Assembly: GCA_038257245.1 (NCBI GenBank)
Contig: JBBSJL010000003.1
Coordinates: 2,074-66,073 of the forward strand
Length of the DNA: 64,000 nucleotides
Source: Candidatus Saccharimonadales bacterium
Lineage (GTDB): Bacteria > Patescibacteriota > Saccharimonadia > Saccharimonadales > JACQNP01
Reading direction: 5' to 3'
This document shows positions 1 through 64,000 of this stretch, piece by piece. The notes below the pieces were generated by a model. It worked only from the letters and a program-made list of their open reading frames with translations. It was not told the origin of the DNA and searched no databases. Numbering within the stretch: the stretch's first letter is position 1; the number at the start of each line of letters is the position of its first letter. A program made the translations under genes and the position numbers.

Positions 1-1787
1 TTATATTCGTATTTCTATGGGTTGTGGGCAACTCACTCTATTCATCTCAAAATATATTTATTTATCGTGATCCCGCAATATATGCAGTACAAGGGCAACA
101 CTTAATTAATAACAACAATTTTGAAATTCAAGGTTCCAATGTATTTGGTAACGATAAGGAGATAGTTAGCCATGCAGTTTCATTTTTACCCATAAAAGAT
201 CAGGATAAAGATCCAGATAGACTATACATGCATGGCATGCAAATGCTCCCCGTATACTTAGGAATTGCGGGTAGACTTGTGGGGGGGTCGATGATGCTAC
301 ATTTAAACCCTCTCTTCGGTGGACTAGCCTTATTGGCACTTTACGGATTTGCTGTATTGTTTATAAAGCCAAAATGGGCACTACTATCAATATTATTATT
401 TGGTGTTACATTACCACTTATATATTTCTCCAGAGACAACTACACCGAACCATTAACGACCATATTTGTATTTTCTGGTCTCTCGATGTTTGTTGCTGCC
501 TCACAAAAAAATAGCAGAACACTATGGTTAGTTGCTGGGATTATTGCGGGCGCCAGCGCACTAACCAGGATAGATGCGTATCTTGTTATCGCTGGATTTA
601 TGGTAGCTTCTATTTTGCGGCTGGTATGGCTCAAGAACGACAATAAACAATTAAAAAGCACAATTGTATATTTAATTTCGTGTCTATTGGTAATGAGTAT
701 TGGCTATACAGCTCTTACATCAATCAGTGCCAGATATTACTCAGATCTGAGGAGTGGTTTTATGCAACAATTAGCATTACTTGTGGCCGCAGTTGTATCG
801 TGCTTCATCTTTGTCATGTTGATACCATGGTTGAAAAAAATATTTCCTAGAACTAGGAATGGCTTATTAGAAAGTCGAGCAATTATTCTACAGGTTATGG
901 CTTTCTTTTCGGTAATAATATTGGCTTCTAGACCTTTTTGGTACGTTGGGAAGGATATAAAGCAAAATCCATTAGTTGCAATTTTACAGAATGCAGAAGG
1001 AAAAATGATAGAGCCACGAAATTACTCAGAACAAACTTTGAATTGGCTTTGGTGGTATATAGGGCCAATTGCAGCTATTTTAGCTTTATATGCATTTCTT
1101 TACGTACTTGGTAAGGTAACTTTCCGTAAACACATAAAATACATTCCAATTATGTGTATTTTTATTATTACGACTACAGTTTATTTATTAAAGCCAGCAA
1201 TTACACCAGATCAAATTTGGGCAGCTCGAAGATTCTTACCGGTTACGATACCATTTTTAGCATTTTTTACCGCCATGGGACTAGGAATTATTGTTAGTAA
1301 ACTGAATTTAACAAATGATAAGTATAGAATTCATAAAAAATTCAGCGTTGCCCTATTAATTATTATGATATTTTTGGGTCCTCTATTTATAACTCAGCCA
1401 TTTATTACAACTAGAGTATATGCAGGACAATTAGCTCAGATTAAAACTATATGTAACTCGTTGCCAGAAAACCCAGCATTATTAATGGTGGGTACAAATG
1501 GCTACAATCTCATGCAGCCCTTACGTACCTATTGCAATATACCTGCAGAACTATTGATTGCGCCGAAGAGCAATAAGCAAATTGAACAAGCAATAAATGA
1601 AGCTGAAGCCAAAGGATACAGCCCCGTTATTGTAGTTGATGGGCACGAGTTGGCACTTGTAGAAACAGAAAAATATACATTGAGATATATTAGTAGTGGG
1701 ATAGACGAAGATCTAGTAAAGAATCTCTATAATCCGCCACGTAACACTATTACAGAGGAAAGAAATATATATTTCTTCACTAAATAA
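1..1787 (+). CDS. GT-C-type (ArnT/PMT-like) integral-membrane glycosyltransferase; 5' end probably outside the window
   Basis: The frame is open to the window edge (no stop from nt 3), and the track start at 24 is a GTG. The protein has more than 10 hydrophobic helices followed by a ~110-aa soluble C-terminus. The family call rests on topology and the glycan-cluster context only. Confidence 0.55.
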   Translation, partial: IFVFLWVVGNSLYSSQNIFIYRDPAIYAVQGQHLINNNNFEIQGSNVFGNDKEIVSHAVSFLPIKDQDKDPDRLYMHGMQMLPVYLGIAGRLVGGSMMLHLNPLFGGLALLALYGFAVLFIKPKWALLSILLFGVTLPLIYFSRDNYTEPLTTIFVFSGLSMFVAASQKNSRTLWLVAGIIAGASALTRIDAYLVIAGFMVASILRLVWLKNDNKQLKSTIVYLISCLLVMSIGYTALTSISARYYSDLRSGFMQQLALLVAAVVSCFIFVMLIPWLKKIFPRTRNGLLESRAIILQVMAFFSVIILASRPFWYVGKDIKQNPLVAILQNAEGKMIEPRNYSEQTLNWLWWYIGPIAAILALYAFLYVLGKVTFRKHIKYIPIMCIFIITTTVYLLKPAITPDQIWAARRFLPVTIPFLAFFTAMGLGIIVSKLNLTNDKYRIHKKFSVALLIIMIFLGPLFITQPFITTRVYAGQLAQIKTICNSLPENPALLMVGTNGYNLMQPLRTYCNIPAELLIAPKSNKQIEQAINEAEAKGYSPVIVVDGHELALVETEKYTLRYISSGIDEDLVKNLYNPPRNTITEERNIYFFTK

Positions 1788-1795
1788 ATTGGAAG

Positions 1796-2497
1796 CTAGA
1801 TCTTCTTATAAACATAGAAATCTGCAAAAGATTCGTCTATTTCGTTCGATTCTACTTTAAATTTATTTTCTACGGAAGTTACTAGCTTCCAGTTTTTTTG
1901 ATTCATTTTCACCCAGTCTGTAAATTTTCTATGTCTTACATGTTGCGCCTGTACTTTCTTATTGTCGTTTGTGTTAGATGCGTAAATTATTACGAATTTA
2001 TTAGACATAGCAAACATATCTTTCATATATTTTTCAAATACGTTGTCTTCAACGAGATGATAAATTACGTCTAAAGACATCGATAAGTCTACTTTAAAAA
2101 TTTTATGATTATCTCTAAAGTACTCTGGATCGTAAAGGAAGAAAGATTTTGTTTTATCTTTGTCATAAATTTTTAAACATAGGTCAATACTACTTTTAGA
2201 AACATCAAAGCCGATATAATTCTTGAAATCAAACAGTTTAAGCTGACTACCGTCGCCACTACCCAGCTCTAAAACGTTATTAATTTTATTCTTTTTTGCA
2301 AAATCATTCAAATATTGAGCTTTAAACTTGGCTAATCTTCCATAAGAACCTGCACCAGAATTTCCACCTTTTTTATATCTTGACTCCCAATAATTTTTTG
2401 AACTAAATGAGCGACTTCTTTTTAGCGTATGGTAAACGGGTAAACCTGCTTTTTTAACTATTATATTCTGGTAAAGTTTTTTCTTAATATTGCTCAC
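1796..2497 (-). CDS. Class I SAM-dependent methyltransferase
   Basis: Motif I VLELGSGDGSQ, followed by an acidic residue after beta-2 (GFDVS) and a post-I LDVIYHL block. Confidence 0.75.
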   Translation of the reverse strand: MSNIKKKLYQNIIVKKAGLPVYHTLKRSRSFSSKNYWESRYKKGGNSGAGSYGRLAKFKAQYLNDFAKKNKINNVLELGSGDGSQLKLFDFKNYIGFDVSKSSIDLCLKIYDKDKTKSFFLYDPEYFRDNHKIFKVDLSMSLDVIYHLVEDNVFEKYMKDMFAMSNKFVIIYASNTNDNKKVQAQHVRHRKFTDWVKMNQKNWKLVTSVENKFKVESNEIDESFADFYVYKKI

Positions 2498-2575
2498 GAA
2501 TACTCCCGGTTAAATATGTGATTTTAGTAATACTGAAGTATAATACATTAAAATGTACATAAATATAAGGTGTAA

Positions 2576-3775
2576 ATGAAAAAAAACTGTATAGTAATTT
2601 TAGCTTCAACATTCCCGCGCTGGAAGAACGACTCTGTCCCTACATTTGTGTACGATCACGCAATAAACATGAAAGAGTATTTCGAAAAAGTTATAGTTAT
2701 AGCTCCCCATTATAAAGGTGCAAAAAAAAATGAGGCATGGGACGGGTTAACTATTAAGAGATTCAGATACTTCTGGCCAGCGAGTGGGGAGAATATAGCG
2801 TATGGAAACTTTAAGTCCAATAATGGTTTTGTCTCAAAAATAAAATCTATCTACTATATCTTCTCCCAGGTGGCATTTACACTAGTTTATACATTAAAAT
2901 TTAAGCCAGAAATTATCAATGCTCATTGGATAATACCTCAAGGTTTTTCAGGTGTATTGGTAGGCAGACTAACTAAGACTAAAGTAATATCTTCAGTTCA
3001 TGGGGGTGATGTATTCACACTTAACGGTAGGTTCATAAACAAGTTTAAGAAATACGTATTAAAATCATCAGATGCAGTAACTGTTAATAGTACTGTTACG
3101 GAACGTGCATGTAGGGTTATGTATAATCGTACATACAAAATTATTCCACCCATAGTAGATGTCGACATATTTAAAGGATTAAAAAAATTTGATTTAAACC
3201 TAAAAGACAAAATGCTAAATATACTTTTTGTAGGAAGAATTTCAGAAGAAAAGGGGATCATATACTTGTTAGAAGCAGTATATGAATTAGTGGAAATTAA
3301 AGGTATTAAAAAAATAAAAGTGTATATTGTTGGAGATGGTCCAGACAGACATAAACTAATAAAATGGGTTGAAGAGCATAGTTTAGAAAACACGATAACT
3401 TTTGAAGGGTGGAAACAAAGGAGCGAATTAATTAAATATTATGCACTAGCAGATGTATTTGTGGGACCCTCAATAAAGGCTGATAGTGGCTGGGTAGAAG
3501 CTTTTGGAATTGTATTTGCCGAGGCTTCTAGCGCAGGGATACCCATAATTACTACAAATACAGGGGGGATGGTTGATATAGTTAAAAACGGCAAAAACGG
3601 CTATTTAGTAAGTCAAAAAAATTCTGTGGAAATATCAGAAAAAATACAAATATTTTACAATGATAGGGTGAAACTAAATTCTTTCGGCAAAAACGGATCA
3701 AAATTTGTATCAAACAGATTCTCTAGCAAGGTAGTCAGCAAGAAGTTTAACTTATTAGTAGAAGAAATTATTTAG
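2576..3775 (+). CDS. Glycosyltransferase family 4 (GT-B fold)
   Basis: C-terminal EAFGIVFAEASSAGIPIITTNTGGMVDIVKNGKNGYLV (the E-x7-E region). An AAGGTG Shine-Dalgarno (SD) lies 4 nt upstream of the ATG. Confidence 0.85.
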   Translation: MKKNCIVILASTFPRWKNDSVPTFVYDHAINMKEYFEKVIVIAPHYKGAKKNEAWDGLTIKRFRYFWPASGENIAYGNFKSNNGFVSKIKSIYYIFSQVAFTLVYTLKFKPEIINAHWIIPQGFSGVLVGRLTKTKVISSVHGGDVFTLNGRFINKFKKYVLKSSDAVTVNSTVTERACRVMYNRTYKIIPPIVDVDIFKGLKKFDLNLKDKMLNILFVGRISEEKGIIYLLEAVYELVEIKGIKKIKVYIVGDGPDRHKLIKWVEEHSLENTITFEGWKQRSELIKYYALADVFVGPSIKADSGWVEAFGIVFAEASSAGIPIITTNTGGMVDIVKNGKNGYLVSQKNSVEISEKIQIFYNDRVKLNSFGKNGSKFVSNRFSSKVVSKKFNLLVEEII

Positions 3776-4292
3776 TAGCTTCAATATAGTAGCAGAAAGG
3801 AAACTCTCTTTTGCCCTTGTAGCTTAAATCAATATGCTTAAAAGTTTTAAGCAGTATTCTTAAGCTGTGTTCAGTAAATCTCCAATAATCAGCTGGCTCG
3901 TCGTGTAGTGGATAGTACATGGGTAGGGCAATAATGACTGTCCCATCTTTTTTTAAAGCATTGTAAATATTTTTTACAGCTGTATTGTATTCAAACACAT
4001 GTTCTAAGACGTTCATGCAAAGAATTACATCATACTTATTTGAGTCTCTCATTTTTGTAACATCTAATATCCTATGACCAAAATCTTTTATTATGTCAGT
4101 TTGAATGAATTCATTATCGTTTAAAAATAAATGTTTTGCAGAGTAAGAGTGTCTATCCTTTACTTTTTTACCACTACCGATTTCAAGAATTTTTAATCCC
4201 TTTTTATTTTTAGCAAATTCTGCCACTTTATTGAATTGATACTTGCGGGCCCCAGTTATGTTGTGTATAAAAAATCTTGCAGCTCTCTTCAT
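3768..4292 (-). CDS. Class I SAM-dependent methyltransferase (type 11-like)
   Basis: ILEIGSGKK motif I and DVILCMNVLEHVFE. The gene is coupled to the downstream gene by a 4-nt overlap. Confidence 0.75.
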   Translation of the reverse strand: MKRAARFFIHNITGARKYQFNKVAEFAKNKKGLKILEIGSGKKVKDRHSYSAKHLFLNDNEFIQTDIIKDFGHRILDVTKMRDSNKYDVILCMNVLEHVFEYNTAVKNIYNALKKDGTVIIALPMYYPLHDEPADYWRFTEHSLRILLKTFKHIDLSYKGKREFPFCYYIEATK

Positions 4293-5212
4293 CCTTTTTT
4301 ATCCTCCATCGTGTTAGTGCTTCCAATATAATTGTTCTTATTATTTTTCACGGCAAATGCAACTGGTGTTATTATTGCAAATGTGACAAAAAGTAATAAT
4401 CTTTCAAGTGTAGATGCAATAACTATATCATTTATTCCGATGCCCATTCTACTTGACGCCAATAGTAATAGCCCTTCACGTATGCCGACAGCTCCAGGTG
4501 TTATTGCAAAGGCAAGCGAAAATTGTCCAATTGCGGTATAAATTAGTAAGCCTTTAATATCAATATTTGCTCCAATTGCATGTAGTGAAATACCGTACAC
4601 AAGTAAGCTCCCAATAATCTGTATAACATTAATTAAGGAGATATTTTTAATGTTATATTTTTTGAGGGAATTATATTTTTTGAGATAACTGATTTTATCG
4701 ACTATGAGAGATACTGTACCTTGATACAATACCGGTGCACAAAGCAACATTATAATTATGATAATCAGAAACGCATTATCGGTCGATAAAAATACAGAAA
4801 CAATTATAAGGATAAAAGAAATGTAAAATAAGCTCAGGTATTGTATTATCGTAAAACCAAAAAAACTTTTATAGCTAATAGACTGTTTAGTTTTTACAAA
4901 AACCGCCCTTATGCCAACCCCTCCTTGCAAGAAACCAAAAAAATTTACGAGCGATGAATAGGCAGTAACTTTAAGCAATTCTACCAATTTAGAATTTTTG
5001 TTGTTCTGGACAATAACTTCTCTCAGTATAAGAGCTGCCGAAAATAATATGGTTAGCTGACCAGTTATAATTAGAAAAATATCAAATAAACCTATCTGCG
5101 TTAACCTATTAAATTCAGACCGATTATTGTATGCGTAAAAAGAAAACAAAAATAATACCAAAACAAAAGCTAATATTTGAATTAACTTTTTATATTTTTT
5201 AACGTAACTCAA
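4289..5212 (-). CDS. Flippase-like polytopic membrane protein (lysyl-PG synthase TM-region / UPF0104-like)
   Basis: About 8 hydrophobic helices and a GAVGIREG motif near the C-terminus. The gene overlaps the upstream GT2 gene. Confidence 0.5.
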   Translation of the reverse strand: MSYVKKYKKLIQILAFVLVLFLFSFYAYNNRSEFNRLTQIGLFDIFLIITGQLTILFSAALILREVIVQNNKNSKLVELLKVTAYSSLVNFFGFLQGGVGIRAVFVKTKQSISYKSFFGFTIIQYLSLFYISFILIIVSVFLSTDNAFLIIIIIMLLCAPVLYQGTVSLIVDKISYLKKYNSLKKYNIKNISLINVIQIIGSLLVYGISLHAIGANIDIKGLLIYTAIGQFSLAFAITPGAVGIREGLLLLASSRMGIGINDIVIASTLERLLLFVTFAIITPVAFAVKNNKNNYIGSTNTMEDKKG

Positions 5213-6140
5213 GTCTTTTTGTTCTCTCTAAATCGTTCTCGGTAATAATACGGTTTGTCTTAATCAAATCTGCTATCACCCCCAGTACGCAGAATAATAA
5301 ACCTGCAGTAAATAGGGCTACGCCGAGAAGTAGTGATTGTACATGCTGCCCAGGGTCAGAAGACCCAATAGTTAGTGCGAGGTATCTTACAAAAGGTACG
5401 GTACTTAGCACTAATAGAGACACACCAGGGATGACAAAGACTTTCAACGGCTCGTGCATAAAGTAACTCTTGGCAATTACCCGCCCGGTCATATACATGT
5501 GCTGCCATATGTTTTTAAACAGTCTAGATTTGCGTGTTGGTGGATTTGTAGTGACTGGAACTGACGAGATCGCCATGCGTTTCCTGCCCGCATGAATTAT
5601 GCTTTCTGTGCAGTAGCTGAATGAGTTAACGATGTGCATTTTTATTGCTGCTTCCCGTGAGTACGCCCTAAACCCACTAACAGTATCTGGTACATTCGTT
5701 TTCGCTGCTTTATTTACTATCCAAGATCCAAATCTTTGCATAGTTTTCTTGAAGAGCCCAAAATGGGCAATTGTATCGGTCTGACGATCACCAATTACAA
5801 TATCCGCACTCCCGTCTAATATAGGCACAACTAGTTTAGGAATGTCTGCTTGGGGGTATTGGTTGTCACCGTCGGTATTTACAATGACGTCTGCACCATG
5901 CGCAAGACAGTAGTCTAATCCGTCCGTGAATGAACGGGCTAGACCCTGATTGGTTCTGTGTGTGACGAAATGCTTAACACCAAAGTTCTTAGCTACTTCT
6001 ACTGTTTTATCCGTAGACCCATCATTAATAATTAGTATCTCTACAGACTTAAAGCCCTCAACCTTTTTAGGTATAGTCTTTAGGACGTCTCGTAAGGTAT
6101 TTTCTTCGTTCAGGCACGGAATTTGCACAAATAGTTTCAT
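5199..6140 (-). CDS. GT2 polyprenyl-phosphate sugar synthase (DPM1/ArnC/GtrB-like) with C-terminal TM helices
   Basis: N-terminal IPCLNEE...ILIINDGSTDKT and a TDGDNQY (DxD) motif. Two C-terminal hydrophobic helices. Confidence 0.8.
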   Translation of the reverse strand: MKLFVQIPCLNEENTLRDVLKTIPKKVEGFKSVEILIINDGSTDKTVEVAKNFGVKHFVTHRTNQGLARSFTDGLDYCLAHGADVIVNTDGDNQYPQADIPKLVVPILDGSADIVIGDRQTDTIAHFGLFKKTMQRFGSWIVNKAAKTNVPDTVSGFRAYSREAAIKMHIVNSFSYCTESIIHAGRKRMAISSVPVTTNPPTRKSRLFKNIWQHMYMTGRVIAKSYFMHEPLKVFVIPGVSLLVLSTVPFVRYLALTIGSSDPGQHVQSLLLGVALFTAGLLFCVLGVIADLIKTNRIITENDLERTKRLELR

Positions 6141-7492
6141 TATTTTCCTCTTCCTACTCCGATGTAGTTTAGCCCAAAACCACCAATAACTGAAGGGTCT
6201 AGAATGTTAACTGCATCAATTATAAGATTTCCCGACATTAGGTCTGCGATTTCTTTAAAATTTAGTTTCTTAAATTCTTCCCATTCCGTTGCTATTAATA
6301 TTGCATCTACTCCAGTAACTGCATCTCTAAGGGAAGACTTAACCACAACTGAGCTTCTGAGATCTCCGCCAGCTTCTATATTTGCATGCGGATCAAATGC
6401 AGTAACCTTTGCTCCAGATTTGTCTAATATATTTGCTAATTTTACTCCAGGAGATTTTCGGGAATCGCTTGTGCCCGCCTTGAAGGCAAGCCCAAGTACT
6501 GCTACTTTTTTGTTCTCGAGAGTCTCAAGTTCCCCCTGAGCTTTATTAGCAATATATCCAGGCATACTTTCGTTAATATCGGTCACAGCAATCATAATAG
6601 GCATATCAACACCGTACTCTGAGGCGCTTGCGATTAAGCCGCTTACATCCTTTGGGAAGCAGCCACCACCATAACCACGCCCAGCATTTAAAAATGCTCT
6701 ACCAATACGGTTATCTGCGCCTACTGCATCCATAACATCAACTACATCAGCTCCAGATTCGTCCGCAAGTTTAGCAATAGAATTAGCAAAAGATATTTTA
6801 AGTGCTAGGAAGGCGTTTGCAGTAACTTTAATTAGTTCTGCACTATTACGGTTTGTTCTAATATATTTCCCCGATGGTTTATTGATAGGCTCCACGTTAA
6901 TTATTTTTGCAATTTTATCTTTATTTTTTTCTAGTTGCTCATATATAGACATTACTTTAGTTATTGCTGAATCGTTATTGCTACCGACCACAACTCTGTC
7001 AAACCATAGACTATCTAGTATAGCTGTTCCTTCGCGGAGAAATTCCGGATTTGAAACATAGGCTATTTTCCTCTGCTCTTTTTTAAACAATAATTCTATA
7101 TTTTCACCAGTACCTACTGGAACCGTACTTTTCTGTACGAATACAGCAACATCGTTTGCATTTTCACTAATAGTTTTTGCAACTGAATAAATATAACTTA
7201 GGTTCGAGCTGCCATCTGGGTTATCAGGAGTACCCACACAGGAAAATATGACCTCGCTATTTTTAATTACAGCTGGCTGATCAGTTATAGAGAGGTTTTT
7301 TTGTCTCAACGCTTCTTGTAGTAACTCATCAATACCTTGCTCATAGAAAAAAGATTTACCAGATCTTAATATTTTCAATCTCTTGGGGTCGTTTTCTATT
7401 AAGTTGACCTTAAACCCAGAATTAGCAAACAGCACAGCGGATGTTAGGCCAACATATCCAGCACCAAAAATCGAAATATTACCTTTTACCAT
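6140..7492 (-). CDS. UDP-glucose/GDP-mannose dehydrogenase family (likely UDP-glucose 6-dehydrogenase)
   Basis: N-terminal Rossmann motif ISIFGAGYVGL. Catalytic GGGCFPKD motif. Length 450 aa. Confidence 0.85.
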   Translation of the reverse strand: MVKGNISIFGAGYVGLTSAVLFANSGFKVNLIENDPKRLKILRSGKSFFYEQGIDELLQEALRQKNLSITDQPAVIKNSEVIFSCVGTPDNPDGSSNLSYIYSVAKTISENANDVAVFVQKSTVPVGTGENIELLFKKEQRKIAYVSNPEFLREGTAILDSLWFDRVVVGSNNDSAITKVMSIYEQLEKNKDKIAKIINVEPINKPSGKYIRTNRNSAELIKVTANAFLALKISFANSIAKLADESGADVVDVMDAVGADNRIGRAFLNAGRGYGGGCFPKDVSGLIASASEYGVDMPIMIAVTDINESMPGYIANKAQGELETLENKKVAVLGLAFKAGTSDSRKSPGVKLANILDKSGAKVTAFDPHANIEAGGDLRSSVVVKSSLRDAVTGVDAILIATEWEEFKKLNFKEIADLMSGNLIIDAVNILDPSVIGGFGLNYIGVGRGK

Positions 7493-7567
7493 TTACTCAA
7501 TTATACATTGTATTGCGTTGTTTTTTTTAAATGGCCAATACCAGTTATAAAAGTTATCATTATAGCT

Positions 7568-8620
7568 ATGATTGTATGTATTATTGCCGGAGGTAGTGGC
7601 ACTAGACTGTGGCCCTTATCTACGCCTGATTACCCTAAGCATCTATTGCATGTCAATGGGAGCAAAAGGTCTTTGTTGCAGAATACTTATGACAGAGCAA
7701 AGAAAATTGGTAGTGAAGTTTATGTAATTACAGAAAAAGGGCATGCGCATCACGTTAAAGAGCAATTACCTGAACTTTCTAACGATAATTTTGTTATTGA
7801 ACCAGGCAGGAGAGGCACCGCGAGCTGTATAGTCGCAGCTTTAGCCCACGTATCAAAAAGACATGATGATAAAGAACCGGTTGCTGTCTTATCTGCAGAT
7901 CATTTTATTCGTGACACAGTAGGATTTGAGCATAGTTTTAGGGTTGCTGGGGAGTTGTCAGAAAAAGAAGGAAGAATTGTCTTAGTAGGCGTAGAGCCAG
8001 ATCATCCAGCAACGGGCTTTGGTTATATCCAAAAAGATAAAGTCTACAAAAATGGAGGCTTTGCATACGAAGTCCACGCATTTAAAGAAAAACCAGATTA
8101 TGATAAAGCGCTTGAGTACGTAAAAAGCGGTCAATATTTATGGAACTGTGGCTATTTTGTTGGCTCCGTAAACACTTTCACAAAACACATGTCAGATAAG
8201 GCGGTTGGATTATTTGAAAATTTCAACAAACTTAAAAATTCTAAATCTAATGAAGAATTCAATAAAATCTACTTAGGGTTTGAAAATGACACCATTGATT
8301 ACGCACTTATCGAGAAGGTTAATGATTTACTGGTAGTTCCTGCTAGCTTTGACTGGATGGACCTGGGATCATTCAGCGATCTTCACCTTGCAGTCGGTGC
8401 GGATGAGTCCGGAAACTTTATTAGTAAAAGTGACAAAATAGAGATTGACGGAGTCGAGAATTCATATATTGAAAACCAAGAAGATAAACCGGTGGCGGTT
8501 ATTGGTCTTGATAACGTGGTAGTTATAAATACTAAAGATGGATTATTGGTTACAAGAAAAGATTTAGGACAAAAAGTCGGAGAAGTTGCCAAGAGAATAA
8601 TTAAAAAACAGGAGAAATAA
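7568..8620 (+). CDS. Mannose-1-phosphate guanylyltransferase-type sugar nucleotidyltransferase
   Basis: MIVCIIAGGSGTRLWPLS at the proposed ATG (7568). The track start at 7508 is a TTG that adds 20 non-homologous residues. Confidence 0.8.
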   Translation: MIVCIIAGGSGTRLWPLSTPDYPKHLLHVNGSKRSLLQNTYDRAKKIGSEVYVITEKGHAHHVKEQLPELSNDNFVIEPGRRGTASCIVAALAHVSKRHDDKEPVAVLSADHFIRDTVGFEHSFRVAGELSEKEGRIVLVGVEPDHPATGFGYIQKDKVYKNGGFAYEVHAFKEKPDYDKALEYVKSGQYLWNCGYFVGSVNTFTKHMSDKAVGLFENFNKLKNSKSNEEFNKIYLGFENDTIDYALIEKVNDLLVVPASFDWMDLGSFSDLHLAVGADESGNFISKSDKIEIDGVENSYIENQEDKPVAVIGLDNVVVINTKDGLLVTRKDLGQKVGEVAKRIIKKQEK

Positions 8621-8621
8621 T

Positions 8622-9374
8622 ATGAAAAAAGTGATTGCTTTTGATCTAGATGACACTCTAGCAGTAACAAAATCTTCAATATCTGACAAAATGGCAGAGC
8701 TATTGTCTCAATTATTAGAAACTCACCAAGTGTGCATAATATCTGGTGGTTGGTTGCCTCAGTTTGAGAAGCAGGTAGTAAATAATCTACACGTTGAGCA
8801 TCATTTTCTACAAAATTTACATTTAATGCCCACATGTGGCACCAGATACTACAGATTCGACGATATAAACAAAAAATGGAAAATGATCTACTCAGAGGAT
8901 ATTCCTAAAGAGGATAGAAAGCGTATTATAGATGCATTGACCAAGGCTGCTATAGAAGCGGGTTATTTAGAAAAAAATCCCTATGGTGAGCTTGCCCAAG
9001 ATAGATTTAGTCAGATTACTTTTTCCGCACTTGGGCAAGACGCCCCAGCAGAAAAAAAATACGAGTGGGACCCAGATACTAAGAAAAGACAAAAAATGAG
9101 AGCAATTGTAGTCGAAGAACTATCTGACTATGAGGTACGCATAGGTGGTACGACTTCTATTGATGTTACAAGGCCGGGGATCGATAAGGCTTATGGCATG
9201 GAAAAACTTATGAAAGAGCTTGAGATTGGTAAGGAAGATATTTTGTTTATTGGGGACAAACTTGATGAAGGTGGCAACGATTATCCTGTAAAAGCTCTGG
9301 GCATAGATACTATCGCAGTTGAGGGTTGGGAAGACACTGCTCTAATCATTGAGACAATCAACAAACTATCTTAA
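8622..9374 (+). CDS. HAD-IIB hydrolase, eukaryote-type phosphomannomutase-like
   Basis: FDLDDTLA nucleophile motif followed by a PMM-like cap region, then C-terminal GDKLDEGGND. Confidence 0.55.
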   Translation: MKKVIAFDLDDTLAVTKSSISDKMAELLSQLLETHQVCIISGGWLPQFEKQVVNNLHVEHHFLQNLHLMPTCGTRYYRFDDINKKWKMIYSEDIPKEDRKRIIDALTKAAIEAGYLEKNPYGELAQDRFSQITFSALGQDAPAEKKYEWDPDTKKRQKMRAIVVEELSDYEVRIGGTTSIDVTRPGIDKAYGMEKLMKELEIGKEDILFIGDKLDEGGNDYPVKALGIDTIAVEGWEDTALIIETINKLS

Positions 9375-9375
9375 C

Positions 9376-11205
9376 TCACTCAACAGTAACAGATTTGGCG
9401 AGGTTACGGGGTTTATCGACGTCTAGTTTTTTTATTACCGCGACATTGTAGGCGAATAACTGCATTACTACCGCTACCAGCAGTGGCTGAAGTTGTTCAA
9501 GTGTTTTAGGTATGTAAATAACATCATCAGATACTCTCTCAATAGATTTATTGCCCTTAGTTGCAATAGAAACTATTGGGCCACCACGAGCCTTTATCTC
9601 CTCTAAGTTTGACAGTGTCTTATCAATAAATAGATTATCTGGAGCAATTGCAAAAGTAGGGAAGTCGGAGTCTATTAATGCTAACGGACCATGCTTCATT
9701 TCACCAGCCGCATATCCCTCAGCATGTATATAGGATACTTCCTTCAGTTTTAAAGCGCCTTCTAATGCGCATGGGTACAAATTATTGCGACCAAGAAATA
9801 TAAAATCCCTATTCTTCGAATATTTAGTAGCTATCTTTTCAATCTTAGGCGCATCTTTTAGTATTTCTTTAATTTTGTTTGGCATTTGGAGCAATTCATC
9901 CAGTACTGGCTTATATAAGGGGCTATTGCCGTTAGATAGGTGTAGGGCTATTTCTGCGAGGATTGTAACCTGGGCAACAAAGGCTTTTGTACTAGCAACT
10001 GACTTTTCCGGGCCAGCATGACAATAAACACCCGCATCAGTCATCCTAGCAATTGTTGAGCCAACAGAATTGATCAGACCTAATCTAAGTACTCCGTAAT
10101 TCTCTACTTTTTTAAGTGCGGCAATAGTGTCGGCGGTTTCACCTGACTGCGAGATTGCTAGTAAGGCTGTGCTTCTAGAAAATGGTTCTTTGCGATACTT
10201 GAACTCCGATGCTAACTGGACCTCAACAGGAATGCCAGCTATTTCCTCAATTAAATACTCACCAACTAACCCGGCATAATAAGAAGTTCCACAGGCAACT
10301 ATTACGATCCTGTCGATGTATTGTAATTGGTCAGCAACAGAATCCAGACCTCCTAATTTAACAGTGTTAGTTTCGGGTTTCAGACGACCTAAAGTAGCAG
10401 ATTGTACGGTTTGTGGAGCTTCAAATATTTCTTTAAGCATATAGTGTGAGTACCCATCTAATCCTGAATCCGTTTCAGTGTTACTTATTTGCTCCGTAGA
10501 TTTTAGAATATCCTGAGACTCTTTGTAATTGTGAATTTTAACCGAATCATTTTTTACTACTGCTAACTCATAGTCATCCAAAAACATAACTTTATTTGTG
10601 TGTCCACTAATAGCACTAATGTCAGAAGCAATAATATTTGATTTTTTTCCGATACCAATTACTAATGGACTGGATAATTTTGCTACGTAAATTATTTCAG
10701 GATTATCACTATCAAGCACACCAATAGCGTAAGCACCTTGGAGTTCAAGCAGTGTTGTCTTAAGTGCAGTCAGGAAGTCCTTGCTTCGTTTCAAGTTATA
10801 ATCAATCAGATTCGGTATTACTTCTGTATCTGTATCAGAGTAAAATTTGTAATCTTTACTGATAAGGAAATCTTTTAACTCCTGATAATTTTCGATGATT
10901 CCGTTGTGAACAACATGGATTTTCTGATTATTACTACTATGAGGGTGAGCATTGATCTGCGAGGGTGGACCGTGCGTGGCCCACCGGGTATGACCAATAG
11001 CGATTTTGGCATTAAGATCCCCATTTAAGGATATCTCGTTTTGAAGTGACTCAACACGACCAGCAGTTTTTATAGTTTTTGTACCAGCTTTGGATATTGA
11101 GGTGATTCCAGCCGAGTCGTAACCCCGATATTCTAGTGACTTTAAGCCGTTAATTACGGGAGTAATAGCAGATTTGTTTCCGATAAAACCGACAATTCCG
11201 CACAT
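9376..11205 (-). CDS. glmS: Glutamine--fructose-6-phosphate aminotransferase
   Basis: MCGIVG N-terminal nucleophile, two SIS domains, and a C-terminal ...KSVTVE. Length 609 aa. Confidence 0.95.
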   Translation of the reverse strand: MCGIVGFIGNKSAITPVINGLKSLEYRGYDSAGITSISKAGTKTIKTAGRVESLQNEISLNGDLNAKIAIGHTRWATHGPPSQINAHPHSSNNQKIHVVHNGIIENYQELKDFLISKDYKFYSDTDTEVIPNLIDYNLKRSKDFLTALKTTLLELQGAYAIGVLDSDNPEIIYVAKLSSPLVIGIGKKSNIIASDISAISGHTNKVMFLDDYELAVVKNDSVKIHNYKESQDILKSTEQISNTETDSGLDGYSHYMLKEIFEAPQTVQSATLGRLKPETNTVKLGGLDSVADQLQYIDRIVIVACGTSYYAGLVGEYLIEEIAGIPVEVQLASEFKYRKEPFSRSTALLAISQSGETADTIAALKKVENYGVLRLGLINSVGSTIARMTDAGVYCHAGPEKSVASTKAFVAQVTILAEIALHLSNGNSPLYKPVLDELLQMPNKIKEILKDAPKIEKIATKYSKNRDFIFLGRNNLYPCALEGALKLKEVSYIHAEGYAAGEMKHGPLALIDSDFPTFAIAPDNLFIDKTLSNLEEIKARGGPIVSIATKGNKSIERVSDDVIYIPKTLEQLQPLLVAVVMQLFAYNVAVIKKLDVDKPRNLAKSVTVE

Positions 11206-11238
11206 AGACCGCCTTTCGTTAGTTTATTGCGTGTAGGG

Positions 11239-12363
11239 CTATTCTATTACTGCACTTACCCTTTCAAGCAAAGATTTCTGGAAGTTTTTTACAGAAAACT
11301 TCTGAGAATAGTGTTTTATATCATTAGGTGAATATTTTTCCACTTGAAATTTACTAAGAACGGCGCAAAGTGATTGAACGGTTTGCTCTTCAAAAAACTC
11401 ACCGGTCTTTCCTGGGACCACGTAGTCTAGAGCACCCCCAGCTTTATAAGCGATTACCGGTACGCCGCAGGCTAACGCTTCAACTGGTGCGATGCCAAAA
11501 TCATCAAGGCCAGGGAATATAAATGCCTTGGCGTTTTGCAGATGTTCAACCACCTCATTATCTGGGGGGTTAATAACAAAATTAATACTAGGGCCAGCCA
11601 TTTCCTGGAGTCTACTATTCTCTGGCCCATCGCCTATTACAGTTAACGCTAAATTTAATTTCGTACAAGCCATAACCGCCAGATCAATGCGTTTATATGG
11701 AGTTTGCCGTCCGGTTACAACAAAGTTTGGATTTTTTACTGAGTTGGATGATTTAGCTTGGAATCTTTCTAGATTTACCGGCGGGAAGGTGATTTGGCTA
11801 TCTCGTTTATAGTACTTTTTAATCTCTTTTTGTATGTGAGTTGATATTGCGACTAACTTTGTGGGCCGTTGTGCGGCCTTGTAGTCCCATTTTCGGAGTG
11901 GGCCAACTAAGACCCTCAAACTTATCCGAGCTAGCCAATTAAACGCTCCAAATCCAGGTTCACCTACATATTGTTCGTAGCGACTCCAGTAATAATGAGT
12001 AGGTGCATTACAAATACAAATATGTTTAGTATTTGGACCAAATTTTACACCCTTAGCTTCGGCTCCGGTTTCGGAAATAATAATGTCATATTCACTCAGG
12101 TCAAGCCTAGAGAAATACCAAGCACGAAGTACGGGTATAAATTTCTTTAGACCTCTAGGCAATTTTTGTAACCACCCAGTTCGTACGTCAGCACTACTAA
12201 ACCAGTCAATTTTGTCTGGGCTATATTGAGAAGTGTAAATTGGAGCATCAGGAAACATTTTGTGTAATTCCAATACGACTCGCTCGGCACCACCTATCCC
12301 AGTTAACCAATCACAAACAATAGCAATTTTTTTGCCTTGCAGATTATTCAAAGCTGGCTTCAC
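11239..12363 (-). CDS. Glycosyltransferase family 4 (GT-B)
   Basis: GGAERV near the N-terminus and DDFGIAPVEALACGVPVIAYKAGGALDYVVPGKTGEF near the C-terminus. Confidence 0.8.
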   Translation of the reverse strand: MKPALNNLQGKKIAIVCDWLTGIGGAERVVLELHKMFPDAPIYTSQYSPDKIDWFSSADVRTGWLQKLPRGLKKFIPVLRAWYFSRLDLSEYDIIISETGAEAKGVKFGPNTKHICICNAPTHYYWSRYEQYVGEPGFGAFNWLARISLRVLVGPLRKWDYKAAQRPTKLVAISTHIQKEIKKYYKRDSQITFPPVNLERFQAKSSNSVKNPNFVVTGRQTPYKRIDLAVMACTKLNLALTVIGDGPENSRLQEMAGPSINFVINPPDNEVVEHLQNAKAFIFPGLDDFGIAPVEALACGVPVIAYKAGGALDYVVPGKTGEFFEEQTVQSLCAVLSKFQVEKYSPNDIKHYSQKFSVKNFQKSLLERVSAVIE

Positions 12364-13808
12364 TATTTTGCTCCAGAACCCGTAATGACCACTCGTAAGG
12401 TACGTATAAGGATTGTAATATCCATCCAGAAACTCCAGTTCTGAACATAATAAACATCTAATTTGCGGCGTTCTTCGAAACTTATGTCCTCACGCCCCGA
12501 TATTTGGGCTAACCCTGTAATTCCAGCTTTAACACTCAAGATATCGTGCTTTCGCGCATAAGTATCTAACTCGGCTGCAATCAGGGTTCGCGGCCCAACA
12601 AGACTCAGATCACCTAGAATGACGTTGAATAATTGAGGTAGTTCGTCCAGGCTGGTCTTTCTTAGGAAGTTCCCGACTTTACTAACTCTGGGATCACGAT
12701 TGAGCATATAGCCTTGTTGCTTATATTTTTCATATAGCTTTGGTTTTCCCAGCTTTTCAAACGCCTCTTTGTCGCTTAGCCCGCTAATGTCAGCCCGATG
12801 CGTTCGGAATTTATAGACTCTGAATTCTCTGTTGAATCTAGTTAATCTGGTTTGGCGAAAAAAGACCGGAGCTTTAGAATCGGATAACTTCAATACGAGG
12901 GAGATTGCCAAAATTATAGGTGAAGTTACAACAATAACAAGTGACGCACCGGTAAGATCGAATAATCGTTTTACAACTTTGCCCCAGCCAATTAGCGCTG
13001 TTTGGTGGACGGCAATAACAGGTCGGTCGGCAAATAATTCAACATCTATATTACCGACAAACATATCACTGTTACCCGGTATGAATCTATAAGAGATGTG
13101 GTGTAGCTGACAGTGCCTTACAATTGCATTATTTTCGTCCTGGTTCTTGTAGAGTTCTGTTTGTACAAGCCCATGTGGTTTGTCGGTAATTTTCTGCAAT
13201 GCCTCTTCGAACGAATTGTAACTGGGTATTTTATGAACTCTTCTACCAACAGTACCAACAACCTTAATACCAGTTACATTTGTAGCACTCATACTGTGGG
13301 CGATACTTGTTGTTGCATCAGTATCTCCGATTAGCAAAATATTACTTACGCCAATGTTGTATCTGAATAACGTATGGCGAATAAACCTAGCGAGGGTTCT
13401 AAATATAAGCAAAAAGGCGAGACTTAGGAGTAATCCATATATTGGTACTAGCCTTGCTGGGAACAGAGACTGTTCGCTCACAAAGTCGTAACCTATGAAG
13501 ACCAACACACCTAAAAACGAACTTACAATTAATCTACCCACTTCTGCGAAACGCTTTTCGTAGACATACTGGTTATATAGACCTAGTAATGCATTGATAA
13601 GTATCCAAATTGGTATTATGGCTAAAAAGGCGTAGAGAAAGGTTGTGGCAGGAATTTGTGCTAGAAGTGGCCTAGGATCAAGCTTTACACGTAAAACATA
13701 AGCTGAAGTAAACGCTCCGACTAGCGCCAGGAAGTCACCAACAATTAAAAACAGTGCATATACGAGTGAAGAATTGTTTTTCATATTAAACTTACAATAT
13801 TGTATCAC
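12363..13808 (-). CDS. Polyprenyl glycosylphosphotransferase (WbaP/EpsB-type initiating sugar transferase)
   Basis: N-terminal TM bundle, then a KRLFDL...PVFFRQTR...YKFRT...PQLFNVILGDLSLVGPR bacterial sugar-transferase domain. Confidence 0.85.
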   Translation of the reverse strand: MIQYCKFNMKNNSSLVYALFLIVGDFLALVGAFTSAYVLRVKLDPRPLLAQIPATTFLYAFLAIIPIWILINALLGLYNQYVYEKRFAEVGRLIVSSFLGVLVFIGYDFVSEQSLFPARLVPIYGLLLSLAFLLIFRTLARFIRHTLFRYNIGVSNILLIGDTDATTSIAHSMSATNVTGIKVVGTVGRRVHKIPSYNSFEEALQKITDKPHGLVQTELYKNQDENNAIVRHCQLHHISYRFIPGNSDMFVGNIDVELFADRPVIAVHQTALIGWGKVVKRLFDLTGASLVIVVTSPIILAISLVLKLSDSKAPVFFRQTRLTRFNREFRVYKFRTHRADISGLSDKEAFEKLGKPKLYEKYKQQGYMLNRDPRVSKVGNFLRKTSLDELPQLFNVILGDLSLVGPRTLIAAELDTYARKHDILSVKAGITGLAQISGREDISFEERRKLDVYYVQNWSFWMDITILIRTLRVVITGSGAK

Positions 13809-13854
13809 TTTGATTGGTGTACAGTGTTATACTGAACGAAAAGCGATCATGATT

Positions 13855-14289
13855 ATGGCTAAAAAGAAATCATCTAAACAAAAAACTGAACTGCTAACAA
13901 TCGTCCAATATTTGGTCAGTGGTGGGGTATATTTCTGGTCTGGATACTTAATGTTTTTTGCTCTGGACAAAGGCTTAGGCCTAAGCCTTTGGTGGGCTAA
14001 ACTTTTAGCAAACATAACGGGCTGGACAATTAACTATGTTTTACAGAGGTATTGGGTATTCAATAAACCCAAGCTCAAGAGCCAAAATATTGATATATCG
14101 TTTCGATACGGTGTGATTACCATAGCTGACTTCATTATTGATTTCTTTATAGTGGCCGGCTTGAAAAATATCGGTATCACACCTTATATTGGGCAATTTA
14201 TTTCCTCAGGCTTCTTTACAGTATGGAATTATCTCTGGTACAAAACGTGGGTTTTTGCGGGTAAAAAACCAAAGAAGGGTAAAAAATGA
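13855..14289 (+). CDS. GtrA-family membrane protein
   Basis: Four helices with YLVSGG..., NYVLQRYWVF and WNYLWYKTWVF motifs. The start was moved to the ATG at 13855 (13849 is also possible), because the track start overlaps the divergent gene. Confidence 0.7.
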   Translation: MAKKKSSKQKTELLTIVQYLVSGGVYFWSGYLMFFALDKGLGLSLWWAKLLANITGWTINYVLQRYWVFNKPKLKSQNIDISFRYGVITIADFIIDFFIVAGLKNIGITPYIGQFISSGFFTVWNYLWYKTWVFAGKKPKKGKK

Positions 14290-14738
14290 CAGACGAGCCT
14301 ATTCGTCCAACCAAAAAACAAAAAGAACTACTAAGTTTTATCGAGGAGTTTATTAATGAACATGGCTATAGTCCAAGCTATAGAGAGATCATGAGAGCTT
14401 TGAACTACAACTCTGTGGCAACGGTAGCGTTGCATGTTGGCAATTTGATCAAAAGAGGTCATCTGCGCAAACGTGATCGTTCAGCAAGATCAATCGAGGT
14501 TATTAATACTCCAACTAAGACAGCCATAAAAAGCAATACAGTAAAACCTAATGAAGAAAAATGGCTTATCGAAAAAGTCGAGTATTTTTTTCGCGAACAG
14601 GAGTCTGCTTCGAGTGCCGAATCCAGTAAGGTCGACGAGCTATACGTGCTTATAGGTGCATTAAAGGTTTTAGGGTTAGAAGGCGCGGCTCAATCTTTTA
14701 TGCCAAGACTCAGTGCAATTAAGAAAAGATCAAAATGA
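14286..14738 (+). CDS. LexA-type winged-helix DNA-binding domain protein lacking the S24 peptidase domain
   Basis: KKQKELLSFIEEFINEHGYSPSYREIMRALNYNSVATVALHVGNLIKRGHLRK matches the LexA N-terminal domain. No Ser/Lys peptidase domain follows. ATGA overlaps on both sides. Confidence 0.55.
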   Translation: MTDEPIRPTKKQKELLSFIEEFINEHGYSPSYREIMRALNYNSVATVALHVGNLIKRGHLRKRDRSARSIEVINTPTKTAIKSNTVKPNEEKWLIEKVEYFFREQESASSAESSKVDELYVLIGALKVLGLEGAAQSFMPRLSAIKKRSK

Positions 14739-15529
14739 GCATAATAGAAGCAATAATTCTAGGAATTATCCAGGGCATTACGGAGTTTTTGCCCATATCT
14801 AGTTCGGGGCATTTGCTCTATGCTCATAACATTCTCGGGATTACGGATACCGGCTTATCTTTTGATGTGGCGTTACATATTGGGACTTTCGTTGCACTTA
14901 TAGTATTTTTCCATAAAGACTTATATGGATTGTTCCTGGGTATCTTGGGTAAAAATGACCAAAAACGCATGGCTTGGCTACTAGCATTCGCAACAATACC
15001 GGCCGTGCTTGGTGGTTTAGTATTGCAAGGATTGGCCGAGTCGACATTTAGGTCGCCAATATTAGTTAGTCTTAATCTAATTTGGGTTGCGATAATGATG
15101 ATCTTAGCCGAACAATATGCTAAAAAACACACCAAAAAAACCAAACTAGCATCAATATCTAACAAACAAGGTTTGTTCGTGGGTTTGGTACAGGTTTTGG
15201 CGCTTATCCCGGGTGTTTCACGTTCAGGGAGCACGATAACCGCTGGAATATTTGCAGGCATAGATAGAGTAAGTGCCACAAGATTTTCATTCCTTCTGGC
15301 TATACCGATCACCTTCGGGGCAATTATAAAAATACTTTCTGACCCTGGTACATTAACTCAAATGAGTTCAGAAAAAGGTGTATTCATTGCTGGCATTATG
15401 TCTGCACTTGTCAGTGGTGTATTTGCCATCAAGTTCCTTATTAAATATCTCAGCAAACACACCTTAAATATTTTTGCTTATTATAGAATTACGGTCGGGA
15501 TTATCGCTTTACTTATCTTGGTTCGTTGA
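14735..15529 (+). CDS. uppP: Undecaprenyl-diphosphate phosphatase
   Basis: GIIQGITEFLPISSSGHL and PGVSRSGSTI motifs. Eight helices, 264 aa. Confidence 0.9.
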   Translation: MSIIEAIILGIIQGITEFLPISSSGHLLYAHNILGITDTGLSFDVALHIGTFVALIVFFHKDLYGLFLGILGKNDQKRMAWLLAFATIPAVLGGLVLQGLAESTFRSPILVSLNLIWVAIMMILAEQYAKKHTKKTKLASISNKQGLFVGLVQVLALIPGVSRSGSTITAGIFAGIDRVSATRFSFLLAIPITFGAIIKILSDPGTLTQMSSEKGVFIAGIMSALVSGVFAIKFLIKYLSKHTLNIFAYYRITVGIIALLILVR

Positions 15530-15561
15530 CGGGCCGTTAAATAGAACGTATTATATTGGTT

Positions 15562-16290
15562 ATGGCAAAAGAATCAGAGGAAGAGACAAAAACCGCTTCT
15601 ATAAAAAAGACAAAAACCCGAAGAGGTTGGAAAATTGCTAAGAGGTTATTAGTTACGCTTATAGTAATTGGCTCCTTAGCATTCGGCGGCTATTTTTATA
15701 AACAGTACAATGATCTAAAGAAAAATCCCCAATCTGCTGAAGAAGCCCAAAAGCAAGAAAATAATAGAATAATTGCAAGCGTAAGCAAGCTTTATTCTCT
15801 ACCTACTGATGAGGAACCGACCATCTTTTTCGTTAGTGATAAAGAAAAACTCAGTGATGAGTATAAAAATCAGGAATTCTTTCAAAAAGCCGAAAATGGA
15901 GACTACATATTGATTTATGAAAATGGCAAAGTCGCTCTTCTATATAGACCTAAGGAAGATCGTTTAGTAGATGTGCGGCCGTATACGGTGCAAAGCAGTC
16001 TGTCGGTAGCAATACTCGGCCCAGAAGCACTACGTAATGCATCAGAAAAAGCAGTAAAGTTGGCTTTTGATAAAGAGATTACTATAAAAAGTAAAGACGA
16101 CGCCAAAACTTCAGTTAATGGTGTTATTGTTGTTGATACGTCTGGTAAATATGCAGACCAAGCCAAGAAGATTGCCGATACCCTTAAGGGTAAGGTTGGG
16201 GCACTTCCTGCTGGTGAGACCAAACCTGACGGCGCAGATATAGTAATCCTTGTTGGCGAAGCCGAACCAACACCTCCACCAGCACAATAG
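15562..16290 (+). CDS. Membrane-anchored protein with a LytR_C-like C-terminal domain
   Basis: Basic N-terminus, one TM helix, and a C-terminal V-x-V-L-N/G...DIVILVG pattern. The ATG at 15562 is preferred over the TTG at 15556. Confidence 0.45.
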   Translation: MAKESEEETKTASIKKTKTRRGWKIAKRLLVTLIVIGSLAFGGYFYKQYNDLKKNPQSAEEAQKQENNRIIASVSKLYSLPTDEEPTIFFVSDKEKLSDEYKNQEFFQKAENGDYILIYENGKVALLYRPKEDRLVDVRPYTVQSSLSVAILGPEALRNASEKAVKLAFDKEITIKSKDDAKTSVNGVIVVDTSGKYADQAKKIADTLKGKVGALPAGETKPDGADIVILVGEAEPTPPPAQ

Positions 16291-16304
16291 CAAAAAATAC
16301 TACA

Positions 16305-16491
16305 TATAGTGTTTGGGTTGCGTAGTATACTACTAGTATTCACAATTAAATTTCCGGAATCAGGTGTAAATCCTGGGCTGTGCCGCAACTGTAAAGTAAG
16401 TAATTACTAAGCCAGACACGGAGTAAGACTCTCGAGCAGGAGCAATTACGATTCGTTTCGTGGCCTGCTTAGAGATAAGCAGGTATTTTTT
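16305..16491 (+). promoter_or_regulatory. Cobalamin (B12) riboswitch-like leader with a terminator expression platform
   Basis: Core at 16356-16395, GGAATCAGGTGTAAATCCTGGGCTGTGCCGCAACTGTAA, fits the cobalamin-riboswitch consensus (GGAA..GGTG.AA.TCC....C.G..CCGC.ACTGTAA). A small hairpin AGTAA/TTACT and a B12-box-like AAGCCAGACAC (16409-16419) follow. GAGCAGG (16434-16440) can compete with the terminator stem. Confidence 0.65.
16464..16491 (+). terminator. Intrinsic terminator abutting the start codon (riboswitch expression platform)
   Basis: CCTGCTT agagat AAGCAGG followed by TATTTTTT. The run ends at the ATG (16492), and the only SD-like purines (AGCAGG) lie inside the stem. Confidence 0.6.
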
Positions 16492-17973
16492 ATGGAAAAA
16501 TCGACAAACCTAGAAGTTATTGATCGGCCTGAACATCAGGGTATTATTGAAGCTTCGGAAATTGTCGATAGGCTAGGCATAGAACAACTTGCCTGCGAGC
16601 TAATCGAAAACAGAGATAAAATCGAAAATGTGGCTGTTCCTCGTCAAGAGCGTGAAGATAATGCACGTACGGCACTTATGGAGGCGCTAACTGCGTCAGG
16701 GCACCTCTCTAGAGTTGAATTAACGGGTAGCTTAGAGGAAATTAATGCTCAAGTACTGTCGCGATTGCTAAATGGTTGGAGTGACAACCTAAACCCTCAC
16801 GAAAAACAAAGGCGTTTTGTTGAGCTTTGTAATGAACTAACAATCCAAGAGGTGCATAGATGCATTGAAGCAGGCATGTTACCAGAATCTGTAGAACTAA
16901 CGGAGATTTCTGACTACCCAATGGCATTATCTGACAAGCAAGCGGAAAGATTGGGTTATCGACCAGAAAATAAAAAAGGCATGGTACGTACAACAGGACT
17001 CGTAAAGAACAGTGGCGGTACATACACAAGAGTTATCGAACAGGTTAGCAGAAGCAGTGCTGATTCCAGTAGTACATTTGAATTTATGCAATCAGCCGAC
17101 CTAGATGGTAGCTCCGCTCAGCTACTTGATGTAGAAGCACTGGGCAGGCCGCTACTAACCAGCACAGTAGATTACGCAGATGGAGTTATTGATATTCAAA
17201 GAAGGCTGGATAAACATTCGGGTGGTCATATATATGGTGAAAAACCAGGCCCAAACCAAATTCCATATGAGGATTTACGCGAAGAGTCTTTTAGAAGAGA
17301 GCGACGTATTGAATTTTATACAACTAACCTAGCAGATTTTGAAACAAGACTAGACCAAGCATACATAGGCGGGCTTATATCCAAAAAAGAGAAGGACAAT
17401 CAGTTCAAACAAGAAGTTAGGGCAATATTAGAAGCTATTTGTACGTTAACCCCAGAATATGCAGAGGATTGTTTTGGTGGGAAAGCTGCTGCAACTTTTT
17501 TTGAGGCATCAAATCTAGCTGCAGCCGGGCAACTAGAAATGGCCAGGCAACTTATTCATGATAACCGCGACCTGCAGAAACCAATAGTTTTTTGTGGGAT
17601 GTCTATTTCACCAGAAAAAGCCAAGGAATTAGGGCTAAATATAAGTGAAACAGGTGATTTGATTTCCGAAGGGAAAGAAAAGATGAAGTTTAAACCTGGG
17701 GTTTGTAGAATTAAGTCTTGCGCCAAGAAAACAGACGTGGGGCCTTGTAGCATATGTCGCAATTGCCAGTCTAGGTTTGATAAAGGCGACGACCCAACTT
17801 TAGATATTGTTAGTTCTTCAAAGACGACTCAAGAAGATCCAGGCACCAAAACGTTAGATGCAATATTTCACTATAGTGATGTCGATAAAGAACCACACGA
17901 CATTATCGAACAAGAACGAGTGGATGCCAATACTTCAAAAGAAGAAACATATAAAACACCAGTGGCTGTATAA
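16492..17973 (+). CDS. Hypothetical soluble 493-aa protein with a C-terminal Cys4 zinc-ribbon-like motif
   Basis: Long clean ORF with no TM segment. CRIKSC-x9-CSICRNC near the C-terminus. I recognise no family. Confidence 0.75.
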   Translation: MEKSTNLEVIDRPEHQGIIEASEIVDRLGIEQLACELIENRDKIENVAVPRQEREDNARTALMEALTASGHLSRVELTGSLEEINAQVLSRLLNGWSDNLNPHEKQRRFVELCNELTIQEVHRCIEAGMLPESVELTEISDYPMALSDKQAERLGYRPENKKGMVRTTGLVKNSGGTYTRVIEQVSRSSADSSSTFEFMQSADLDGSSAQLLDVEALGRPLLTSTVDYADGVIDIQRRLDKHSGGHIYGEKPGPNQIPYEDLREESFRRERRIEFYTTNLADFETRLDQAYIGGLISKKEKDNQFKQEVRAILEAICTLTPEYAEDCFGGKAAATFFEASNLAAAGQLEMARQLIHDNRDLQKPIVFCGMSISPEKAKELGLNISETGDLISEGKEKMKFKPGVCRIKSCAKKTDVGPCSICRNCQSRFDKGDDPTLDIVSSSKTTQEDPGTKTLDAIFHYSDVDKEPHDIIEQERVDANTSKEETYKTPVAV

Positions 17974-17981
17974 TCATACGA

Positions 17982-18587
17982 ATGAAGGTAGGTATTTACT
18001 CCGGGACGTTCGATCCTGTACATGAAGGTCACATAGCTTTTGCTCGCCAAGCAATCAGGGAATTTGATTTAGATAAAGTGTTTTTACTGCCCGAGCCCAG
18101 GCCAAGACGTAAACAGGGTATTAAAGCCTTCGAGCACCGGGTAAACATGCTCAAAATAGCTACCAAAAAAGATAAGAAACTGGGTGTAATAATCTTAGAA
18201 CAACCCAGGTTTACGCCTCATGAAACATTGCCATTACTAAACGAGCGATTTAAGGGCGCTAAAATATATATGTTGATGGGTGATGATTTACTCGATCATT
18301 TTACAGATACAAACTGGCCCCAACTAAATACACTCCTAGAATCTCTTGAATTCATTATAGGTCTCAGGAAATACGACACAGACCAAGTTAAAAAAATAGC
18401 TAATATAATCAACGAGACAAACGGGACGGTATTTTCTTACCAAGTTCTCCAAATTAATGCTAACGAAGTTAGTTCCCAAAAAATAAAAGAAAAAATAAAA
18501 AAACATAATACTTATCTTGGTTTAGAACGAAGCGTTGTGAAATATATCAAAGACAACAGGCTTTATTCAGGGAACGTCCAGTCATAA
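17982..18587 (+). CDS. nadD: Nicotinate-nucleotide adenylyltransferase-like (HxGH nucleotidyltransferase)
   Basis: GIYSGTFDPVHEGHI at the N-terminus, ~200 aa, and an ISS/SxxxxK-like motif (EVSSQKIKEKI) near the C-terminus. Confidence 0.7.
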   Translation: MKVGIYSGTFDPVHEGHIAFARQAIREFDLDKVFLLPEPRPRRKQGIKAFEHRVNMLKIATKKDKKLGVIILEQPRFTPHETLPLLNERFKGAKIYMLMGDDLLDHFTDTNWPQLNTLLESLEFIIGLRKYDTDQVKKIANIINETNGTVFSYQVLQINANEVSSQKIKEKIKKHNTYLGLERSVVKYIKDNRLYSGNVQS

Positions 18588-20254
18588 TGTTCTTTTAGAT
18601 AAGAAATATGCTTATCTTTCAATTGTTTAAACTCACTTTTCTTAAGGTCGCTTTTTTTAATCATAGAGCTAATTTTTTCACTACCAATATAATGGGGCAT
18701 CATTACATAAGATGCGCCTATTTCATAAAGATCTTCTGCTTGTACAGCTGTTTCGGCATGCATTATTGTCACTGCTCCAGGATTAATTTTCTCTATCAGT
18801 TTAAGTAAGAAAACATTAGTCTCATAGTCACTGATAGTAGAGACAATCAGCTTTGCTTTATCTAATCCAATCTCTTCCAAAAGCTCAATATCCAGGGCAT
18901 CACCGTAAATATAATGTGCTTTATGGTGATCAAGTATATCCAGGGCATCAGGATCGTAGTCTACTATGACGTATTTTTTCTTAAGTTGTTTGAAAACCTT
19001 TAAAAACTCATGACCACCTTTTTGGTAGCCAAATAACACTAGTTGGTAAGCATTTTTTGAATTTGTCTCGAAGTGAAGACCTTTTTTCCTTTCAAAGATG
19101 CCAAGGTACTTCTCAATAAAGTCATAGAGCTGGTCGGAGTAGATAATGAAGTATGAAGAAATCGCTATTGTTATAATCCCCACTATAGTAACTAAAGAGA
19201 CAACGGACTGACTTACATGGCCGTTTCGTAGTCCAAGCAGGATAAATATCAGAGAGAATTCACTTATTTGAGCAACTGTAAGCCCGGCCTTGAAGCTGGT
19301 TTTTTTGGTGTAGCTCAACAGCCCCATCAGGACCATGACGATGATAGGGTTTCCAATCAGGACAAAAGCAGATAATCCAATGGCTTGCCAGAACACTGGA
19401 CCTATTCCAAATATATCTAACTGTGCACCTAAGGCGACAAAGAAGACAACAATGAAAAAATCTCTAAGTGGTCTTAGTCTTGAGCTGACTTCCTGAGCAT
19501 AGGGCATAGTCGACAGTGCCACGCCTGCAAATAAAGCTCCAATTTCTAATGAAAAACCACCTTCAAGCGTGATGGCTGCAATACCGAATCCCCAGGCAAT
19601 TGCAAATAAGAAAAGCATTTCTTGGGACCTAGAGAGGAAGTTGGTCATTGGTTTCAGAATGAACTTCACTACAATAACCATACCTACGACTACACCAAAG
19701 CCTTTCAAGGCTAGAGCGACTAGATCTCCTACCTCTAAGCCCCCAGAGCCACTAGCAGAGGCAACTAGTAGTGCAAAAGTAGCTATTATATCCTGGACTA
19801 ATAAAAACCCGATGGCGATTCTGCCGAATAATTTATTGTGCTCTTTTTTGTCAGTTAATAGTTTTAAGATGATGATCGTACTACTAAAAGTCAAAGCAAT
19901 GCTTATATATATAGCTTCAGTTTGAGAATAACCGAGGGCGATAACTATCAGGAACCCTATGAAAGAAGTAAATATTACCTGTCCTAGGCCGGTGATTATC
20001 GAAACCTTACCAACTTCCTTTATCTCTTTCGGATTTAAGCCTAACCCAACGATAAATAAAAGCAGCGCAATTCCAAAGTTGGCGAATACCTCTATTGTTT
20101 CAACAGAGTGGACTAAATTAAGTACGGTTGGCCCAACGAGGATACCTGTAATGATATGACCAATTATCAAAGGTTGCCGCAAAAATCGCATTAGCATTGC
20201 AATCAGAGTCGCTACGACTATAACAATACTAAGTTCTGTAAAAGCCGAATGCAT
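18563..20254 (-). CDS. CPA2-family cation:proton antiporter with a C-terminal RCK/TrkA-N domain (Kef-like)
   Basis: About 12 helices with Na_H_exchanger-like spacing, then a GYQKGGHEF Rossmann-like RCK domain. Confidence 0.85.
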   Translation of the reverse strand: MHSAFTELSIVIVVATLIAMLMRFLRQPLIIGHIITGILVGPTVLNLVHSVETIEVFANFGIALLLFIVGLGLNPKEIKEVGKVSIITGLGQVIFTSFIGFLIVIALGYSQTEAIYISIALTFSSTIIILKLLTDKKEHNKLFGRIAIGFLLVQDIIATFALLVASASGSGGLEVGDLVALALKGFGVVVGMVIVVKFILKPMTNFLSRSQEMLFLFAIAWGFGIAAITLEGGFSLEIGALFAGVALSTMPYAQEVSSRLRPLRDFFIVVFFVALGAQLDIFGIGPVFWQAIGLSAFVLIGNPIIVMVLMGLLSYTKKTSFKAGLTVAQISEFSLIFILLGLRNGHVSQSVVSLVTIVGIITIAISSYFIIYSDQLYDFIEKYLGIFERKKGLHFETNSKNAYQLVLFGYQKGGHEFLKVFKQLKKKYVIVDYDPDALDILDHHKAHYIYGDALDIELLEEIGLDKAKLIVSTISDYETNVFLLKLIEKINPGAVTIMHAETAVQAEDLYEIGASYVMMPHYIGSEKISSMIKKSDLKKSEFKQLKDKHISYLKEHYDWTFPE

Positions 20255-20326
20255 TTATTTATTCTCCAATATGATACTAATTATTGTACAATAAGATAAG
20301 CGTAACCCAAATTACAGATTATATTT

Positions 20327-20812
20327 ATGAAAGAAAAGTTTCGAATAGTAGCCAACAGAATTTCGTACATAACAGGCACGGCAACCATGTTTCTTTTCGC
20401 GATCAGTATTGTTGTGTTGTGGGCAGTGACCGGACCAATGTTTGATTATTCTAATACATGGCAACTAGTAATCAATACCGGCACAACTATAATTACATTT
20501 CTGATGGTTTTCTTGATTCAAAACACCCAAAACAGAGACGGTAAAGCCATGCAGCTAAAACTAGATGAGTTAATACGTTCAACCAAAGCCAGGGACAGTT
20601 TCATGGTTATCGAAGATTTAAGTGATGATGATCTCGCTGCACTCGATAAGGAGTTTAAAATGCTCCACGAAAAACAAATTTCTACTCAGCCACTACACAA
20701 ACTTCACGAAAAAATAGAGAAAGAACACAAACGTCGCCAAAGTATGAGAGGCCAAGCAGAAGACATGATCAATAAGTTAAATCCTCTACATACTGATAAT
20801 AAGCACAAATAG
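20327..20812 (+). CDS. Low-affinity iron permease family protein
   Basis: TWQLVINTGTTIITFLMVFLIQNTQNRDGKAMQLKLDELIR is the family signature. Confidence 0.65.
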   Translation: MKEKFRIVANRISYITGTATMFLFAISIVVLWAVTGPMFDYSNTWQLVINTGTTIITFLMVFLIQNTQNRDGKAMQLKLDELIRSTKARDSFMVIEDLSDDDLAALDKEFKMLHEKQISTQPLHKLHEKIEKEHKRRQSMRGQAEDMINKLNPLHTDNKHK

Positions 20813-20895
20813 TTTGCATCATTAGCCAGAAATTGGTAATATTTAGTAACACTTCTTTTGATACTGACAGTATCGATGAAGACAAAAACAACAAA

Positions 20896-20920
20896 CAAAA
20901 AACGACCAGATTTTCTGGTT
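20896..20920 (-). terminator. Minus-strand intrinsic terminator about 150 nt downstream of the DsbA-like gene
   Basis: On the minus strand, ACCAGA aaa TCTGGT followed by CGTTTTTTG. Confidence 0.45.
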
Positions 20921-21066
20921 ATGTTCATGGGGAGGCGAAATGCCAATAAATGTTAAAGTCATGACTTCAGAGGATTTTCTGATAGAAGTCAAAATACGAC
21001 GACCTAGCTGGCAGCAGTACCTAAGCTACTAGTGCTAGAACAGGTCACTACAGATACGAGCGGAAC

Positions 21067-21702
21067 TTATTGTCCGCTTTTCTGTTTTTCTGCTATGGCA
21101 GCATCGATTAGCTGGCTAAAGTATTCGACCCTATCCTGAGGTTCTTCTAGTTTTTTTCCATCAAGCGTAAATGTTGGTGTGCTGTTATATCCTTGGCTTT
21201 TAGCTTCTCCAAGGTCGGCTTGTACAGAACGGTTAGATTCTTCGCCGGCCATGTCGGTTTTAAACCTTTCTGTGTCTAAATTAAGCTCGGTAGCAAACTG
21301 TACGAAGAATGTTGATGGATCGCTAGCTCGGGCCCAAGATTGTTGATTTTCGTAGAGTTTGTCGTGCATCTCCCAGAATTTGTCTTGATTTGATGCAGCT
21401 TCCGCAGCCCGCGAAGCAATTAGGGCATTTTGATGAATCTCAACTAACGGAAAGTGTTTGAACTGGATGGTTATATCTTCTTTGTATATTTCCTTGATTT
21501 GTGCCAAAACTGGGTAAAACCTAAGACATGCTGGGCATTCAAAGTCGCCGTATTCTACTAAAACAACACCGGTTTTGCCCTCGCCATATGTGTGATTAGT
21601 TAACTGACCTTGTTGTACAGGGTTCTCTTTTTTATTGAAAAATAGAATTCCAAAAAATCCGATAACAATTGCCGCCAATATGAGTAGAAACCGATTATTC
21701 AT
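21067..21702 (-). CDS. DsbA-family thiol:disulfide oxidoreductase, membrane-anchored
   Basis: N-terminal anchor helix, CPAC active site, and thioredoxin-fold length. Confidence 0.8.
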   Translation of the reverse strand: MNNRFLLILAAIVIGFFGILFFNKKENPVQQGQLTNHTYGEGKTGVVLVEYGDFECPACLRFYPVLAQIKEIYKEDITIQFKHFPLVEIHQNALIASRAAEAASNQDKFWEMHDKLYENQQSWARASDPSTFFVQFATELNLDTERFKTDMAGEESNRSVQADLGEAKSQGYNSTPTFTLDGKKLEEPQDRVEYFSQLIDAAIAEKQKSGQ

Positions 21703-21792
21703 GTATAAATAACTCCCCTAATTAGTATTATCAGTACCCATAATATCATTTATAACTTTGAATTTACTTAGATTCGGTCGTAATATTGGTAT

Positions 21793-22869
21793 GTGACTAT
21801 AATCATAAACATTATTTTGGCCAGCATTGCTTTACTAGCCATTAGTTTGGAACGAACATATAGACGGGTCCCCGCCAAAGAGCTAAAGCGCCGAGCACGT
21901 GCAGGCGATGATATGGCCAATATGCTTTATAGAGCGGTCAGCTATGGCCCAAGCCTAAAGGTTGTTCTATGGGCCCTTATAGCTGTAACCAACGCTATCT
22001 TTTTCGTTTATCTTACTAACACATCTCCACTTTGGTTCGCAGTTGCCGGGATTGTTGCTGTGATTTGGTTTGGATTTTTGTGGCTACCCGCAAGAGATGT
22101 TACTAAATATGGTGCATGGTTTGCGGCCAAGACTGCACCGGTGATTGGTTGGTTTCTAGAGTACATTCACCCTTTCGTTGATCGTATAGGCACTTTTATC
22201 GAAAAGCATCGGCCGCTTAGCCTACATACTGGTTTATATGAAAAGGATGACTTGATTGACCTAATTGACAACCAAAAAGTTCAAGTAGAAAACCGGATTG
22301 ATCAGGCAGAGCTAGAAATGGTCAAACAAGTTCTCAAGTTTGGAGATAAGTATGTCGCCGACTATCTTATCCCGCGTCGCACAGTAAAAAGTGTTTCTAT
22401 CGATGACACCATTGGCCCAGTACTTATGGGTGAACTACACAAAAGCGGACATTCTAGGTTCCCAGTTTATGATGATGACAAAGAAAATATTGTTGGGTTG
22501 ATACATCTTAGAGATTTGTTGGGCCAGGAAGAGGGAGGCCCGGTCAAAAAGTTAGTGCGTAAAGGCGTGGTTTATATTCACGAAGAACAGTCATTATATG
22601 ACGTACTACAAGCAGCTATAAAAGTTCGCCAGCATCTGTTCATTGTAGTTAACTCATTCGAAGAATACGTAGGGATCATTAGCATAGAAGACGTGCTAGA
22701 GCAGATAATTGGGATGCCAATTGTTGACGAGTTTGATCAGTACGATGACCTCCGCGCTGTCGCGGCAAAACTAGCCAAAACCGAGCACAAAGAACACAAA
22801 AGCACTGTTCAACCCGATGAAGTGATTGACATCCCAGATGAAAAAGATGTCGAAACTGAGGTGAAATAG
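21793..22869 (+). CDS. CNNM/DUF21 transmembrane domain + CBS-pair protein (HlyC/CorC family)
   Basis: Four N-terminal helices, then two CBS motifs (RFPVYDDDKENIVGLIHLRDLL and GIISIEDVLEQIIG). GTG start. Confidence 0.8.
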   Translation: MTIIINIILASIALLAISLERTYRRVPAKELKRRARAGDDMANMLYRAVSYGPSLKVVLWALIAVTNAIFFVYLTNTSPLWFAVAGIVAVIWFGFLWLPARDVTKYGAWFAAKTAPVIGWFLEYIHPFVDRIGTFIEKHRPLSLHTGLYEKDDLIDLIDNQKVQVENRIDQAELEMVKQVLKFGDKYVADYLIPRRTVKSVSIDDTIGPVLMGELHKSGHSRFPVYDDDKENIVGLIHLRDLLGQEEGGPVKKLVRKGVVYIHEEQSLYDVLQAAIKVRQHLFIVVNSFEEYVGIISIEDVLEQIIGMPIVDEFDQYDDLRAVAAKLAKTEHKEHKSTVQPDEVIDIPDEKDVETEVK

Positions 22870-23008
22870 GTTATAATAACTCTTATAATGATAAGTTTTT
22901 TCGTTTCAGATAATAATATTAGGACAAAGGCGTAGTTCAGGCGACTACTACCTTTCTAGTCCTATTCCAGTCTGACAACAGTAAACTTATAGATCGAAGG
23001 AGATTCCA

Positions 23009-24331
23009 ATGAGAGTTTTAAGCAGAGATGTCAGTAAACACATCGGTAAAAAAATAGAGATTAGTGGTTGGTTGCACAAAAAGCGCATGTTAGGTGGCCT
23101 GACGTTTATAAATATCAGGGATCGTTCAGGGCTAATTCAGGTATTAATTGAGGACAAGGATGAAGTCGAGAAACTTCGCGGTATGCAAATCGGTACAGTT
23201 CTCAAAATCGAAGGTAATGCAGTAGAAGAAGAGCGTGCACCTGGTGGTGCCGAACTCCATGAACCAGTAGTTACTGTAGAAGTACCAGTTACGGATGAGC
23301 CGCCTATAGAAATAGACAAACCATTAGGGCACAAATCAGAAAACCTAGAAACACTTTTTGATAATCGTAGCGTAGGGCTCCGCAATCTTCAGGAACAGGC
23401 AATTTTTAAGACCAAAGACATAGTTTGTCAGTCCGTTAGAAGTTATTTTCAAGAAAATGAATTTACAGAAATCCACACCCCTAAACTTTTAGCCGAACCT
23501 ACAGAAGGTGGCGCCGAAGTTTTTCAACTAGACTATTTTGGTAAAACTGCAACATTAGCTCAATCAGCTCAATTTTATAAGCAGATCATGGTTGGTGTGT
23601 TTGAGCGGGTTTTTGAAATGGGTTCCACATATAGAGCCGAGCCTAGCGCTACAACTAGGCATATGAGTGAGTTTATTACCATTGATGCAGAAATGGGATT
23701 CATTACATTTGACGAGCTAATCAACACGGTAGGTAGCTTAATAACCAAGGTTGTAAATGACACCTGGGAACAGTGTGAAGATAATTTCAAAAAATGGAAC
23801 GTAACTAAGGCCAAACTCCCAGAAAAAGTAGAAGATATACCTCGCATAAATATTGATGAAATTCATGAAATGTTCCTGAAAGCTACCAAAGAAGATCACA
23901 CGGGCGAAGGAGACCTTGCTCCTGCAGAAGAACGTTGGATTTGCGAATGGGCAAAGAAAAACAAAGGTAGCGATATTGTGTTTGTGACTGGTTGGTCTGC
24001 AAAAGACAAAACATTTAAGTTTTATCATAAAGCTAGTGCAGCAAATCCAGACGTCGCTGATCGAGCTGACTTATTGTTCCGAGGAATAGAAATTACTACT
24101 CTGAGTATGCGTGAAAACAATTACCAACAACTTGTTACTCAGCTTAAAGCCCTAGGTGGTGATCCAGAAGACCCAGGATTTGCGTCCTACATGAGTGCAT
24201 TCAAATACGGAATGCCAGTACATGGCGGTTTTGGTATGGGTCTAGAAAGAGTTGTAGAAAAGCTCTTCAACCTCGCCAACATTAAAGAAGCAGCCTTGTT
24301 CCCACGTGATATTAACAGACTAGCGCCGTAA
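23009..24331 (+). CDS. aspS: Aspartate--tRNA ligase, archaeal/eukaryal type (class IIb, ~440 aa)
   Basis: OB-fold N-terminus, FRAEPSATTRHMSEF (motif 2), GGFGMGLERV (motif 3), and a C-terminal FPRDINRLAP. A GAAGGAG SD is present. Confidence 0.85.
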   Translation: MRVLSRDVSKHIGKKIEISGWLHKKRMLGGLTFINIRDRSGLIQVLIEDKDEVEKLRGMQIGTVLKIEGNAVEEERAPGGAELHEPVVTVEVPVTDEPPIEIDKPLGHKSENLETLFDNRSVGLRNLQEQAIFKTKDIVCQSVRSYFQENEFTEIHTPKLLAEPTEGGAEVFQLDYFGKTATLAQSAQFYKQIMVGVFERVFEMGSTYRAEPSATTRHMSEFITIDAEMGFITFDELINTVGSLITKVVNDTWEQCEDNFKKWNVTKAKLPEKVEDIPRINIDEIHEMFLKATKEDHTGEGDLAPAEERWICEWAKKNKGSDIVFVTGWSAKDKTFKFYHKASAANPDVADRADLLFRGIEITTLSMRENNYQQLVTQLKALGGDPEDPGFASYMSAFKYGMPVHGGFGMGLERVVEKLFNLANIKEAALFPRDINRLAP

Positions 24332-24335
24332 TAAT

Positions 24336-25451
24336 ATGAGTGAGCAATATTCCCAGGCAGAGTTAGAAAGAATCAATCGAGGCATTGCTGATAGATCGGA
24401 TGTCTTTTACTGGCAAACCGATCGAGCCGTTGAACCAGAAGAAGCAGGTCATATCTGGGCAGATCGCCATCGATATTTCACTGATGAAGAGCTACTAGGT
24501 AGAGTTAATGGCGCACTAGGGGTTGATAAGCTGGCCTCCGTACAGCCGCTAGACCTTGATGCTCAAACGAACTTAGGCAATGTCAGCTCGGTGCGAGTAG
24601 GTACATTAGAAAATGGTGAAGAAGTAGTTATGCGTTGCTTTCCTAAGGGCATATTGAATGGCTACTTCCATGTTGAAGCAGCTGCAGCCGATAAAGTTCT
24701 ATCGGCTGGGTTACCGACTTACAAGACGCTTGCTATTCACGATTTTGAGGGTGGCGATGATTTTGCCTTTCATGTTTTAGAGAAGCTTACGGGTACGGCT
24801 ATAAAGGTGTGGCTAGATGCTCATACCGATGATGAAACCAAACTTGTAACCCGTGTTGGAGCTATGATGGCGCGATTGCACGAGGTTGAAGTCGAAGGTT
24901 TTGGGCCATTTGATAATGAACGCGCCAAAAACGGTGAGCTAGTTGGGTTACACAAGACCTACGGTGAAGCGGTACGAGCAGGGTTGCCCTTTAACCTCGG
25001 AGTACTTACAAAAGAGGGCATATTTACTGAATCACAAAGTCAAGCAATTGCCGAGTTGTTCACTGACCAAAACCCGTTACTGCAAACCGACAAAGCGGTA
25101 TTAGTGCATAATGACTTTGCCGATTGGAACCTCCTGACTGACGGTAATGATGTCACTGGTATTCTTGACTATGATGAGTGTGTTGGCGGAGATTACGTCT
25201 CTGATCTAGCTTGTTGGAGTACCTTCTTTGATCCAAAGCGTATGGATCCATTCCTCACTGGGTACTGGGGAGACAGACAAAAGCCTGCGGATTTTGAAGC
25301 TAAGTTTGAACTTCTCCGACTACGTTACCTTGTGTCCAAGATGACCTTACGAACTAGAGTATATAGCTGGAAGTCGGATGAAGGTGTAAAAAAGCGTATT
25401 GAAAATGGCAAAGCTCACCTTGCCGAGTCACTTAAATACTTTGGATTGTAG
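24336..25451 (+). CDS. Aminoglycoside-phosphotransferase-fold (APH/ChoK-like) kinase
   Basis: LVHNDFADWNLL catalytic loop and an ILDYDE metal-binding motif. Confidence 0.7.
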   Translation: MSEQYSQAELERINRGIADRSDVFYWQTDRAVEPEEAGHIWADRHRYFTDEELLGRVNGALGVDKLASVQPLDLDAQTNLGNVSSVRVGTLENGEEVVMRCFPKGILNGYFHVEAAAADKVLSAGLPTYKTLAIHDFEGGDDFAFHVLEKLTGTAIKVWLDAHTDDETKLVTRVGAMMARLHEVEVEGFGPFDNERAKNGELVGLHKTYGEAVRAGLPFNLGVLTKEGIFTESQSQAIAELFTDQNPLLQTDKAVLVHNDFADWNLLTDGNDVTGILDYDECVGGDYVSDLACWSTFFDPKRMDPFLTGYWGDRQKPADFEAKFELLRLRYLVSKMTLRTRVYSWKSDEGVKKRIENGKAHLAESLKYFGL

Positions 25452-25454
25452 CCG

Positions 25455-25760
25455 ATGGATATTAACGATTATCAGATGAAGGCGTTGGAATCCTTGGCAA
25501 TCAAGGACAAGTCTTTGGCTGCCCTTGCGCATAGGTCGCTGGGTCTAGCGGGCGAAGCTGCCAGTGCAGTTAAGAAGGTAATTCGGGATCGTGCTGGCGA
25601 GCCGTCGGCTGATGATATACAGAAAATTTCGGAAAAACTAGGTGATTCTATGTACTATGTGGCGGTTTTGGCCGAATATTTTGACATAAATTTACAAACT
25701 GTTGCAGAACAAAATCTATCTAAATCCCAAAAATTCAAAAAAGAACGAAAAAACAAATGA
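25455..25760 (+). CDS. MazG-like nucleotide pyrophosphohydrolase domain protein
   Basis: LGLAGEAA...KLGDSMYYVAVLA pattern (E-x-x-E / D). It is a paralogue of 41585-41917. Confidence 0.6.
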   Translation: MDINDYQMKALESLAIKDKSLAALAHRSLGLAGEAASAVKKVIRDRAGEPSADDIQKISEKLGDSMYYVAVLAEYFDINLQTVAEQNLSKSQKFKKERKNK

Positions 25761-26335
25761 AAAACGCAATATTAATACCTGGCCGACCTGACAAGGACGA
25801 GCATTATGACAAAAATCGTCCCAGTAATAGCGAAGATCACTGGTTTAGTTGGCTCAAACGACAGCTTATTATTAGGGATATTCATGCAGTTTCAATAGAA
25901 CCGCCCTTTCCTTTCCGGCCTCGATATGATGATTGGAAAAAAGAGTTCGAAAGGTTTGACATTACACCCGAAACGATACTGGTTGGTCACAGTTGTGGTG
26001 GTGGCTTTCTTGCGCGCTACCTAAGTGAAGACAAGGATCTAAAAGTTGGTAAAGTAGTTCTCGTTGCTCCATGGATAAATCCTGATAATAATCCTATTTC
26101 TGATACTGCTGATTTTTTTGACTTTAAAATTGATCCAGATTTTCCAACTCGAACAAAGGGCGTGTCTGTCTTTATTTCATGCGATGACGAATTAAGCGTA
26201 TTGAAAACAGTTGAGATTTTGAAAGAAAAAGTTAGCAATGTTGTTTATCACGAATTTACTGATAAAAAGCATTTTTGTTTAGAAGAATTAGGTACGCAAG
26301 AATTCCCAGAGCTACTTGATGAGCTACTGAAATGA
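25757..26335 (+). CDS. YdeN/RBBP9-type serine hydrolase (alpha/beta fold)
   Basis: GHSCGG nucleophile elbow, ~190 aa, ATGA coupling. It is a paralogue of 53654-54205. Confidence 0.65.
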   Translation: MKNAILIPGRPDKDEHYDKNRPSNSEDHWFSWLKRQLIIRDIHAVSIEPPFPFRPRYDDWKKEFERFDITPETILVGHSCGGGFLARYLSEDKDLKVGKVVLVAPWINPDNNPISDTADFFDFKIDPDFPTRTKGVSVFISCDDELSVLKTVEILKEKVSNVVYHEFTDKKHFCLEELGTQEFPELLDELLK

Positions 26336-27066
26336 GCATTGTAAAAACTAAGAGTTTTGAATTAGATGTATATGAAAAGGGTGACCCAAATGCTGAAAAG
26401 CTAGCTTTGGTTTTACCGGGTAGGTTAGACACGAAAGACTATGCTCATATGACAAGTCTGGTCGATAGATTAGCAGAAGAGGGCTATTTCGCAGTCTCAT
26501 TTGATCCGCCAGGAACGTGGGGTAGTGGTGAAGATATAAATCAGTACACAACAAAAAACTATTTAAAGGCAATACAGGAACTTATTGAACTCTATGGTCG
26601 TAAGCCAACTCTCACAATTGGTCACAGTAGGGGTGGCAGTATGGCACTTCTTGCTGCTGTAAAGTGTGATGAAGTTATCAGTTGCGTGGCAATTATGTCA
26701 AACTATGCTGCAAGTTCACCAAAACTCGAGTCTATAGAAACAGGATTTGAAGACAGCGCCCGTGATTTAGCCCCTGGCACAGAACGCACAGCTCAAAAGA
26801 AAAGGTTTAAACTACCAATTTCTTACTTTGAAGATGGAGACATGTTTGATCTAAAAGAACTGGCAGCATGCACCAAACCAAAGTTATTTTTCTGGGGCAA
26901 CCAAGACCAAATTCTTGGTAAAGACCAAATTCTGAGAGGCTTCAATGCGGCTTCTGAACCAAAGAAGCTCATAGAGTTAAACACAGAACACGATTATCGT
27001 TTGCATTCAGATGTAGGGGAACTTGTAAACAACAATGTCATTAAGTTTTTGAAAGAATACAATTAA
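26332..27066 (+). CDS. Alpha/beta hydrolase
   Basis: GHSRGG nucleophile elbow and a C-terminal HDY histidine region. Confidence 0.7.
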   Translation: MSIVKTKSFELDVYEKGDPNAEKLALVLPGRLDTKDYAHMTSLVDRLAEEGYFAVSFDPPGTWGSGEDINQYTTKNYLKAIQELIELYGRKPTLTIGHSRGGSMALLAAVKCDEVISCVAIMSNYAASSPKLESIETGFEDSARDLAPGTERTAQKKRFKLPISYFEDGDMFDLKELAACTKPKLFFWGNQDQILGKDQILRGFNAASEPKKLIELNTEHDYRLHSDVGELVNNNVIKFLKEYN

Positions 27067-27713
27067 TGAGAGTTGCGATAACTGGAGCCGAAGGCAAAGT
27101 TGGGCAGGCGTTGATTGGTCAACTAGATTCCGGGATGTTTGATATCATGACACTTGATTTGCCCGAACACGATTCAAGCAACTTTGAAGATCTAGTTTCA
27201 GCTACAAAAGACCATGACGCAATAATTCATTTGGCGTGGAAGGATCTCAGAACAGACGCAGTCGATCCATTAAATGGAGTAATGTATGAAAACGTTTACC
27301 GGGCTGCTGTTGCTAACAACATTGGTCTGGTGATAATGGGTAGCTCAAATCACGCACGAGACCACACAGAACGCGAGGACGATGGAATGATAAGATATAC
27401 TGGTCAACCCGAAACAGCGAATAATATTTACGGTGTAGAAAAACAAAAGATGGAAGCCATGGGCAGATATTTTGCCAAGAATAATGGTTTAAACGTCATT
27501 GCTCTACGCATTGGCAACATTAACCCAGAAGACAAGCCAAAACCTGACACGCCAACTCGCTGGATGAGCCACAGAGATTTTGGCAGCATGGTTTCGCTCG
27601 CGCTAACTCACGAATTTGAACCTGGTCATTTTGAAGTTGTTTACGGCGTGAGCCAGCAGCCTGTCTTTGATTGGGAAAATTCGTTTGGCTATGAACCACA
27701 GGACATTGCATAG
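27066..27713 (+). CDS. Short NAD(P)-binding epimerase/dehydratase-like protein
   Basis: ITGAEGKVGQAL Rossmann motif and a YGVEKQ (YxxxK) catalytic motif. Confidence 0.65.
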   Translation: MRVAITGAEGKVGQALIGQLDSGMFDIMTLDLPEHDSSNFEDLVSATKDHDAIIHLAWKDLRTDAVDPLNGVMYENVYRAAVANNIGLVIMGSSNHARDHTEREDDGMIRYTGQPETANNIYGVEKQKMEAMGRYFAKNNGLNVIALRIGNINPEDKPKPDTPTRWMSHRDFGSMVSLALTHEFEPGHFEVVYGVSQQPVFDWENSFGYEPQDIA

Positions 27714-28309
27714 TGAGTAAAGAAAAAATATTTCTTTTTGATGCAGACGGCGTTCTAACCTTGCCTGAAGAAGTATTTTCGGTAATATATGCAAGATCTC
27801 GCGGACTTGATATTGAACCATTTGACGAGTTTTTCAAAAAAGAGTGGGACAATTTTGTTACAGGCAAGAGTGACCTCAAAGACCATATTCGTGAAAATCC
27901 AGATTTATGGCAATGGGACGGAATGCCAGAAGAGCTCCTGACTTATTGGTTCAAAAGCGAAGATATCCGCAACGATGAAATGATTGAATCGGTTAGCTCA
28001 ATACGTGCAAAAGGCACTCCGTGCTATCTTGCGACAGAACAAGAAAAATACCGTGGTAGCTATATGCGCGACATCATGTTTAAAGACCTATTCGATGGTT
28101 ATTTCATTACTGCCGACATTGGTCTAAAGAAGTCTAACCCTGCTTTCTTTGAACATATTGTAAAAGAGCTTAGCGCCAAACATAGTCTTGATTCACCAGC
28201 AGATATAGTTTTTATTGATGATAGTCAGGCCAAAGTCGATGCGGCAATATCAGCAGGGCTAAGAGCCCATCTTTTTACTGGAGTAGATCAGTTTAAGGAG
28301 CAAATATGA
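27713..28309 (+). CDS. HAD-superfamily hydrolase
   Basis: LFDADGVL nucleophile motif and C-terminal FIDDS. GTG start overlapping the previous stop by 1 nt. Confidence 0.7.
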   Translation: MSKEKIFLFDADGVLTLPEEVFSVIYARSRGLDIEPFDEFFKKEWDNFVTGKSDLKDHIRENPDLWQWDGMPEELLTYWFKSEDIRNDEMIESVSSIRAKGTPCYLATEQEKYRGSYMRDIMFKDLFDGYFITADIGLKKSNPAFFEHIVKELSAKHSLDSPADIVFIDDSQAKVDAAISAGLRAHLFTGVDQFKEQI

Positions 28310-28692
28310 AAGACAAAAAGCTGACTATTGTTATTAATAAGCCAATAAATGAAGTATTCAAGTTTACTATTAACCCAGACAATACACCTAAGTGGATAGA
28401 TGGTATAGCGGTCGAGGAAACTAACGAGACACCACCAAAACTGGGGACAATTTACAAGAACAAGGGAGAAAGTGGTAATTGGAACGAATACGAGATGACA
28501 TCTTTTGAACAAGATAAGACATTTGAACTAACTAGAATTAATGGAAGTTACCACGTCAGGTATACTTTTACGCCCATAGATGAAAATAGCTGTGAATTTG
28601 AGTACTATGAATGGGTAGACGATGGAGAATTAGACGATACTTTCTCTCAAAAGGTTTTAGAAAAATTAAAAAGGATAGTGGAACAGCAATGA
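28306..28692 (+). CDS. SRPBCC (START/Bet v1-like) ligand-binding protein
   Basis: 128 aa. N-terminal INKPINEVFKFTINPDNTPKW is typical of the fold family. Confidence 0.5.
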   Translation: MKDKKLTIVINKPINEVFKFTINPDNTPKWIDGIAVEETNETPPKLGTIYKNKGESGNWNEYEMTSFEQDKTFELTRINGSYHVRYTFTPIDENSCEFEYYEWVDDGELDDTFSQKVLEKLKRIVEQQ

Positions 28693-29660
28693 GCGAGAGG
28701 TTTATAGATAGATTAGACTTCACTGGTGACCTAGCCGAACCATTAAACGATGTTTGTCTGGCTTTTGGCCTAGGAAAGTATCTGGCTCAAGAACCTATAA
28801 CTATTGGATATGAAGACTTCAACACGCAGCTGGAAACGTCTGAAGGTAGTTACTTCGCCAAGATATTTACAAAAGACAGAACAGACGAGGAATGTGAAAG
28901 ATATGTTCGGGTGATGCAGGCCGTAGTTGATTCTGGCGTTAATCACCCTGGTTTAAAAATTGCAAAAAGCGGAGCAATTTATAGACCAAACGGCACTAAC
29001 CTGCGGGTTTCTGTAACTGAATGGCTAGAAAGTTCTCAGGACTTCCAAAGAGATAAGCCGAGTGATGAACAGCTAGCGGAACTCATCCGACAGACAGCCT
29101 TGATTAATCAACTAGACGTAGGCCTAACCGATGCAGACTTTATTTATGATAGTTGGGCAATTTCTAGTTTTGTTAATGAGTTTGAAAAGTGGCAACATGT
29201 GCTTGGCGATGACGACAAGAAACTAATAGACCCAGTTTTGGCTGAATACTGCGCAGTTGATGTCGATGGTCTACCAAAAGCATTTGTCCATGGTGATCTA
29301 ATAAGAACTAACGTTATGCAAACTGCCGTCGGATTATATGTTTATGATTTTGCAGTTGCCAATATTTATCCTAGAGTACAAGAATTAGCAGTACTGCTTT
29401 GTGATATGTTCTTTAGTCCAGAAAGTGAAGCAGAAACCTTTCGACTTTATGGTTTTTTACTTTCTGAGTATCAGGAATATGTTCCACTGACGGATAAAGA
29501 GATTGAAGCTTTGCCTGTGTTTGTTCGTGCTGCTCACGCAATGCATATTCTTGGTGGTGCGAGAGGAGAAAAGCAGGGTGATGGTGGTGAAGAAAATGAT
29601 CTCTGGTGGAATTTAGGCCGCGCTGGATTAAGAATGAATGCTTATTCGGAAAAACTATGA
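28689..29660 (+). CDS. APH-fold phosphotransferase (second copy in the operon)
   Basis: FVHGDLIRTNVM catalytic loop and a YVYDFA motif. The start was moved to the ATG at 28689 (ATGA overlap with the previous stop). Confidence 0.7.
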   Translation: MSERFIDRLDFTGDLAEPLNDVCLAFGLGKYLAQEPITIGYEDFNTQLETSEGSYFAKIFTKDRTDEECERYVRVMQAVVDSGVNHPGLKIAKSGAIYRPNGTNLRVSVTEWLESSQDFQRDKPSDEQLAELIRQTALINQLDVGLTDADFIYDSWAISSFVNEFEKWQHVLGDDDKKLIDPVLAEYCAVDVDGLPKAFVHGDLIRTNVMQTAVGLYVYDFAVANIYPRVQELAVLLCDMFFSPESEAETFRLYGFLLSEYQEYVPLTDKEIEALPVFVRAAHAMHILGGARGEKQGDGGEENDLWWNLGRAGLRMNAYSEKL

Positions 29661-30283
29661 AGCTGTACTTATCATCTTATAGAATTCCGACGCCAGAAGA
29701 TTTGTTTAAACTGGTTGGTAAAAATCCAGAAGATATCAAAGTTGCACATATTCCTAATGCCAAGGATTACTATGCTGAGAGGGCTCGTAACTTCAAGATA
29801 AATGTAGTAAGTAGCTTCATGCAGGAAGTTGGGCTTAAACCAGACGTGATTGATTTAAATATTTACAATCAAGAAAAACTGAAGTTAGAGTTACAAAAAT
29901 ACGATCTAATATGGGTTGCAGGTGGAAATACGTTTTGCTTGCGTGATGCGATGGAACGAAGTGGCTTTGACAGGCTTCTACCTGAGTTACTAGAAAGTGG
30001 CATAGTATACGGAGGAGACAGTGCGGGTGCTATTGTAGTTGGCCCTACGCTTAAAGGGACTGAGACGGCCGATGAACCTGAATTTAGTGAAAATATCATA
30101 TGGGAAGGTCTAGATATAATCCCAACCATAATTATCCCTCATGCTGATAACGAAAGCCTAAAGACTGCATTAATACCGATGCTGGAAATGTACAATGATA
30201 ATCCAGAAGCAATAGTTCTAAACGACAACCAGGCATATATTGTCGACGGCAGTAAAAAAATGGTAGTATCTTCTGGTGAGTAA
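29657..30283 (+). CDS. Peptidase S51 (dipeptidase E-like) / class I amidotransferase-like protein
   Basis: IWVAGGNTFCL...YGGDSAGA nucleophile region. The start was moved to the ATG at 29657 (ATGA overlap). Confidence 0.65.
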   Translation: MKLYLSSYRIPTPEDLFKLVGKNPEDIKVAHIPNAKDYYAERARNFKINVVSSFMQEVGLKPDVIDLNIYNQEKLKLELQKYDLIWVAGGNTFCLRDAMERSGFDRLLPELLESGIVYGGDSAGAIVVGPTLKGTETADEPEFSENIIWEGLDIIPTIIIPHADNESLKTALIPMLEMYNDNPEAIVLNDNQAYIVDGSKKMVVSSGE

Positions 30284-31259
30284 AGCTTTTGAAGTAAAAA
30301 ATGCTGGTATAACTTTCCCAGGCGGCATCAAAGCCCTGACTGATGTGACTCTAAGTGCTGAAAAGGGATCAATTTTTGGTTTGCTTGGACCTAATGGCGC
30401 AGGTAAAACTACTCTGGTACGTATGCTAAGTACTTTACTAAAACCTGATACTGGATCACTAAAAGTCCTAGGATTAGATGTTGTTAGTGAAGCAGACGAA
30501 GTGCGTAAGATAATCGGTCTCGCAGGTCAGTATGCAGCAGTTGATGAGTTTCTAACAGGACGTGAAAACCTTTACATGGTTGGGCGACTTTATCATTTAT
30601 CACACAAAGAAGCTAAACAACGTGCTGACGAAATATTAGGCCAATTTGACCTAGAGGATGCCTCTAATCGTCCGGTAAAAACATATTCTGGAGGTATGCG
30701 TCGACGACTTGACCTTGGAGCAAGTCTTGTAGGTACCCCAAAAATATTATTTCTGGATGAACCAACAACCGGCCTTGATCCACGTACACGCTTAGATTTA
30801 TGGGAAGTAATACGTGGACTGTCTAAAAGCGGTACAAGTATATTGCTGACAACTCAATACTTGGAAGAAGCAGATGAACTTGCTGATAAAATCGCTGTTA
30901 TTGATCACGGCAAGTTGATAGCAGAAGGCACCAGCGCGCAACTTAAGGCAAAGTTGGGCGGTGACGTCGTAGAATTTCGTGTCGCCAACATAAAGGATGT
31001 CGACAAGTCCGTAAAAGCTATAGAGAGCATAGCTTCAAAGAAGCCAACTATTGAACAAACTACTCTAACCGTACCGGTAAAAGATGGACCAAACGGCTTA
31101 TTATCAATCGTTAGAGCTCTAGACAAAGCGAATATAAAATTATTGGCAATATCTTTACATCAACCATCACTTGACGACGTATTCTTAGAGCTTACTGGCG
31201 AACGAGCCAAAGATCAGAATTTGAAGAAGGCTAAAACCCGGGAGAAAGTTAATGTATAA
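30276..31259 (+). CDS. ABC transporter ATP-binding protein (DrrA/ABC-2 type)
   Basis: Walker A GPNGAGKTT, signature YSGGMRRR, and Walker B ILFLDEPTTGLD. GTG start; an ATG at 30300 is an alternative. Confidence 0.9.
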   Translation: MSKAFEVKNAGITFPGGIKALTDVTLSAEKGSIFGLLGPNGAGKTTLVRMLSTLLKPDTGSLKVLGLDVVSEADEVRKIIGLAGQYAAVDEFLTGRENLYMVGRLYHLSHKEAKQRADEILGQFDLEDASNRPVKTYSGGMRRRLDLGASLVGTPKILFLDEPTTGLDPRTRLDLWEVIRGLSKSGTSILLTTQYLEEADELADKIAVIDHGKLIAEGTSAQLKAKLGGDVVEFRVANIKDVDKSVKAIESIASKKPTIEQTTLTVPVKDGPNGLLSIVRALDKANIKLLAISLHQPSLDDVFLELTGERAKDQNLKKAKTREKVNV

Positions 31260-32010
31260 CACCATTACTGATACTTGGGCAATAACTAAACGAAACCTAA
31301 TTCGTTACGTACGATTGCCTCAATTATTGTTTTTCTCATCGATTCAGCCAGTTATATTTTTAACATTATTCAACTTTGTTTTTGGCGGAGCAATTACTCA
31401 AAACTCAGGAGTAGCATACATAAATTACCTATTGCCCGGTATTTTGATACAGACTACCTTATTTGGAGCACTAAATACGGGTATTGGTCTAGCAGAAGAT
31501 ATGAACAAAGGCATAATAGATAGATTTAGGAGTCTCCCAATGAGTAGGGCGGCCGTAATGGCAGGACGTACATTCTCTGATATGATTCGCAATATTGCTG
31601 TGATGTTAATAATGTTTACTGTTGGTTCTTTGTATGGCTTTAGATTACAAGGTGGAATTTGGGCCGGTTTGGCGATGTTTGGCGCTGCATTAGTTTTTAG
31701 TTTTTCTGTATCTTGGGCCTCTGCATATATGGGTATGACAGTTAAGGATTCTGAGACGGCTCAGCTGGCAGGCTTTGTATTTATATTTCCACTGACTTTT
31801 GCTAGCTCGGCGTTTGTGCCAGTTACTTATATGCCTAGTTGGCTTCAGGCGTTCGCTAATAATCAACCAGTAACACATGCAGTAAATGCTGCTAGAAGTT
31901 TTGCACTTGGCACACCAATGAACGGTGCAGCTTTTAGTCTCATGCTTTGGGTAATCGGGATTTTGGCAGTATTTGTCCCTCTATCCATCTGGCGTTACCG
32001 CAAAAGCTAG
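31252..32010 (+). CDS. ABC-2 type transporter permease
   Basis: Six helices, 252 aa, overlapping the ATPase gene. Confidence 0.85.
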   Translation: MYNTITDTWAITKRNLIRYVRLPQLLFFSSIQPVIFLTLFNFVFGGAITQNSGVAYINYLLPGILIQTTLFGALNTGIGLAEDMNKGIIDRFRSLPMSRAAVMAGRTFSDMIRNIAVMLIMFTVGSLYGFRLQGGIWAGLAMFGAALVFSFSVSWASAYMGMTVKDSETAQLAGFVFIFPLTFASSAFVPVTYMPSWLQAFANNQPVTHAVNAARSFALGTPMNGAAFSLMLWVIGILAVFVPLSIWRYRKS

Positions 32011-32104
32011 TTTAAAAGTACACTAGATATCTATATAAATCATAGTTGGAAAAGTTTGATAATAGGCCTATAGTTTTAAGTAAGAACTAATAAGGGGTGA
32101 ATCT

Positions 32105-34081
32105 ATGGTAGAGGATGAATCTAAAAAACTAGAAGACGATGATGAAATAATAATGATGTCAGATTTTGATGAGGATGCAGACGAAACTGAAGAAAATTCT
32201 GAAGAGTCTGACGGCGAAAATGTAGTAGAAGACGACGATGCCTCTACGGGTGAAGATACCGAAACAGACTCAGAGCCAGACGCTGAACAGGTGGCCCAAA
32301 AAGAAGTCACCGAAAAGACCGTAACTAAAGAGTCTAAAGAAAAGAAATCAAAAAAAGGTAAAAAAGATACCTCGAAAGATGATAAGCCTAAGGACTCAGA
32401 AATTGAAAAAGCCGCTAGCGATAAACCAGACGGTAAGCTCAAGAAGCTATGGCGCAAGATAGTAAACAACAAAAAACGTTCAATCCCAATAATAATCGCA
32501 CTATTACTATTGGTTGTGATCGCGTTACCCCAAACGCGCTACACAGTGCTGGGGTTCTTTATTAAGAAAAACGTCACCGTTCGGGTTGTCGATACCAAAA
32601 CCAACAAACCGGTCAGTGAATCCAATGTAGAAATTGCCGGTAAATCAGCAAAAACTGATGGCAATGGCGTGGCTACTGTAAACAGTGTGCTAGTAGGTAG
32701 AAACAAAGTGAAAATTGAAAAAACGCACTATAAAACTTATGAAGAAAACGTCTTAGTACCAATTACTAAAAAAGCAGATATTAATGTTTCGCTCGAATCA
32801 ACCGGGAGGCAAGTGCCAATTACAATTACCAACACAATTGACGGTAGTTTTGTAAAAGGCGCCGTAATAACATCTGGAGACAGTAGTGCATCAACAGATA
32901 ATAGAGGACAAACAACACTAGTATTGCCACCAAATAGCCAATCAGAAATGGCAACGATAAAAATTGACAACTATAATGATAAAGAAGTAAATGTTACGGT
33001 AACAGACTCTGAAGTTGATGAAAACAAGTTCACAATCACGCCGAAAGGAAGGGTTTATTTTCTATCTAAGCTCTCTGGGAAGTTAGACGTGGTTAGAACA
33101 AACTTAGACGGAAGCGATAGGCAAACTGTGCTAGCTGGTACGGGGAATGAAGATGATTTCGGCACTATGCTGGTTGGTTCACGTGATTGGCGATACCTGG
33201 CACTGAATGCTAAGAGGGATGATAAGAATAAGCTCTACCTAATTGATACTTCTGACGACAGTCTGTCTGTCATCGACGAAGGTGACGCTAGCTTTAGCCC
33301 AATGGGCTGGTATAACGAATACTTTGTATTTACCCTAGTTAGAAATAATGTTCAGTACTGGCAGTCAAAGAAGAGTGCACTGAAATCGTTCAGTGCCGAG
33401 TCAAAAAAATTGAGCACTTTAGACGAGACTCTCGGAGAGGGTAGTTCGGATATAGACTATGCGTCTGAACAGCTTTTCGATGCGGTGATTCTTAACAACG
33501 AAGTTCTCTATATAAAGACCTGGCAATCCGATTACTATTCTGGAGGTAAGATAATTGGGAAAAAGAACACGATCAACTCTATCAAACCAAATGGCAGCGA
33601 CCGTAAGGTTATTCGTGAGTTTGAGATTACTGACGGCAATCGAGCATTTATCGTGGCTAATAAACACAAACCCCAAGAAGTGTACTTTAGTGTTAACGAT
33701 GTGTCAGGAGATAGGTTCTATGTGTATGAAAACGGTAGATTGTCTGAGGATTCAAAACTTAGATTAGAAGACGTGCAAAGTCCATATCCCGTATATGCGA
33801 TTTCACCGTCAGGTGTAAAAACGTTGTGGTATGAAAACCGAGACGGAAAGAATGCAATACTAGTTGGGAACAGAGACGCTGACGACAGCCGACAGATTAT
33901 AGATAAATCTGAATACACAGTAATCGGTTGGTTTACCGATGAGTATATTCTGTTATCAAAAAACGGCAGCGAACTATACATTGCGTCACTAAGTGCGCCA
34001 GAAAATGTGTTAAAGATATCCGATTACCACCAGACTAGAAACAGTGACATTGGTGGTGGCTACAGCTACGTAGTCAAATAA
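32105..34081 (+). CDS. Large single-pass surface protein: acidic disordered N-terminus, TM helix, CarboxypepD_reg-like Ig domains, TolB/PD40-like beta-propeller
   Basis: D/E-rich residues 1-60 then a K-rich stretch. TM helix IPIIIALLLLVVIALP. VTVRVVDTKTNKPV...TDGNGVA domains. DGSDRQTVLAGTGNEDD propeller-type repeats. It is a paralogue of 34668-36962. Confidence 0.6.
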   Translation: MVEDESKKLEDDDEIIMMSDFDEDADETEENSEESDGENVVEDDDASTGEDTETDSEPDAEQVAQKEVTEKTVTKESKEKKSKKGKKDTSKDDKPKDSEIEKAASDKPDGKLKKLWRKIVNNKKRSIPIIIALLLLVVIALPQTRYTVLGFFIKKNVTVRVVDTKTNKPVSESNVEIAGKSAKTDGNGVATVNSVLVGRNKVKIEKTHYKTYEENVLVPITKKADINVSLESTGRQVPITITNTIDGSFVKGAVITSGDSSASTDNRGQTTLVLPPNSQSEMATIKIDNYNDKEVNVTVTDSEVDENKFTITPKGRVYFLSKLSGKLDVVRTNLDGSDRQTVLAGTGNEDDFGTMLVGSRDWRYLALNAKRDDKNKLYLIDTSDDSLSVIDEGDASFSPMGWYNEYFVFTLVRNNVQYWQSKKSALKSFSAESKKLSTLDETLGEGSSDIDYASEQLFDAVILNNEVLYIKTWQSDYYSGGKIIGKKNTINSIKPNGSDRKVIREFEITDGNRAFIVANKHKPQEVYFSVNDVSGDRFYVYENGRLSEDSKLRLEDVQSPYPVYAISPSGVKTLWYENRDGKNAILVGNRDADDSRQIIDKSEYTVIGWFTDEYILLSKNGSELYIASLSAPENVLKISDYHQTRNSDIGGGYSYVVK

Positions 34082-34161
34082 TACAGGTCAATATATTGGG
34101 GTCGTCAAGATACCGATTAGTCTATATAATTAAGTATAAGCTTTAATAAGTTTATATTCTT

Positions 34162-34668
34162 ATGCAAGAGTCATATCAATCACAAACAGGACAGGTGGCG
34201 CCACCCGCGCAAAACCCACAAAACAATTCACTGCAGCCGTATCAACAGCAGTCAGGTGAAGGTTTACAAACAAGCACCAACGATGTTCTGCAAGGGCAGT
34301 CAGGTGTTAGGTTAGTGTTGCCAGACGGTGAATCTTTTATTGCTCCAAGCGGCACGACTCAAGTCGGTTCGGCCCAAACAAACACTTCCTCGAATAACAT
34401 ACTAATGGTATTTCCTGCCATGTTAACAATTGCCGCGGTAGTTATCTTTGTATTTTTAATAAAATCTATATTGAAAAAGGAAGACAATTTGTCTGAACAA
34501 GAAACCACAGAACCGGATGATAGTATAAAACCTATCGTAGTGATTGATGCATCAGAGGAGAATATACCAGAAAAACCACTCGAATCTGATAGTATTAATG
34601 TACCGAGTAAAAAACCGACCAAGAAGTCCAAAAAACGCAAAAGTAAAAAGAAGAAATCAACTAAATAA
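34162..34668 (+). CDS. Small single-pass membrane protein with a Q-rich N-terminus and a lysine-rich C-terminus
   Basis: Q/P-rich residues 1-70, TM helix VFPAMLTIAAVVIFVFLI, then an acidic segment and a KKSKKRKSKKKK tail. 1-nt overlap with the next gene. Confidence 0.5.
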   Translation: MQESYQSQTGQVAPPAQNPQNNSLQPYQQQSGEGLQTSTNDVLQGQSGVRLVLPDGESFIAPSGTTQVGSAQTNTSSNNILMVFPAMLTIAAVVIFVFLIKSILKKEDNLSEQETTEPDDSIKPIVVIDASEENIPEKPLESDSINVPSKKPTKKSKKRKSKKKKSTK

Positions 34669-36962
34669 TGGGTAAAAAAAAGCAACCAGAAGAACGCAGA
34701 CCAGACCTTAGCATCCCTGATCAAGAGGTGCTGGAGGAGAAGGTTGCAGCCATGCTAGAAATAGATGCAAAACCCCCAAAAACCCCCAAGGTTGAAGATA
34801 AAGATCCAAAGACAGAGGTTAAAGCTCCAGAAGACCCTAAGCAATCAGAGCAACCAGAAGAAACACCAGCTAGTACCGACGAACCTGTAGAAGAGATAAT
34901 TACGTCCGCTCCAGAATTGCCTTCAGACGAAAAGTCCCCAGAATCTGAGGAAGATCCAGAAGATCCAGAAGAGCTAGAAAAACTAGAAGACGGTGATGAC
35001 GACGAAGTCGACGTAGAAGAAATCGAAGACCCAGAAGACCCAGAAGAAAAAATATTAGATCTGGATTCAGCACCTAAAGAAGCGGCGATTGTTGGCGAAA
35101 TCGAAGACGAAAAAGCTAATCCTAAAGAAGAGCCAGACGTTGAACCCGAAAAAGAGGTTGAACTAGACGAGCCACTTTTAGAAGACGAGGGAGCTCCTGA
35201 ACCCGGCACATCCGACAAGACCAAAAAAACCGAACCGGTTAAATCAAAGCTGGATAGTGTCATCGAAGATACTAAAACTGGTCGTGCCGTAGAAGACATC
35301 ATTGCAAAAGATGCAGACGAAATCCTCGAAATCGAAGACGAAAAAGTTAAAAAACAATCTACCAAAGATACTAAAAAGCCGCTGGGCAAAAAAATTACTG
35401 GATTTTTCAAGGCATGGTGGAATAATCCAAAAGCCAGATGGTCTACGATAATTATTTTGCTTACACTAATTATCGCAGTACTAGCTATCCCAACTAGCAG
35501 ATATTATTTGCTCAACACAGTCGGAGTACGTGCCAAGGCCTCTATTGTAATTGTTGATGAGAGTACGGGTCAGCCACTAAAAAACGTACAAGTTGCCATT
35601 GGAGAAGTTAGCACAAAGACCGATACCCAGGGTAATGCCAATCTTGAAGAAGTAAAGCTAGGGGCACAAATATTATTGGTTCAAAAGCGAGCGTTTGCAG
35701 AGTCAAAACAGCAGACAACTATCACGTTCGGTAATAATAAACTGCAAAAACAAAGTCTTAAGCCGACGGGAGTGCAATATTCATTTGTCGTTCGTGATTA
35801 TTTGAGTGACAAACCGGTTGAAAATGTAGAAGCAATTAGTGGCGAGGCCAGTGCCTTGTCAGATAGCAACGGCAAAATAAAGCTCACAGTTGATGATACC
35901 CAAAATTTGGATAAGTTTGATGTTAGTTTCGTAAAAGAGTTCTTTCGCGAGGACAAAATAAGTATAGATACGACCAATAAAATAGAACAAACAGTATATG
36001 TTGTGCCCGCTCGTAAGCATGTTTTTGTTTCCAACAGAACCGGCAAATATGATGTTTACTCAGTTGATATCGATGGAGCTAATGAAAAACAGTTACTAGC
36101 CGGGACGGGTAACGAGAGAGATGATGTTTACCTTGCAATACATCCTGGATCAAGTGTCGCTTCATTTGTTTCAACGCGTACTGGCGACACAAACGAAGAC
36201 GGATTTAAACTAAGCACCCTTACTATTATTGATGCTCAGTCAGGGAGCAATACAGAAGTTACTAGTTCTGAGAGGATTCAGGTAATTGGCTGGATCGGCG
36301 ATAATTTGGTTTTTGTTCAGGCTACTTCTGGAGCTAGTGCTGACAAACCAGACCGACATAAGTTATTTTCATATAACTACAAATCTCAAAAGTCCACAGA
36401 GATTGCAAAGAGTAACTACTTTAATGACGTAGTAATAGCTAATGATATGATATATTTTGCACCATCTGGTGCACTACAGCCAGAAGAAGCCAAATTGTAC
36501 ATGGCTAAAGCCGAAGGCGGAGAAAAAACAGAAGTTGCGCCCCAAGAGGTCTACAAGATTTTCAGAGCAGATTATGACAACTTAATTCTATCTGCAAACC
36601 AAAGCTGGCTGAATTTGCGTATTGGAGAACAAAAAGCGACCTCGACTAGTGCTCAACCAACCAACCCAAAATCTCGAACATATATTGATAGCAAAGATAA
36701 TAAAAACAGTCTTTGGGTGGATAATCGTGATGGCAAAGGCGTGCTAATCAGTTATGAGCCAGAATCACGTAATGAACTGACACTTAAGAGCGAGAATGGT
36801 CTAAGCTACCCTGTGTATTGGTTAAGCAATAGAACAATAATCTACAGAGTTACAAATCAACAACAAACCGCAGATTATATCATTAGTTTAGATGGTGGTG
36901 AACCTAAGAAAATTACTGACGTAACCAACGCAGACGCTGTAGACGGCTGGTATTATTATTAA
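34668..36962 (+). CDS. Large single-pass surface protein, paralogue of 32105-34081
   Basis: A ~250-aa E/D/P/K-rich disordered N-terminus. TM helix WSTIIILLTLIIAVLAIP. ASIVIVDESTGQPL...TDTQGNA domains. DGANEKQLLAGTGNERDD propeller repeats. Confidence 0.6.
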   Translation: MGKKKQPEERRPDLSIPDQEVLEEKVAAMLEIDAKPPKTPKVEDKDPKTEVKAPEDPKQSEQPEETPASTDEPVEEIITSAPELPSDEKSPESEEDPEDPEELEKLEDGDDDEVDVEEIEDPEDPEEKILDLDSAPKEAAIVGEIEDEKANPKEEPDVEPEKEVELDEPLLEDEGAPEPGTSDKTKKTEPVKSKLDSVIEDTKTGRAVEDIIAKDADEILEIEDEKVKKQSTKDTKKPLGKKITGFFKAWWNNPKARWSTIIILLTLIIAVLAIPTSRYYLLNTVGVRAKASIVIVDESTGQPLKNVQVAIGEVSTKTDTQGNANLEEVKLGAQILLVQKRAFAESKQQTTITFGNNKLQKQSLKPTGVQYSFVVRDYLSDKPVENVEAISGEASALSDSNGKIKLTVDDTQNLDKFDVSFVKEFFREDKISIDTTNKIEQTVYVVPARKHVFVSNRTGKYDVYSVDIDGANEKQLLAGTGNERDDVYLAIHPGSSVASFVSTRTGDTNEDGFKLSTLTIIDAQSGSNTEVTSSERIQVIGWIGDNLVFVQATSGASADKPDRHKLFSYNYKSQKSTEIAKSNYFNDVVIANDMIYFAPSGALQPEEAKLYMAKAEGGEKTEVAPQEVYKIFRADYDNLILSANQSWLNLRIGEQKATSTSAQPTNPKSRTYIDSKDNKNSLWVDNRDGKGVLISYEPESRNELTLKSENGLSYPVYWLSNRTIIYRVTNQQQTADYIISLDGGEPKKITDVTNADAVDGWYYY

Positions 36963-36966
36963 AGAC

Positions 36967-37191
36967 ATGTGGAAAGAAGAAAACAGCGTAATTACTAGGG
37001 AGTTCAACTTCGATGATTTTAAATCTGCTCTAGAATTTGTTAACAAAGTTGGGGCAATTGCCGAGAAGGCCAATCACCATCCTGACATTGAACTGGGTTG
37101 GGGGAGAGTTAAGGTTAGCTTATCTACACATAGCGAGGGCAAAGTAACAAATAAAGACAGAAGTCTTGCTAGCGAAATCGATAACTTATGA
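36967..37191 (+). CDS. Pterin-4-alpha-carbinolamine dehydratase (PCD/DCoH) family
   Basis: F.F.DF..A..F...V...AE..NHHPD......V.V.L.TH pattern (ANHHPDIELGWGRVKVSLSTH). Confidence 0.8.
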   Translation: MWKEENSVITREFNFDDFKSALEFVNKVGAIAEKANHHPDIELGWGRVKVSLSTHSEGKVTNKDRSLASEIDNL

Positions 37192-37412
37192 AAAAGACGT
37201 CAAATAAATGGTTTAAAAAGGTCAGATGGAGCTACTTACCGATAAGTTGGCAAGGTTGGTTAATTCACGCGATATTTTTAGTGTTTCTTCTAACCGTTTT
37301 GCAGGCGGCAATTCGTGGTGAGCACTCGGTAAGTGATGTATTTTATGTAATTTTCCCACAATGGGTATCTGCAGCGGTTGTAATGACATGGCTGGCGAGC
37401 AATAAGTCATAA
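37188..37412 (+). CDS. Small two-helix membrane protein
   Basis: ATGA coupling to the PCD gene and two hydrophobic helices. Confidence 0.5.
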   Translation: MKKTSNKWFKKVRWSYLPISWQGWLIHAIFLVFLLTVLQAAIRGEHSVSDVFYVIFPQWVSAAVVMTWLASNKS

Positions 37413-37469
37413 GCAAGAAGTATTGATTACAACAAGCTTATGGTAAAATAAGTTCCAAGGAGAGTAAAC

Positions 37470-38165
37470 ATGAAAAGAATTATTGGGCTGGTATTGGTAG
37501 CATTCTTAGTTTTATCATTTGTACCTAGTATTAAAACGTTCGCAAATGAAGAATCGACAGATACTACAACTACCGAAAACACGAATAGCGAAGATGTTAC
37601 GAAAAACGAATACGAATTAGCTGACAAAAATGCAACAGACTACATGGCTAAACTAGAGGAAAGGATTGCCGCAAGAAAAAGTGCCCAAACGGCGAAGCTT
37701 ACTACGGCAAAACAGAATCGAATTAAAACACGATGTAAGGCGGGGCAAGATTTAGTTAATAAAGTTTCCGAGACAGCCTCAGAGACTAAAACCAATAGAT
37801 ATGCAATTTACGATAAAGTTATAGGCCATGCCACAAAACTTAGCGACCGCTTAAAAGAAAACGATCAAGATACTATAAAACTAGACGAGAGCATTACCGA
37901 ACTAACAGCCTTGGTAGATCAATTCAAGAAAGATTTATTAGACTTGCGACAAACAGGACAAGACATAGTAGCTATGGACTGTGCGGCTGATCCAAGTGGG
38001 TTCGCAGCATCACTAGAATCACTAAGAACAGCCAGGAACGCGTTGGTTACTAATTCCGAGGCCATTAGGGCCTACGTCAAAGATTCTCTGAAACCTGTAC
38101 TGCAGGATATTAGAACCAGTATAGGTGAAGCTAAGAAAGAGGAGACAAAAGATGGATCCCAATAA
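37470..38165 (+). CDS. Secreted alpha-helical protein with two conserved Cys (module 1, gene a)
   Basis: AAGGAGAG SD and a signal peptide ending FA-NE. Coiled-coil-like composition. It is a paralogue of 38913-39518. Confidence 0.6.
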   Translation: MKRIIGLVLVAFLVLSFVPSIKTFANEESTDTTTTENTNSEDVTKNEYELADKNATDYMAKLEERIAARKSAQTAKLTTAKQNRIKTRCKAGQDLVNKVSETASETKTNRYAIYDKVIGHATKLSDRLKENDQDTIKLDESITELTALVDQFKKDLLDLRQTGQDIVAMDCAADPSGFAASLESLRTARNALVTNSEAIRAYVKDSLKPVLQDIRTSIGEAKKEETKDGSQ

Positions 38166-38910
38166 AGAATCAGTGGATAGCCCAACTCCAAACCAAGAAG
38201 ATTCTGGCCCAACACAGATTGTTATAAATAGCGAAGACGGTAGCATAGAAACAAAATCAATGTCTGGCAGTACAGAAGCAGCGAGGGCTGATATGGGTAA
38301 CAGTGATAGTCCTTCTACTGATGAAACTACTGTACCGACACCGGAACAAGAAAAAGCGCCCGAACCCAGTCCTAGTGATGATAATATGGCTGAAACAACA
38401 GAAGGAACAGAGTCTTCTTCAAACACTTCAGAGGTGGATGAGCCTATAAATGACTCACCAGAAGCTCAAGAAGTACCAGTAGACGAAACAACCAGTGATA
38501 GTGATTCAACAACAGATCAGGCAGAAACCGAAATTCCTGCATCTACTCCATCAGAACCAAATGTTGAGGAAGCAACACCAACCGTAGGTAACGAAAATAA
38601 CCCGATGGCTATTCCGCCGCAACCCCCAAAAAAGGCGGGAGCACCTAAAGTAGCAGTCGCGGTGGCAGTCATAATTGCAATCTCGCTAATGGTGGTTACA
38701 GTGTTTGCGTTTCTAATGTCACAAAAGTCAGACACTAACAACGCCACTACGAGTGAGGTTACTCAACCAGAACAACCTGCTCCAGAGCCCGTAACAGGTG
38801 CAGAAATAGACAAAATAGCTGATGAAATTGATACAGAAATTGATAAAACAACAGAGGATAAAGACATCCCATCGACTGATAGTGTAAGTGATCAAGGATT
38901 AAATCTATAA
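38152..38910 (+). CDS. Single-pass membrane protein with a disordered N-terminus (module 1, gene b)
   Basis: The start was moved to the ATG at 38152 (MDPNKE..), matching MDPNNQ.. of its paralogue at 39519. TM helix VAVAVAVIIAISLMVVTVFAFLM and an acidic C-terminal tail. Confidence 0.55.
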   Translation: MDPNKESVDSPTPNQEDSGPTQIVINSEDGSIETKSMSGSTEAARADMGNSDSPSTDETTVPTPEQEKAPEPSPSDDNMAETTEGTESSSNTSEVDEPINDSPEAQEVPVDETTSDSDSTTDQAETEIPASTPSEPNVEEATPTVGNENNPMAIPPQPPKKAGAPKVAVAVAVIIAISLMVVTVFAFLMSQKSDTNNATTSEVTQPEQPAPEPVTGAEIDKIADEIDTEIDKTTEDKDIPSTDSVSDQGLNL

Positions 38911-38912
38911 AT

Positions 38913-39518
38913 ATGATAAATATTTTTAAAAAAATACCAGTACTAATATTTCTGAGCATCTTAGCATTCCCAACAATAGTGAGTGCTCTACCGGCTAATC
39001 CTCCGAATGGAAGCACTTTAGAACAACGGGCAAAGCTACGTACAGACGAACAGAGAGTTAAATTAACAGAAAAAGAGATAACCAGATACAAAACCCGTTG
39101 TATAAAAACTCAGAACACTGTTAGAGAGATTCAGAATAAACTAGCCCCAATAATCACCAAAAGACAATTGGTTTACAAAAAAGTCGATGCAAAACTGTGG
39201 ATTACTATTGGTCAGCTCAAACTTGCTGGTAAAGATACTTTTACATTGGAAGCAGAGCGGGCTGAATTTGCAAAGAGGGTAGACGTATACAATAATATTC
39301 TCAATCAGTACAACCAGACTTTGGATGATATTGTGGTAATGAACTGCGAAGCAGACTTGAATGCATTTATAGCAAGGGTTAAGACAGCACGTGAATATCA
39401 CCAAGCCTTGAGGACACAGTCAGAAGATATCAAAACTCACATAGTCGACAACGTTAAAAGTACATTGTCAGATTTTGCAACTTCCTTGCAACCAAAAGCA
39501 TCAACGGAGAAAGAATAA
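38913..39518 (+). CDS. Secreted alpha-helical protein with two conserved Cys (module 2, gene a)
   Basis: Signal peptide ...VSALPA. RYKTRC and VVMNCEADLNAF align with RIKTRC and VAMDCAADPSGF of the 37470 protein. Confidence 0.6.
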   Translation: MINIFKKIPVLIFLSILAFPTIVSALPANPPNGSTLEQRAKLRTDEQRVKLTEKEITRYKTRCIKTQNTVREIQNKLAPIITKRQLVYKKVDAKLWITIGQLKLAGKDTFTLEAERAEFAKRVDVYNNILNQYNQTLDDIVVMNCEADLNAFIARVKTAREYHQALRTQSEDIKTHIVDNVKSTLSDFATSLQPKASTEKE

Positions 39519-40058
39519 ATGGATCCTAATAATCAACAACCCGTGCAACCAAACCAGAATACTATTCCTACCCCAACGTCGGGGCAGCCTAGTAACACCG
39601 CTCAGCCTCCAGCCACTGTGGCTGGACAACAGATTATACCCCAGTCAGACGTAACATCACCGCAACCTATTGCCCCAGACACACAAACAATGCAATCTAC
39701 TATGCCTGGCCCGCAGAGTCAAAACTCTATTACTCCACCTATGCCAAGCAATGGCCAGCAGCCAGTTGTAACAAGCGGTGGCCCCAAAAAACCGAAGCTG
39801 TTAATTATCGTTATTGGTTCTGTACTTTTACTTGGGCTAATTACAGTTTTAGCTTTAATTTTTGCATCACCTAATAAATCCACAACCGATACAACCGACA
39901 CTACCCAAGAACAAACACTCGAAAATGTAGGTCCACAACCAGCAGAAGCTATCGATGTAGAACAATCAAACAGTGCTATCAACCAAGATATCAGTGAATT
40001 GAATACTGACAACGACTATCCGGCAACACAGCTCGACGACAAAGAACTAGGGCTTTAA
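39519..40058 (+). CDS. Single-pass membrane protein with a disordered Q/P-rich N-terminus (module 2, gene b)
   Basis: MDPNN start directly after the previous stop. TM helix LLIIVIGSVLLLGLITVLALIFA. The acidic tail ends ..KELGL (compare ..DQGLNL in the paralogue). Confidence 0.55.
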   Translation: MDPNNQQPVQPNQNTIPTPTSGQPSNTAQPPATVAGQQIIPQSDVTSPQPIAPDTQTMQSTMPGPQSQNSITPPMPSNGQQPVVTSGGPKKPKLLIIVIGSVLLLGLITVLALIFASPNKSTTDTTDTTQEQTLENVGPQPAEAIDVEQSNSAINQDISELNTDNDYPATQLDDKELGL

Positions 40059-40077
40059 ACTTAAGCCACGAGACGAG

Positions 40078-40959
40078 TTATTTCTTCGGCTTATTGACTA
40101 CAACTTGAGGGAACGGGATTTCTATATTGTTTTTGTCGAAGGCTTTCTTGAGCCGTTTGCGGAGTTCACCATTTACATCCCATTGCTTGCCCGCAGCCAC
40201 TTTGCCATTGATTAAAACTTCAATGGAACTATCGTTGAATTCGGTAATTCTACTGAATTTTGGCACTTCTTTGATGTTCTTTTTATAGTCTGCATCAGCA
40301 GCAAGTTCTTCACCAACATGATTGATGACGTGTTCTAGCCGATCAATATCCGTGTCGTATGCTACACCGATCTTGAGAAAAACACTTGAATAGTCCTGGG
40401 TTTTATTGGTCGACACATTGATTTGCCCATTAGGTATATAGTGAACGTGACCCTCAAAATCTCTAAGTATTGTTATTCTCATGGTTACATCTTCGACAGT
40501 TCCGTCAACATCAGATAATGTAACAACGTCACCGACACGGTATTGGTTCTCTAATATAATAAAAAACCCGGTTACGAAATCTTTAACTAATGACTGGGCA
40601 CCAAAGCCCAAAGCTACTCCAACTATTCCAGCACTTGCCAATAACGGTGCTGTATTAACACCGAGCTCGGTGATTATCATCATTGCTGCAATTACCCAAA
40701 CTGCTACTTTTACAACGCCAGTTACTAGTGAGTCTAGAGTTTTCAATCGCTTCTTACGGTCAGTCTCCGTAGGGTACATATCTGGTCGGATCGTTTTGGA
40801 TAATAGTTTAACACTGATTGCTGTGAGAATTCTTCGGGCTACAAGAGTGAAACCGATAATTACCAAGATGCTAATCATATGCAAATCTATCCATGTTCCA
40901 ACTGCTTCTCCAAAACTAACAATATTTCTGGCAATAACTTGTGACAAATCTTCGATCAT
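40078..40959 (-). CDS. Small-conductance mechanosensitive channel (MscS family)
   Basis: Three TM helices, then GAQSLVKDFVTGFFIILENQYRVGDVV, the MscS beta-domain signature. Confidence 0.85.
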   Translation of the reverse strand: MIEDLSQVIARNIVSFGEAVGTWIDLHMISILVIIGFTLVARRILTAISVKLLSKTIRPDMYPTETDRKKRLKTLDSLVTGVVKVAVWVIAAMMIITELGVNTAPLLASAGIVGVALGFGAQSLVKDFVTGFFIILENQYRVGDVVTLSDVDGTVEDVTMRITILRDFEGHVHYIPNGQINVSTNKTQDYSSVFLKIGVAYDTDIDRLEHVINHVGEELAADADYKKNIKEVPKFSRITEFNDSSIEVLINGKVAAGKQWDVNGELRKRLKKAFDKNNIEIPFPQVVVNKPKK

Positions 40960-41000
40960 TACTGATAGTATATATAAGAAGTTAGGAGATTGGAATAAGC

Positions 41001-41588
41001 ATGAGCGAAATAGTGGATATTAATAGCCCAGAATTAGTAACCAACCTGCTTAATGGTGGGGTAGGAGTTCTGCCTACAGATACACTTTATGGAATTGCTT
41101 GCCTAGCATCGGATGAAAAGGCAGTTGCAAGACTCTATAGTCTCAAATCTAGGGAGAACAAGCCGGGGACGATAATAGCAGCTTCGGTCGATCAACTAGT
41201 CGAGCTTGGGTTGAAGCGCCGATACTTAAAACCAGTCGAACACTATTGGCCGGGAGCAATCAGTATTGAAATTCCTCACCAGATTAACTATCTAAACCAA
41301 AGTACAGGTAGGCAAGCTTTTCGTATTGCCAAAGACACGCATCTGGTAAAAATACTTGAAAAAACTGGTCCACTTCTAACGAGTAGTGCTAATTTGCCAG
41401 GTGAACCAGAAGCGAACAATATTGGAGAAGCTAGAGACTATTTTGGTAACAAAGTAGATTTTTATGTTGATGGTGGCGACTTATCAGGTCGAAAAGGCTC
41501 GACAATTATTAGGATTGTAGATGACGCTGTAGAGATTTTACGGCAAGGAGCTGTTAAAATAAACGAAGCAGGAGAAATTATTAGATGA
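41001..41588 (+). CDS. tsaC: L-threonylcarbamoyladenylate synthase (YrdC/TsaC domain)
   Basis: LPTDTLYGIAC, K..R...KP and LTSSANLPGEP motifs. A TAGGAG SD is present. Confidence 0.85.
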   Translation: MSEIVDINSPELVTNLLNGGVGVLPTDTLYGIACLASDEKAVARLYSLKSRENKPGTIIAASVDQLVELGLKRRYLKPVEHYWPGAISIEIPHQINYLNQSTGRQAFRIAKDTHLVKILEKTGPLLTSSANLPGEPEANNIGEARDYFGNKVDFYVDGGDLSGRKGSTIIRIVDDAVEILRQGAVKINEAGEIIR

Positions 41589-41917
41589 CATTTGATGAAT
41601 ACCAAAAGCAGGCCCTAACCACGGCAATAACTAACCCAGACCCACTAATGGACAAAACAATTTGGGCTATGGGTATATCTGGTGAGGCTGGTGAAGTTCT
41701 GGAAAAATGGAAGAAGATTGTCGCTTACAAAAAGGGTGTGGTTTCTGATGAGGACCTCGGTGAAATCAAAAAAGAACTTGGCGATGTTGTTTGGTATGTA
41801 GCACTCATGGCACACAGTTTAGATTTGTCATTTGATGAAGTAATGGATTTGAATCTTAAAAAGCTGGCTGACCGCAAAAAACGTAATACCCAAAAGGGCG
41901 CTGGAGACAATAGATAG
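41585..41917 (+). CDS. MazG-like nucleotide pyrophosphohydrolase
   Basis: MGISGEAGEVLEKWKK...ELGDVVWYVALMA. ATGA coupling. Confidence 0.7.
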   Translation: MTFDEYQKQALTTAITNPDPLMDKTIWAMGISGEAGEVLEKWKKIVAYKKGVVSDEDLGEIKKELGDVVWYVALMAHSLDLSFDEVMDLNLKKLADRKKRNTQKGAGDNR

Positions 41918-42354
41918 TGTTTGATACGGCCACTCCTTACATAGCAGCATTTGTTGTTTTGCGAAAAGATAACAAAATTGCCTTTGTACTACGTGAAAAC
42001 GTTTCTTGGATGAAGGGTTTCTATGGCTTGCCATCAGGTAAGGTAGAAAAGAACGAATCATTCTCGGCTGGGGCTATCAGGGAAGGGCTCGAAGAAGTTG
42101 GGGTCAAGCTTGCCCTAGAAGACTTGCAATACGTTCATACTATGCACAGACATGGAGATGATATGGATTGGGTTGATATATATTTTGAAGCCACTAAGTG
42201 GCAGGGTGAAATCATAAATGCCGAACCACACGTACACAGCGAAGTTGACTGGCTTGATTTAGACAATTTGCCAGAAAACGTTATCCCACCCGTGGTTGCA
42301 GCTCTGCAGTCAATTGCCAAAGGCGAAAAATACAGCGAATACGGCTGGAATTAG
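41917..42354 (+). CDS. NUDIX hydrolase
   Basis: Nudix box GKVEKNESFSAGAIREGLEEVG. GTG start overlapping the previous stop. Confidence 0.8.
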   Translation: MFDTATPYIAAFVVLRKDNKIAFVLRENVSWMKGFYGLPSGKVEKNESFSAGAIREGLEEVGVKLALEDLQYVHTMHRHGDDMDWVDIYFEATKWQGEIINAEPHVHSEVDWLDLDNLPENVIPPVVAALQSIAKGEKYSEYGWN

Positions 42355-42388
42355 ATATACAAAAGGTTGTCGTTGTCTATAGATTTTT

Positions 42389-43693
42389 TCAACCAACAAA
42401 CCCTTTGCGGAGCCATTCATCTAGGCTTTGGCCCCCACCAGCTGTAAGACAAAGCACCAGGTCGCCACTTTCTGCGTGGCCAGAAATAGTAGCTTTTAGG
42501 TCATCGTCTAGTTGCTTTGGTGTAGCTTTTTCGGGCTGAGAAGTTAATGCAACTAGTTTTTCGGGTGTTAATAGTTCTAAGCTCTTGTCTTCGCGGGCCA
42601 GGTAACTGGGCACAATGTATAGTTGCTTAGCGCTATCGAAAAGATGTGACAATTCTTCCTTAATAAAATGCTGGCGAGTGTTATGTAACCCCTCATAAAC
42701 GATTACTAGGTTATCTGCTGCTTTTTCTTGGGCAATTTGGATAGCTCCACGAATTTTTTCTGGTGTATGAGCATAGTCGCTATAAACATTTGGTGCTATT
42801 TCTTCGAACCGTCTAGACAGACCAGGGAAGCGGTTCATATGCGTAATCAATTCCTCATCAGATACATCGGTTAAACCCTTAACTGCTTCAATTGCTAGTG
42901 CAGCATCGCGGCGGTTAACCTCTCCGAGTAAACTTAACTTGTTAACGGTTAACGTGCTAAGCGATTCATCTGATGTTGGTTCTGGCATTATTGTCACGGA
43001 ATCGTTGGCTTCTATGGCTAGTTTTTGGGCATCTTTTTGCCATAATATAGTTTGCTTGGCTTGGCCAATATAATCTCGAAATGCTTGTTCATATTCTTCC
43101 CGTGTTGGATAAATATCTGGATGATCGTAATCAATGCCGCTAATTAAGCTAATTTGTGGATGAAATGCCATAAAATTATGATCGAACTCATCCGCTTCGT
43201 AAACAAAATACTGAGATTCTGGGTTAAAGTGTCCCATATGACCAAAACTGATTTTGGCTCCAAGCGAATAGCTTATAGGTATACCGACTTGCTTCATAAG
43301 CCAAATCATCATGGCTGTAGTGGTCGTTTTACCATGTGTACCGGCAATTGTGATCAAGTTTAACTTCTTTTGTTCCAAAAAGTAATTAATAAAATCATCG
43401 CGCTTACTACTGTTTATATTGTTGTCCTTACAAAATTTTAATTCAGGAAAGTCTGGGTTTTCCATTACCACAGCGCTGGAATAAACGTACCAATCTATAG
43501 GATTTGTAGTATGAACTGCTTGTATAGATTCATAATCTTGTCCAACTTGGACGGATATTCCTCTGTCTTTTAGATAATGAACATACTGAGAATCTTGTTT
43601 GTCTGATCCAGTGACCTGAAAGCCAGCTTCTTGGGCAATTATCGCCAGAGGTCCGATGCCTGCTCCACCAATTCCAGAAAAGTATATGTGCAT
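42389..43693 (-). CDS. murC: Mur ligase, UDP-N-acetylmuramate--L-alanine ligase-like
   Basis: FSGIGGAGIGPLA N-terminal Rossmann motif and an AGTHGKTTTTAM P-loop. At 434 aa, Mpl cannot be excluded. Confidence 0.75.
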   Translation of the reverse strand: MHIYFSGIGGAGIGPLAIIAQEAGFQVTGSDKQDSQYVHYLKDRGISVQVGQDYESIQAVHTTNPIDWYVYSSAVVMENPDFPELKFCKDNNINSSKRDDFINYFLEQKKLNLITIAGTHGKTTTTAMMIWLMKQVGIPISYSLGAKISFGHMGHFNPESQYFVYEADEFDHNFMAFHPQISLISGIDYDHPDIYPTREEYEQAFRDYIGQAKQTILWQKDAQKLAIEANDSVTIMPEPTSDESLSTLTVNKLSLLGEVNRRDAALAIEAVKGLTDVSDEELITHMNRFPGLSRRFEEIAPNVYSDYAHTPEKIRGAIQIAQEKAADNLVIVYEGLHNTRQHFIKEELSHLFDSAKQLYIVPSYLAREDKSLELLTPEKLVALTSQPEKATPKQLDDDLKATISGHAESGDLVLCLTAGGGQSLDEWLRKGFVG

Positions 43694-43740
43694 ACAGATA
43701 GATTACAGCGAATACGGTTAATCGTCCAGAGAGGATATTC

Positions 43741-44991
43741 GTGGTAAAATTAGGCGAAAGTAAAAAACAAAAAATGCTACACAAAATTATTAACAGACTA
43801 TTAAGATCAAGACACCCTTGGCGTCAGATGAAGTTCGATGAACTCAGCGAGCTTTATATAAGTATGCTGTTTCGTGGTCTAGCTATAAGTATGACCGGAC
43901 TTTTCGTATCAATATATATGTTGAGATTGGGTTATGATATTGCCTCAATAATGCAAGTAGTGGCATGGTATTTTACTGCTAGAGTGCTTATCTTTGATAT
44001 AGGAGCAGCCTATACAGTCGCTCGAATAGGGCCCAAACACTCGATGCTTATTGGTTATGTGCTCCTGGGATGTAATACAGCAATGTTCTTGACGATAACT
44101 GCTTTTAACTGGCCCATATGGTTGCTTGGAATGGTTTGGGGTGGATCGGCCAGCTATTTCTTTATTCCGTTTCATGTGGATTTTTCTAAGGTTAAGCACA
44201 GTGCTCATGGAGGCAAAGAATTAGGCTACATACAAATAATGGAAAAATCAGGTGCTGCTTTGGGTCCATTAATCGGTGGAGTAGTTGCGACCATATTTGG
44301 AGCCCATTACTTATTCCTATTAGCTACGATCTTGATTATAGTCGGTCTTATACCGTTATTTTTGACTAGAGAGCCTACTAAGACCAGACAACAAATTAGT
44401 TTTAGGGGCTTGCCCTTCCGTCGGTTGAAACGGGACTATTTATCGATTGGCGCGCTTGGGGTTGAAAATACCCTAAGTATATTTTTGTGGCCTCTGTTTA
44501 TTGGGCTATTCATACTTGTAGATAACACAGTTTATGCTAAGCTTGGGCTTCTCAGCACAGTAGCAATCATTACAGGAGTATTTGCCGCTTACACCATTGG
44601 AAAGATTATTGATCATAGAAAGGGCCGAGCATTGCTTAGGAGTAATGCAGTTGTAAACGCGGTATTACAATTAGCAAGGCCATTTATTTCAACATATCCA
44701 GGGACCTTTTTGATTAGTATGGCCAACGAGGTTGTTACCACTGGATATCGAATGCCATACCAAAAGGGCTGGTTTGATGCGGCTGATGACTTACCGGGTT
44801 ACAGGATAGCCTATATTTCTTCCATGGAGTGGTTTAGTAGTGTATGCAAAGCTTCTGTTTGGTGGTTTTTGGTACTACTGACAAGTCTATTGTCTGATAG
44901 ATCAGTGCTGACTGTAGGTTTTGTAATTGCAGCGATTGCGTCTATGCTTATAATGACAGAAAAGTTTAAAGCCTTGAATGTGAAAAAATGA
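43741..44991 (+). CDS. MFS-type transporter
   Basis: About 12 helices. GTG start preceded by GAGAGGA; an ATG at 43774 is an alternative. Confidence 0.65.
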   Translation: MVKLGESKKQKMLHKIINRLLRSRHPWRQMKFDELSELYISMLFRGLAISMTGLFVSIYMLRLGYDIASIMQVVAWYFTARVLIFDIGAAYTVARIGPKHSMLIGYVLLGCNTAMFLTITAFNWPIWLLGMVWGGSASYFFIPFHVDFSKVKHSAHGGKELGYIQIMEKSGAALGPLIGGVVATIFGAHYLFLLATILIIVGLIPLFLTREPTKTRQQISFRGLPFRRLKRDYLSIGALGVENTLSIFLWPLFIGLFILVDNTVYAKLGLLSTVAIITGVFAAYTIGKIIDHRKGRALLRSNAVVNAVLQLARPFISTYPGTFLISMANEVVTTGYRMPYQKGWFDAADDLPGYRIAYISSMEWFSSVCKASVWWFLVLLTSLLSDRSVLTVGFVIAAIASMLIMTEKFKALNVKK

Positions 44992-45608
44992 TGGCGAACA
45001 AGCGAAAACTACATCACATATCAGTACAACTACGCTCATTTAGAACTATTTATATTATTATTGCTCTAATAATTTCTATTGTTATTACAGCCAACGCGTT
45101 AAGACAAAACAATCTAAAAGCAATTCAACTACGCGATGCCGTATTAACTTCTGATGAGAATAATGATGATGTCGAAGTGGCTCTCAAGGAATTGAGAAGC
45201 CATGTATACAATCATATGAATACTAATTTATCGGCTGGTGCTACGTCCATCCAGCACCCAGTACAATTGAAATTTACCTATGACAGGTTAGTAGAAGCTG
45301 AAAAAAATCGCGTATCAACAACGAACGAGAAAATATACGCTAATGCCCAAGCTGTTTGTGAAAAACAATTCCCAGTTGGGTTGTCTGGTAGTGGCAGGAT
45401 TCCTTGCATCGAAGACTACGTTGCAAAAAATGGTACAGAGGAGCAGCCCATACAGGACAGCTTGTATAAGTTTAACTTTACTTCTCCGTTCTGGTCGCCT
45501 GATTTGGCTGGTTTTGCCTTGGCTGTATCTCTATTACTGGGCATTATTCTTATCGCAAAGCTAAGCCTTGATAAGTGGATGAAAGGTCAACTTCACGATC
45601 ACTTATAA
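44988..45608 (+). CDS. Bitopic membrane protein, unknown function
   Basis: ATGA coupling, with N- and C-terminal hydrophobic helices flanking a ~130-aa domain that contains Cys residues. Confidence 0.55.
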   Translation: MMANKRKLHHISVQLRSFRTIYIIIALIISIVITANALRQNNLKAIQLRDAVLTSDENNDDVEVALKELRSHVYNHMNTNLSAGATSIQHPVQLKFTYDRLVEAEKNRVSTTNEKIYANAQAVCEKQFPVGLSGSGRIPCIEDYVAKNGTEEQPIQDSLYKFNFTSPFWSPDLAGFALAVSLLLGIILIAKLSLDKWMKGQLHDHL

Positions 45609-45610
45609 AT

Positions 45611-45638
45611 AAAAACACCCGTGAAAACGGGTGTTTTT
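45611..45638. terminator. Bidirectional intrinsic terminator between convergent genes
   Basis: AAAACACCCG tgaaaa CGGGTGTTTT is a perfect 10-bp stem flanked by an A-run and a T-run. Confidence 0.75.
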
Positions 45639-45664
45639 CGTAACCAAGCCCAGATTTACTGTAA

Positions 45665-46336
45665 CTAGTTGTTAGTACCACCAGTTCCTGTAGTTGGCTT
45701 TGTTGTGTCTGGAGCAGTCGTGTCTGCTGCGTCTGTACCACTACTTTGAGCATTTGTAGTCTGACACTTCTGACCTTCTGGATTTTCTTGGACGTATTTA
45801 GCCACAGCCTGTGCAACTTGACCGTCGTCTTTTAGATTCTCCCAGAATATAACCTGATCACTATTAATTACCATTTGATCTTGTGGCCCATGAAGTTCAC
45901 AACCAAGCTTGACTAGCTGAACATCACTGTTAGCGGTTTGACCATTTGGTTGTACTTGTTGGTTAACACGTAGGTAATATATGTCGTTTAGCTTAGTATA
46001 GTTAGAATTTACAGATGTAATCTTACCAAAGTAAACTTGCCCTCCATTTAAGAAGACAGCCTGATACTTAGTTGTATCAACATACTCACCTTGTTTGGTT
46101 ACTGATGGTTTAAATATAGCTAAATATGCAATAACAGATACAGCTAAAAGTGTAATCGTGAACAATAATGCAACTGAAGCTATTCGCCAGTTTCTGCCGT
46201 CACCATTATATTTTCTGTTTTTACCTGTAGGGGCTGCAGCAGCAGGTCTTGCAGTAGCTGGTGCACCAGTAGGAGCAGTTGTATTTGTTTGTGCGTTGTT
46301 TTGTGGAGAATTAGATCCACGGTTCATCCATTCCAT
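45665..46336 (-). CDS. Single-pass membrane protein with a disordered A/P/T-rich N-terminus and a Thr-rich C-terminus
   Basis: TM helix IASVALLFTITLLAVSVIAYLAIF and a ~130-aa ectodomain with 2 Cys. Confidence 0.6.
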   Translation of the reverse strand: MEWMNRGSNSPQNNAQTNTTAPTGAPATARPAAAAPTGKNRKYNGDGRNWRIASVALLFTITLLAVSVIAYLAIFKPSVTKQGEYVDTTKYQAVFLNGGQVYFGKITSVNSNYTKLNDIYYLRVNQQVQPNGQTANSDVQLVKLGCELHGPQDQMVINSDQVIFWENLKDDGQVAQAVAKYVQENPEGQKCQTTNAQSSGTDAADTTAPDTTKPTTGTGGTNN

Positions 46337-46471
46337 TGAAGAAAACCACCTTTGTTTACAATTTCTTTACAGATGTAAGTGTAATGCATAAGCGACATTT
46401 ATTGCAAGACAAAATTAAGTAGAACATGTGGACTATTTGTAATTTATGTATTTTTTACTTCGAAAATATTG

Positions 46472-46501
46472 TTGACAAGGTATTTATCTACAGAGTATGG
46501 T
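46472..46501 (+). promoter_or_regulatory. Sigma-70-type promoter
   Basis: TTGACA (46472-46477), an 18-nt spacer, then TATGGT (46496-46501). Confidence 0.45.
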
Positions 46502-46544
46502 AGGAGTACCATTAATAATTACAAGAGAGGGAGAGATTGTAACA

Positions 46545-46742
46545 ATGGCTTACAAGCACACAAACTCGAAGGGTGTAACATACTACCTAAATTCAAAGGA
46601 TGTCACATTACGTGGCGGTAAACTGCAAACAATTTATTACTTCAGTAAGGACGAACGACCAGAAGGCATTGCGGATGTACCTGCAGGCATGATGGTAAAC
46701 GAAAATCCACGAAACGGATTTCTTACTGTAAAGCGCAAATAG
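46545..46742 (+). CDS. Small (65 aa) basic protein, unknown function
   Basis: ATG at 46545 preceded by a GAGGGAGAG SD. The track start at 46497 lies inside the -10 box. Confidence 0.5.
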   Translation: MAYKHTNSKGVTYYLNSKDVTLRGGKLQTIYYFSKDERPEGIADVPAGMMVNENPRNGFLTVKRK

Positions 46743-46767
46743 TAGCTTAAAATAGAACAATAATTAT

Positions 46768-46797
46768 CGCTCAGGTTAATCCCTGGGCGGTTTTTTT
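46768..46797 (+). terminator. Intrinsic terminator
   Basis: CGCTCAGG ttaatc CCTGGGCG followed by GTTTTTTT. Confidence 0.65.
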
Positions 46798-46825
46798 ATT
46801 GTGGAAGATAAATGAAATTCAAATA

Positions 46826-47509
46826 TTATTCTTGTTCTTTTTTGTCACGACGCTTTTCGGTAATAAAAAGACCCATCAAAAACACACTGAAACCCAAACC
46901 AATGCCAAAGGGTACGTATAATCCAACACCCAGGTTAACACCGGCCCAGAATAGTAAAATAGCTAACCAACTGTAAGCACTAAGTCTTTTTACATCTGAT
47001 TTACCCCAAAATGTTTTGATGATGATTGCTGCTATAAAAGCACAAACAAACCACCCGGCGAAACTACGCAAGTGAATACCAAAGAACGAGCCAGGTGTTT
47101 CCCATTGCCAAAGGGTAAGTTTTGCCATTGCCGGCGCAAGTACGGTGTAGGTCAAAGTAGTAAACAATGCGGTGAATAAGGGAACCAAAAATCCAATACT
47201 AATTTTTCTGGCTAGCCAAAAAGCTCCAACTACAATTGGAGGATAGCTCAGGGCAATTATCCAGGGCGTAGAGCCAAATAGCCTGTAGTTTAAAATATCA
47301 TTGTAGCTAAATTTGCCGTAGGGGATCCCTGTTTTAACGGCTAAGGTCTCGAATCCAATTATAAGTAATCCCAACGCAAAGAATAGCAATACAGCTCTTA
47401 GAGGCCCACTTTGTTTTATGGCGCCAATAAGTGCAGGTAGAGCGAACAGGATTAATACTATGACAGAACCGAATAGAGCAACAGAACCAGTTATTTGTGT
47501 TAAATTCAT
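46826..47509 (-). CDS. Polytopic membrane protein, DUF422/carotenoid-biosynthesis-protein-like
   Basis: About 7 helices. GFETLAVKTGIPYGKFSY resembles the E....TG.P[FY]G.[YF].Y family motif. Confidence 0.45.
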   Translation of the reverse strand: MNLTQITGSVALFGSVIVLILFALPALIGAIKQSGPLRAVLLFFALGLLIIGFETLAVKTGIPYGKFSYNDILNYRLFGSTPWIIALSYPPIVVGAFWLARKISIGFLVPLFTALFTTLTYTVLAPAMAKLTLWQWETPGSFFGIHLRSFAGWFVCAFIAAIIIKTFWGKSDVKRLSAYSWLAILLFWAGVNLGVGLYVPFGIGLGFSVFLMGLFITEKRRDKKEQE

Positions 47510-47607
47510 GCAGAGTTTATTGTCTCACAAAACGACAAATTTATTGAGTGTATTTTAACAGGAAAGACGCCGTTGTAAATATTGACTATCTGTGGTATAA
47601 TATAGCA

Positions 47608-48162
47608 ATGAATTACAAAGAAGTTGATGGCGAAATATTACCATCCTACAGCCCAGATGGAAACGGCAACCAGCCATATTACCCAAAACCAGACACAGAA
47701 ATGCCTGATTCCTTTCATGGTGAATCAGCTGAAGTTGCTGATAGTGCCGAAGTAATTGATCTAACAGCCAGGAGAACAGCCGGAGAGGTTGCTGACTCGA
47801 AAGCTCGTCATCCTGGATTGCCTGACCAGTTACCAGGCATTGATATGACAGACACGCAGTCAACCATGCCAATTGGTAGTGTTGATGAAAAGTCATCTGC
47901 TAGAGGACGTCATCCAACAGCATTTGTGCCTGAACCTAAGGAGGAAGCGGGAGGTGATAATCCTAGAAAAAGAAAAAAGGTTGTAGAATTGCCAGGCCAA
48001 AGGAATAATGGCCGCACAAATGGACCAGGAACCCCTACGCGTGCTGAGATTCAAAAAGGTTTAAGTTTTGAAGAGATCAGAAGGCGTGATCGTAATAATA
48101 AGGCAGGTGCAGCTTTGGCAAGAGAAGCAATAAAGAATGCATTATCTACTGAAGAAGAGTAG
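47608..48162 (+). CDS. Disordered acidic/basic protein, unknown function (leaderless start)
   Basis: TGGTATAAT (47593-47601) lies 6 nt before the ATG at 47608. The track start at 47548 is an upstream GTG. Confidence 0.5.
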   Translation: MNYKEVDGEILPSYSPDGNGNQPYYPKPDTEMPDSFHGESAEVADSAEVIDLTARRTAGEVADSKARHPGLPDQLPGIDMTDTQSTMPIGSVDEKSSARGRHPTAFVPEPKEEAGGDNPRKRKKVVELPGQRNNGRTNGPGTPTRAEIQKGLSFEEIRRRDRNNKAGAALAREAIKNALSTEEE

Positions 48163-48200
48163 CGCCTCAGCCAAACTGTTTGTAATGATAAGGAGTTGAA

Positions 48201-49607
48201 TTGGTAGCTGATAGTACAAGTCAAGAGACCCTGTTTGTGGTTAGTGAACGAAGCGGACAGATTTACACTCCTGTTTCCCACGAGACTGATGTTGCGGCAG
48301 TTGATGTAGTAGAGCAAAAACTCCATCTTATTAATACCCTTGGCTACTTAGCAGGTGCCAGCATGAGGTCTGGACTTGTGCGTGCCGGACAAGATGTACT
48401 GAACGATAGATATGGCGATGAAGCGTCAAAGGTTGTTACGGGGGCAGAAAATCAAAGAGTCATCTTAATTAAAAAAGCGAAACATTCATTTGCGCGTGCA
48501 ACGGGGCATTTTACTCTTGTTGATTCTGGGCTAACTACAGAGACTGATGCTAGACGTTTAACCACGGCGATGTTTTCAGATTTCTTAAAGAAGTATTATG
48601 GCCCTAGACACCATGAAGCTTTGCACGATTATCGATTACAACTAGAGTCAGAAGTCGACAGCTTGATAGCATCACATGATTCTGAATCAAGTATTTCAAT
48701 GTTTAATCGTCAAAACGGGGTGAGGAACCATCGCTCAGACAATTCGGTTCATGTAATCGTCGATTATGGCGAAGAACTAGAAGAACTTGGTACAAGAGGA
48801 CGTCTAGAAGCTATTTTAGGAGACCCAAGAGCAGGATTTATACCTACAACCAATAACGAAAAGAACCAGATAGTCAGTTGGCTTGATTACTTAGATGATC
48901 CAGAAAAGCCATTGGGGATAATAAATCAACTGAGAGAAGTATTTGTGCGAGCCCAAAGACCAAGTAAGAAAGGTCGTTCCCTTGGTGTTAAGTATGGCGT
49001 AAGGGCTGTAGAAAGCATTGCCTGGGAGGTTGGCGATTATTTACAAAGTGCATCATTGGATTTGGCTAACCTCCAAAGTTTAAGGACGTCTGTAGATCAA
49101 GACCAAAGACCGACACTAAGCCTTTATGATGATTTACATAAGTCGGGCTCAGACGAGCAAGGAGATTCCCCCGAAGAATTATTTGGTCAGGACACAAACG
49201 GTCTTTTAACTTATATTCAATGGCTAGATATAAAAGAATTCATGGAAAAGGGCAATTGGCCGGGGCCTGTAGCGAGCCCAATTGTGGGCACAGAAGATCC
49301 ACCACGTAGTTTACGCCCAAAATTTGACTCTAGCCCAGGTAAACGAAAAACTATATTTGACCAATACCATCGGCCTGACATAACCGAAGAATTCAAGGCA
49401 CATATTATAAGTAGAGCTAAAACCATAACTTTTCGGGATATTAGGAGTAATATAGACGATTGTATTTCTAACTCTGAAAGGCGTTTAGACTTTCATAATC
49501 GTAGGTTTACAGAACTTGCCGAATATGATGATGGTCCATCATCGCCAGTTAGAGAGGCTGTTAACACAATCCAAGAAAAACTAAAAAGTACGGATGCTGT
49601 AGCATAG
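48201..49607 (+). CDS. Hypothetical soluble 468-aa protein
   Basis: TTG start with an AAGGAG SD 5 nt upstream. Clean ORF with no family that I recognise. Confidence 0.65.
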   Translation: MVADSTSQETLFVVSERSGQIYTPVSHETDVAAVDVVEQKLHLINTLGYLAGASMRSGLVRAGQDVLNDRYGDEASKVVTGAENQRVILIKKAKHSFARATGHFTLVDSGLTTETDARRLTTAMFSDFLKKYYGPRHHEALHDYRLQLESEVDSLIASHDSESSISMFNRQNGVRNHRSDNSVHVIVDYGEELEELGTRGRLEAILGDPRAGFIPTTNNEKNQIVSWLDYLDDPEKPLGIINQLREVFVRAQRPSKKGRSLGVKYGVRAVESIAWEVGDYLQSASLDLANLQSLRTSVDQDQRPTLSLYDDLHKSGSDEQGDSPEELFGQDTNGLLTYIQWLDIKEFMEKGNWPGPVASPIVGTEDPPRSLRPKFDSSPGKRKTIFDQYHRPDITEEFKAHIISRAKTITFRDIRSNIDDCISNSERRLDFHNRRFTELAEYDDGPSSPVREAVNTIQEKLKSTDAVA

Positions 49608-49611
49608 TAAT

Positions 49612-50643
49612 ATGAATTATTTAGATAATCTGCCCAATCCTTTTTTTGTATTGGCGCCAATGGATGATGTGACTGATACGGTTTTTCGTCGTGTGGTTGA
49701 ATCATGTGCGCCTGCAGATTTGTATGTAACAGAGTTTGTAAATGTTGATGGTCTGCAGAGTGCTGGCAGACAGAAGCTGCTTAAGAGGTTGCTGTTCGCA
49801 CCCGAAGAAACAAAGCTAGTGGCCCAAATATGGGGTAAAATACCAGATAATTACTACAAAACAGCCAAACAAATTGTAGACGGAACATTTGCTAGAGAAA
49901 TGGGGCTGGCAAAAGGCGTTAACTTCGTTGGGATTGACATTAATATGGGCTGTCCAGATAAATCTATACTAAAGAACGGTTGCTGCGCAGCGCTTATCGA
50001 TAATAGGGAACTGGCAGGCCAGATCATTAAAGCTGTGCAAAGGGCAGTTAATGAGGTAAATCCGGACTTCCCTGTTAGTGTGAAAACACGAGTTGGCCAC
50101 AAAGTAGTTGATATGACATGGTTCGAATATTTGCTTCAATTCAAACTTAACATGCTAACTATCCATGGTAGAACAGCTAAACAAATGTCCAAAGTACCTG
50201 CAAATTGGGATTTGATTGGTGAGGCCCGCGAAATGCGTGACAAGCTCTCCCCCGACACATTGATTGTTGGCAACGGCGACGTTATGTCACGCCAGCAAGG
50301 ACTGGAATTAGTAGAAAAACACAAACTAGATGGCATTATGATAGGCCGTGGAATATTTCAAGATCCATATGTTTTTGCAGAAAAATATGAATGGGAAAAT
50401 AGTTCCAAAGAACATAGAATTGAACTATACGCCAAACACGTTCGATTATTTGGCGATACCTGGTCTTCAGAAAAACCAGCTAAAAACGAAATAGATATGG
50501 TCCGAAGTGTCAGAACTTTAAATAAATTTTGTAAGGTATACATTCAGAACTTTGATGGGGCCAAAGAACTTCGTGAACATCTAATGGCAGCCAATTCCAC
50601 CGACGAGTTGGTAACTATTCTAAACAAAAAACTACCTGTATAG
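49612..50643 (+). CDS. tRNA-dihydrouridine synthase
   Basis: LAPMDDVTD..., GIDINMGCP and a TIHGRT TIM-barrel Dus signature. Confidence 0.85.
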   Translation: MNYLDNLPNPFFVLAPMDDVTDTVFRRVVESCAPADLYVTEFVNVDGLQSAGRQKLLKRLLFAPEETKLVAQIWGKIPDNYYKTAKQIVDGTFAREMGLAKGVNFVGIDINMGCPDKSILKNGCCAALIDNRELAGQIIKAVQRAVNEVNPDFPVSVKTRVGHKVVDMTWFEYLLQFKLNMLTIHGRTAKQMSKVPANWDLIGEAREMRDKLSPDTLIVGNGDVMSRQQGLELVEKHKLDGIMIGRGIFQDPYVFAEKYEWENSSKEHRIELYAKHVRLFGDTWSSEKPAKNEIDMVRSVRTLNKFCKVYIQNFDGAKELREHLMAANSTDELVTILNKKLPV

Positions 50644-50650
50644 GTAGTTT

Positions 50651-50726
50651 TGGTGGGGGTGGCAGGAATTGAACCTGCGACCAATCGGTTATGAGCCGAG
50701 TGCTCTAACCCCTGAGCTACACCCCC
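50651..50726 (-). tRNA. tRNA-Met (anticodon CAU), elongator type; tRNA-Ile2(CAU) not excluded
   Basis: Reverse complement GGGGGTG TA GCTC AGGGGTTA GAGC A CTCGG CTCATAA CCGAT TGGTC GCAGG TTCAATT CCTGC CACCCCC A CCA. It has a G1:C72 pair and Y11:R24. Confidence 0.85.
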
Positions 50727-50799
50727 AAGATGTGAATGTTATGGTTAGCTAAGGTTAACAGATGAGAGTATACCAGCAAAGTGCTATAATTATCTAGTT

Positions 50800-51243
50800 A
50801 TGCTTGAAAAAATAAACAAATCTATCAAAGATCCACGCGTGCAACAGTTCAAGGACGTTCGCGTTATCAGTTTAGTGGTCTTTGGGGTGATTGTTTTGTT
50901 GGTTTCTTGGAGTAGTGTAAACGTAATCCAAACCAACTATGATTTACAAAAGCAGATCGCAAAACTGGAACAACAAAACGAAGTAAAGAGCCTAAAGAAT
51001 GAGAACCAAAAACTTCGCAACCAGTTTTACGACACGGACCAATTTCTAGAATTACAGGTTAGGCGAAACTTCGGCAAGGCTGCACCGGGCGAAACTTTAG
51101 TGTTAGTACCTAAAGATGTGGCTTTATCAAAAACTGTAGCAAAACCGGAGGAGCCAAAACAAAGTGAGACTCAAACACCAAACAAACCAACTTACCAAAG
51201 AAATTTTGAAACATGGGTGGATTTCTTCTTGCACAGAACCTAG
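50800..51243 (+). CDS. FtsB/DivIC-like septum formation initiator
   Basis: N-terminal TM helix followed by a leucine-zipper-like coiled coil (LQKQIAKLEQQNEVKSLKNENQKLRNQ). TGCTATAAT lies 9 nt before the ATG. Confidence 0.6.
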   Translation: MLEKINKSIKDPRVQQFKDVRVISLVVFGVIVLLVSWSSVNVIQTNYDLQKQIAKLEQQNEVKSLKNENQKLRNQFYDTDQFLELQVRRNFGKAAPGETLVLVPKDVALSKTVAKPEEPKQSETQTPNKPTYQRNFETWVDFFLHRT

Positions 51244-51284
51244 ACACGAAAAAGTCGAAGAGACGTTAATGTATAGTATCCCTT

Positions 51285-52511
51285 ATGACAGAGACTAAAA
51301 AGAATTTGTCCAAACGATTTCGACCATTGTACTTTTCGGCGTTTTTCCATGGTTTTGTTCTTTGGTACGCCATTGAAAAAATATTTATGAAAACTATAGG
51401 ATTTAATGACGTCACCATCGGGGTAATGATTGCTTTCTACTCTGCGATAGTGTTGGTTGCAGAAACACCGTCTGGCATATTAGCAGATAGGTGGAGCAGG
51501 AAAGGTGTCCTCATTATTGCTAGTATCTTCTTGTCGCTGAGTGCTCTTATTGGTGGATTGAGCCAGGGCGTATTGTCTTATTTAGTTGCTGCAGGTTTTT
51601 GGGGAGTATTCTTCGCATTGTATTCAGGGACTTACGAAACAATAGTTTATGACACTGTGCGCGAAGAAACTAAGTCCGGAGATTTATACGAACATTACTA
51701 TGGTAAAGTAACAATTTTTGATAGTTCAGCATTAGTTATTGGTTCAATAATAGGTGGGCTAGTCGCAAACTTTGCAGGATTAAATATGGCATACTTTTTA
51801 TCTGTACCGATGGGTATCGGCTCTATTGCGGCTCTAATGCAATTCAAAGAGCCTCAGCTACATAAAAACCACGCTCCAGTATCATTGCGAGAACAGGTCA
51901 GCGATACATTCAGATCTGTATTGCAAAAAGGAGACCTACCTCCCGTGTTAGTAGTATTAGTTGCAACCTCTGCATTAACATTTTTAATCTTTGAATTTAG
52001 TCAATTATGGACTATTGCGCTACTTATACCACTAATATGGTTTGGGCCGGTTAATGCCCTTCACTTGTCTTCGATAGGAATTGGAGGGGCACTCGTCTCC
52101 AGATTCAGGCTTAATAGGCAAGCAGCACTGATGGGGCTTTTGGTGGTACTTGTGGTTAGTTGTTTGGCTCTGACATTGTCTCGGAATAAGTTAGTAGTTG
52201 TCTTTGCTATATTTTTTGCCAGTATTTGCTTGATAAGCATAAGCATAATATTTAGTAAGCTTTTACATGATAGATTAGATTCAAAAGTTAGAGCAGGTGC
52301 GGCGTCAGCAATTAGTACACTGGGGCGAATGATTATTATTCCAGTCTCGATAGTATTCGGGTACATAAGTAGTAAAACCAGAGAACAGATCATTACCCCT
52401 CAATATATTGTAGATGTAATATATCCCGTCGCGAAAGCTGGTTCCAACATTTTCGGCAAATTTGGAGTTTGGGCTAAAAATCCAAATTATCTTGCAGTTA
52501 TAGAAAATTGA
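51285..52511 (+). CDS. MFS transporter
   Basis: About 12 helices with a GILADRWSRKG loop 2-3 motif. TATAGT lies 7 nt before the ATG. Confidence 0.75.
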   Translation: MTETKKNLSKRFRPLYFSAFFHGFVLWYAIEKIFMKTIGFNDVTIGVMIAFYSAIVLVAETPSGILADRWSRKGVLIIASIFLSLSALIGGLSQGVLSYLVAAGFWGVFFALYSGTYETIVYDTVREETKSGDLYEHYYGKVTIFDSSALVIGSIIGGLVANFAGLNMAYFLSVPMGIGSIAALMQFKEPQLHKNHAPVSLREQVSDTFRSVLQKGDLPPVLVVLVATSALTFLIFEFSQLWTIALLIPLIWFGPVNALHLSSIGIGGALVSRFRLNRQAALMGLLVVLVVSCLALTLSRNKLVVVFAIFFASICLISISIIFSKLLHDRLDSKVRAGAASAISTLGRMIIIPVSIVFGYISSKTREQIITPQYIVDVIYPVAKAGSNIFGKFGVWAKNPNYLAVIEN

Positions 52512-52540
52512 AAGCAAGAACGTAATGACGATTACAGTCG

Positions 52541-52569
52541 TTGACAATCTCACCTCTGTTTGCTACTAT
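52541..52569 (+). promoter_or_regulatory. Sigma-70-type promoter upstream of the tRNA-fMet leader
   Basis: TTGACA (52541-52546), a 17-nt spacer, then TACTAT (52564-52569). Confidence 0.5.
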
Positions 52570-52751
52570 TACCTGGCTAAACAGCGATGGAGGAACTTAC
52601 GGGTTCCTCCAAAAGCAAATTTGCAGTTTGTTTAAATATTGTGAGAGGGTTCACAATATTTGGAGGAGATGGCTTGGTGAGTTCGGCGCTGATGATCAGA
52701 AATTCATTTTGTGATCATCTAGGTGAACTAACCGTCACACATCGACGATGA

Positions 52752-52826
52752 CGCGGGGTAGAGCAGCGGCAGCTCGTCTGGCTCATAACCAGAAGGTCGC
52801 AGGTTCGAGTCCTGCCCCCGCTACCA
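52752..52826 (+). tRNA. Initiator tRNA-fMet (anticodon CAU)
   Basis: CGCGGGG TA GAGC AGCGGCA GCTC G TCTGG CTCATAA CCAGA AGGTC GCAGG TTCGAGT CCTGC CCCCGCT A CCA. It has a C1xU72 mismatch and A11:U24, and its acceptor and D-stem are nearly identical to E. coli tRNA-fMet. Confidence 0.9.
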
Positions 52827-52865
52827 AGCATAAGCATTATGACCTCTAGAAATAGAGGTCTTTTC
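52821..52865 (+). repeat. Junction repeat copy A (tail only; overlaps the last 6 nt of tRNA-fMet)
   Basis: CTACCAAGCATAAGCATTATGACCTCTAGAAATAGAGGTCTTTTC is identical to the tails of copies B and D. The hairpin spans 52841-52860, followed by a T-run. Confidence 0.9.
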
Positions 52866-52888
52866 ATTCGTTTTGTTATTATTAAGTT

Positions 52889-53491
52889 ATGAAGGTCAAC
52901 TATAGTCCAGAGCAAGTTGCTGCTCAGTTTCGTAATTGTGGCAGAAGGTGGTGGATTGCGGGAGGATGGGCAATAGACTACTACCTAGGGAAGGTCACTC
53001 GTGAACACGAGGATGTCGATGTAGCCATTTTAAAAAGTGACGAGAAGGCATTTCGTAGCTACATGCAAGACTGGGAAATATGGCCTGGATTAGGCGATAA
53101 CAAATTAGAAGATAAACCGATAAGGATCGATGAGGCACTTTCGGAAGAACGAGGTGTGCTATGGTGCCGTCCATCCCCTGCAGACGAATGGGCCTTTGAA
53201 CTGTTACTCAATCCAACCAAGGGTAGCGAGTGGGTGTTTAAGCGAGACGAGAGAATACGAAAACCGTTAGATAGACTCGGGTCTGTTACTGACGACGGTA
53301 TTCCATATCTAAATCCAGAAATTGTACTTTTATTTAAAGCCAAAAATAATCGGGAAAAAGATCAGCAAGATTTTGAAACTGTAATACCAATGCTTGGCGA
53401 AGACGCAAGAAGGTGGCTACGTCACTCAATACAGATTGTTCATCCTGATCACCCCTGGCTAACTGCGCTGTGTTCAACTCCTACTGCCTAG
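52889..53491 (+). CDS. ANT(2'')-like nucleotidyltransferase (aminoglycoside 2''-adenylyltransferase family fold)
   Basis: WWIAGGWAIDYYLGKVTREHEDVDVAI parallels the LWIGGGWAID..LGRVTRKHDDIDL motif of ANT(2'')-Ia as I recall it. The last ~7 codons run into repeat copy B. Confidence 0.65.
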   Translation: MKVNYSPEQVAAQFRNCGRRWWIAGGWAIDYYLGKVTREHEDVDVAILKSDEKAFRSYMQDWEIWPGLGDNKLEDKPIRIDEALSEERGVLWCRPSPADEWAFELLLNPTKGSEWVFKRDERIRKPLDRLGSVTDDGIPYLNPEIVLLFKAKNNREKDQQDFETVIPMLGEDARRWLRHSIQIVHPDHPWLTALCSTPTA

Positions 53492-53630
53492 ACCCTACAG
53501 GGGATTCCTCCCTAACCTCATTCACTATCTCCCACATACCTATCAGTTCTCGTTTAATAAGGTTCCATTTCGTCAAAGGCATGCCTACCAAGCATAAGCA
53601 TTATGACCTCTAGAAATAGAGGTCTTTTTT
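53471..53630 (+). repeat. Junction repeat copy B (full: head, body, tail)
   Basis: The last 111 nt differ from copy D at 1 position by manual alignment. The hairpin spans 53605-53624, followed by a T-run. Confidence 0.9.
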
Positions 53631-53653
53631 GTTGGCTTTGGTATGATGTCTTT

Positions 53654-54205
53654 ATGAAAAATGCAATTCTATTACATGGTTCTGGCGGAAGTAGCGTAGA
53701 CTACTTTTGGTTTGAAGATACTAAGAGGCACCTTGAATCATTAGGTTACGAAGTATGGTGGCCACTATTGCCGAATACTGATAGTCCAAAACTAATTGAG
53801 ACCCGTGACTATATAGAACAAAATATGCCCAGTATTGACGAACAAACAGTTATTATCGCTCATTCATCTGCATGCCCTTTAATTCTCCATATGATGCAAT
53901 ATTTTAAGGTTAGAGTACGGCAAGTCATTCTAGTATCAGGATATTACCAGTCTATATCTGGAGAATCGAATAACATGTTACCCGAAAGTTTCGATTGGGA
54001 CGAGATTAAGCAACATGCGGAAGAGATAATACTAATAAACTCCGATAATGACCCCTGGGGTTGTAATGACAAACAAGCACGACCTGCTGCGGAAAAACTA
54101 GGTGCGAAGTTTATATTCGCTAAAGAGCAGGGTCATATGGGCTCAGGGACATATAATCAACCTTATAGAAAGTTTGAGCTGCTTAATTCACTACTACCAA
54201 GTTAG
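53654..54205 (+). CDS. YdeN/RBBP9-type serine hydrolase
   Basis: MKNAILLHGSGGS start and an AHSSAC nucleophile region. TGGTATGAT lies 6 nt before the ATG at 53654. The track start at 53603 sits inside the repeat hairpin. Confidence 0.7.
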   Translation: MKNAILLHGSGGSSVDYFWFEDTKRHLESLGYEVWWPLLPNTDSPKLIETRDYIEQNMPSIDEQTVIIAHSSACPLILHMMQYFKVRVRQVILVSGYYQSISGESNNMLPESFDWDEIKQHAEEIILINSDNDPWGCNDKQARPAAEKLGAKFIFAKEQGHMGSGTYNQPYRKFELLNSLLPS

Positions 54206-54223
54206 TTTGTTATAATCCAAAAC

Positions 54224-55174
54224 ATGGATATCAAAGATACTAACGTTCATAATAGCGGCATGCTTGATGTGGGTGATGGACATAAGCTTTATTGGGAAGA
54301 TTGGGGCAATCCTAAATCAACACCAATTATGCACTTTCATGGTGGCCCAGGCGGCGGCTTTAGCGATAGTCATAAGTTAATGTTTAACGCTCAAAAACAC
54401 AGGGTAATTTTTTATGACCAAAGAGGTTCGGGTAAGAGCACGCCCTATGCGTCAACTAAAGATAATACAACGCAAAAACTAGTAGAAGATGCAGAGAAGC
54501 TACGTAAACACCTTAAGATAGATAAGATGCACCTTGTTGGTGGTTCTTGGGGCTCAACAATGACATTAGCGTATGCAATGGCTTACCCAGATAATGTTAA
54601 AGCCATGGTTATGTGGGGCATATATCTAACTAGGCAGTTTGAAAATGACTTAATTGCAGCTGGATATGCAAAATATAACTATCCTGAAGCATGGGAACGG
54701 TTTATATCGCTAGTACCTGAAGAGCATCGAAAAGACGGTGACTCTATAACAAGATACTATTCAGGCAAGATAAACTCTAAAAATACTAAAGAGGCAATTC
54801 AGTATGCTGATGAGTGGACACTATGGGAGTGCACATTACTGTCCGTAAACTATGATAAAGCTAAACTAGAACTCGATGTTATAAAAGGCGATGATAGTAA
54901 CCTAGCTATTGCAAGATTAGAAACACATTATTTTATTAACGATTGTTTTATGCCAGGAAACTATTTGTTAGATAACATAGGTAAAATAAAACACATTCCT
55001 AGTTATGTTGTTCAGGGTAGATTTGATAACTGCACACCTCCAATTACTGCGTATGAACTAAGTAAGTCATATGGCAAAAACATGACTTTGCAGTTTGTAA
55101 ATGGTGGCCATAGACGTAGTGACCCAGAAGTACTTGCTGCCTTAAGAGCAGCTGTAAACACGACCTTAGTCTAG
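54224..55174 (+). CDS. pip: Prolyl aminopeptidase (proline iminopeptidase, S33)
   Basis: HGGPGGG, YDQRGSGKS and GGSWGSTM motifs. TGTTATAAT lies 7 nt before the ATG. Confidence 0.85.
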   Translation: MDIKDTNVHNSGMLDVGDGHKLYWEDWGNPKSTPIMHFHGGPGGGFSDSHKLMFNAQKHRVIFYDQRGSGKSTPYASTKDNTTQKLVEDAEKLRKHLKIDKMHLVGGSWGSTMTLAYAMAYPDNVKAMVMWGIYLTRQFENDLIAAGYAKYNYPEAWERFISLVPEEHRKDGDSITRYYSGKINSKNTKEAIQYADEWTLWECTLLSVNYDKAKLELDVIKGDDSNLAIARLETHYFINDCFMPGNYLLDNIGKIKHIPSYVVQGRFDNCTPPITAYELSKSYGKNMTLQFVNGGHRRSDPEVLAALRAAVNTTLV

Positions 55175-55180
55175 TGCTTT

Positions 55181-55205
55181 AAGCTCTAGAAATGGAGGTC
55201 TTTTT
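55181..55205 (+). repeat. Junction repeat copy C (hairpin-only variant)
   Basis: AAGCTCTAGAAATGGAGGTCTTTTT, followed by the same TTTGTTATGATTAAGTTATGAA leader as after copy A. Confidence 0.75.
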
Positions 55206-55229
55206 ATTTGTGTTTGTTATGATTAAGTT

Positions 55230-55955
55230 ATGAAATCGAATAGTCATCCGGTTACACAGCAGTATCAGCCTACAAATACAACCTGTAGTCCAACAGCACT
55301 TTCGACACTACTTGGGCACTACGGGAATAAGATAAGTCCACTGGACGTTGAAGCGAAGGTTCCACAGTCTATAAATGATAAGGGTGAAAAGATAGGCACT
55401 ATAAATCAACAATTAGCTACATGGTGTTTAACTAGAGGATACAACGTGACACTCTATACTTTCGATTGTCAGATAATAGATCAATCATGGGGTAAGCTCG
55501 AGACAAATAAACTGATTGAACGTATGAAATTGCGAAAGAATGGGTGGGTCGTTCCGGGCATGGGCGAAGAGTGGACAAAACGATACACACAAGCTTATAT
55601 TGATTTTATTATTGCTGGCGGTAAATTACATATACAGCCTGCAGTAACAACCGTACTACTTTACGATCTATTGAAGACAGGCCCTTTCTTGCCATGTGTG
55701 AGCTACAGCACTTTATATGGTGAAGCTCGTTCGAGGAATATTGGGGAAATTGAAGTTGTTACTGATGATGTAAATGGTAGAGCAACTAACCACTCGATTG
55801 TCGTATATGGCAATGATGAGTCGGGTAATTTCGTGATTGCGGACTCTTGGAAGAAACCAGGCCTTCACACTATTGAGCCCGAGAGATTACTTGCGGCAAT
55901 AAGCACGGCACAGATTGAGTGTGATAACCTGCTATTCCAAATACAACCTAAGTAG
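55230..55955 (+). CDS. Peptidase C39-like (papain-fold) cysteine peptidase domain protein
   Basis: QQYQPTNTTCSPTALSTLLGHYG fits the Q...N.C.P.A....L..YG motif, and NHSIVVYG is a candidate His. TGTTATGAT lies 6 nt before the ATG. Confidence 0.55.
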   Translation: MKSNSHPVTQQYQPTNTTCSPTALSTLLGHYGNKISPLDVEAKVPQSINDKGEKIGTINQQLATWCLTRGYNVTLYTFDCQIIDQSWGKLETNKLIERMKLRKNGWVVPGMGEEWTKRYTQAYIDFIIAGGKLHIQPAVTTVLLYDLLKTGPFLPCVSYSTLYGEARSRNIGEIEVVTDDVNGRATNHSIVVYGNDESGNFVIADSWKKPGLHTIEPERLLAAISTAQIECDNLLFQIQPK

Positions 55956-55962
55956 AAGTATT

Positions 55963-56120
55963 GGTTCAAGTCCTACTGCTTAGACTGAAACAGGGCTTCC
56001 TTCCTAATATCATTCACTATCTCCCACATACCTATCAGTTCTCTTTTAATAAGGTTCCATTTCGTCAAAGGCATGCCTACCAAGCATAAGCATTATGACC
56101 TCTAGAAATAGAGGTCTTTT
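55963..56120 (+). repeat. Junction repeat copy D (full)
   Basis: Head GGTTCAAGTCCTACTGCTTAGAC, a body, and a tail identical to copy A. The hairpin spans 56097-56116. Confidence 0.9.
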
Positions 56121-56230
56121 CATTTTATAACTATTTGCCAGGGAGCTGCTACCTAGTTAACCGTTATCCTTTTAACAACATTGAGAGTATAATTGAAGGT
56201 ACACAAAGTGGAATAATCTAGGAGCTAAAT

Positions 56231-56638
56231 ATGACAGATATTAAACAAACCGTAACAGAGACCGAAGATAGTGGTAATAATGAAGTCGGAGCAGCTGTCC
56301 GGCAGAAAACTAAACAAATCCATACTGAATCAGCGGCAGACAGTAAAACAACTGCACAAAACATCGTTTGGTACATACTGGGTGTTTTGGAAGTCGTTTT
56401 GGCAATTAGATTTGTTCTCAAACTCCTAGGAGCAAACTCTGCGAACGCATTTGTTGATTTAACTTATTCTATTAGTGGAATTATTACTGCGCCCTTTGAT
56501 AGCATATTCGGCGTAACAAGCACCACTACAGGTGATACTAATTCTGTGTTTGAACCTTCAATAATTGTTGCCGGGTTAGTCTATATGTTGATAGCGTGGG
56601 GAGTCGTCAAGCTGATCACTATTAACCAAAAGCAGTAA
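56231..56638 (+). CDS. YggT-like two-helix membrane protein
   Basis: TAGGAG SD. The IRFVLKLLGAN....ITAPFDSIFG pattern resembles the YggT repeat. Confidence 0.45.
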   Translation: MTDIKQTVTETEDSGNNEVGAAVRQKTKQIHTESAADSKTTAQNIVWYILGVLEVVLAIRFVLKLLGANSANAFVDLTYSISGIITAPFDSIFGVTSTTTGDTNSVFEPSIIVAGLVYMLIAWGVVKLITINQKQ

Positions 56639-56660
56639 CTATAATAAGGTAAGGCGTCGA

Positions 56661-56888
56661 ATGAAATATTACAAAAAACGCATTGAAGATGTACTAAAAA
56701 GACCACGAAGTCTTATTTCAAAAGTTAACTTCCGTCGCTATCTTACAAACGTTAACGAGCCGGCAGAAAATATATCAGAATTACGGCTACCAGAATCAAA
56801 AATTCGAAAACACGACAAGATAGATTCTGCACGGCAAAGGGTTGGGATTCGTAAACTTGCTAAAAAACTAAGACTTAGAAGTAAGTAG
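56661..56888 (+). CDS. Small highly basic protein, unknown function
   Basis: 75 aa, K/R-rich, with a weak SD (TAAGG). Confidence 0.4.
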   Translation: MKYYKKRIEDVLKRPRSLISKVNFRRYLTNVNEPAENISELRLPESKIRKHDKIDSARQRVGIRKLAKKLRLRSK

Positions 56889-56941
56889 ATTAAAGCTAGA
56901 TGTTGATTATTATTTCATATATAGCTACCCGCATTAAATAG

Positions 56942-58651
56942 ATGAATTTTGTTAAAACAGCATTGTTGAATATACGACTAGTTCTGGTCCTACTTGGAGT
57001 AGTATTTTTAGGTTCTATAGCTTACAGCCAACTAAAAGGAAGCCAAGATTTTGCTGATATTATAAATGGGCATGACTGGACCCACTTTGCTGGAGCAACA
57101 CAAACCCAAAGTGGTATCCAAATATCTCCACTGAATAAAGAAATCATTCACCAAGACGGATCAAAAGCACAGCTAAATCCACCCTTAAACGTCCGTGGTC
57201 CTCATTTGGCAGTCTCTGGAAACTTTGAAGTTAAGGCTAACATGGATGGCATAGAAGACGGGGCTTCGTTACAATTTTACAGCCAACCGCCAGTTATATA
57301 TGACGAATGGCGACAAGAGCACCCAAGCATTAGAATTGATATATCTGCCAACAGCGTAGAAGCGCGTATATGGGACGGTAACTCATCAACACCAATGGAC
57401 ATTCGTAGTTTTAATGTGAACTTAAATGGGCCAACGAAGCTAGATCTTAAGCACGAAGACGGACAGATAGCTCTGGCAGTAAACAGCCACGAGCTTGGGT
57501 CTATGCCAGATCATAATATATTTGCTGGTGGGACGGTTTGGTTTGGGTTAGACGGAAACGATAAAGGGGATGGCTGGATACTACGTGACCTTAGGGCACA
57601 TCCTCTTGGTAAAGATAGCTTGGATGTTATAGCCGTAACTTCTCTAACTGTTGACCACAATGACGCAAACTTACTACGTAATCTAATTGATAAACAGTCT
57701 CGCAAAATACAAATTGGCGTGGCAGTGTCGGTAAACCCTCTATACACCGATGAAGCATACAAGAATATTGCCATGAGCCAGTTTAATTTAGTAACCACAG
57801 AGAGTAGTTTAAAGGCCCAATTTATTCATCCAGCACCTGATAAATATAACTTTACCGAAGCGGATAATATTATTGCTATGGCGGAGGCTAACGGCCAGGC
57901 AGTTCACGGGCATACTTTGATCTTTGCTAAGTCTAATCCATCGTGGATGACAGATACACCCGAAGACAAGTTGGCTGGCGTCATGACAGACCATACAACT
58001 AATGTTGTCAAACATTTTAAAGGTCGTATTGGTTCGTGGGATGTTGTTAATGAACCTATGTCCGAAAAGGACGAAGATTATACAAACGGGAATCTAGGCT
58101 TACGACAGCATTTTTGGTTCAAAGCTATGGGCGAACAATACATCGACAAAGCATTTAAAGCGGCACGAGCGGCTGACCCAACTGCAAAACTATATTTGAA
58201 TGATTACGGTATCGAGCATGATGGCATGCGATGGCAAGCATTCTACACACTCGTGCAACGTCTTCAAGCTCGTGGTGCCCCAATTGACGGTGTTGGGTTT
58301 GAATCTCATGTCTACCAGACCACGGACAAAATTGATCTGACAATATTAAGAGCGCATATAAAAGCAATTGCCGATTTGGGGCTAAGTGTCCGAATATCGG
58401 AAATAGATGTTTTGGGAGATGAACCACAATTTCAGAGCCAGCAGTACAGCGATGTATTGGCTGTTTGTTTAAGTGAACCTAGCTGCTCATCATATACCAC
58501 CTGGGGTGTATCGGACTTATATGGTTCTACAACTATTTCTGAACGATATCCACTATTGCTAGGTGATAGTTTACTGTGGGACAAGGATATGCAACCCAAA
58601 TCAGCTTTTTTTGAACTTCAGAAAGTGCTTAAGAACAACCAGGTGCAGTAA
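56942..58651 (+). CDS. Membrane-anchored glycoside hydrolase family 10 (endo-beta-1,4-xylanase-like) with an N-terminal beta-sandwich-like domain
   Basis: Signal-anchor helix, a ~200-aa unassigned domain, then a GH10 domain with GHTLIF, WDVVNEP (acid/base Glu) and ISEIDV (nucleophile Glu). Confidence 0.8.
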   Translation: MNFVKTALLNIRLVLVLLGVVFLGSIAYSQLKGSQDFADIINGHDWTHFAGATQTQSGIQISPLNKEIIHQDGSKAQLNPPLNVRGPHLAVSGNFEVKANMDGIEDGASLQFYSQPPVIYDEWRQEHPSIRIDISANSVEARIWDGNSSTPMDIRSFNVNLNGPTKLDLKHEDGQIALAVNSHELGSMPDHNIFAGGTVWFGLDGNDKGDGWILRDLRAHPLGKDSLDVIAVTSLTVDHNDANLLRNLIDKQSRKIQIGVAVSVNPLYTDEAYKNIAMSQFNLVTTESSLKAQFIHPAPDKYNFTEADNIIAMAEANGQAVHGHTLIFAKSNPSWMTDTPEDKLAGVMTDHTTNVVKHFKGRIGSWDVVNEPMSEKDEDYTNGNLGLRQHFWFKAMGEQYIDKAFKAARAADPTAKLYLNDYGIEHDGMRWQAFYTLVQRLQARGAPIDGVGFESHVYQTTDKIDLTILRAHIKAIADLGLSVRISEIDVLGDEPQFQSQQYSDVLAVCLSEPSCSSYTTWGVSDLYGSTTISERYPLLLGDSLLWDKDMQPKSAFFELQKVLKNNQVQ

Positions 58652-58660
58652 GAACAAACT

Positions 58661-58818
58661 GGTTCAACTACTACCGCCTAGGCTGCAACAGGGCTTCTCT
58701 CCTAACTTCATTCACTATCTCCCACATACCTATCAGTTCTCGTTTAATCTGGTTCCAATTCGTCAAAGGCATGCCTACCAAGCATAAGCACTAAGACCTC
58801 TGTAAAAAGAGGTCTTTT
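58661..58818 (+). repeat. Junction repeat copy E (full, diverged)
   Basis: About 8 mismatches to copy B over the last 111 nt. Hairpin variant GACCTCT gtaaaa AGAGGTC followed by TTTT. Confidence 0.85.
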
Positions 58819-58850
58819 ATATTTTGTTAGTAAAGACTACAAAATAAGTG

Positions 58851-58879
58851 TTGACATGCTATTTATGATTTGGTAAATT
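58851..58879 (+). promoter_or_regulatory. Sigma-70-type promoter of an apparently non-coding unit
   Basis: TTGACA (58851-58856), a 17-nt spacer, then TGG-TAAATT (58871-58879). Confidence 0.45.
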
Positions 58880-58885
58880 ATTTCT

Positions 58886-59028
58886 CGGAAGACCGAGTGA
58901 AACAGCACAAGTTCGTTAATATGTATCCGTTCAAGTTAGTAAAGTTCGAAGTTTGTTAGTTCGTAGGATACATCTGTGGGTGCTAGTCTTCCCCAGTACA
59001 AAGAGGCACAGAACGTGCCTCTTTTCAT
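58886..59028 (+). ncRNA. Candidate ~140-nt small RNA or cis-regulatory leader
   Basis: Bounded by the promoter above and the terminator AAGAGGCAC agaac GTGCCTCTT TTCATTT (59001-59030). An internal 7-bp stem TGTATCC/GGATACA (58922-58972) encloses AGTT(C/A/T)G repeats. No plausible ORF. Confidence 0.3.
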
Positions 59029-59185
59029 TTGGTTCTATTGCTCACAGGTGCTGCATCAAACACTAGTTTTCATCTGTTCGAATCTTCAAACAAAACGTTC
59101 CAATTCGACAAACCTAGATACTTATAAATACAGTCTACTTAATAGTTGGAGTAATTTGTCCTCATTTTTGGTATATTTGATTGAT

Positions 59186-59752
59186 ATGCAACATTTAGTT
59201 ATAGATTGTACAAAACCGAAGGATAAAGATTTCAATTCCCGACTATACAGGTACCTAGATATTATTGCTGACTACGACGTAGTTAATATTGAAGAGATAG
59301 GCGAGAGCACATTAGGTAAATATAAGACAATAATAATTACAGGTGTTCCAGTAACCTACCCGCTAGATTCCATATATGAAACAGCCAAAAGGTTAGAATG
59401 TATTAAAAGTGTGAATATCCCTGTGCTAGGAATATGTCTTGGTCATCAGGTAATAGGAGTACTATTTGGCTCTAAAATTTATGAGCACGGTGAAGCTGAG
59501 CATGGGGATAGAAAGGTCACCATAGTTAACGATGACAAAATATTCAAAGACATGTCGCATGAGTTTCATGCCCAAACACTTCATACGGCATCAGTAAGTT
59601 TGCCCCATTCGTTCAAACACTTAGCTAAATCCTATAGTTGTCATAATGAATCGATGAAACATAAAGAAAAGGATATTTATGGCTTTCAATTTCACCCAGA
59701 GTTTAAGGAATCATCCAGAGCAGTAATAAGAAACTTCATACTATTGAATTAG
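59186..59752 (+). CDS. Class I glutamine amidotransferase domain protein
   Basis: PVLGICLGHQ (Cys nucleophile) and FQFHPE (His/Glu). TGGTATATT lies 8 nt before the ATG at 59186. The track start at 58976 (GTG) reads through the terminator. Confidence 0.7.
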   Translation: MQHLVIDCTKPKDKDFNSRLYRYLDIIADYDVVNIEEIGESTLGKYKTIIITGVPVTYPLDSIYETAKRLECIKSVNIPVLGICLGHQVIGVLFGSKIYEHGEAEHGDRKVTIVNDDKIFKDMSHEFHAQTLHTASVSLPHSFKHLAKSYSCHNESMKHKEKDIYGFQFHPEFKESSRAVIRNFILLN

Positions 59753-59820
59753 AAACAGCTTTCCACCTTTCCACCTTCCCAACTCCTAAAGCAGTAAGAT
59801 CCAATTAGAATGTACTTGGG

Positions 59821-59885
59821 CTACCAAGCATATTCACTATGGATTATAATAAGGAAGGTGTTTTAGCCTAGCTTTGTTATGATTA
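59821..59885 (+). repeat. Junction repeat copy F (scrambled/degenerate)
   Basis: CTACCAAGCATA (tail start) is fused to TTCACTAT (a body fragment), and TTTGTTATGATTA (the leader) is at 59873-59885. CAACTCCTA, a head-like fragment, lies at 59780-59788. Confidence 0.55.
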
Positions 59886-59893
59886 TGTAGTAT

Positions 59894-60316
59894 ATGAAAA
59901 CCACAAAAAGAAACCAAAATCTGTGTAGTAAGTCAGGTTTTACAATTGTAGAAGTGATGATTGTCCTCGCTGTGGCAGGTCTAATTGTATTAATTCTTTT
60001 CTTTGCCATTCCTGCTTTACAGCGGATGACACGAAATACACGTCGTGATAATGATGTTCAATTAATAGTCGCAGCGATTAATGAATGCGTACTGAATAAT
60101 AACGGCCAAATTGACGGCTGTCAGGCTTTCGGCAATATCCCTATAGATGCGTCTAATTTAAGTATTTTCTCTGGTGCTCATTATGGTGTTGATGCGTCGG
60201 GTAATTCTGTCGCACCAACAGAAGAAGAGCCAAACTGGCTTTTTAATTTAAGGTGTAATAGTGATGGAACTTGGTTTTTGTCTGATAACCCACAAAGAGC
60301 TTTCGTCGTTACTTAA
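59894..60316 (+). CDS. Type IV pilin-like protein (prepilin N-terminal cleavage/methylation motif)
   Basis: KSG|FTIVEVMIVLAVAGLIVLILF has the G-F-T-x-x-E motif and a hydrophobic helix. Cys residues are present in the C-terminal domain. Confidence 0.7.
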   Translation: MKTTKRNQNLCSKSGFTIVEVMIVLAVAGLIVLILFFAIPALQRMTRNTRRDNDVQLIVAAINECVLNNNGQIDGCQAFGNIPIDASNLSIFSGAHYGVDASGNSVAPTEEEPNWLFNLRCNSDGTWFLSDNPQRAFVVT

Positions 60317-60420
60317 GAAAGAGAAGTTGGGTCATCAATACGAAACAAATGTATAGATGGATAATTGATACGATAGTTATGGTTTAGTACAAAATAGCAA
60401 ACTAAAACATTACGATTCAT

Positions 60421-60484
60421 GGTTAAATTCCTACTACCTAAACCCCAACAGGCTTTCTTCTTAGTATCATTCACTATCTCCCAC
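60421..60484 (+). repeat. Junction repeat copy G (head plus first part of the body only)
   Basis: GGTTAAATTCCTACTACCTAAACCCCAACAGGCTTTCTTCTTAGTATCATTCACTATCTCCCAC. Homology stops at 60484, and no tail or hairpin follows. Confidence 0.75.
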
Positions 60485-60510
60485 CCATTTTGATTTGATA
60501 TACTGCATTT

Positions 60511-61155
60511 ATGAGCACGGACTACGACAAACAACACGAAACTGCTACTGATTACTCAATGTTTGAAGTGTCCAAAGAACACTATTCATGGAATGAAGGT
60601 TTAAAGACTAGCTTATTGATAGTTTTGGCCATCGGTTCTTCGTTAGCAATGTTTGCATTAGCGAAATATTTCCTTAATGCTCCGGATTGGATAGGTGCTT
60701 TCATCGGTTTTATCTTTATTGCTGGCTTATGGATCTCAGTGATCTACGCTTTGCTCAGTTTGTACAAAAAACTTAAAATAAACAGACAAGTTATTAAAAA
60801 GTTTGCAGATGTAAATGGCTGGAAATATATTGCTAAACCAGGCAAACCAGAAAAGATTGAGTTAAAAGCAGACTTAAGCTACGCAATAGATTTCTATATT
60901 CGATTCACTGTTGAAGGAAAAAAAGACGGTGTAAACTTTAAGTTATATCAGATAATGGAGGAGTCTCTATCTAGCAGACGAGGAAAAAGGCTTTACTCAA
61001 TTTATAATACGTTTCTGAGGGTAGAAAAAACATTTATAGCGGACCAAAATGATAAAGATACTAAGATAATCGAAGGAGCAAAATACAAATATATTAATTT
61101 GCAGGGCAATATAATATATCGCGATGATGCAATAAAACTGTTTGATTCAATATGA
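60511..61155 (+). CDS. Two-helix membrane protein with a C-terminal soluble domain, unknown function
   Basis: TGATATACT lies 6 nt before the ATG. There are two adjacent TM helices. Confidence 0.55.
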   Translation: MSTDYDKQHETATDYSMFEVSKEHYSWNEGLKTSLLIVLAIGSSLAMFALAKYFLNAPDWIGAFIGFIFIAGLWISVIYALLSLYKKLKINRQVIKKFADVNGWKYIAKPGKPEKIELKADLSYAIDFYIRFTVEGKKDGVNFKLYQIMEESLSSRRGKRLYSIYNTFLRVEKTFIADQNDKDTKIIEGAKYKYINLQGNIIYRDDAIKLFDSI

Positions 61156-61212
61156 CTTCGCTAACTACATTTTCAACCCCTAATTCTTGAACTATTTGGT
61201 ATCATCTAGTCA

Positions 61213-61773
61213 ATGGAAACTCTACTTTACTCCCTTATATTATTCTTTGGCATCGCTTCTTACATTATTGGCCTAAAGGAAATGCTAGTAGGCAAGTACT
61301 CACCTAGTGTGTTTAGCAGAGTGGTTTGGTTGCTTCTTGCCATCATTAGCACGGCCAGTGTTGTAGCAAGCCATAGTACCTCAGCATCAGTGATACTGGC
61401 ATTTGTATTCTTGCTTGGAAATGCGAGTATATGTATTGCAAGTTTTTGGAAGGGCACTAAGGAAACAGGTAAGTTAGAGTATATCTGTCTAGGCATATTA
61501 GTAGTAAGCAGCATGGTTTGGATAGTCTTCAATGCTCCTCTTGTCAGTTTAGTCATTAGTCTGTTAGCACATTTTGTTGGAGCAGTACCAACTTACAAAA
61601 GAGTATGGATAAGGCCGAGCAGTGAAAGTACTGGCTTCTGGTCTCTATTCTTTGTAGCTAGCTTGCTTAGTATTTTTGCTAGCTGGGGGCAGCCTCTGAG
61701 CCTAATCATTTTCCCAATATACTTCGCTTTGTTTGACGGGAGTATGACTTTCTTGTCTATGAGAAAAACATAA
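61213..61773 (+). CDS. Polytopic (about 6 helices) membrane protein, unknown function
   Basis: TGGTATCAT lies 7 nt before the ATG. The protein is hydrophobic throughout. Confidence 0.55.
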   Translation: METLLYSLILFFGIASYIIGLKEMLVGKYSPSVFSRVVWLLLAIISTASVVASHSTSASVILAFVFLLGNASICIASFWKGTKETGKLEYICLGILVVSSMVWIVFNAPLVSLVISLLAHFVGAVPTYKRVWIRPSSESTGFWSLFFVASLLSIFASWGQPLSLIIFPIYFALFDGSMTFLSMRKT

Positions 61774-61851
61774 GTTGCGAACACGAAGCTTGCGGAAACG
61801 CCGAAGTCGCTGTACTGAGCTCACCACCTCTATGATAAAATAACCAAAGCA

Positions 61852-62232
61852 ATGAATAATTTCTTAAACAAAGAAATTATTCTTCCCAAAAAGCTGAATA
61901 TATTTCTCTTTAATGTATATCCATTATTATTTTTGTTAATTACATATTTGAGTGCAATTTTATCTCTGTCGCTTTTGTTGTGGGTGCTTAGTGGAATATT
62001 TAACAAAGGTTTTATTAACAGTCCATTTGGAGCAGCGTACTTATTGATATTTATTGGTATATTAATCTTTACACCATTGGTTCTAATAGGTTTTGTTAGT
62101 TTGAAAAGAACATTCACACACAGCGACTATAATCGTTCAAATACTCAAAGACATATTGTAATCACAATGAATGGGTTATTCGTTATTTCATCCCTTGTTC
62201 TAACAATTATTAAAATCATTAACCTTGTTTAG
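61852..62232 (+). CDS. Small membrane protein (3-4 helices), unknown function
   Basis: Very AT-rich ORF. The opposite-strand ORF 61830-62117 is less hydrophobic-periodic. Confidence 0.4.
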   Translation: MNNFLNKEIILPKKLNIFLFNVYPLLFLLITYLSAILSLSLLLWVLSGIFNKGFINSPFGAAYLLIFIGILIFTPLVLIGFVSLKRTFTHSDYNRSNTQRHIVITMNGLFVISSLVLTIIKIINLV

Positions 62233-62315
62233 AATATGGATAGCGCCATTTATTTGGCCTAGCCGATGTATTTCTTAGGATGTTGTGATTAAACAAATTT
62301 GCTATAATTTGTAAC

Positions 62316-62672
62316 ATGTCATTACTTAAATTTAAAGTAACGAAAAACACACTGGTTTATATTTGGGCTATCTTAGTTTTCATATTCAGTTTAGTTTCAT
62401 ACGTATCTAATTTAGACAGTCCTGCCAGCCTGAACAAGTGGGAAGCGTATGTTGCTATTGGAATATTCTTATTTTTCGTGGGCTATGCATTAATATACTC
62501 TATCGATTTCATCATTCTCTTGCTTAAAAAGATTTTGAATCCCTCTAAATCTAGCGAGACTACCACCAGGTCAATAAATAATTATAAAAAGTTAATCTTA
62601 TTAATACTGGGTGGAGTAGCTTTATATTGGATAATTTTCGGGATTGCATTGCTGACAGGTATGGCTAATTAG
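62316..62672 (+). CDS. Small membrane protein (3 helices), unknown function
   Basis: TGCTATAAT lies 7 nt before the ATG. Confidence 0.45.
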   Translation: MSLLKFKVTKNTLVYIWAILVFIFSLVSYVSNLDSPASLNKWEAYVAIGIFLFFVGYALIYSIDFIILLLKKILNPSKSSETTTRSINNYKKLILLILGGVALYWIIFGIALLTGMAN

Positions 62673-62752
62673 CCAAAAGCGTAAATAGACTATTTTCATG
62701 AAGTAGCTTGATCAATAAAGGCCAAGTTGTACAAACCTACTCTTACTCCTAC

Positions 62753-62786
62753 GCTTATATTACCTCTAGAAATGGAGGTCTTTTTT
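62753..62786 (+). repeat. Junction repeat copy H (tail/hairpin variant)
   Basis: GCTTATATTACCTCTAGAAATGGAGGTCTTTTTT carries the same TGGAGGTC variant arm as copy C. Confidence 0.75.
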
Positions 62787-62842
62787 ATTTGCCACTTGCT
62801 CCTTTAAGGCTTATGCTTAATCTAACTAATACAAGGAATATT

Positions 62843-63634
62843 ATGAAAAAACTAAACACTAAAGGCTTCGGAGTAGTAGAATTAATTCTAATTATTGTTA
62901 TCTTCGGGCTAATAGGTGGCGTAGGTTACTACGTATACAACTCACAGAAGGAAACGAATACTTTATCTGGTAATAGTGATAGCGATAATGCAAAAAAATC
63001 TGACGAAAACTCCAATATAAAGTTATATGCGGACGAATATGCTGGGTACACCATTGAGTATCCAGTTAGTTGGCAAGTTGAAACCTCAAGTGAATATTCA
63101 GAAATTGGACAATCAGAAGTATCAACAACAAAACTTACTTCAGCAACTGGGCTCACACTTACATTTGAACACAACTTTGGTGGTAGAGGCGGTGATTGTC
63201 CTCCCGGTCCAAATGATAGCCCCCACGCTCCAGGAAACATATGCCAAACAAGCGAAATTATATTTGTAGAAAAAACTGGGAATACAGTCCTTGGTATTGA
63301 TGCTACCGTAGATGCACAATCACAAGGACGCTTCAAAGACTATGACCTCTACCTAGTTCGAGAAAAATATACAGACCCTGGCGCCTCTAACCCCAACACT
63401 GTCTACTTTAGCGGTCTATCAGTTGATACTTATTCAGATGTGGTAAAAGTATCGGAACCGAAAATGGGTCTATTTGTGCCATTCAGTATAATTTCGCAAT
63501 TTAGTTCACCGTCAGTATCAACAGGATATTACGTTGATATTAAGATGTCTCCAAAAGGCAATAGCGAGGAATTCTTTAACCAAGAGGATGTTAAACAAGC
63601 TGAAGCGATCTTAAAGAGTTTTCGCTTTAACTAG
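62843..63634 (+). CDS. Type IV pilin-like/pseudopilin-like protein with a large C-terminal domain
   Basis: The ATG at 62843 has an AAGGAA SD. KG|FGVVELILIIVIFGLIGGVGYY has the G-F-x-x-x-E motif. The track start at 62708 reads through repeat H. Confidence 0.6.
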   Translation: MKKLNTKGFGVVELILIIVIFGLIGGVGYYVYNSQKETNTLSGNSDSDNAKKSDENSNIKLYADEYAGYTIEYPVSWQVETSSEYSEIGQSEVSTTKLTSATGLTLTFEHNFGGRGGDCPPGPNDSPHAPGNICQTSEIIFVEKTGNTVLGIDATVDAQSQGRFKDYDLYLVREKYTDPGASNPNTVYFSGLSVDTYSDVVKVSEPKMGLFVPFSIISQFSSPSVSTGYYVDIKMSPKGNSEEFFNQEDVKQAEAILKSFRFN

Positions 63635-63693
63635 CTTAATGCCACTGGCATATTCATGATAAGATGTAATAGAAACTAAAAGGAAGGTTAATC

Positions 63694-64000
63694 GTGATAG
63701 ATAAGATTATAAATGAAGCAACAGGTGCAGTAAGTGCAGCTATAAAAGGAACTGGAGATATCGTAGGGGCAGTTACTACGACAGTTAAAGATCAGGTTAT
63801 AAATGTTATTGGTGGTACAGGAGAAGTTGCAGTTAAAACCGTAGAAGCAGTAGCTTCAGTAACCAATGGTTCTGTAAAAGCTGCTGGAAGTGTTGGATCA
63901 TCACTAACAGAGACTATTACTGGTACTATGAGTGGTGCAATAAAGGGAGTGTCCTCAGTTGGCGGAGATGTCGCAGAAGCAATATTTGGTGCAGCACAAG
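63694..64000 (+). CDS. A/G/V/T-rich repetitive protein, 3' end outside the window
   Basis: GTG at 63694 preceded by an AAGGAAGG SD. The frame is open to the window end. The translation VIDKIINEATGAVSAAIKGTGDIVGAVTTTVKDQVINVIGGTGEVAVKTVEAVAS... shows loose ~11-residue periodicity. Confidence 0.45.
   Translation, partial: MIDKIINEATGAVSAAIKGTGDIVGAVTTTVKDQVINVIGGTGEVAVKTVEAVASVTNGSVKAAGSVGSSLTETITGTMSGAIKGVSSVGGDVAEAIFGAAQ

Follow-up and report, generated by a model that had tools for sequence, protein, structure and literature searches.

A repeated minus-strand reading frame downstream of a tRNA-Met gene as the probable detached 3′ end of a large serine recombinase gene

The archaeal SSV-type 'suicidal' integrases (SSV1, pTN3, pT26-2) carry their att site inside their own gene, so that insertion into a tRNA gene partitions the integrase gene and leaves its parts flanking the element (PMC8371274). 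These enzymes are tyrosine recombinases (PF16795); the split separates a short N-terminal from a catalytic C-terminal portion and so abolishes activity, and according to a 2021 review they are found only in archaea, in viruses and plasmids (PMC8371274). An attP inside a coding gene is also known from mycobacteriophage BPs, where it lies within the repressor gene; the prophage form of this protein, gp33, is 33 residues shorter and loses an ssrA-like degradation tag (PMC4557955). In tRNA-island accretion and tycheposons, each new insertion at a tRNA gene displaces the earlier elements outward; the tycheposon elements were found by integrase screening, and their repeats are partial tRNAs (10.1101/2020.12.28.424599). 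Our literature searches on serine recombinases or integrases in connection with suicidal integrases, att sites within genes or Patescibacteria found nothing relevant.

The locus described here lies in a 64-kb stretch of DNA (the window) and contains a repeat with a 33-codon minus-strand ORF. Most likely, this ORF represents the final ~35 codons of a large serine recombinase (LSR) gene, separated from the rest when its mobile element inserted at a tRNA gene's CCA end and cut the recombinase gene in two; we assign this reading a probability of about 0.65. The body of the repeat would probably correspond to the displaced 3′ coding segment (about 31–36 codons) of the LSR gene plus half of an att site. 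As in the SSV-type elements, the att site would lie inside the recombinase ORF and integration would split the gene: in two related contigs (L030 and L031), the LSR ORF passes through the core into the tRNA, and in-frame segments are found at the distal core. The likeness is one of working and not of membership: SSV-type integrases belong to Phage_integr_3 (PF16795) and have archaeal hosts, whereas the LSRs have serine-recombinase domains and occur in Saccharibacteria-like bacteria. Moreover, only the last ~31–34 residues would be detached here, with 11–14 antisense-tRNA codons in their place, leaving the catalytic and DNA-binding domains intact. The integration-dependent immunity of BPs and its relatives shares with our locus an attP in a coding gene, a C-terminal tail of almost the same size and a protein whose state reports integration (PMC4557955), but there the repressor is split and the integrase is a tyrosine enzyme, whereas here the recombinase itself would be split.

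Tycheposons likewise have cargo blocks with repeated att or partial-tRNA sequences between them (10.1101/2020.12.28.424599). The present cassettes differ from them in being 0.8–2.7 kb long and in lacking a recombinase, and their repeats in having only 6–7 nt in common with the tRNA and in each carrying a conserved coding segment. With integron arrays they share an ordered series of small, co-oriented cargo units of varying content, each ending in a conserved ~100-nt element. This likeness is superficial: there is no IntI (0 tyrosine recombinases among the ORFs scanned) and no attI, the array starts at a tRNA gene, the sole inverted repeat has four invariant pairs and is no attC-type folded palindrome (R″-L″...L′-R′), and the repeat is protein-coding on the opposite strand. 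The locus thus lacks the defining features both of integrons and of tRNA islands or tycheposons.

A cassette array anchored at a tRNA-Met gene

Between 52.7 and 60.5 kb, the window contains three full copies (B, D and E) of a ~157-nt repeat and several tail-only pieces downstream of a tRNA-Met(CAU) gene (Table 1). The repeat map and the Pfam scan agree with the original prediction that these copies are separated by unrelated cargo. Copies B and D, reported to differ at 1 of 111 positions, do so in our recount from TCATTCAC to the T-run, and copy E has 8–9 differences over the same 111 nt, where about 8 had been given. The minus-strand ORFs at 53481–53582, 55973–56074 and 58671–58772 translate exactly as first written, and copy G keeps the reported peptide stretch in a frameshifted and, as we found, also truncated form. 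A palindrome (GGCATGCC) noted at the boundary between body and tail is present in the window lineage but lineage-specific, relatives having GCTCAGCT at that position.

Table 1. Features of the tRNA-Met locus in window coordinates.
Feature	Position	Strand	Description
tRNA-Met (CAU; C1/A72 mismatch, initiator-like)	52752..52826	+	ARAGORN and Rfam, 64 bits
Copy A	52821..52868	+	core CTACCAA, then terminator hairpin (52841-52860); 100% identical to copy D tail
Array of ~5 recombinase-less cassettes	52828..60484	+	all cargo on +; Pfam scan, repeat map
Cassette 1 cargo			ANT(2″)-like
Cassette 2 cargo			Ser hydrolase, a/b hydrolase, C39-like peptidase
Cassette 3 cargo			YGGT-like, 75-aa ORF, GH10 xylanase
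Cassette 4 cargo			GATase (glutamine amidotransferase)
Cassette 5 cargo			pilin-like
Repeat copy B, full	53472-53628		repeat map
Copy B tail segment	53481..53591	-	TTG GTA GGC ATG ... TAG; 36 codons from TTG (LVGMPLTKWNLIKRELIGMWEIVNEVREESPVGSRQ)
Copy B core CTACCAA	53585-53591		
Repeat copy D, full	55964-56120		repeat map
T-arm-like relic (GGTTCAAGTCCTACTGC)	55964..55985	+	directly 3′ of tail stop codon; tRNA 3′-half comparison
T-arm-like relic, other copies	53472-53490 and 58662-58680		
Copy D tail segment	55973..56083	-	36 codons from TTG, 33 from ATG
Copy D core CTACCAA	56077-56083		
Terminator hairpin	56097..56116	+	GACCTCTAGAAATAGAGGTC, then T-run; terminator scan; compensatory hairpin variants in relatives
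Same terminator hairpin, other copies	53605-53624 and 58793-58816	+	
Repeat copy E, full	58662-58818		repeat map
Copy E tail segment	58671..58781	-	core 58775-58781
Second-type tail segment (...TCCAATTAGAATGTACTTGGGCTACCAA)	59760..59827	-	core 59821-59827; ends cassette 4
Copy G	60420..60484	-	truncated and frameshifted tail segment (..GWEIVNDTKKKA..), without core or hairpin

The tRNA-Met gene is the integration target, and its last bases, CTACCA, are the shared core. What had been termed the tail of the repeat consists of these 6 nt, an A and the intrinsic terminator downstream of the tRNA, and a terminator scan found the same plus-strand terminator after every repeat copy. Each cassette ends with the repeat body, then CTACCAA, then the terminator hairpin, which belongs to the proximal arm of the next cassette. 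(In the following, 'tail segment' or 'tail ORF' refers to the minus-strand coding stretch of the body.) The core adjoins tRNA-Met in the window and in L016, L007, L027, L030 and L031; in L029 it adjoins tRNA-Glu, and there the TCACCA end gives the peptide start MVS. Short att sites with minimal identity, as in LSR elements, were found throughout: in the window, L027, L029 and L030, the tRNA and the distal junction share only 6–7 nt, namely CTACCA(A) at tRNA-Met or TCACCA at tRNA-Glu. This sequence, the sole one common to the tRNA and the distal cassette end, is complementary to the opening codons of the ORF, which supports the view that the repeat contains a recombination site.

At its other end, the body carries a T-arm-like relic, whose antisense reads AxG(L/V)EP, like the antisense of a tRNA, and which tracks the T-stem of the host tRNA (CCTCC in relatives, CCTGC/CCTAC in the window). 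Judged by sequence, the body looks like a tRNA 3′ end into which the tail-coding segment has been inserted. The tail segment that ends cassette 4 is of a second type; its antisense ORF LVAQVHSNWILLL* (LVAQVHSNW...) has a stop after 13 codons, whereas intact homologues (LVAQVHSNWNALRAELARWKSY...) are found three times in L006, and a similar one constitutes the second tail of L030. With second-type tails occurring alongside the first type, the arrays thus mix tail subfamilies. Hairpin-only copies (CTCTAGAAATGGAGGTCTTTTT) were seen at 55184–55209 and 62758–62788, with neither core nor body, and may be internal terminators or relics of more cassette boundaries.

When metagenomes were scanned for an 18-mer of the repeat core, six contigs (L006, L007, L013, L016, L018 and L019) proved to carry true copies, with 70–78% identity and up to 3–4 copies each, and L026 is a further contig with the repeat. 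Among homologues of the Dus protein, the best one to bear a name is assigned to Candidatus Saccharibacteria. The layout of L016 and L007 is that of the window (tRNA-Met, hairpin, cargo, repeat), and cassette content varies between relatives; at 72–85% identity, which is too low, DNA comparison of relatives does not place the cassette breakpoints. The more distant syntenic relative L024 has the tRNA and no array, that is, an empty site. Exact-pattern scans gave one chance match in genome contigs (a Spirochaetales MAG) and, in two scans of viral contigs, only a chance match, and a protein-pattern scan of viral contigs (IMG/VR) returned neither relatives nor a full-length recombinase with a tail. 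Upstream of the array in the window, a second tRNA-Met(CAU) gene (50651–50726, minus strand) and a DivIC/FtsB-like gene (50800–51243) follow a Dus gene; the order Dus, tRNA-Met(-), DivIC-like, tRNA-Met(+) is kept in L007 and L024, and L016 is the same from tRNA-Met(-) onward. The sequence after the tail stop resembles a tRNA T-loop and acceptor (GGTTCAACTCCTCCCGCC versus GGTTCGAGTCCTCCCCCCGC), as it also does in L026 and L031.

The minus-strand reading frame

The minus frame stays open for three codons upstream of the ATG from which the 33 codons had been counted; there it reaches a TTG, which is complementary to the CAA of CTACCAA. In relatives, this frame encodes (L/M)VAELASKWNQVKxELIAMWEIVNEVRKESPVRV*, and their DNA varies at third positions (GTG/GTA/GTT, AAT/AAC, ATA/ATT). 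Entropies at the three codon positions were 10.8, 10.7 and 18.3 for 14 copies (p about 0.008) and 17.5, 11.8 and 26.1 for 16 diverged intact copies including distant ones (p = 5e-4; p = 4e-5 for codons 9–29 only). The pN/pS ratio is 0.23–0.36 in the minus frame versus about 1 in the two shifted frames. A profile (HMM) search of 1.84e9 representative proteins (50% representatives) recovered 92 clusters, nearly all of 31–76 aa, which share the single motif MVGxxxT[KN]WNQIKxELIxMWxIVxxVRxExxVxV. Beyond the window, homologous copies that keep this frame are present in 92 protein clusters and at least 12 metagenomic contigs, far more than chance would give. The codon-position pattern, the pN/pS values and the protein family support the coding option of the original prediction and indicate that the minus frame is translated somewhere. 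AlphaFold2 models the segment as a single helix (residues 6–34, pLDDT 87), so that it would fold as a simple appendage consisting of one amphipathic helix. No Pfam family was matched by the peptide or by the longer junction ORFs described below.

The plus-strand frame, which had been noted as open too, is so in the window copies, whereas five related copies on other contigs interrupt it with internal stops. This frame mirrors the minus frame as its exact antisense and varies most at codon position 1; we rejected it. We also discarded the idea that the ORF is a fragment of a widespread long protein, for instance an integrase N-terminus, three protein searches having returned 0 long homologues.

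Compared with the family, whose members end in ..ESPVxV*, all three full window copies (B, D and E) lack one nucleotide near the 3′ end. An A was lost from GAAAGCC in copies D and E (giving GAAGCC), and the deletion replaced the ancestral ending ..ESPVSV* by ..EALFQSKQ* in copy D; in copy B, a T was lost in CCTGTTAGG, five codons before the ancestral stop. Stops or frameshifts in further copies, which the original prediction had named as evidence against a peptide, do occur: in an alignment of 18 related copies, two carry stops and two insertions, and copy G is truncated and frameshifted. These copies are a minority and look like products of decay, not like a sign of non-coding function. Some cargo ORFs extend into the repeat and terminate at a CTAG or CTAA in which the minus strand has a TAG (53489–53491 in the window, and in relatives). 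Where relatives show the consensus ending, this TAG terminates the tail itself; in copy B it lies just inside the frameshift-extended ORF (stop at 53481–53483); convergent cargo and tail frames thus overlap by a few bases.

The start of the frame coincides with the core. On the opposite strand, ..CTACCAN, a copy of the tRNA 3′ end, gives the initial NTG GTA G.. of the frame, and across the tRNA-Met and tRNA-Glu loci codons 1–3 are the complement of (C/T)(T/C)ACCA(N). Because the complement of CCAN is N′TG, a bacterial start codon at the core arises automatically, unless N′ is C. Accordingly, this codon varies among the tails (TTG, ATG or CTG), and the intact LSR gene of L030 has GTG there. The ATG of the 33-codon ORF codes for a residue internal to a subfamily motif (MPLTKWN). 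We found no ribosome-binding site or promoter upstream of it, the plus-strand terminator hairpin lying directly upstream instead, and a promoter scan of the minus strand upstream of the ORF gave 0 matches.

Recombinase genes that read through the core

Most of the longer ORFs that extend upstream of the core resemble one another only in the translated terminator hairpin (KKTSFY..., RKNRLF...). Two exceptions, P0171 and P0136, share an upstream stretch, ..FWN..LFPxGxxYxFETGxGT.., which we also found near the C-terminus of a 513-aa LSR in L030 (PF00239 and PF07508; 16000–17541). The gene of this LSR reads through the hairpin and the core into a tRNA-Met gene on the opposite strand (17498–17574) and ends in ...DQNPN-VVA-ATGIEPVTLGL*. 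The other end of the 7-kb L030 element carries a tail ORF (LVGMTLTRWNTIKRELITLWEIF..) that is 59% identical to copy D over 29 aligned codons. In frame ahead of this tail ORF lies the decayed remnant of a recombinase C-terminus from an older neighbouring element, and the fused frame is P0171 (L030, 10001–10396), a tandem-element junction in which the LSR C-terminal fragment (FLFPHGIIYDFETGFGT...) is followed by the hairpin, LVG and the tail. A second LSR, in L031, has 515 aa (PF00239), is 40% identical to the first, also overlaps tRNA-Met and ends in ...NNSD-LVA-ATGLEPVTFGL*; the tail ORF of this contig (MVGVVGTNWNQIKRELITMWQIVNQVRKEAPVTV) lies 4.3 kb from the LSR gene.

P0136 is encoded by L036, a contig of 504 bp, whose recombinase C-terminal region stays open all the way to where the natural sequence begins. 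Its frame continues through the hairpin and two adjacent cores (LVS, from TCACCAA, and LVG, from CTACCAA) into the tail. The two cores stand side by side in one frame at nt ~230–260, TTGGTGAGC being of the tRNA-Glu type (TCACCAA) and TTGGTAGGA of the tRNA-Met type (CTACCAA), and hint at a dual or switching target specificity. The ends of this contig carry a random-amplification primer (GTTTCCCAGTCACGATA).

Both LSR genes cross the core in the same NTG-GTA-G frame as the tails, so that conservative recombination between an element's two cores is bound to join the LSR to the tail. It follows from the core-crossing frame that attP would lie inside the recombinase gene and that the complete protein would exist only in the excised state. 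A full-length LSR carrying the tail was found neither in 5.8e9 proteins nor among the 50% representatives; an empty syntenic tRNA site was found in L024 and a contiguous attP-type junction in L036, and no circular form was found. An LSR gene lies inside the element in L030 and L031, but not in the 64-kb window, which has LSR-less derivatives only: tblastn with both LSRs gave 0 matches at E<=1, and a Pfam scan of 30 ORFs detected 0 recombinases. Upstream of the core, the frame of the window tails reads K-D-L-Y-F-*-R-S-*, which is homologous to KKDLSESEKSH of P0136 but interrupted by stops. Similarly, the antisense frame of copy A gives K-D-L..., as in the recombinase C-termini of P0136 and L030, but again with stops; copy A is an attL-type junction whose hairpin segment is a presumed relic of a recombinase gene 3′ end. 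From their sequences, the window tails look like LSR relics. The 1-nt deletions, the truncated copy G, the stopped second-type tail and the stops and insertions in relatives lead us to read the array as a series of recombinase-less insertions that appear to be slowly decaying.

An ORF of this size could also be a free-standing small gene for a protein of 34–36 aa that starts at the NTG or ATG of the core and encodes, for example, a recombinase cofactor, a directionality factor or a cassette-borne regulator. Gene callers repeatedly predict ORFs of 31–45 aa starting exactly there, often with ATG; the protein-level constraint persists in cassettes that have no recombinase; and in the window copies stops close the region upstream of the core, so that no longer protein is possible there. 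Yet the start codon is an automatic by-product of the CCA end and changes among the tails, a hairpin occupies the place of a conserved ribosome-binding site or promoter, the frame coincides with that of two LSR genes that are only 40% identical and of two junction ORFs, and all three full window copies are frameshifted at the C-terminus. We therefore consider such a gene unlikely, and the original version of it, a free-standing 33-codon gene beginning at the ATG, is probably wrong, given that this ATG is internal to MPLTKWN, that ribosome-binding site and promoter are lacking, that NTG is automatic and that the frame continues from the LSR in relatives. The free-standing peptide and the split recombinase are not mutually exclusive. 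A more conventional explanation, that the repeats are attR scars of tRNA islands with tyrosine integrases and that the body is an arm-type binding region in which the ORF has no significance, is considerably less probable still. Like tRNA-linked islands and tycheposons (10.1101/2020.12.28.424599), the array does lie downstream of a tRNA gene and contains repeats of the tRNA end, and the left end of the body bears the T-arm-like relic.

L031 moreover contains partial tRNA-Met copies of the classical kind, both of 48 nt and spanning the anticodon loop to CCA: a perfect one at 9830–9877, 122 nt outside the tail core, and one of 81% identity further out, at 6649–6696. These copies suggest classical att scars, left by a different kind of element that also uses this tRNA; the perfect copy may be the scar of another element or mark an alternative boundary under which the LSR would be unchanged on integration. 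In a classical tRNA-targeting island, a displaced tRNA 3′ fragment (about 15–50 nt) is repeated at the distal end. The window junctions repeat the 6–7 nt of the tRNA plus downstream sequence, and the window array contains no longer tRNA fragment, only the diverged T-arm-like relic ~100 nt upstream. No tyrosine integrase was found in any locus examined, and a DNA-binding site cannot explain the third-position pattern and a protein family of 92 clusters. That the body is a structured RNA (a 3′-UTR element or a small RNA ending at the terminator) or a folded DNA site like an integron attC is the least credible reading and very improbable. Its position between the cargo stop and a plus-strand intrinsic terminator means that it is probably transcribed with the cargo, and the architecture is cassette-like; but the RNAalifold consensus has an energy of -1.07 kcal/mol with four invariant pairs and 0 compensatory changes, Rfam gave 0 matches at E<=1 besides the tRNA, and variation concentrates at the wobble positions of the minus frame and not in paired columns. 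The comparison of codon-position pattern with covariation that the original prediction had proposed thus gave a wobble signal in the minus frame and no covarying pair, and the RNA option was not supported. An integron attC, a dif-like Xer site in the tail and a D-arm-like TAGCTCAGC motif were dropped, none being conserved across relatives.

A proposed integration cycle and its implications

According to the split-recombinase reading, the complete element would carry an LSR gene that is antisense to the tRNA and spans attP. The last stretch of this gene would comprise the antisense of the terminator hairpin, the core (NTG GTA G.., read as L/M-V-G/A), the WNQIKxELIxMWxIV helix and the stop. The element would insert when its CTACCA recombines with the 3′ terminus of a tRNA-Met or tRNA-Glu gene, after which the LSR ORF would end in 11–14 antisense-tRNA codons and the helix segment would stay at the far end within attR. 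The window array would then be a stack of insertions that have lost their LSR or of LSR-less elements moved in trans, each unit consisting of a hairpin relic, cargo, a T-arm-like relic and a tail segment with its core. Tandem arrays would require a serine recombinase to integrate again and again at an attL-like site, which is not textbook behaviour. Intact tails may persist because excision via a downstream core would rebuild a full-length LSR from the captured tail. The wobble signature in copies without a recombinase could accordingly reflect either a recent origin from recombinase-bearing elements or, as we propose, selection through tail capture at excision.

More tentatively, and with the odds somewhat against it, the system may be a cassette-capturing equivalent, in bacteria and with a serine recombinase, of the suicidal integrases of archaea. 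The ~31-residue helix, present only on the enzyme of the excised circle, would act as an integration-state switch (of directionality or stability, or as a degron), and excision via any downstream CTACCA would take neighbouring cassettes along and borrow their tail. If so, tail borrowing would explain purifying selection on the segment in recombinase-less, tRNA-anchored cassettes of Saccharibacteria-like genomes.

Should this interpretation hold, the principle of an att site in the recombinase's own gene would reach beyond archaea and tyrosine recombinases to a second domain of life and another enzyme superfamily, and variable gene arrays beside tRNA genes in the reduced genomes of the ultra-small Saccharibacteria-like bacteria would have a concrete mechanism. 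Large serine integrases are widely used genome-editing enzymes, and a natural one whose C-terminus changes with the integration state would bear on the engineering of directionality. For annotation, 'hypothetical' ORFs of ~34 aa that start with MVG or MVA beside copies of a tRNA end would be split-gene fragments marking element boundaries. Directly upstream of both LSR genes we observed a conserved 50-aa ORF (..EARK(I/L)LG...(D/N)(D/E)(E/Q)(L/I)EE..; L030, 15801–15953; L031, 12731–12883), which is a candidate directionality factor or regulator.
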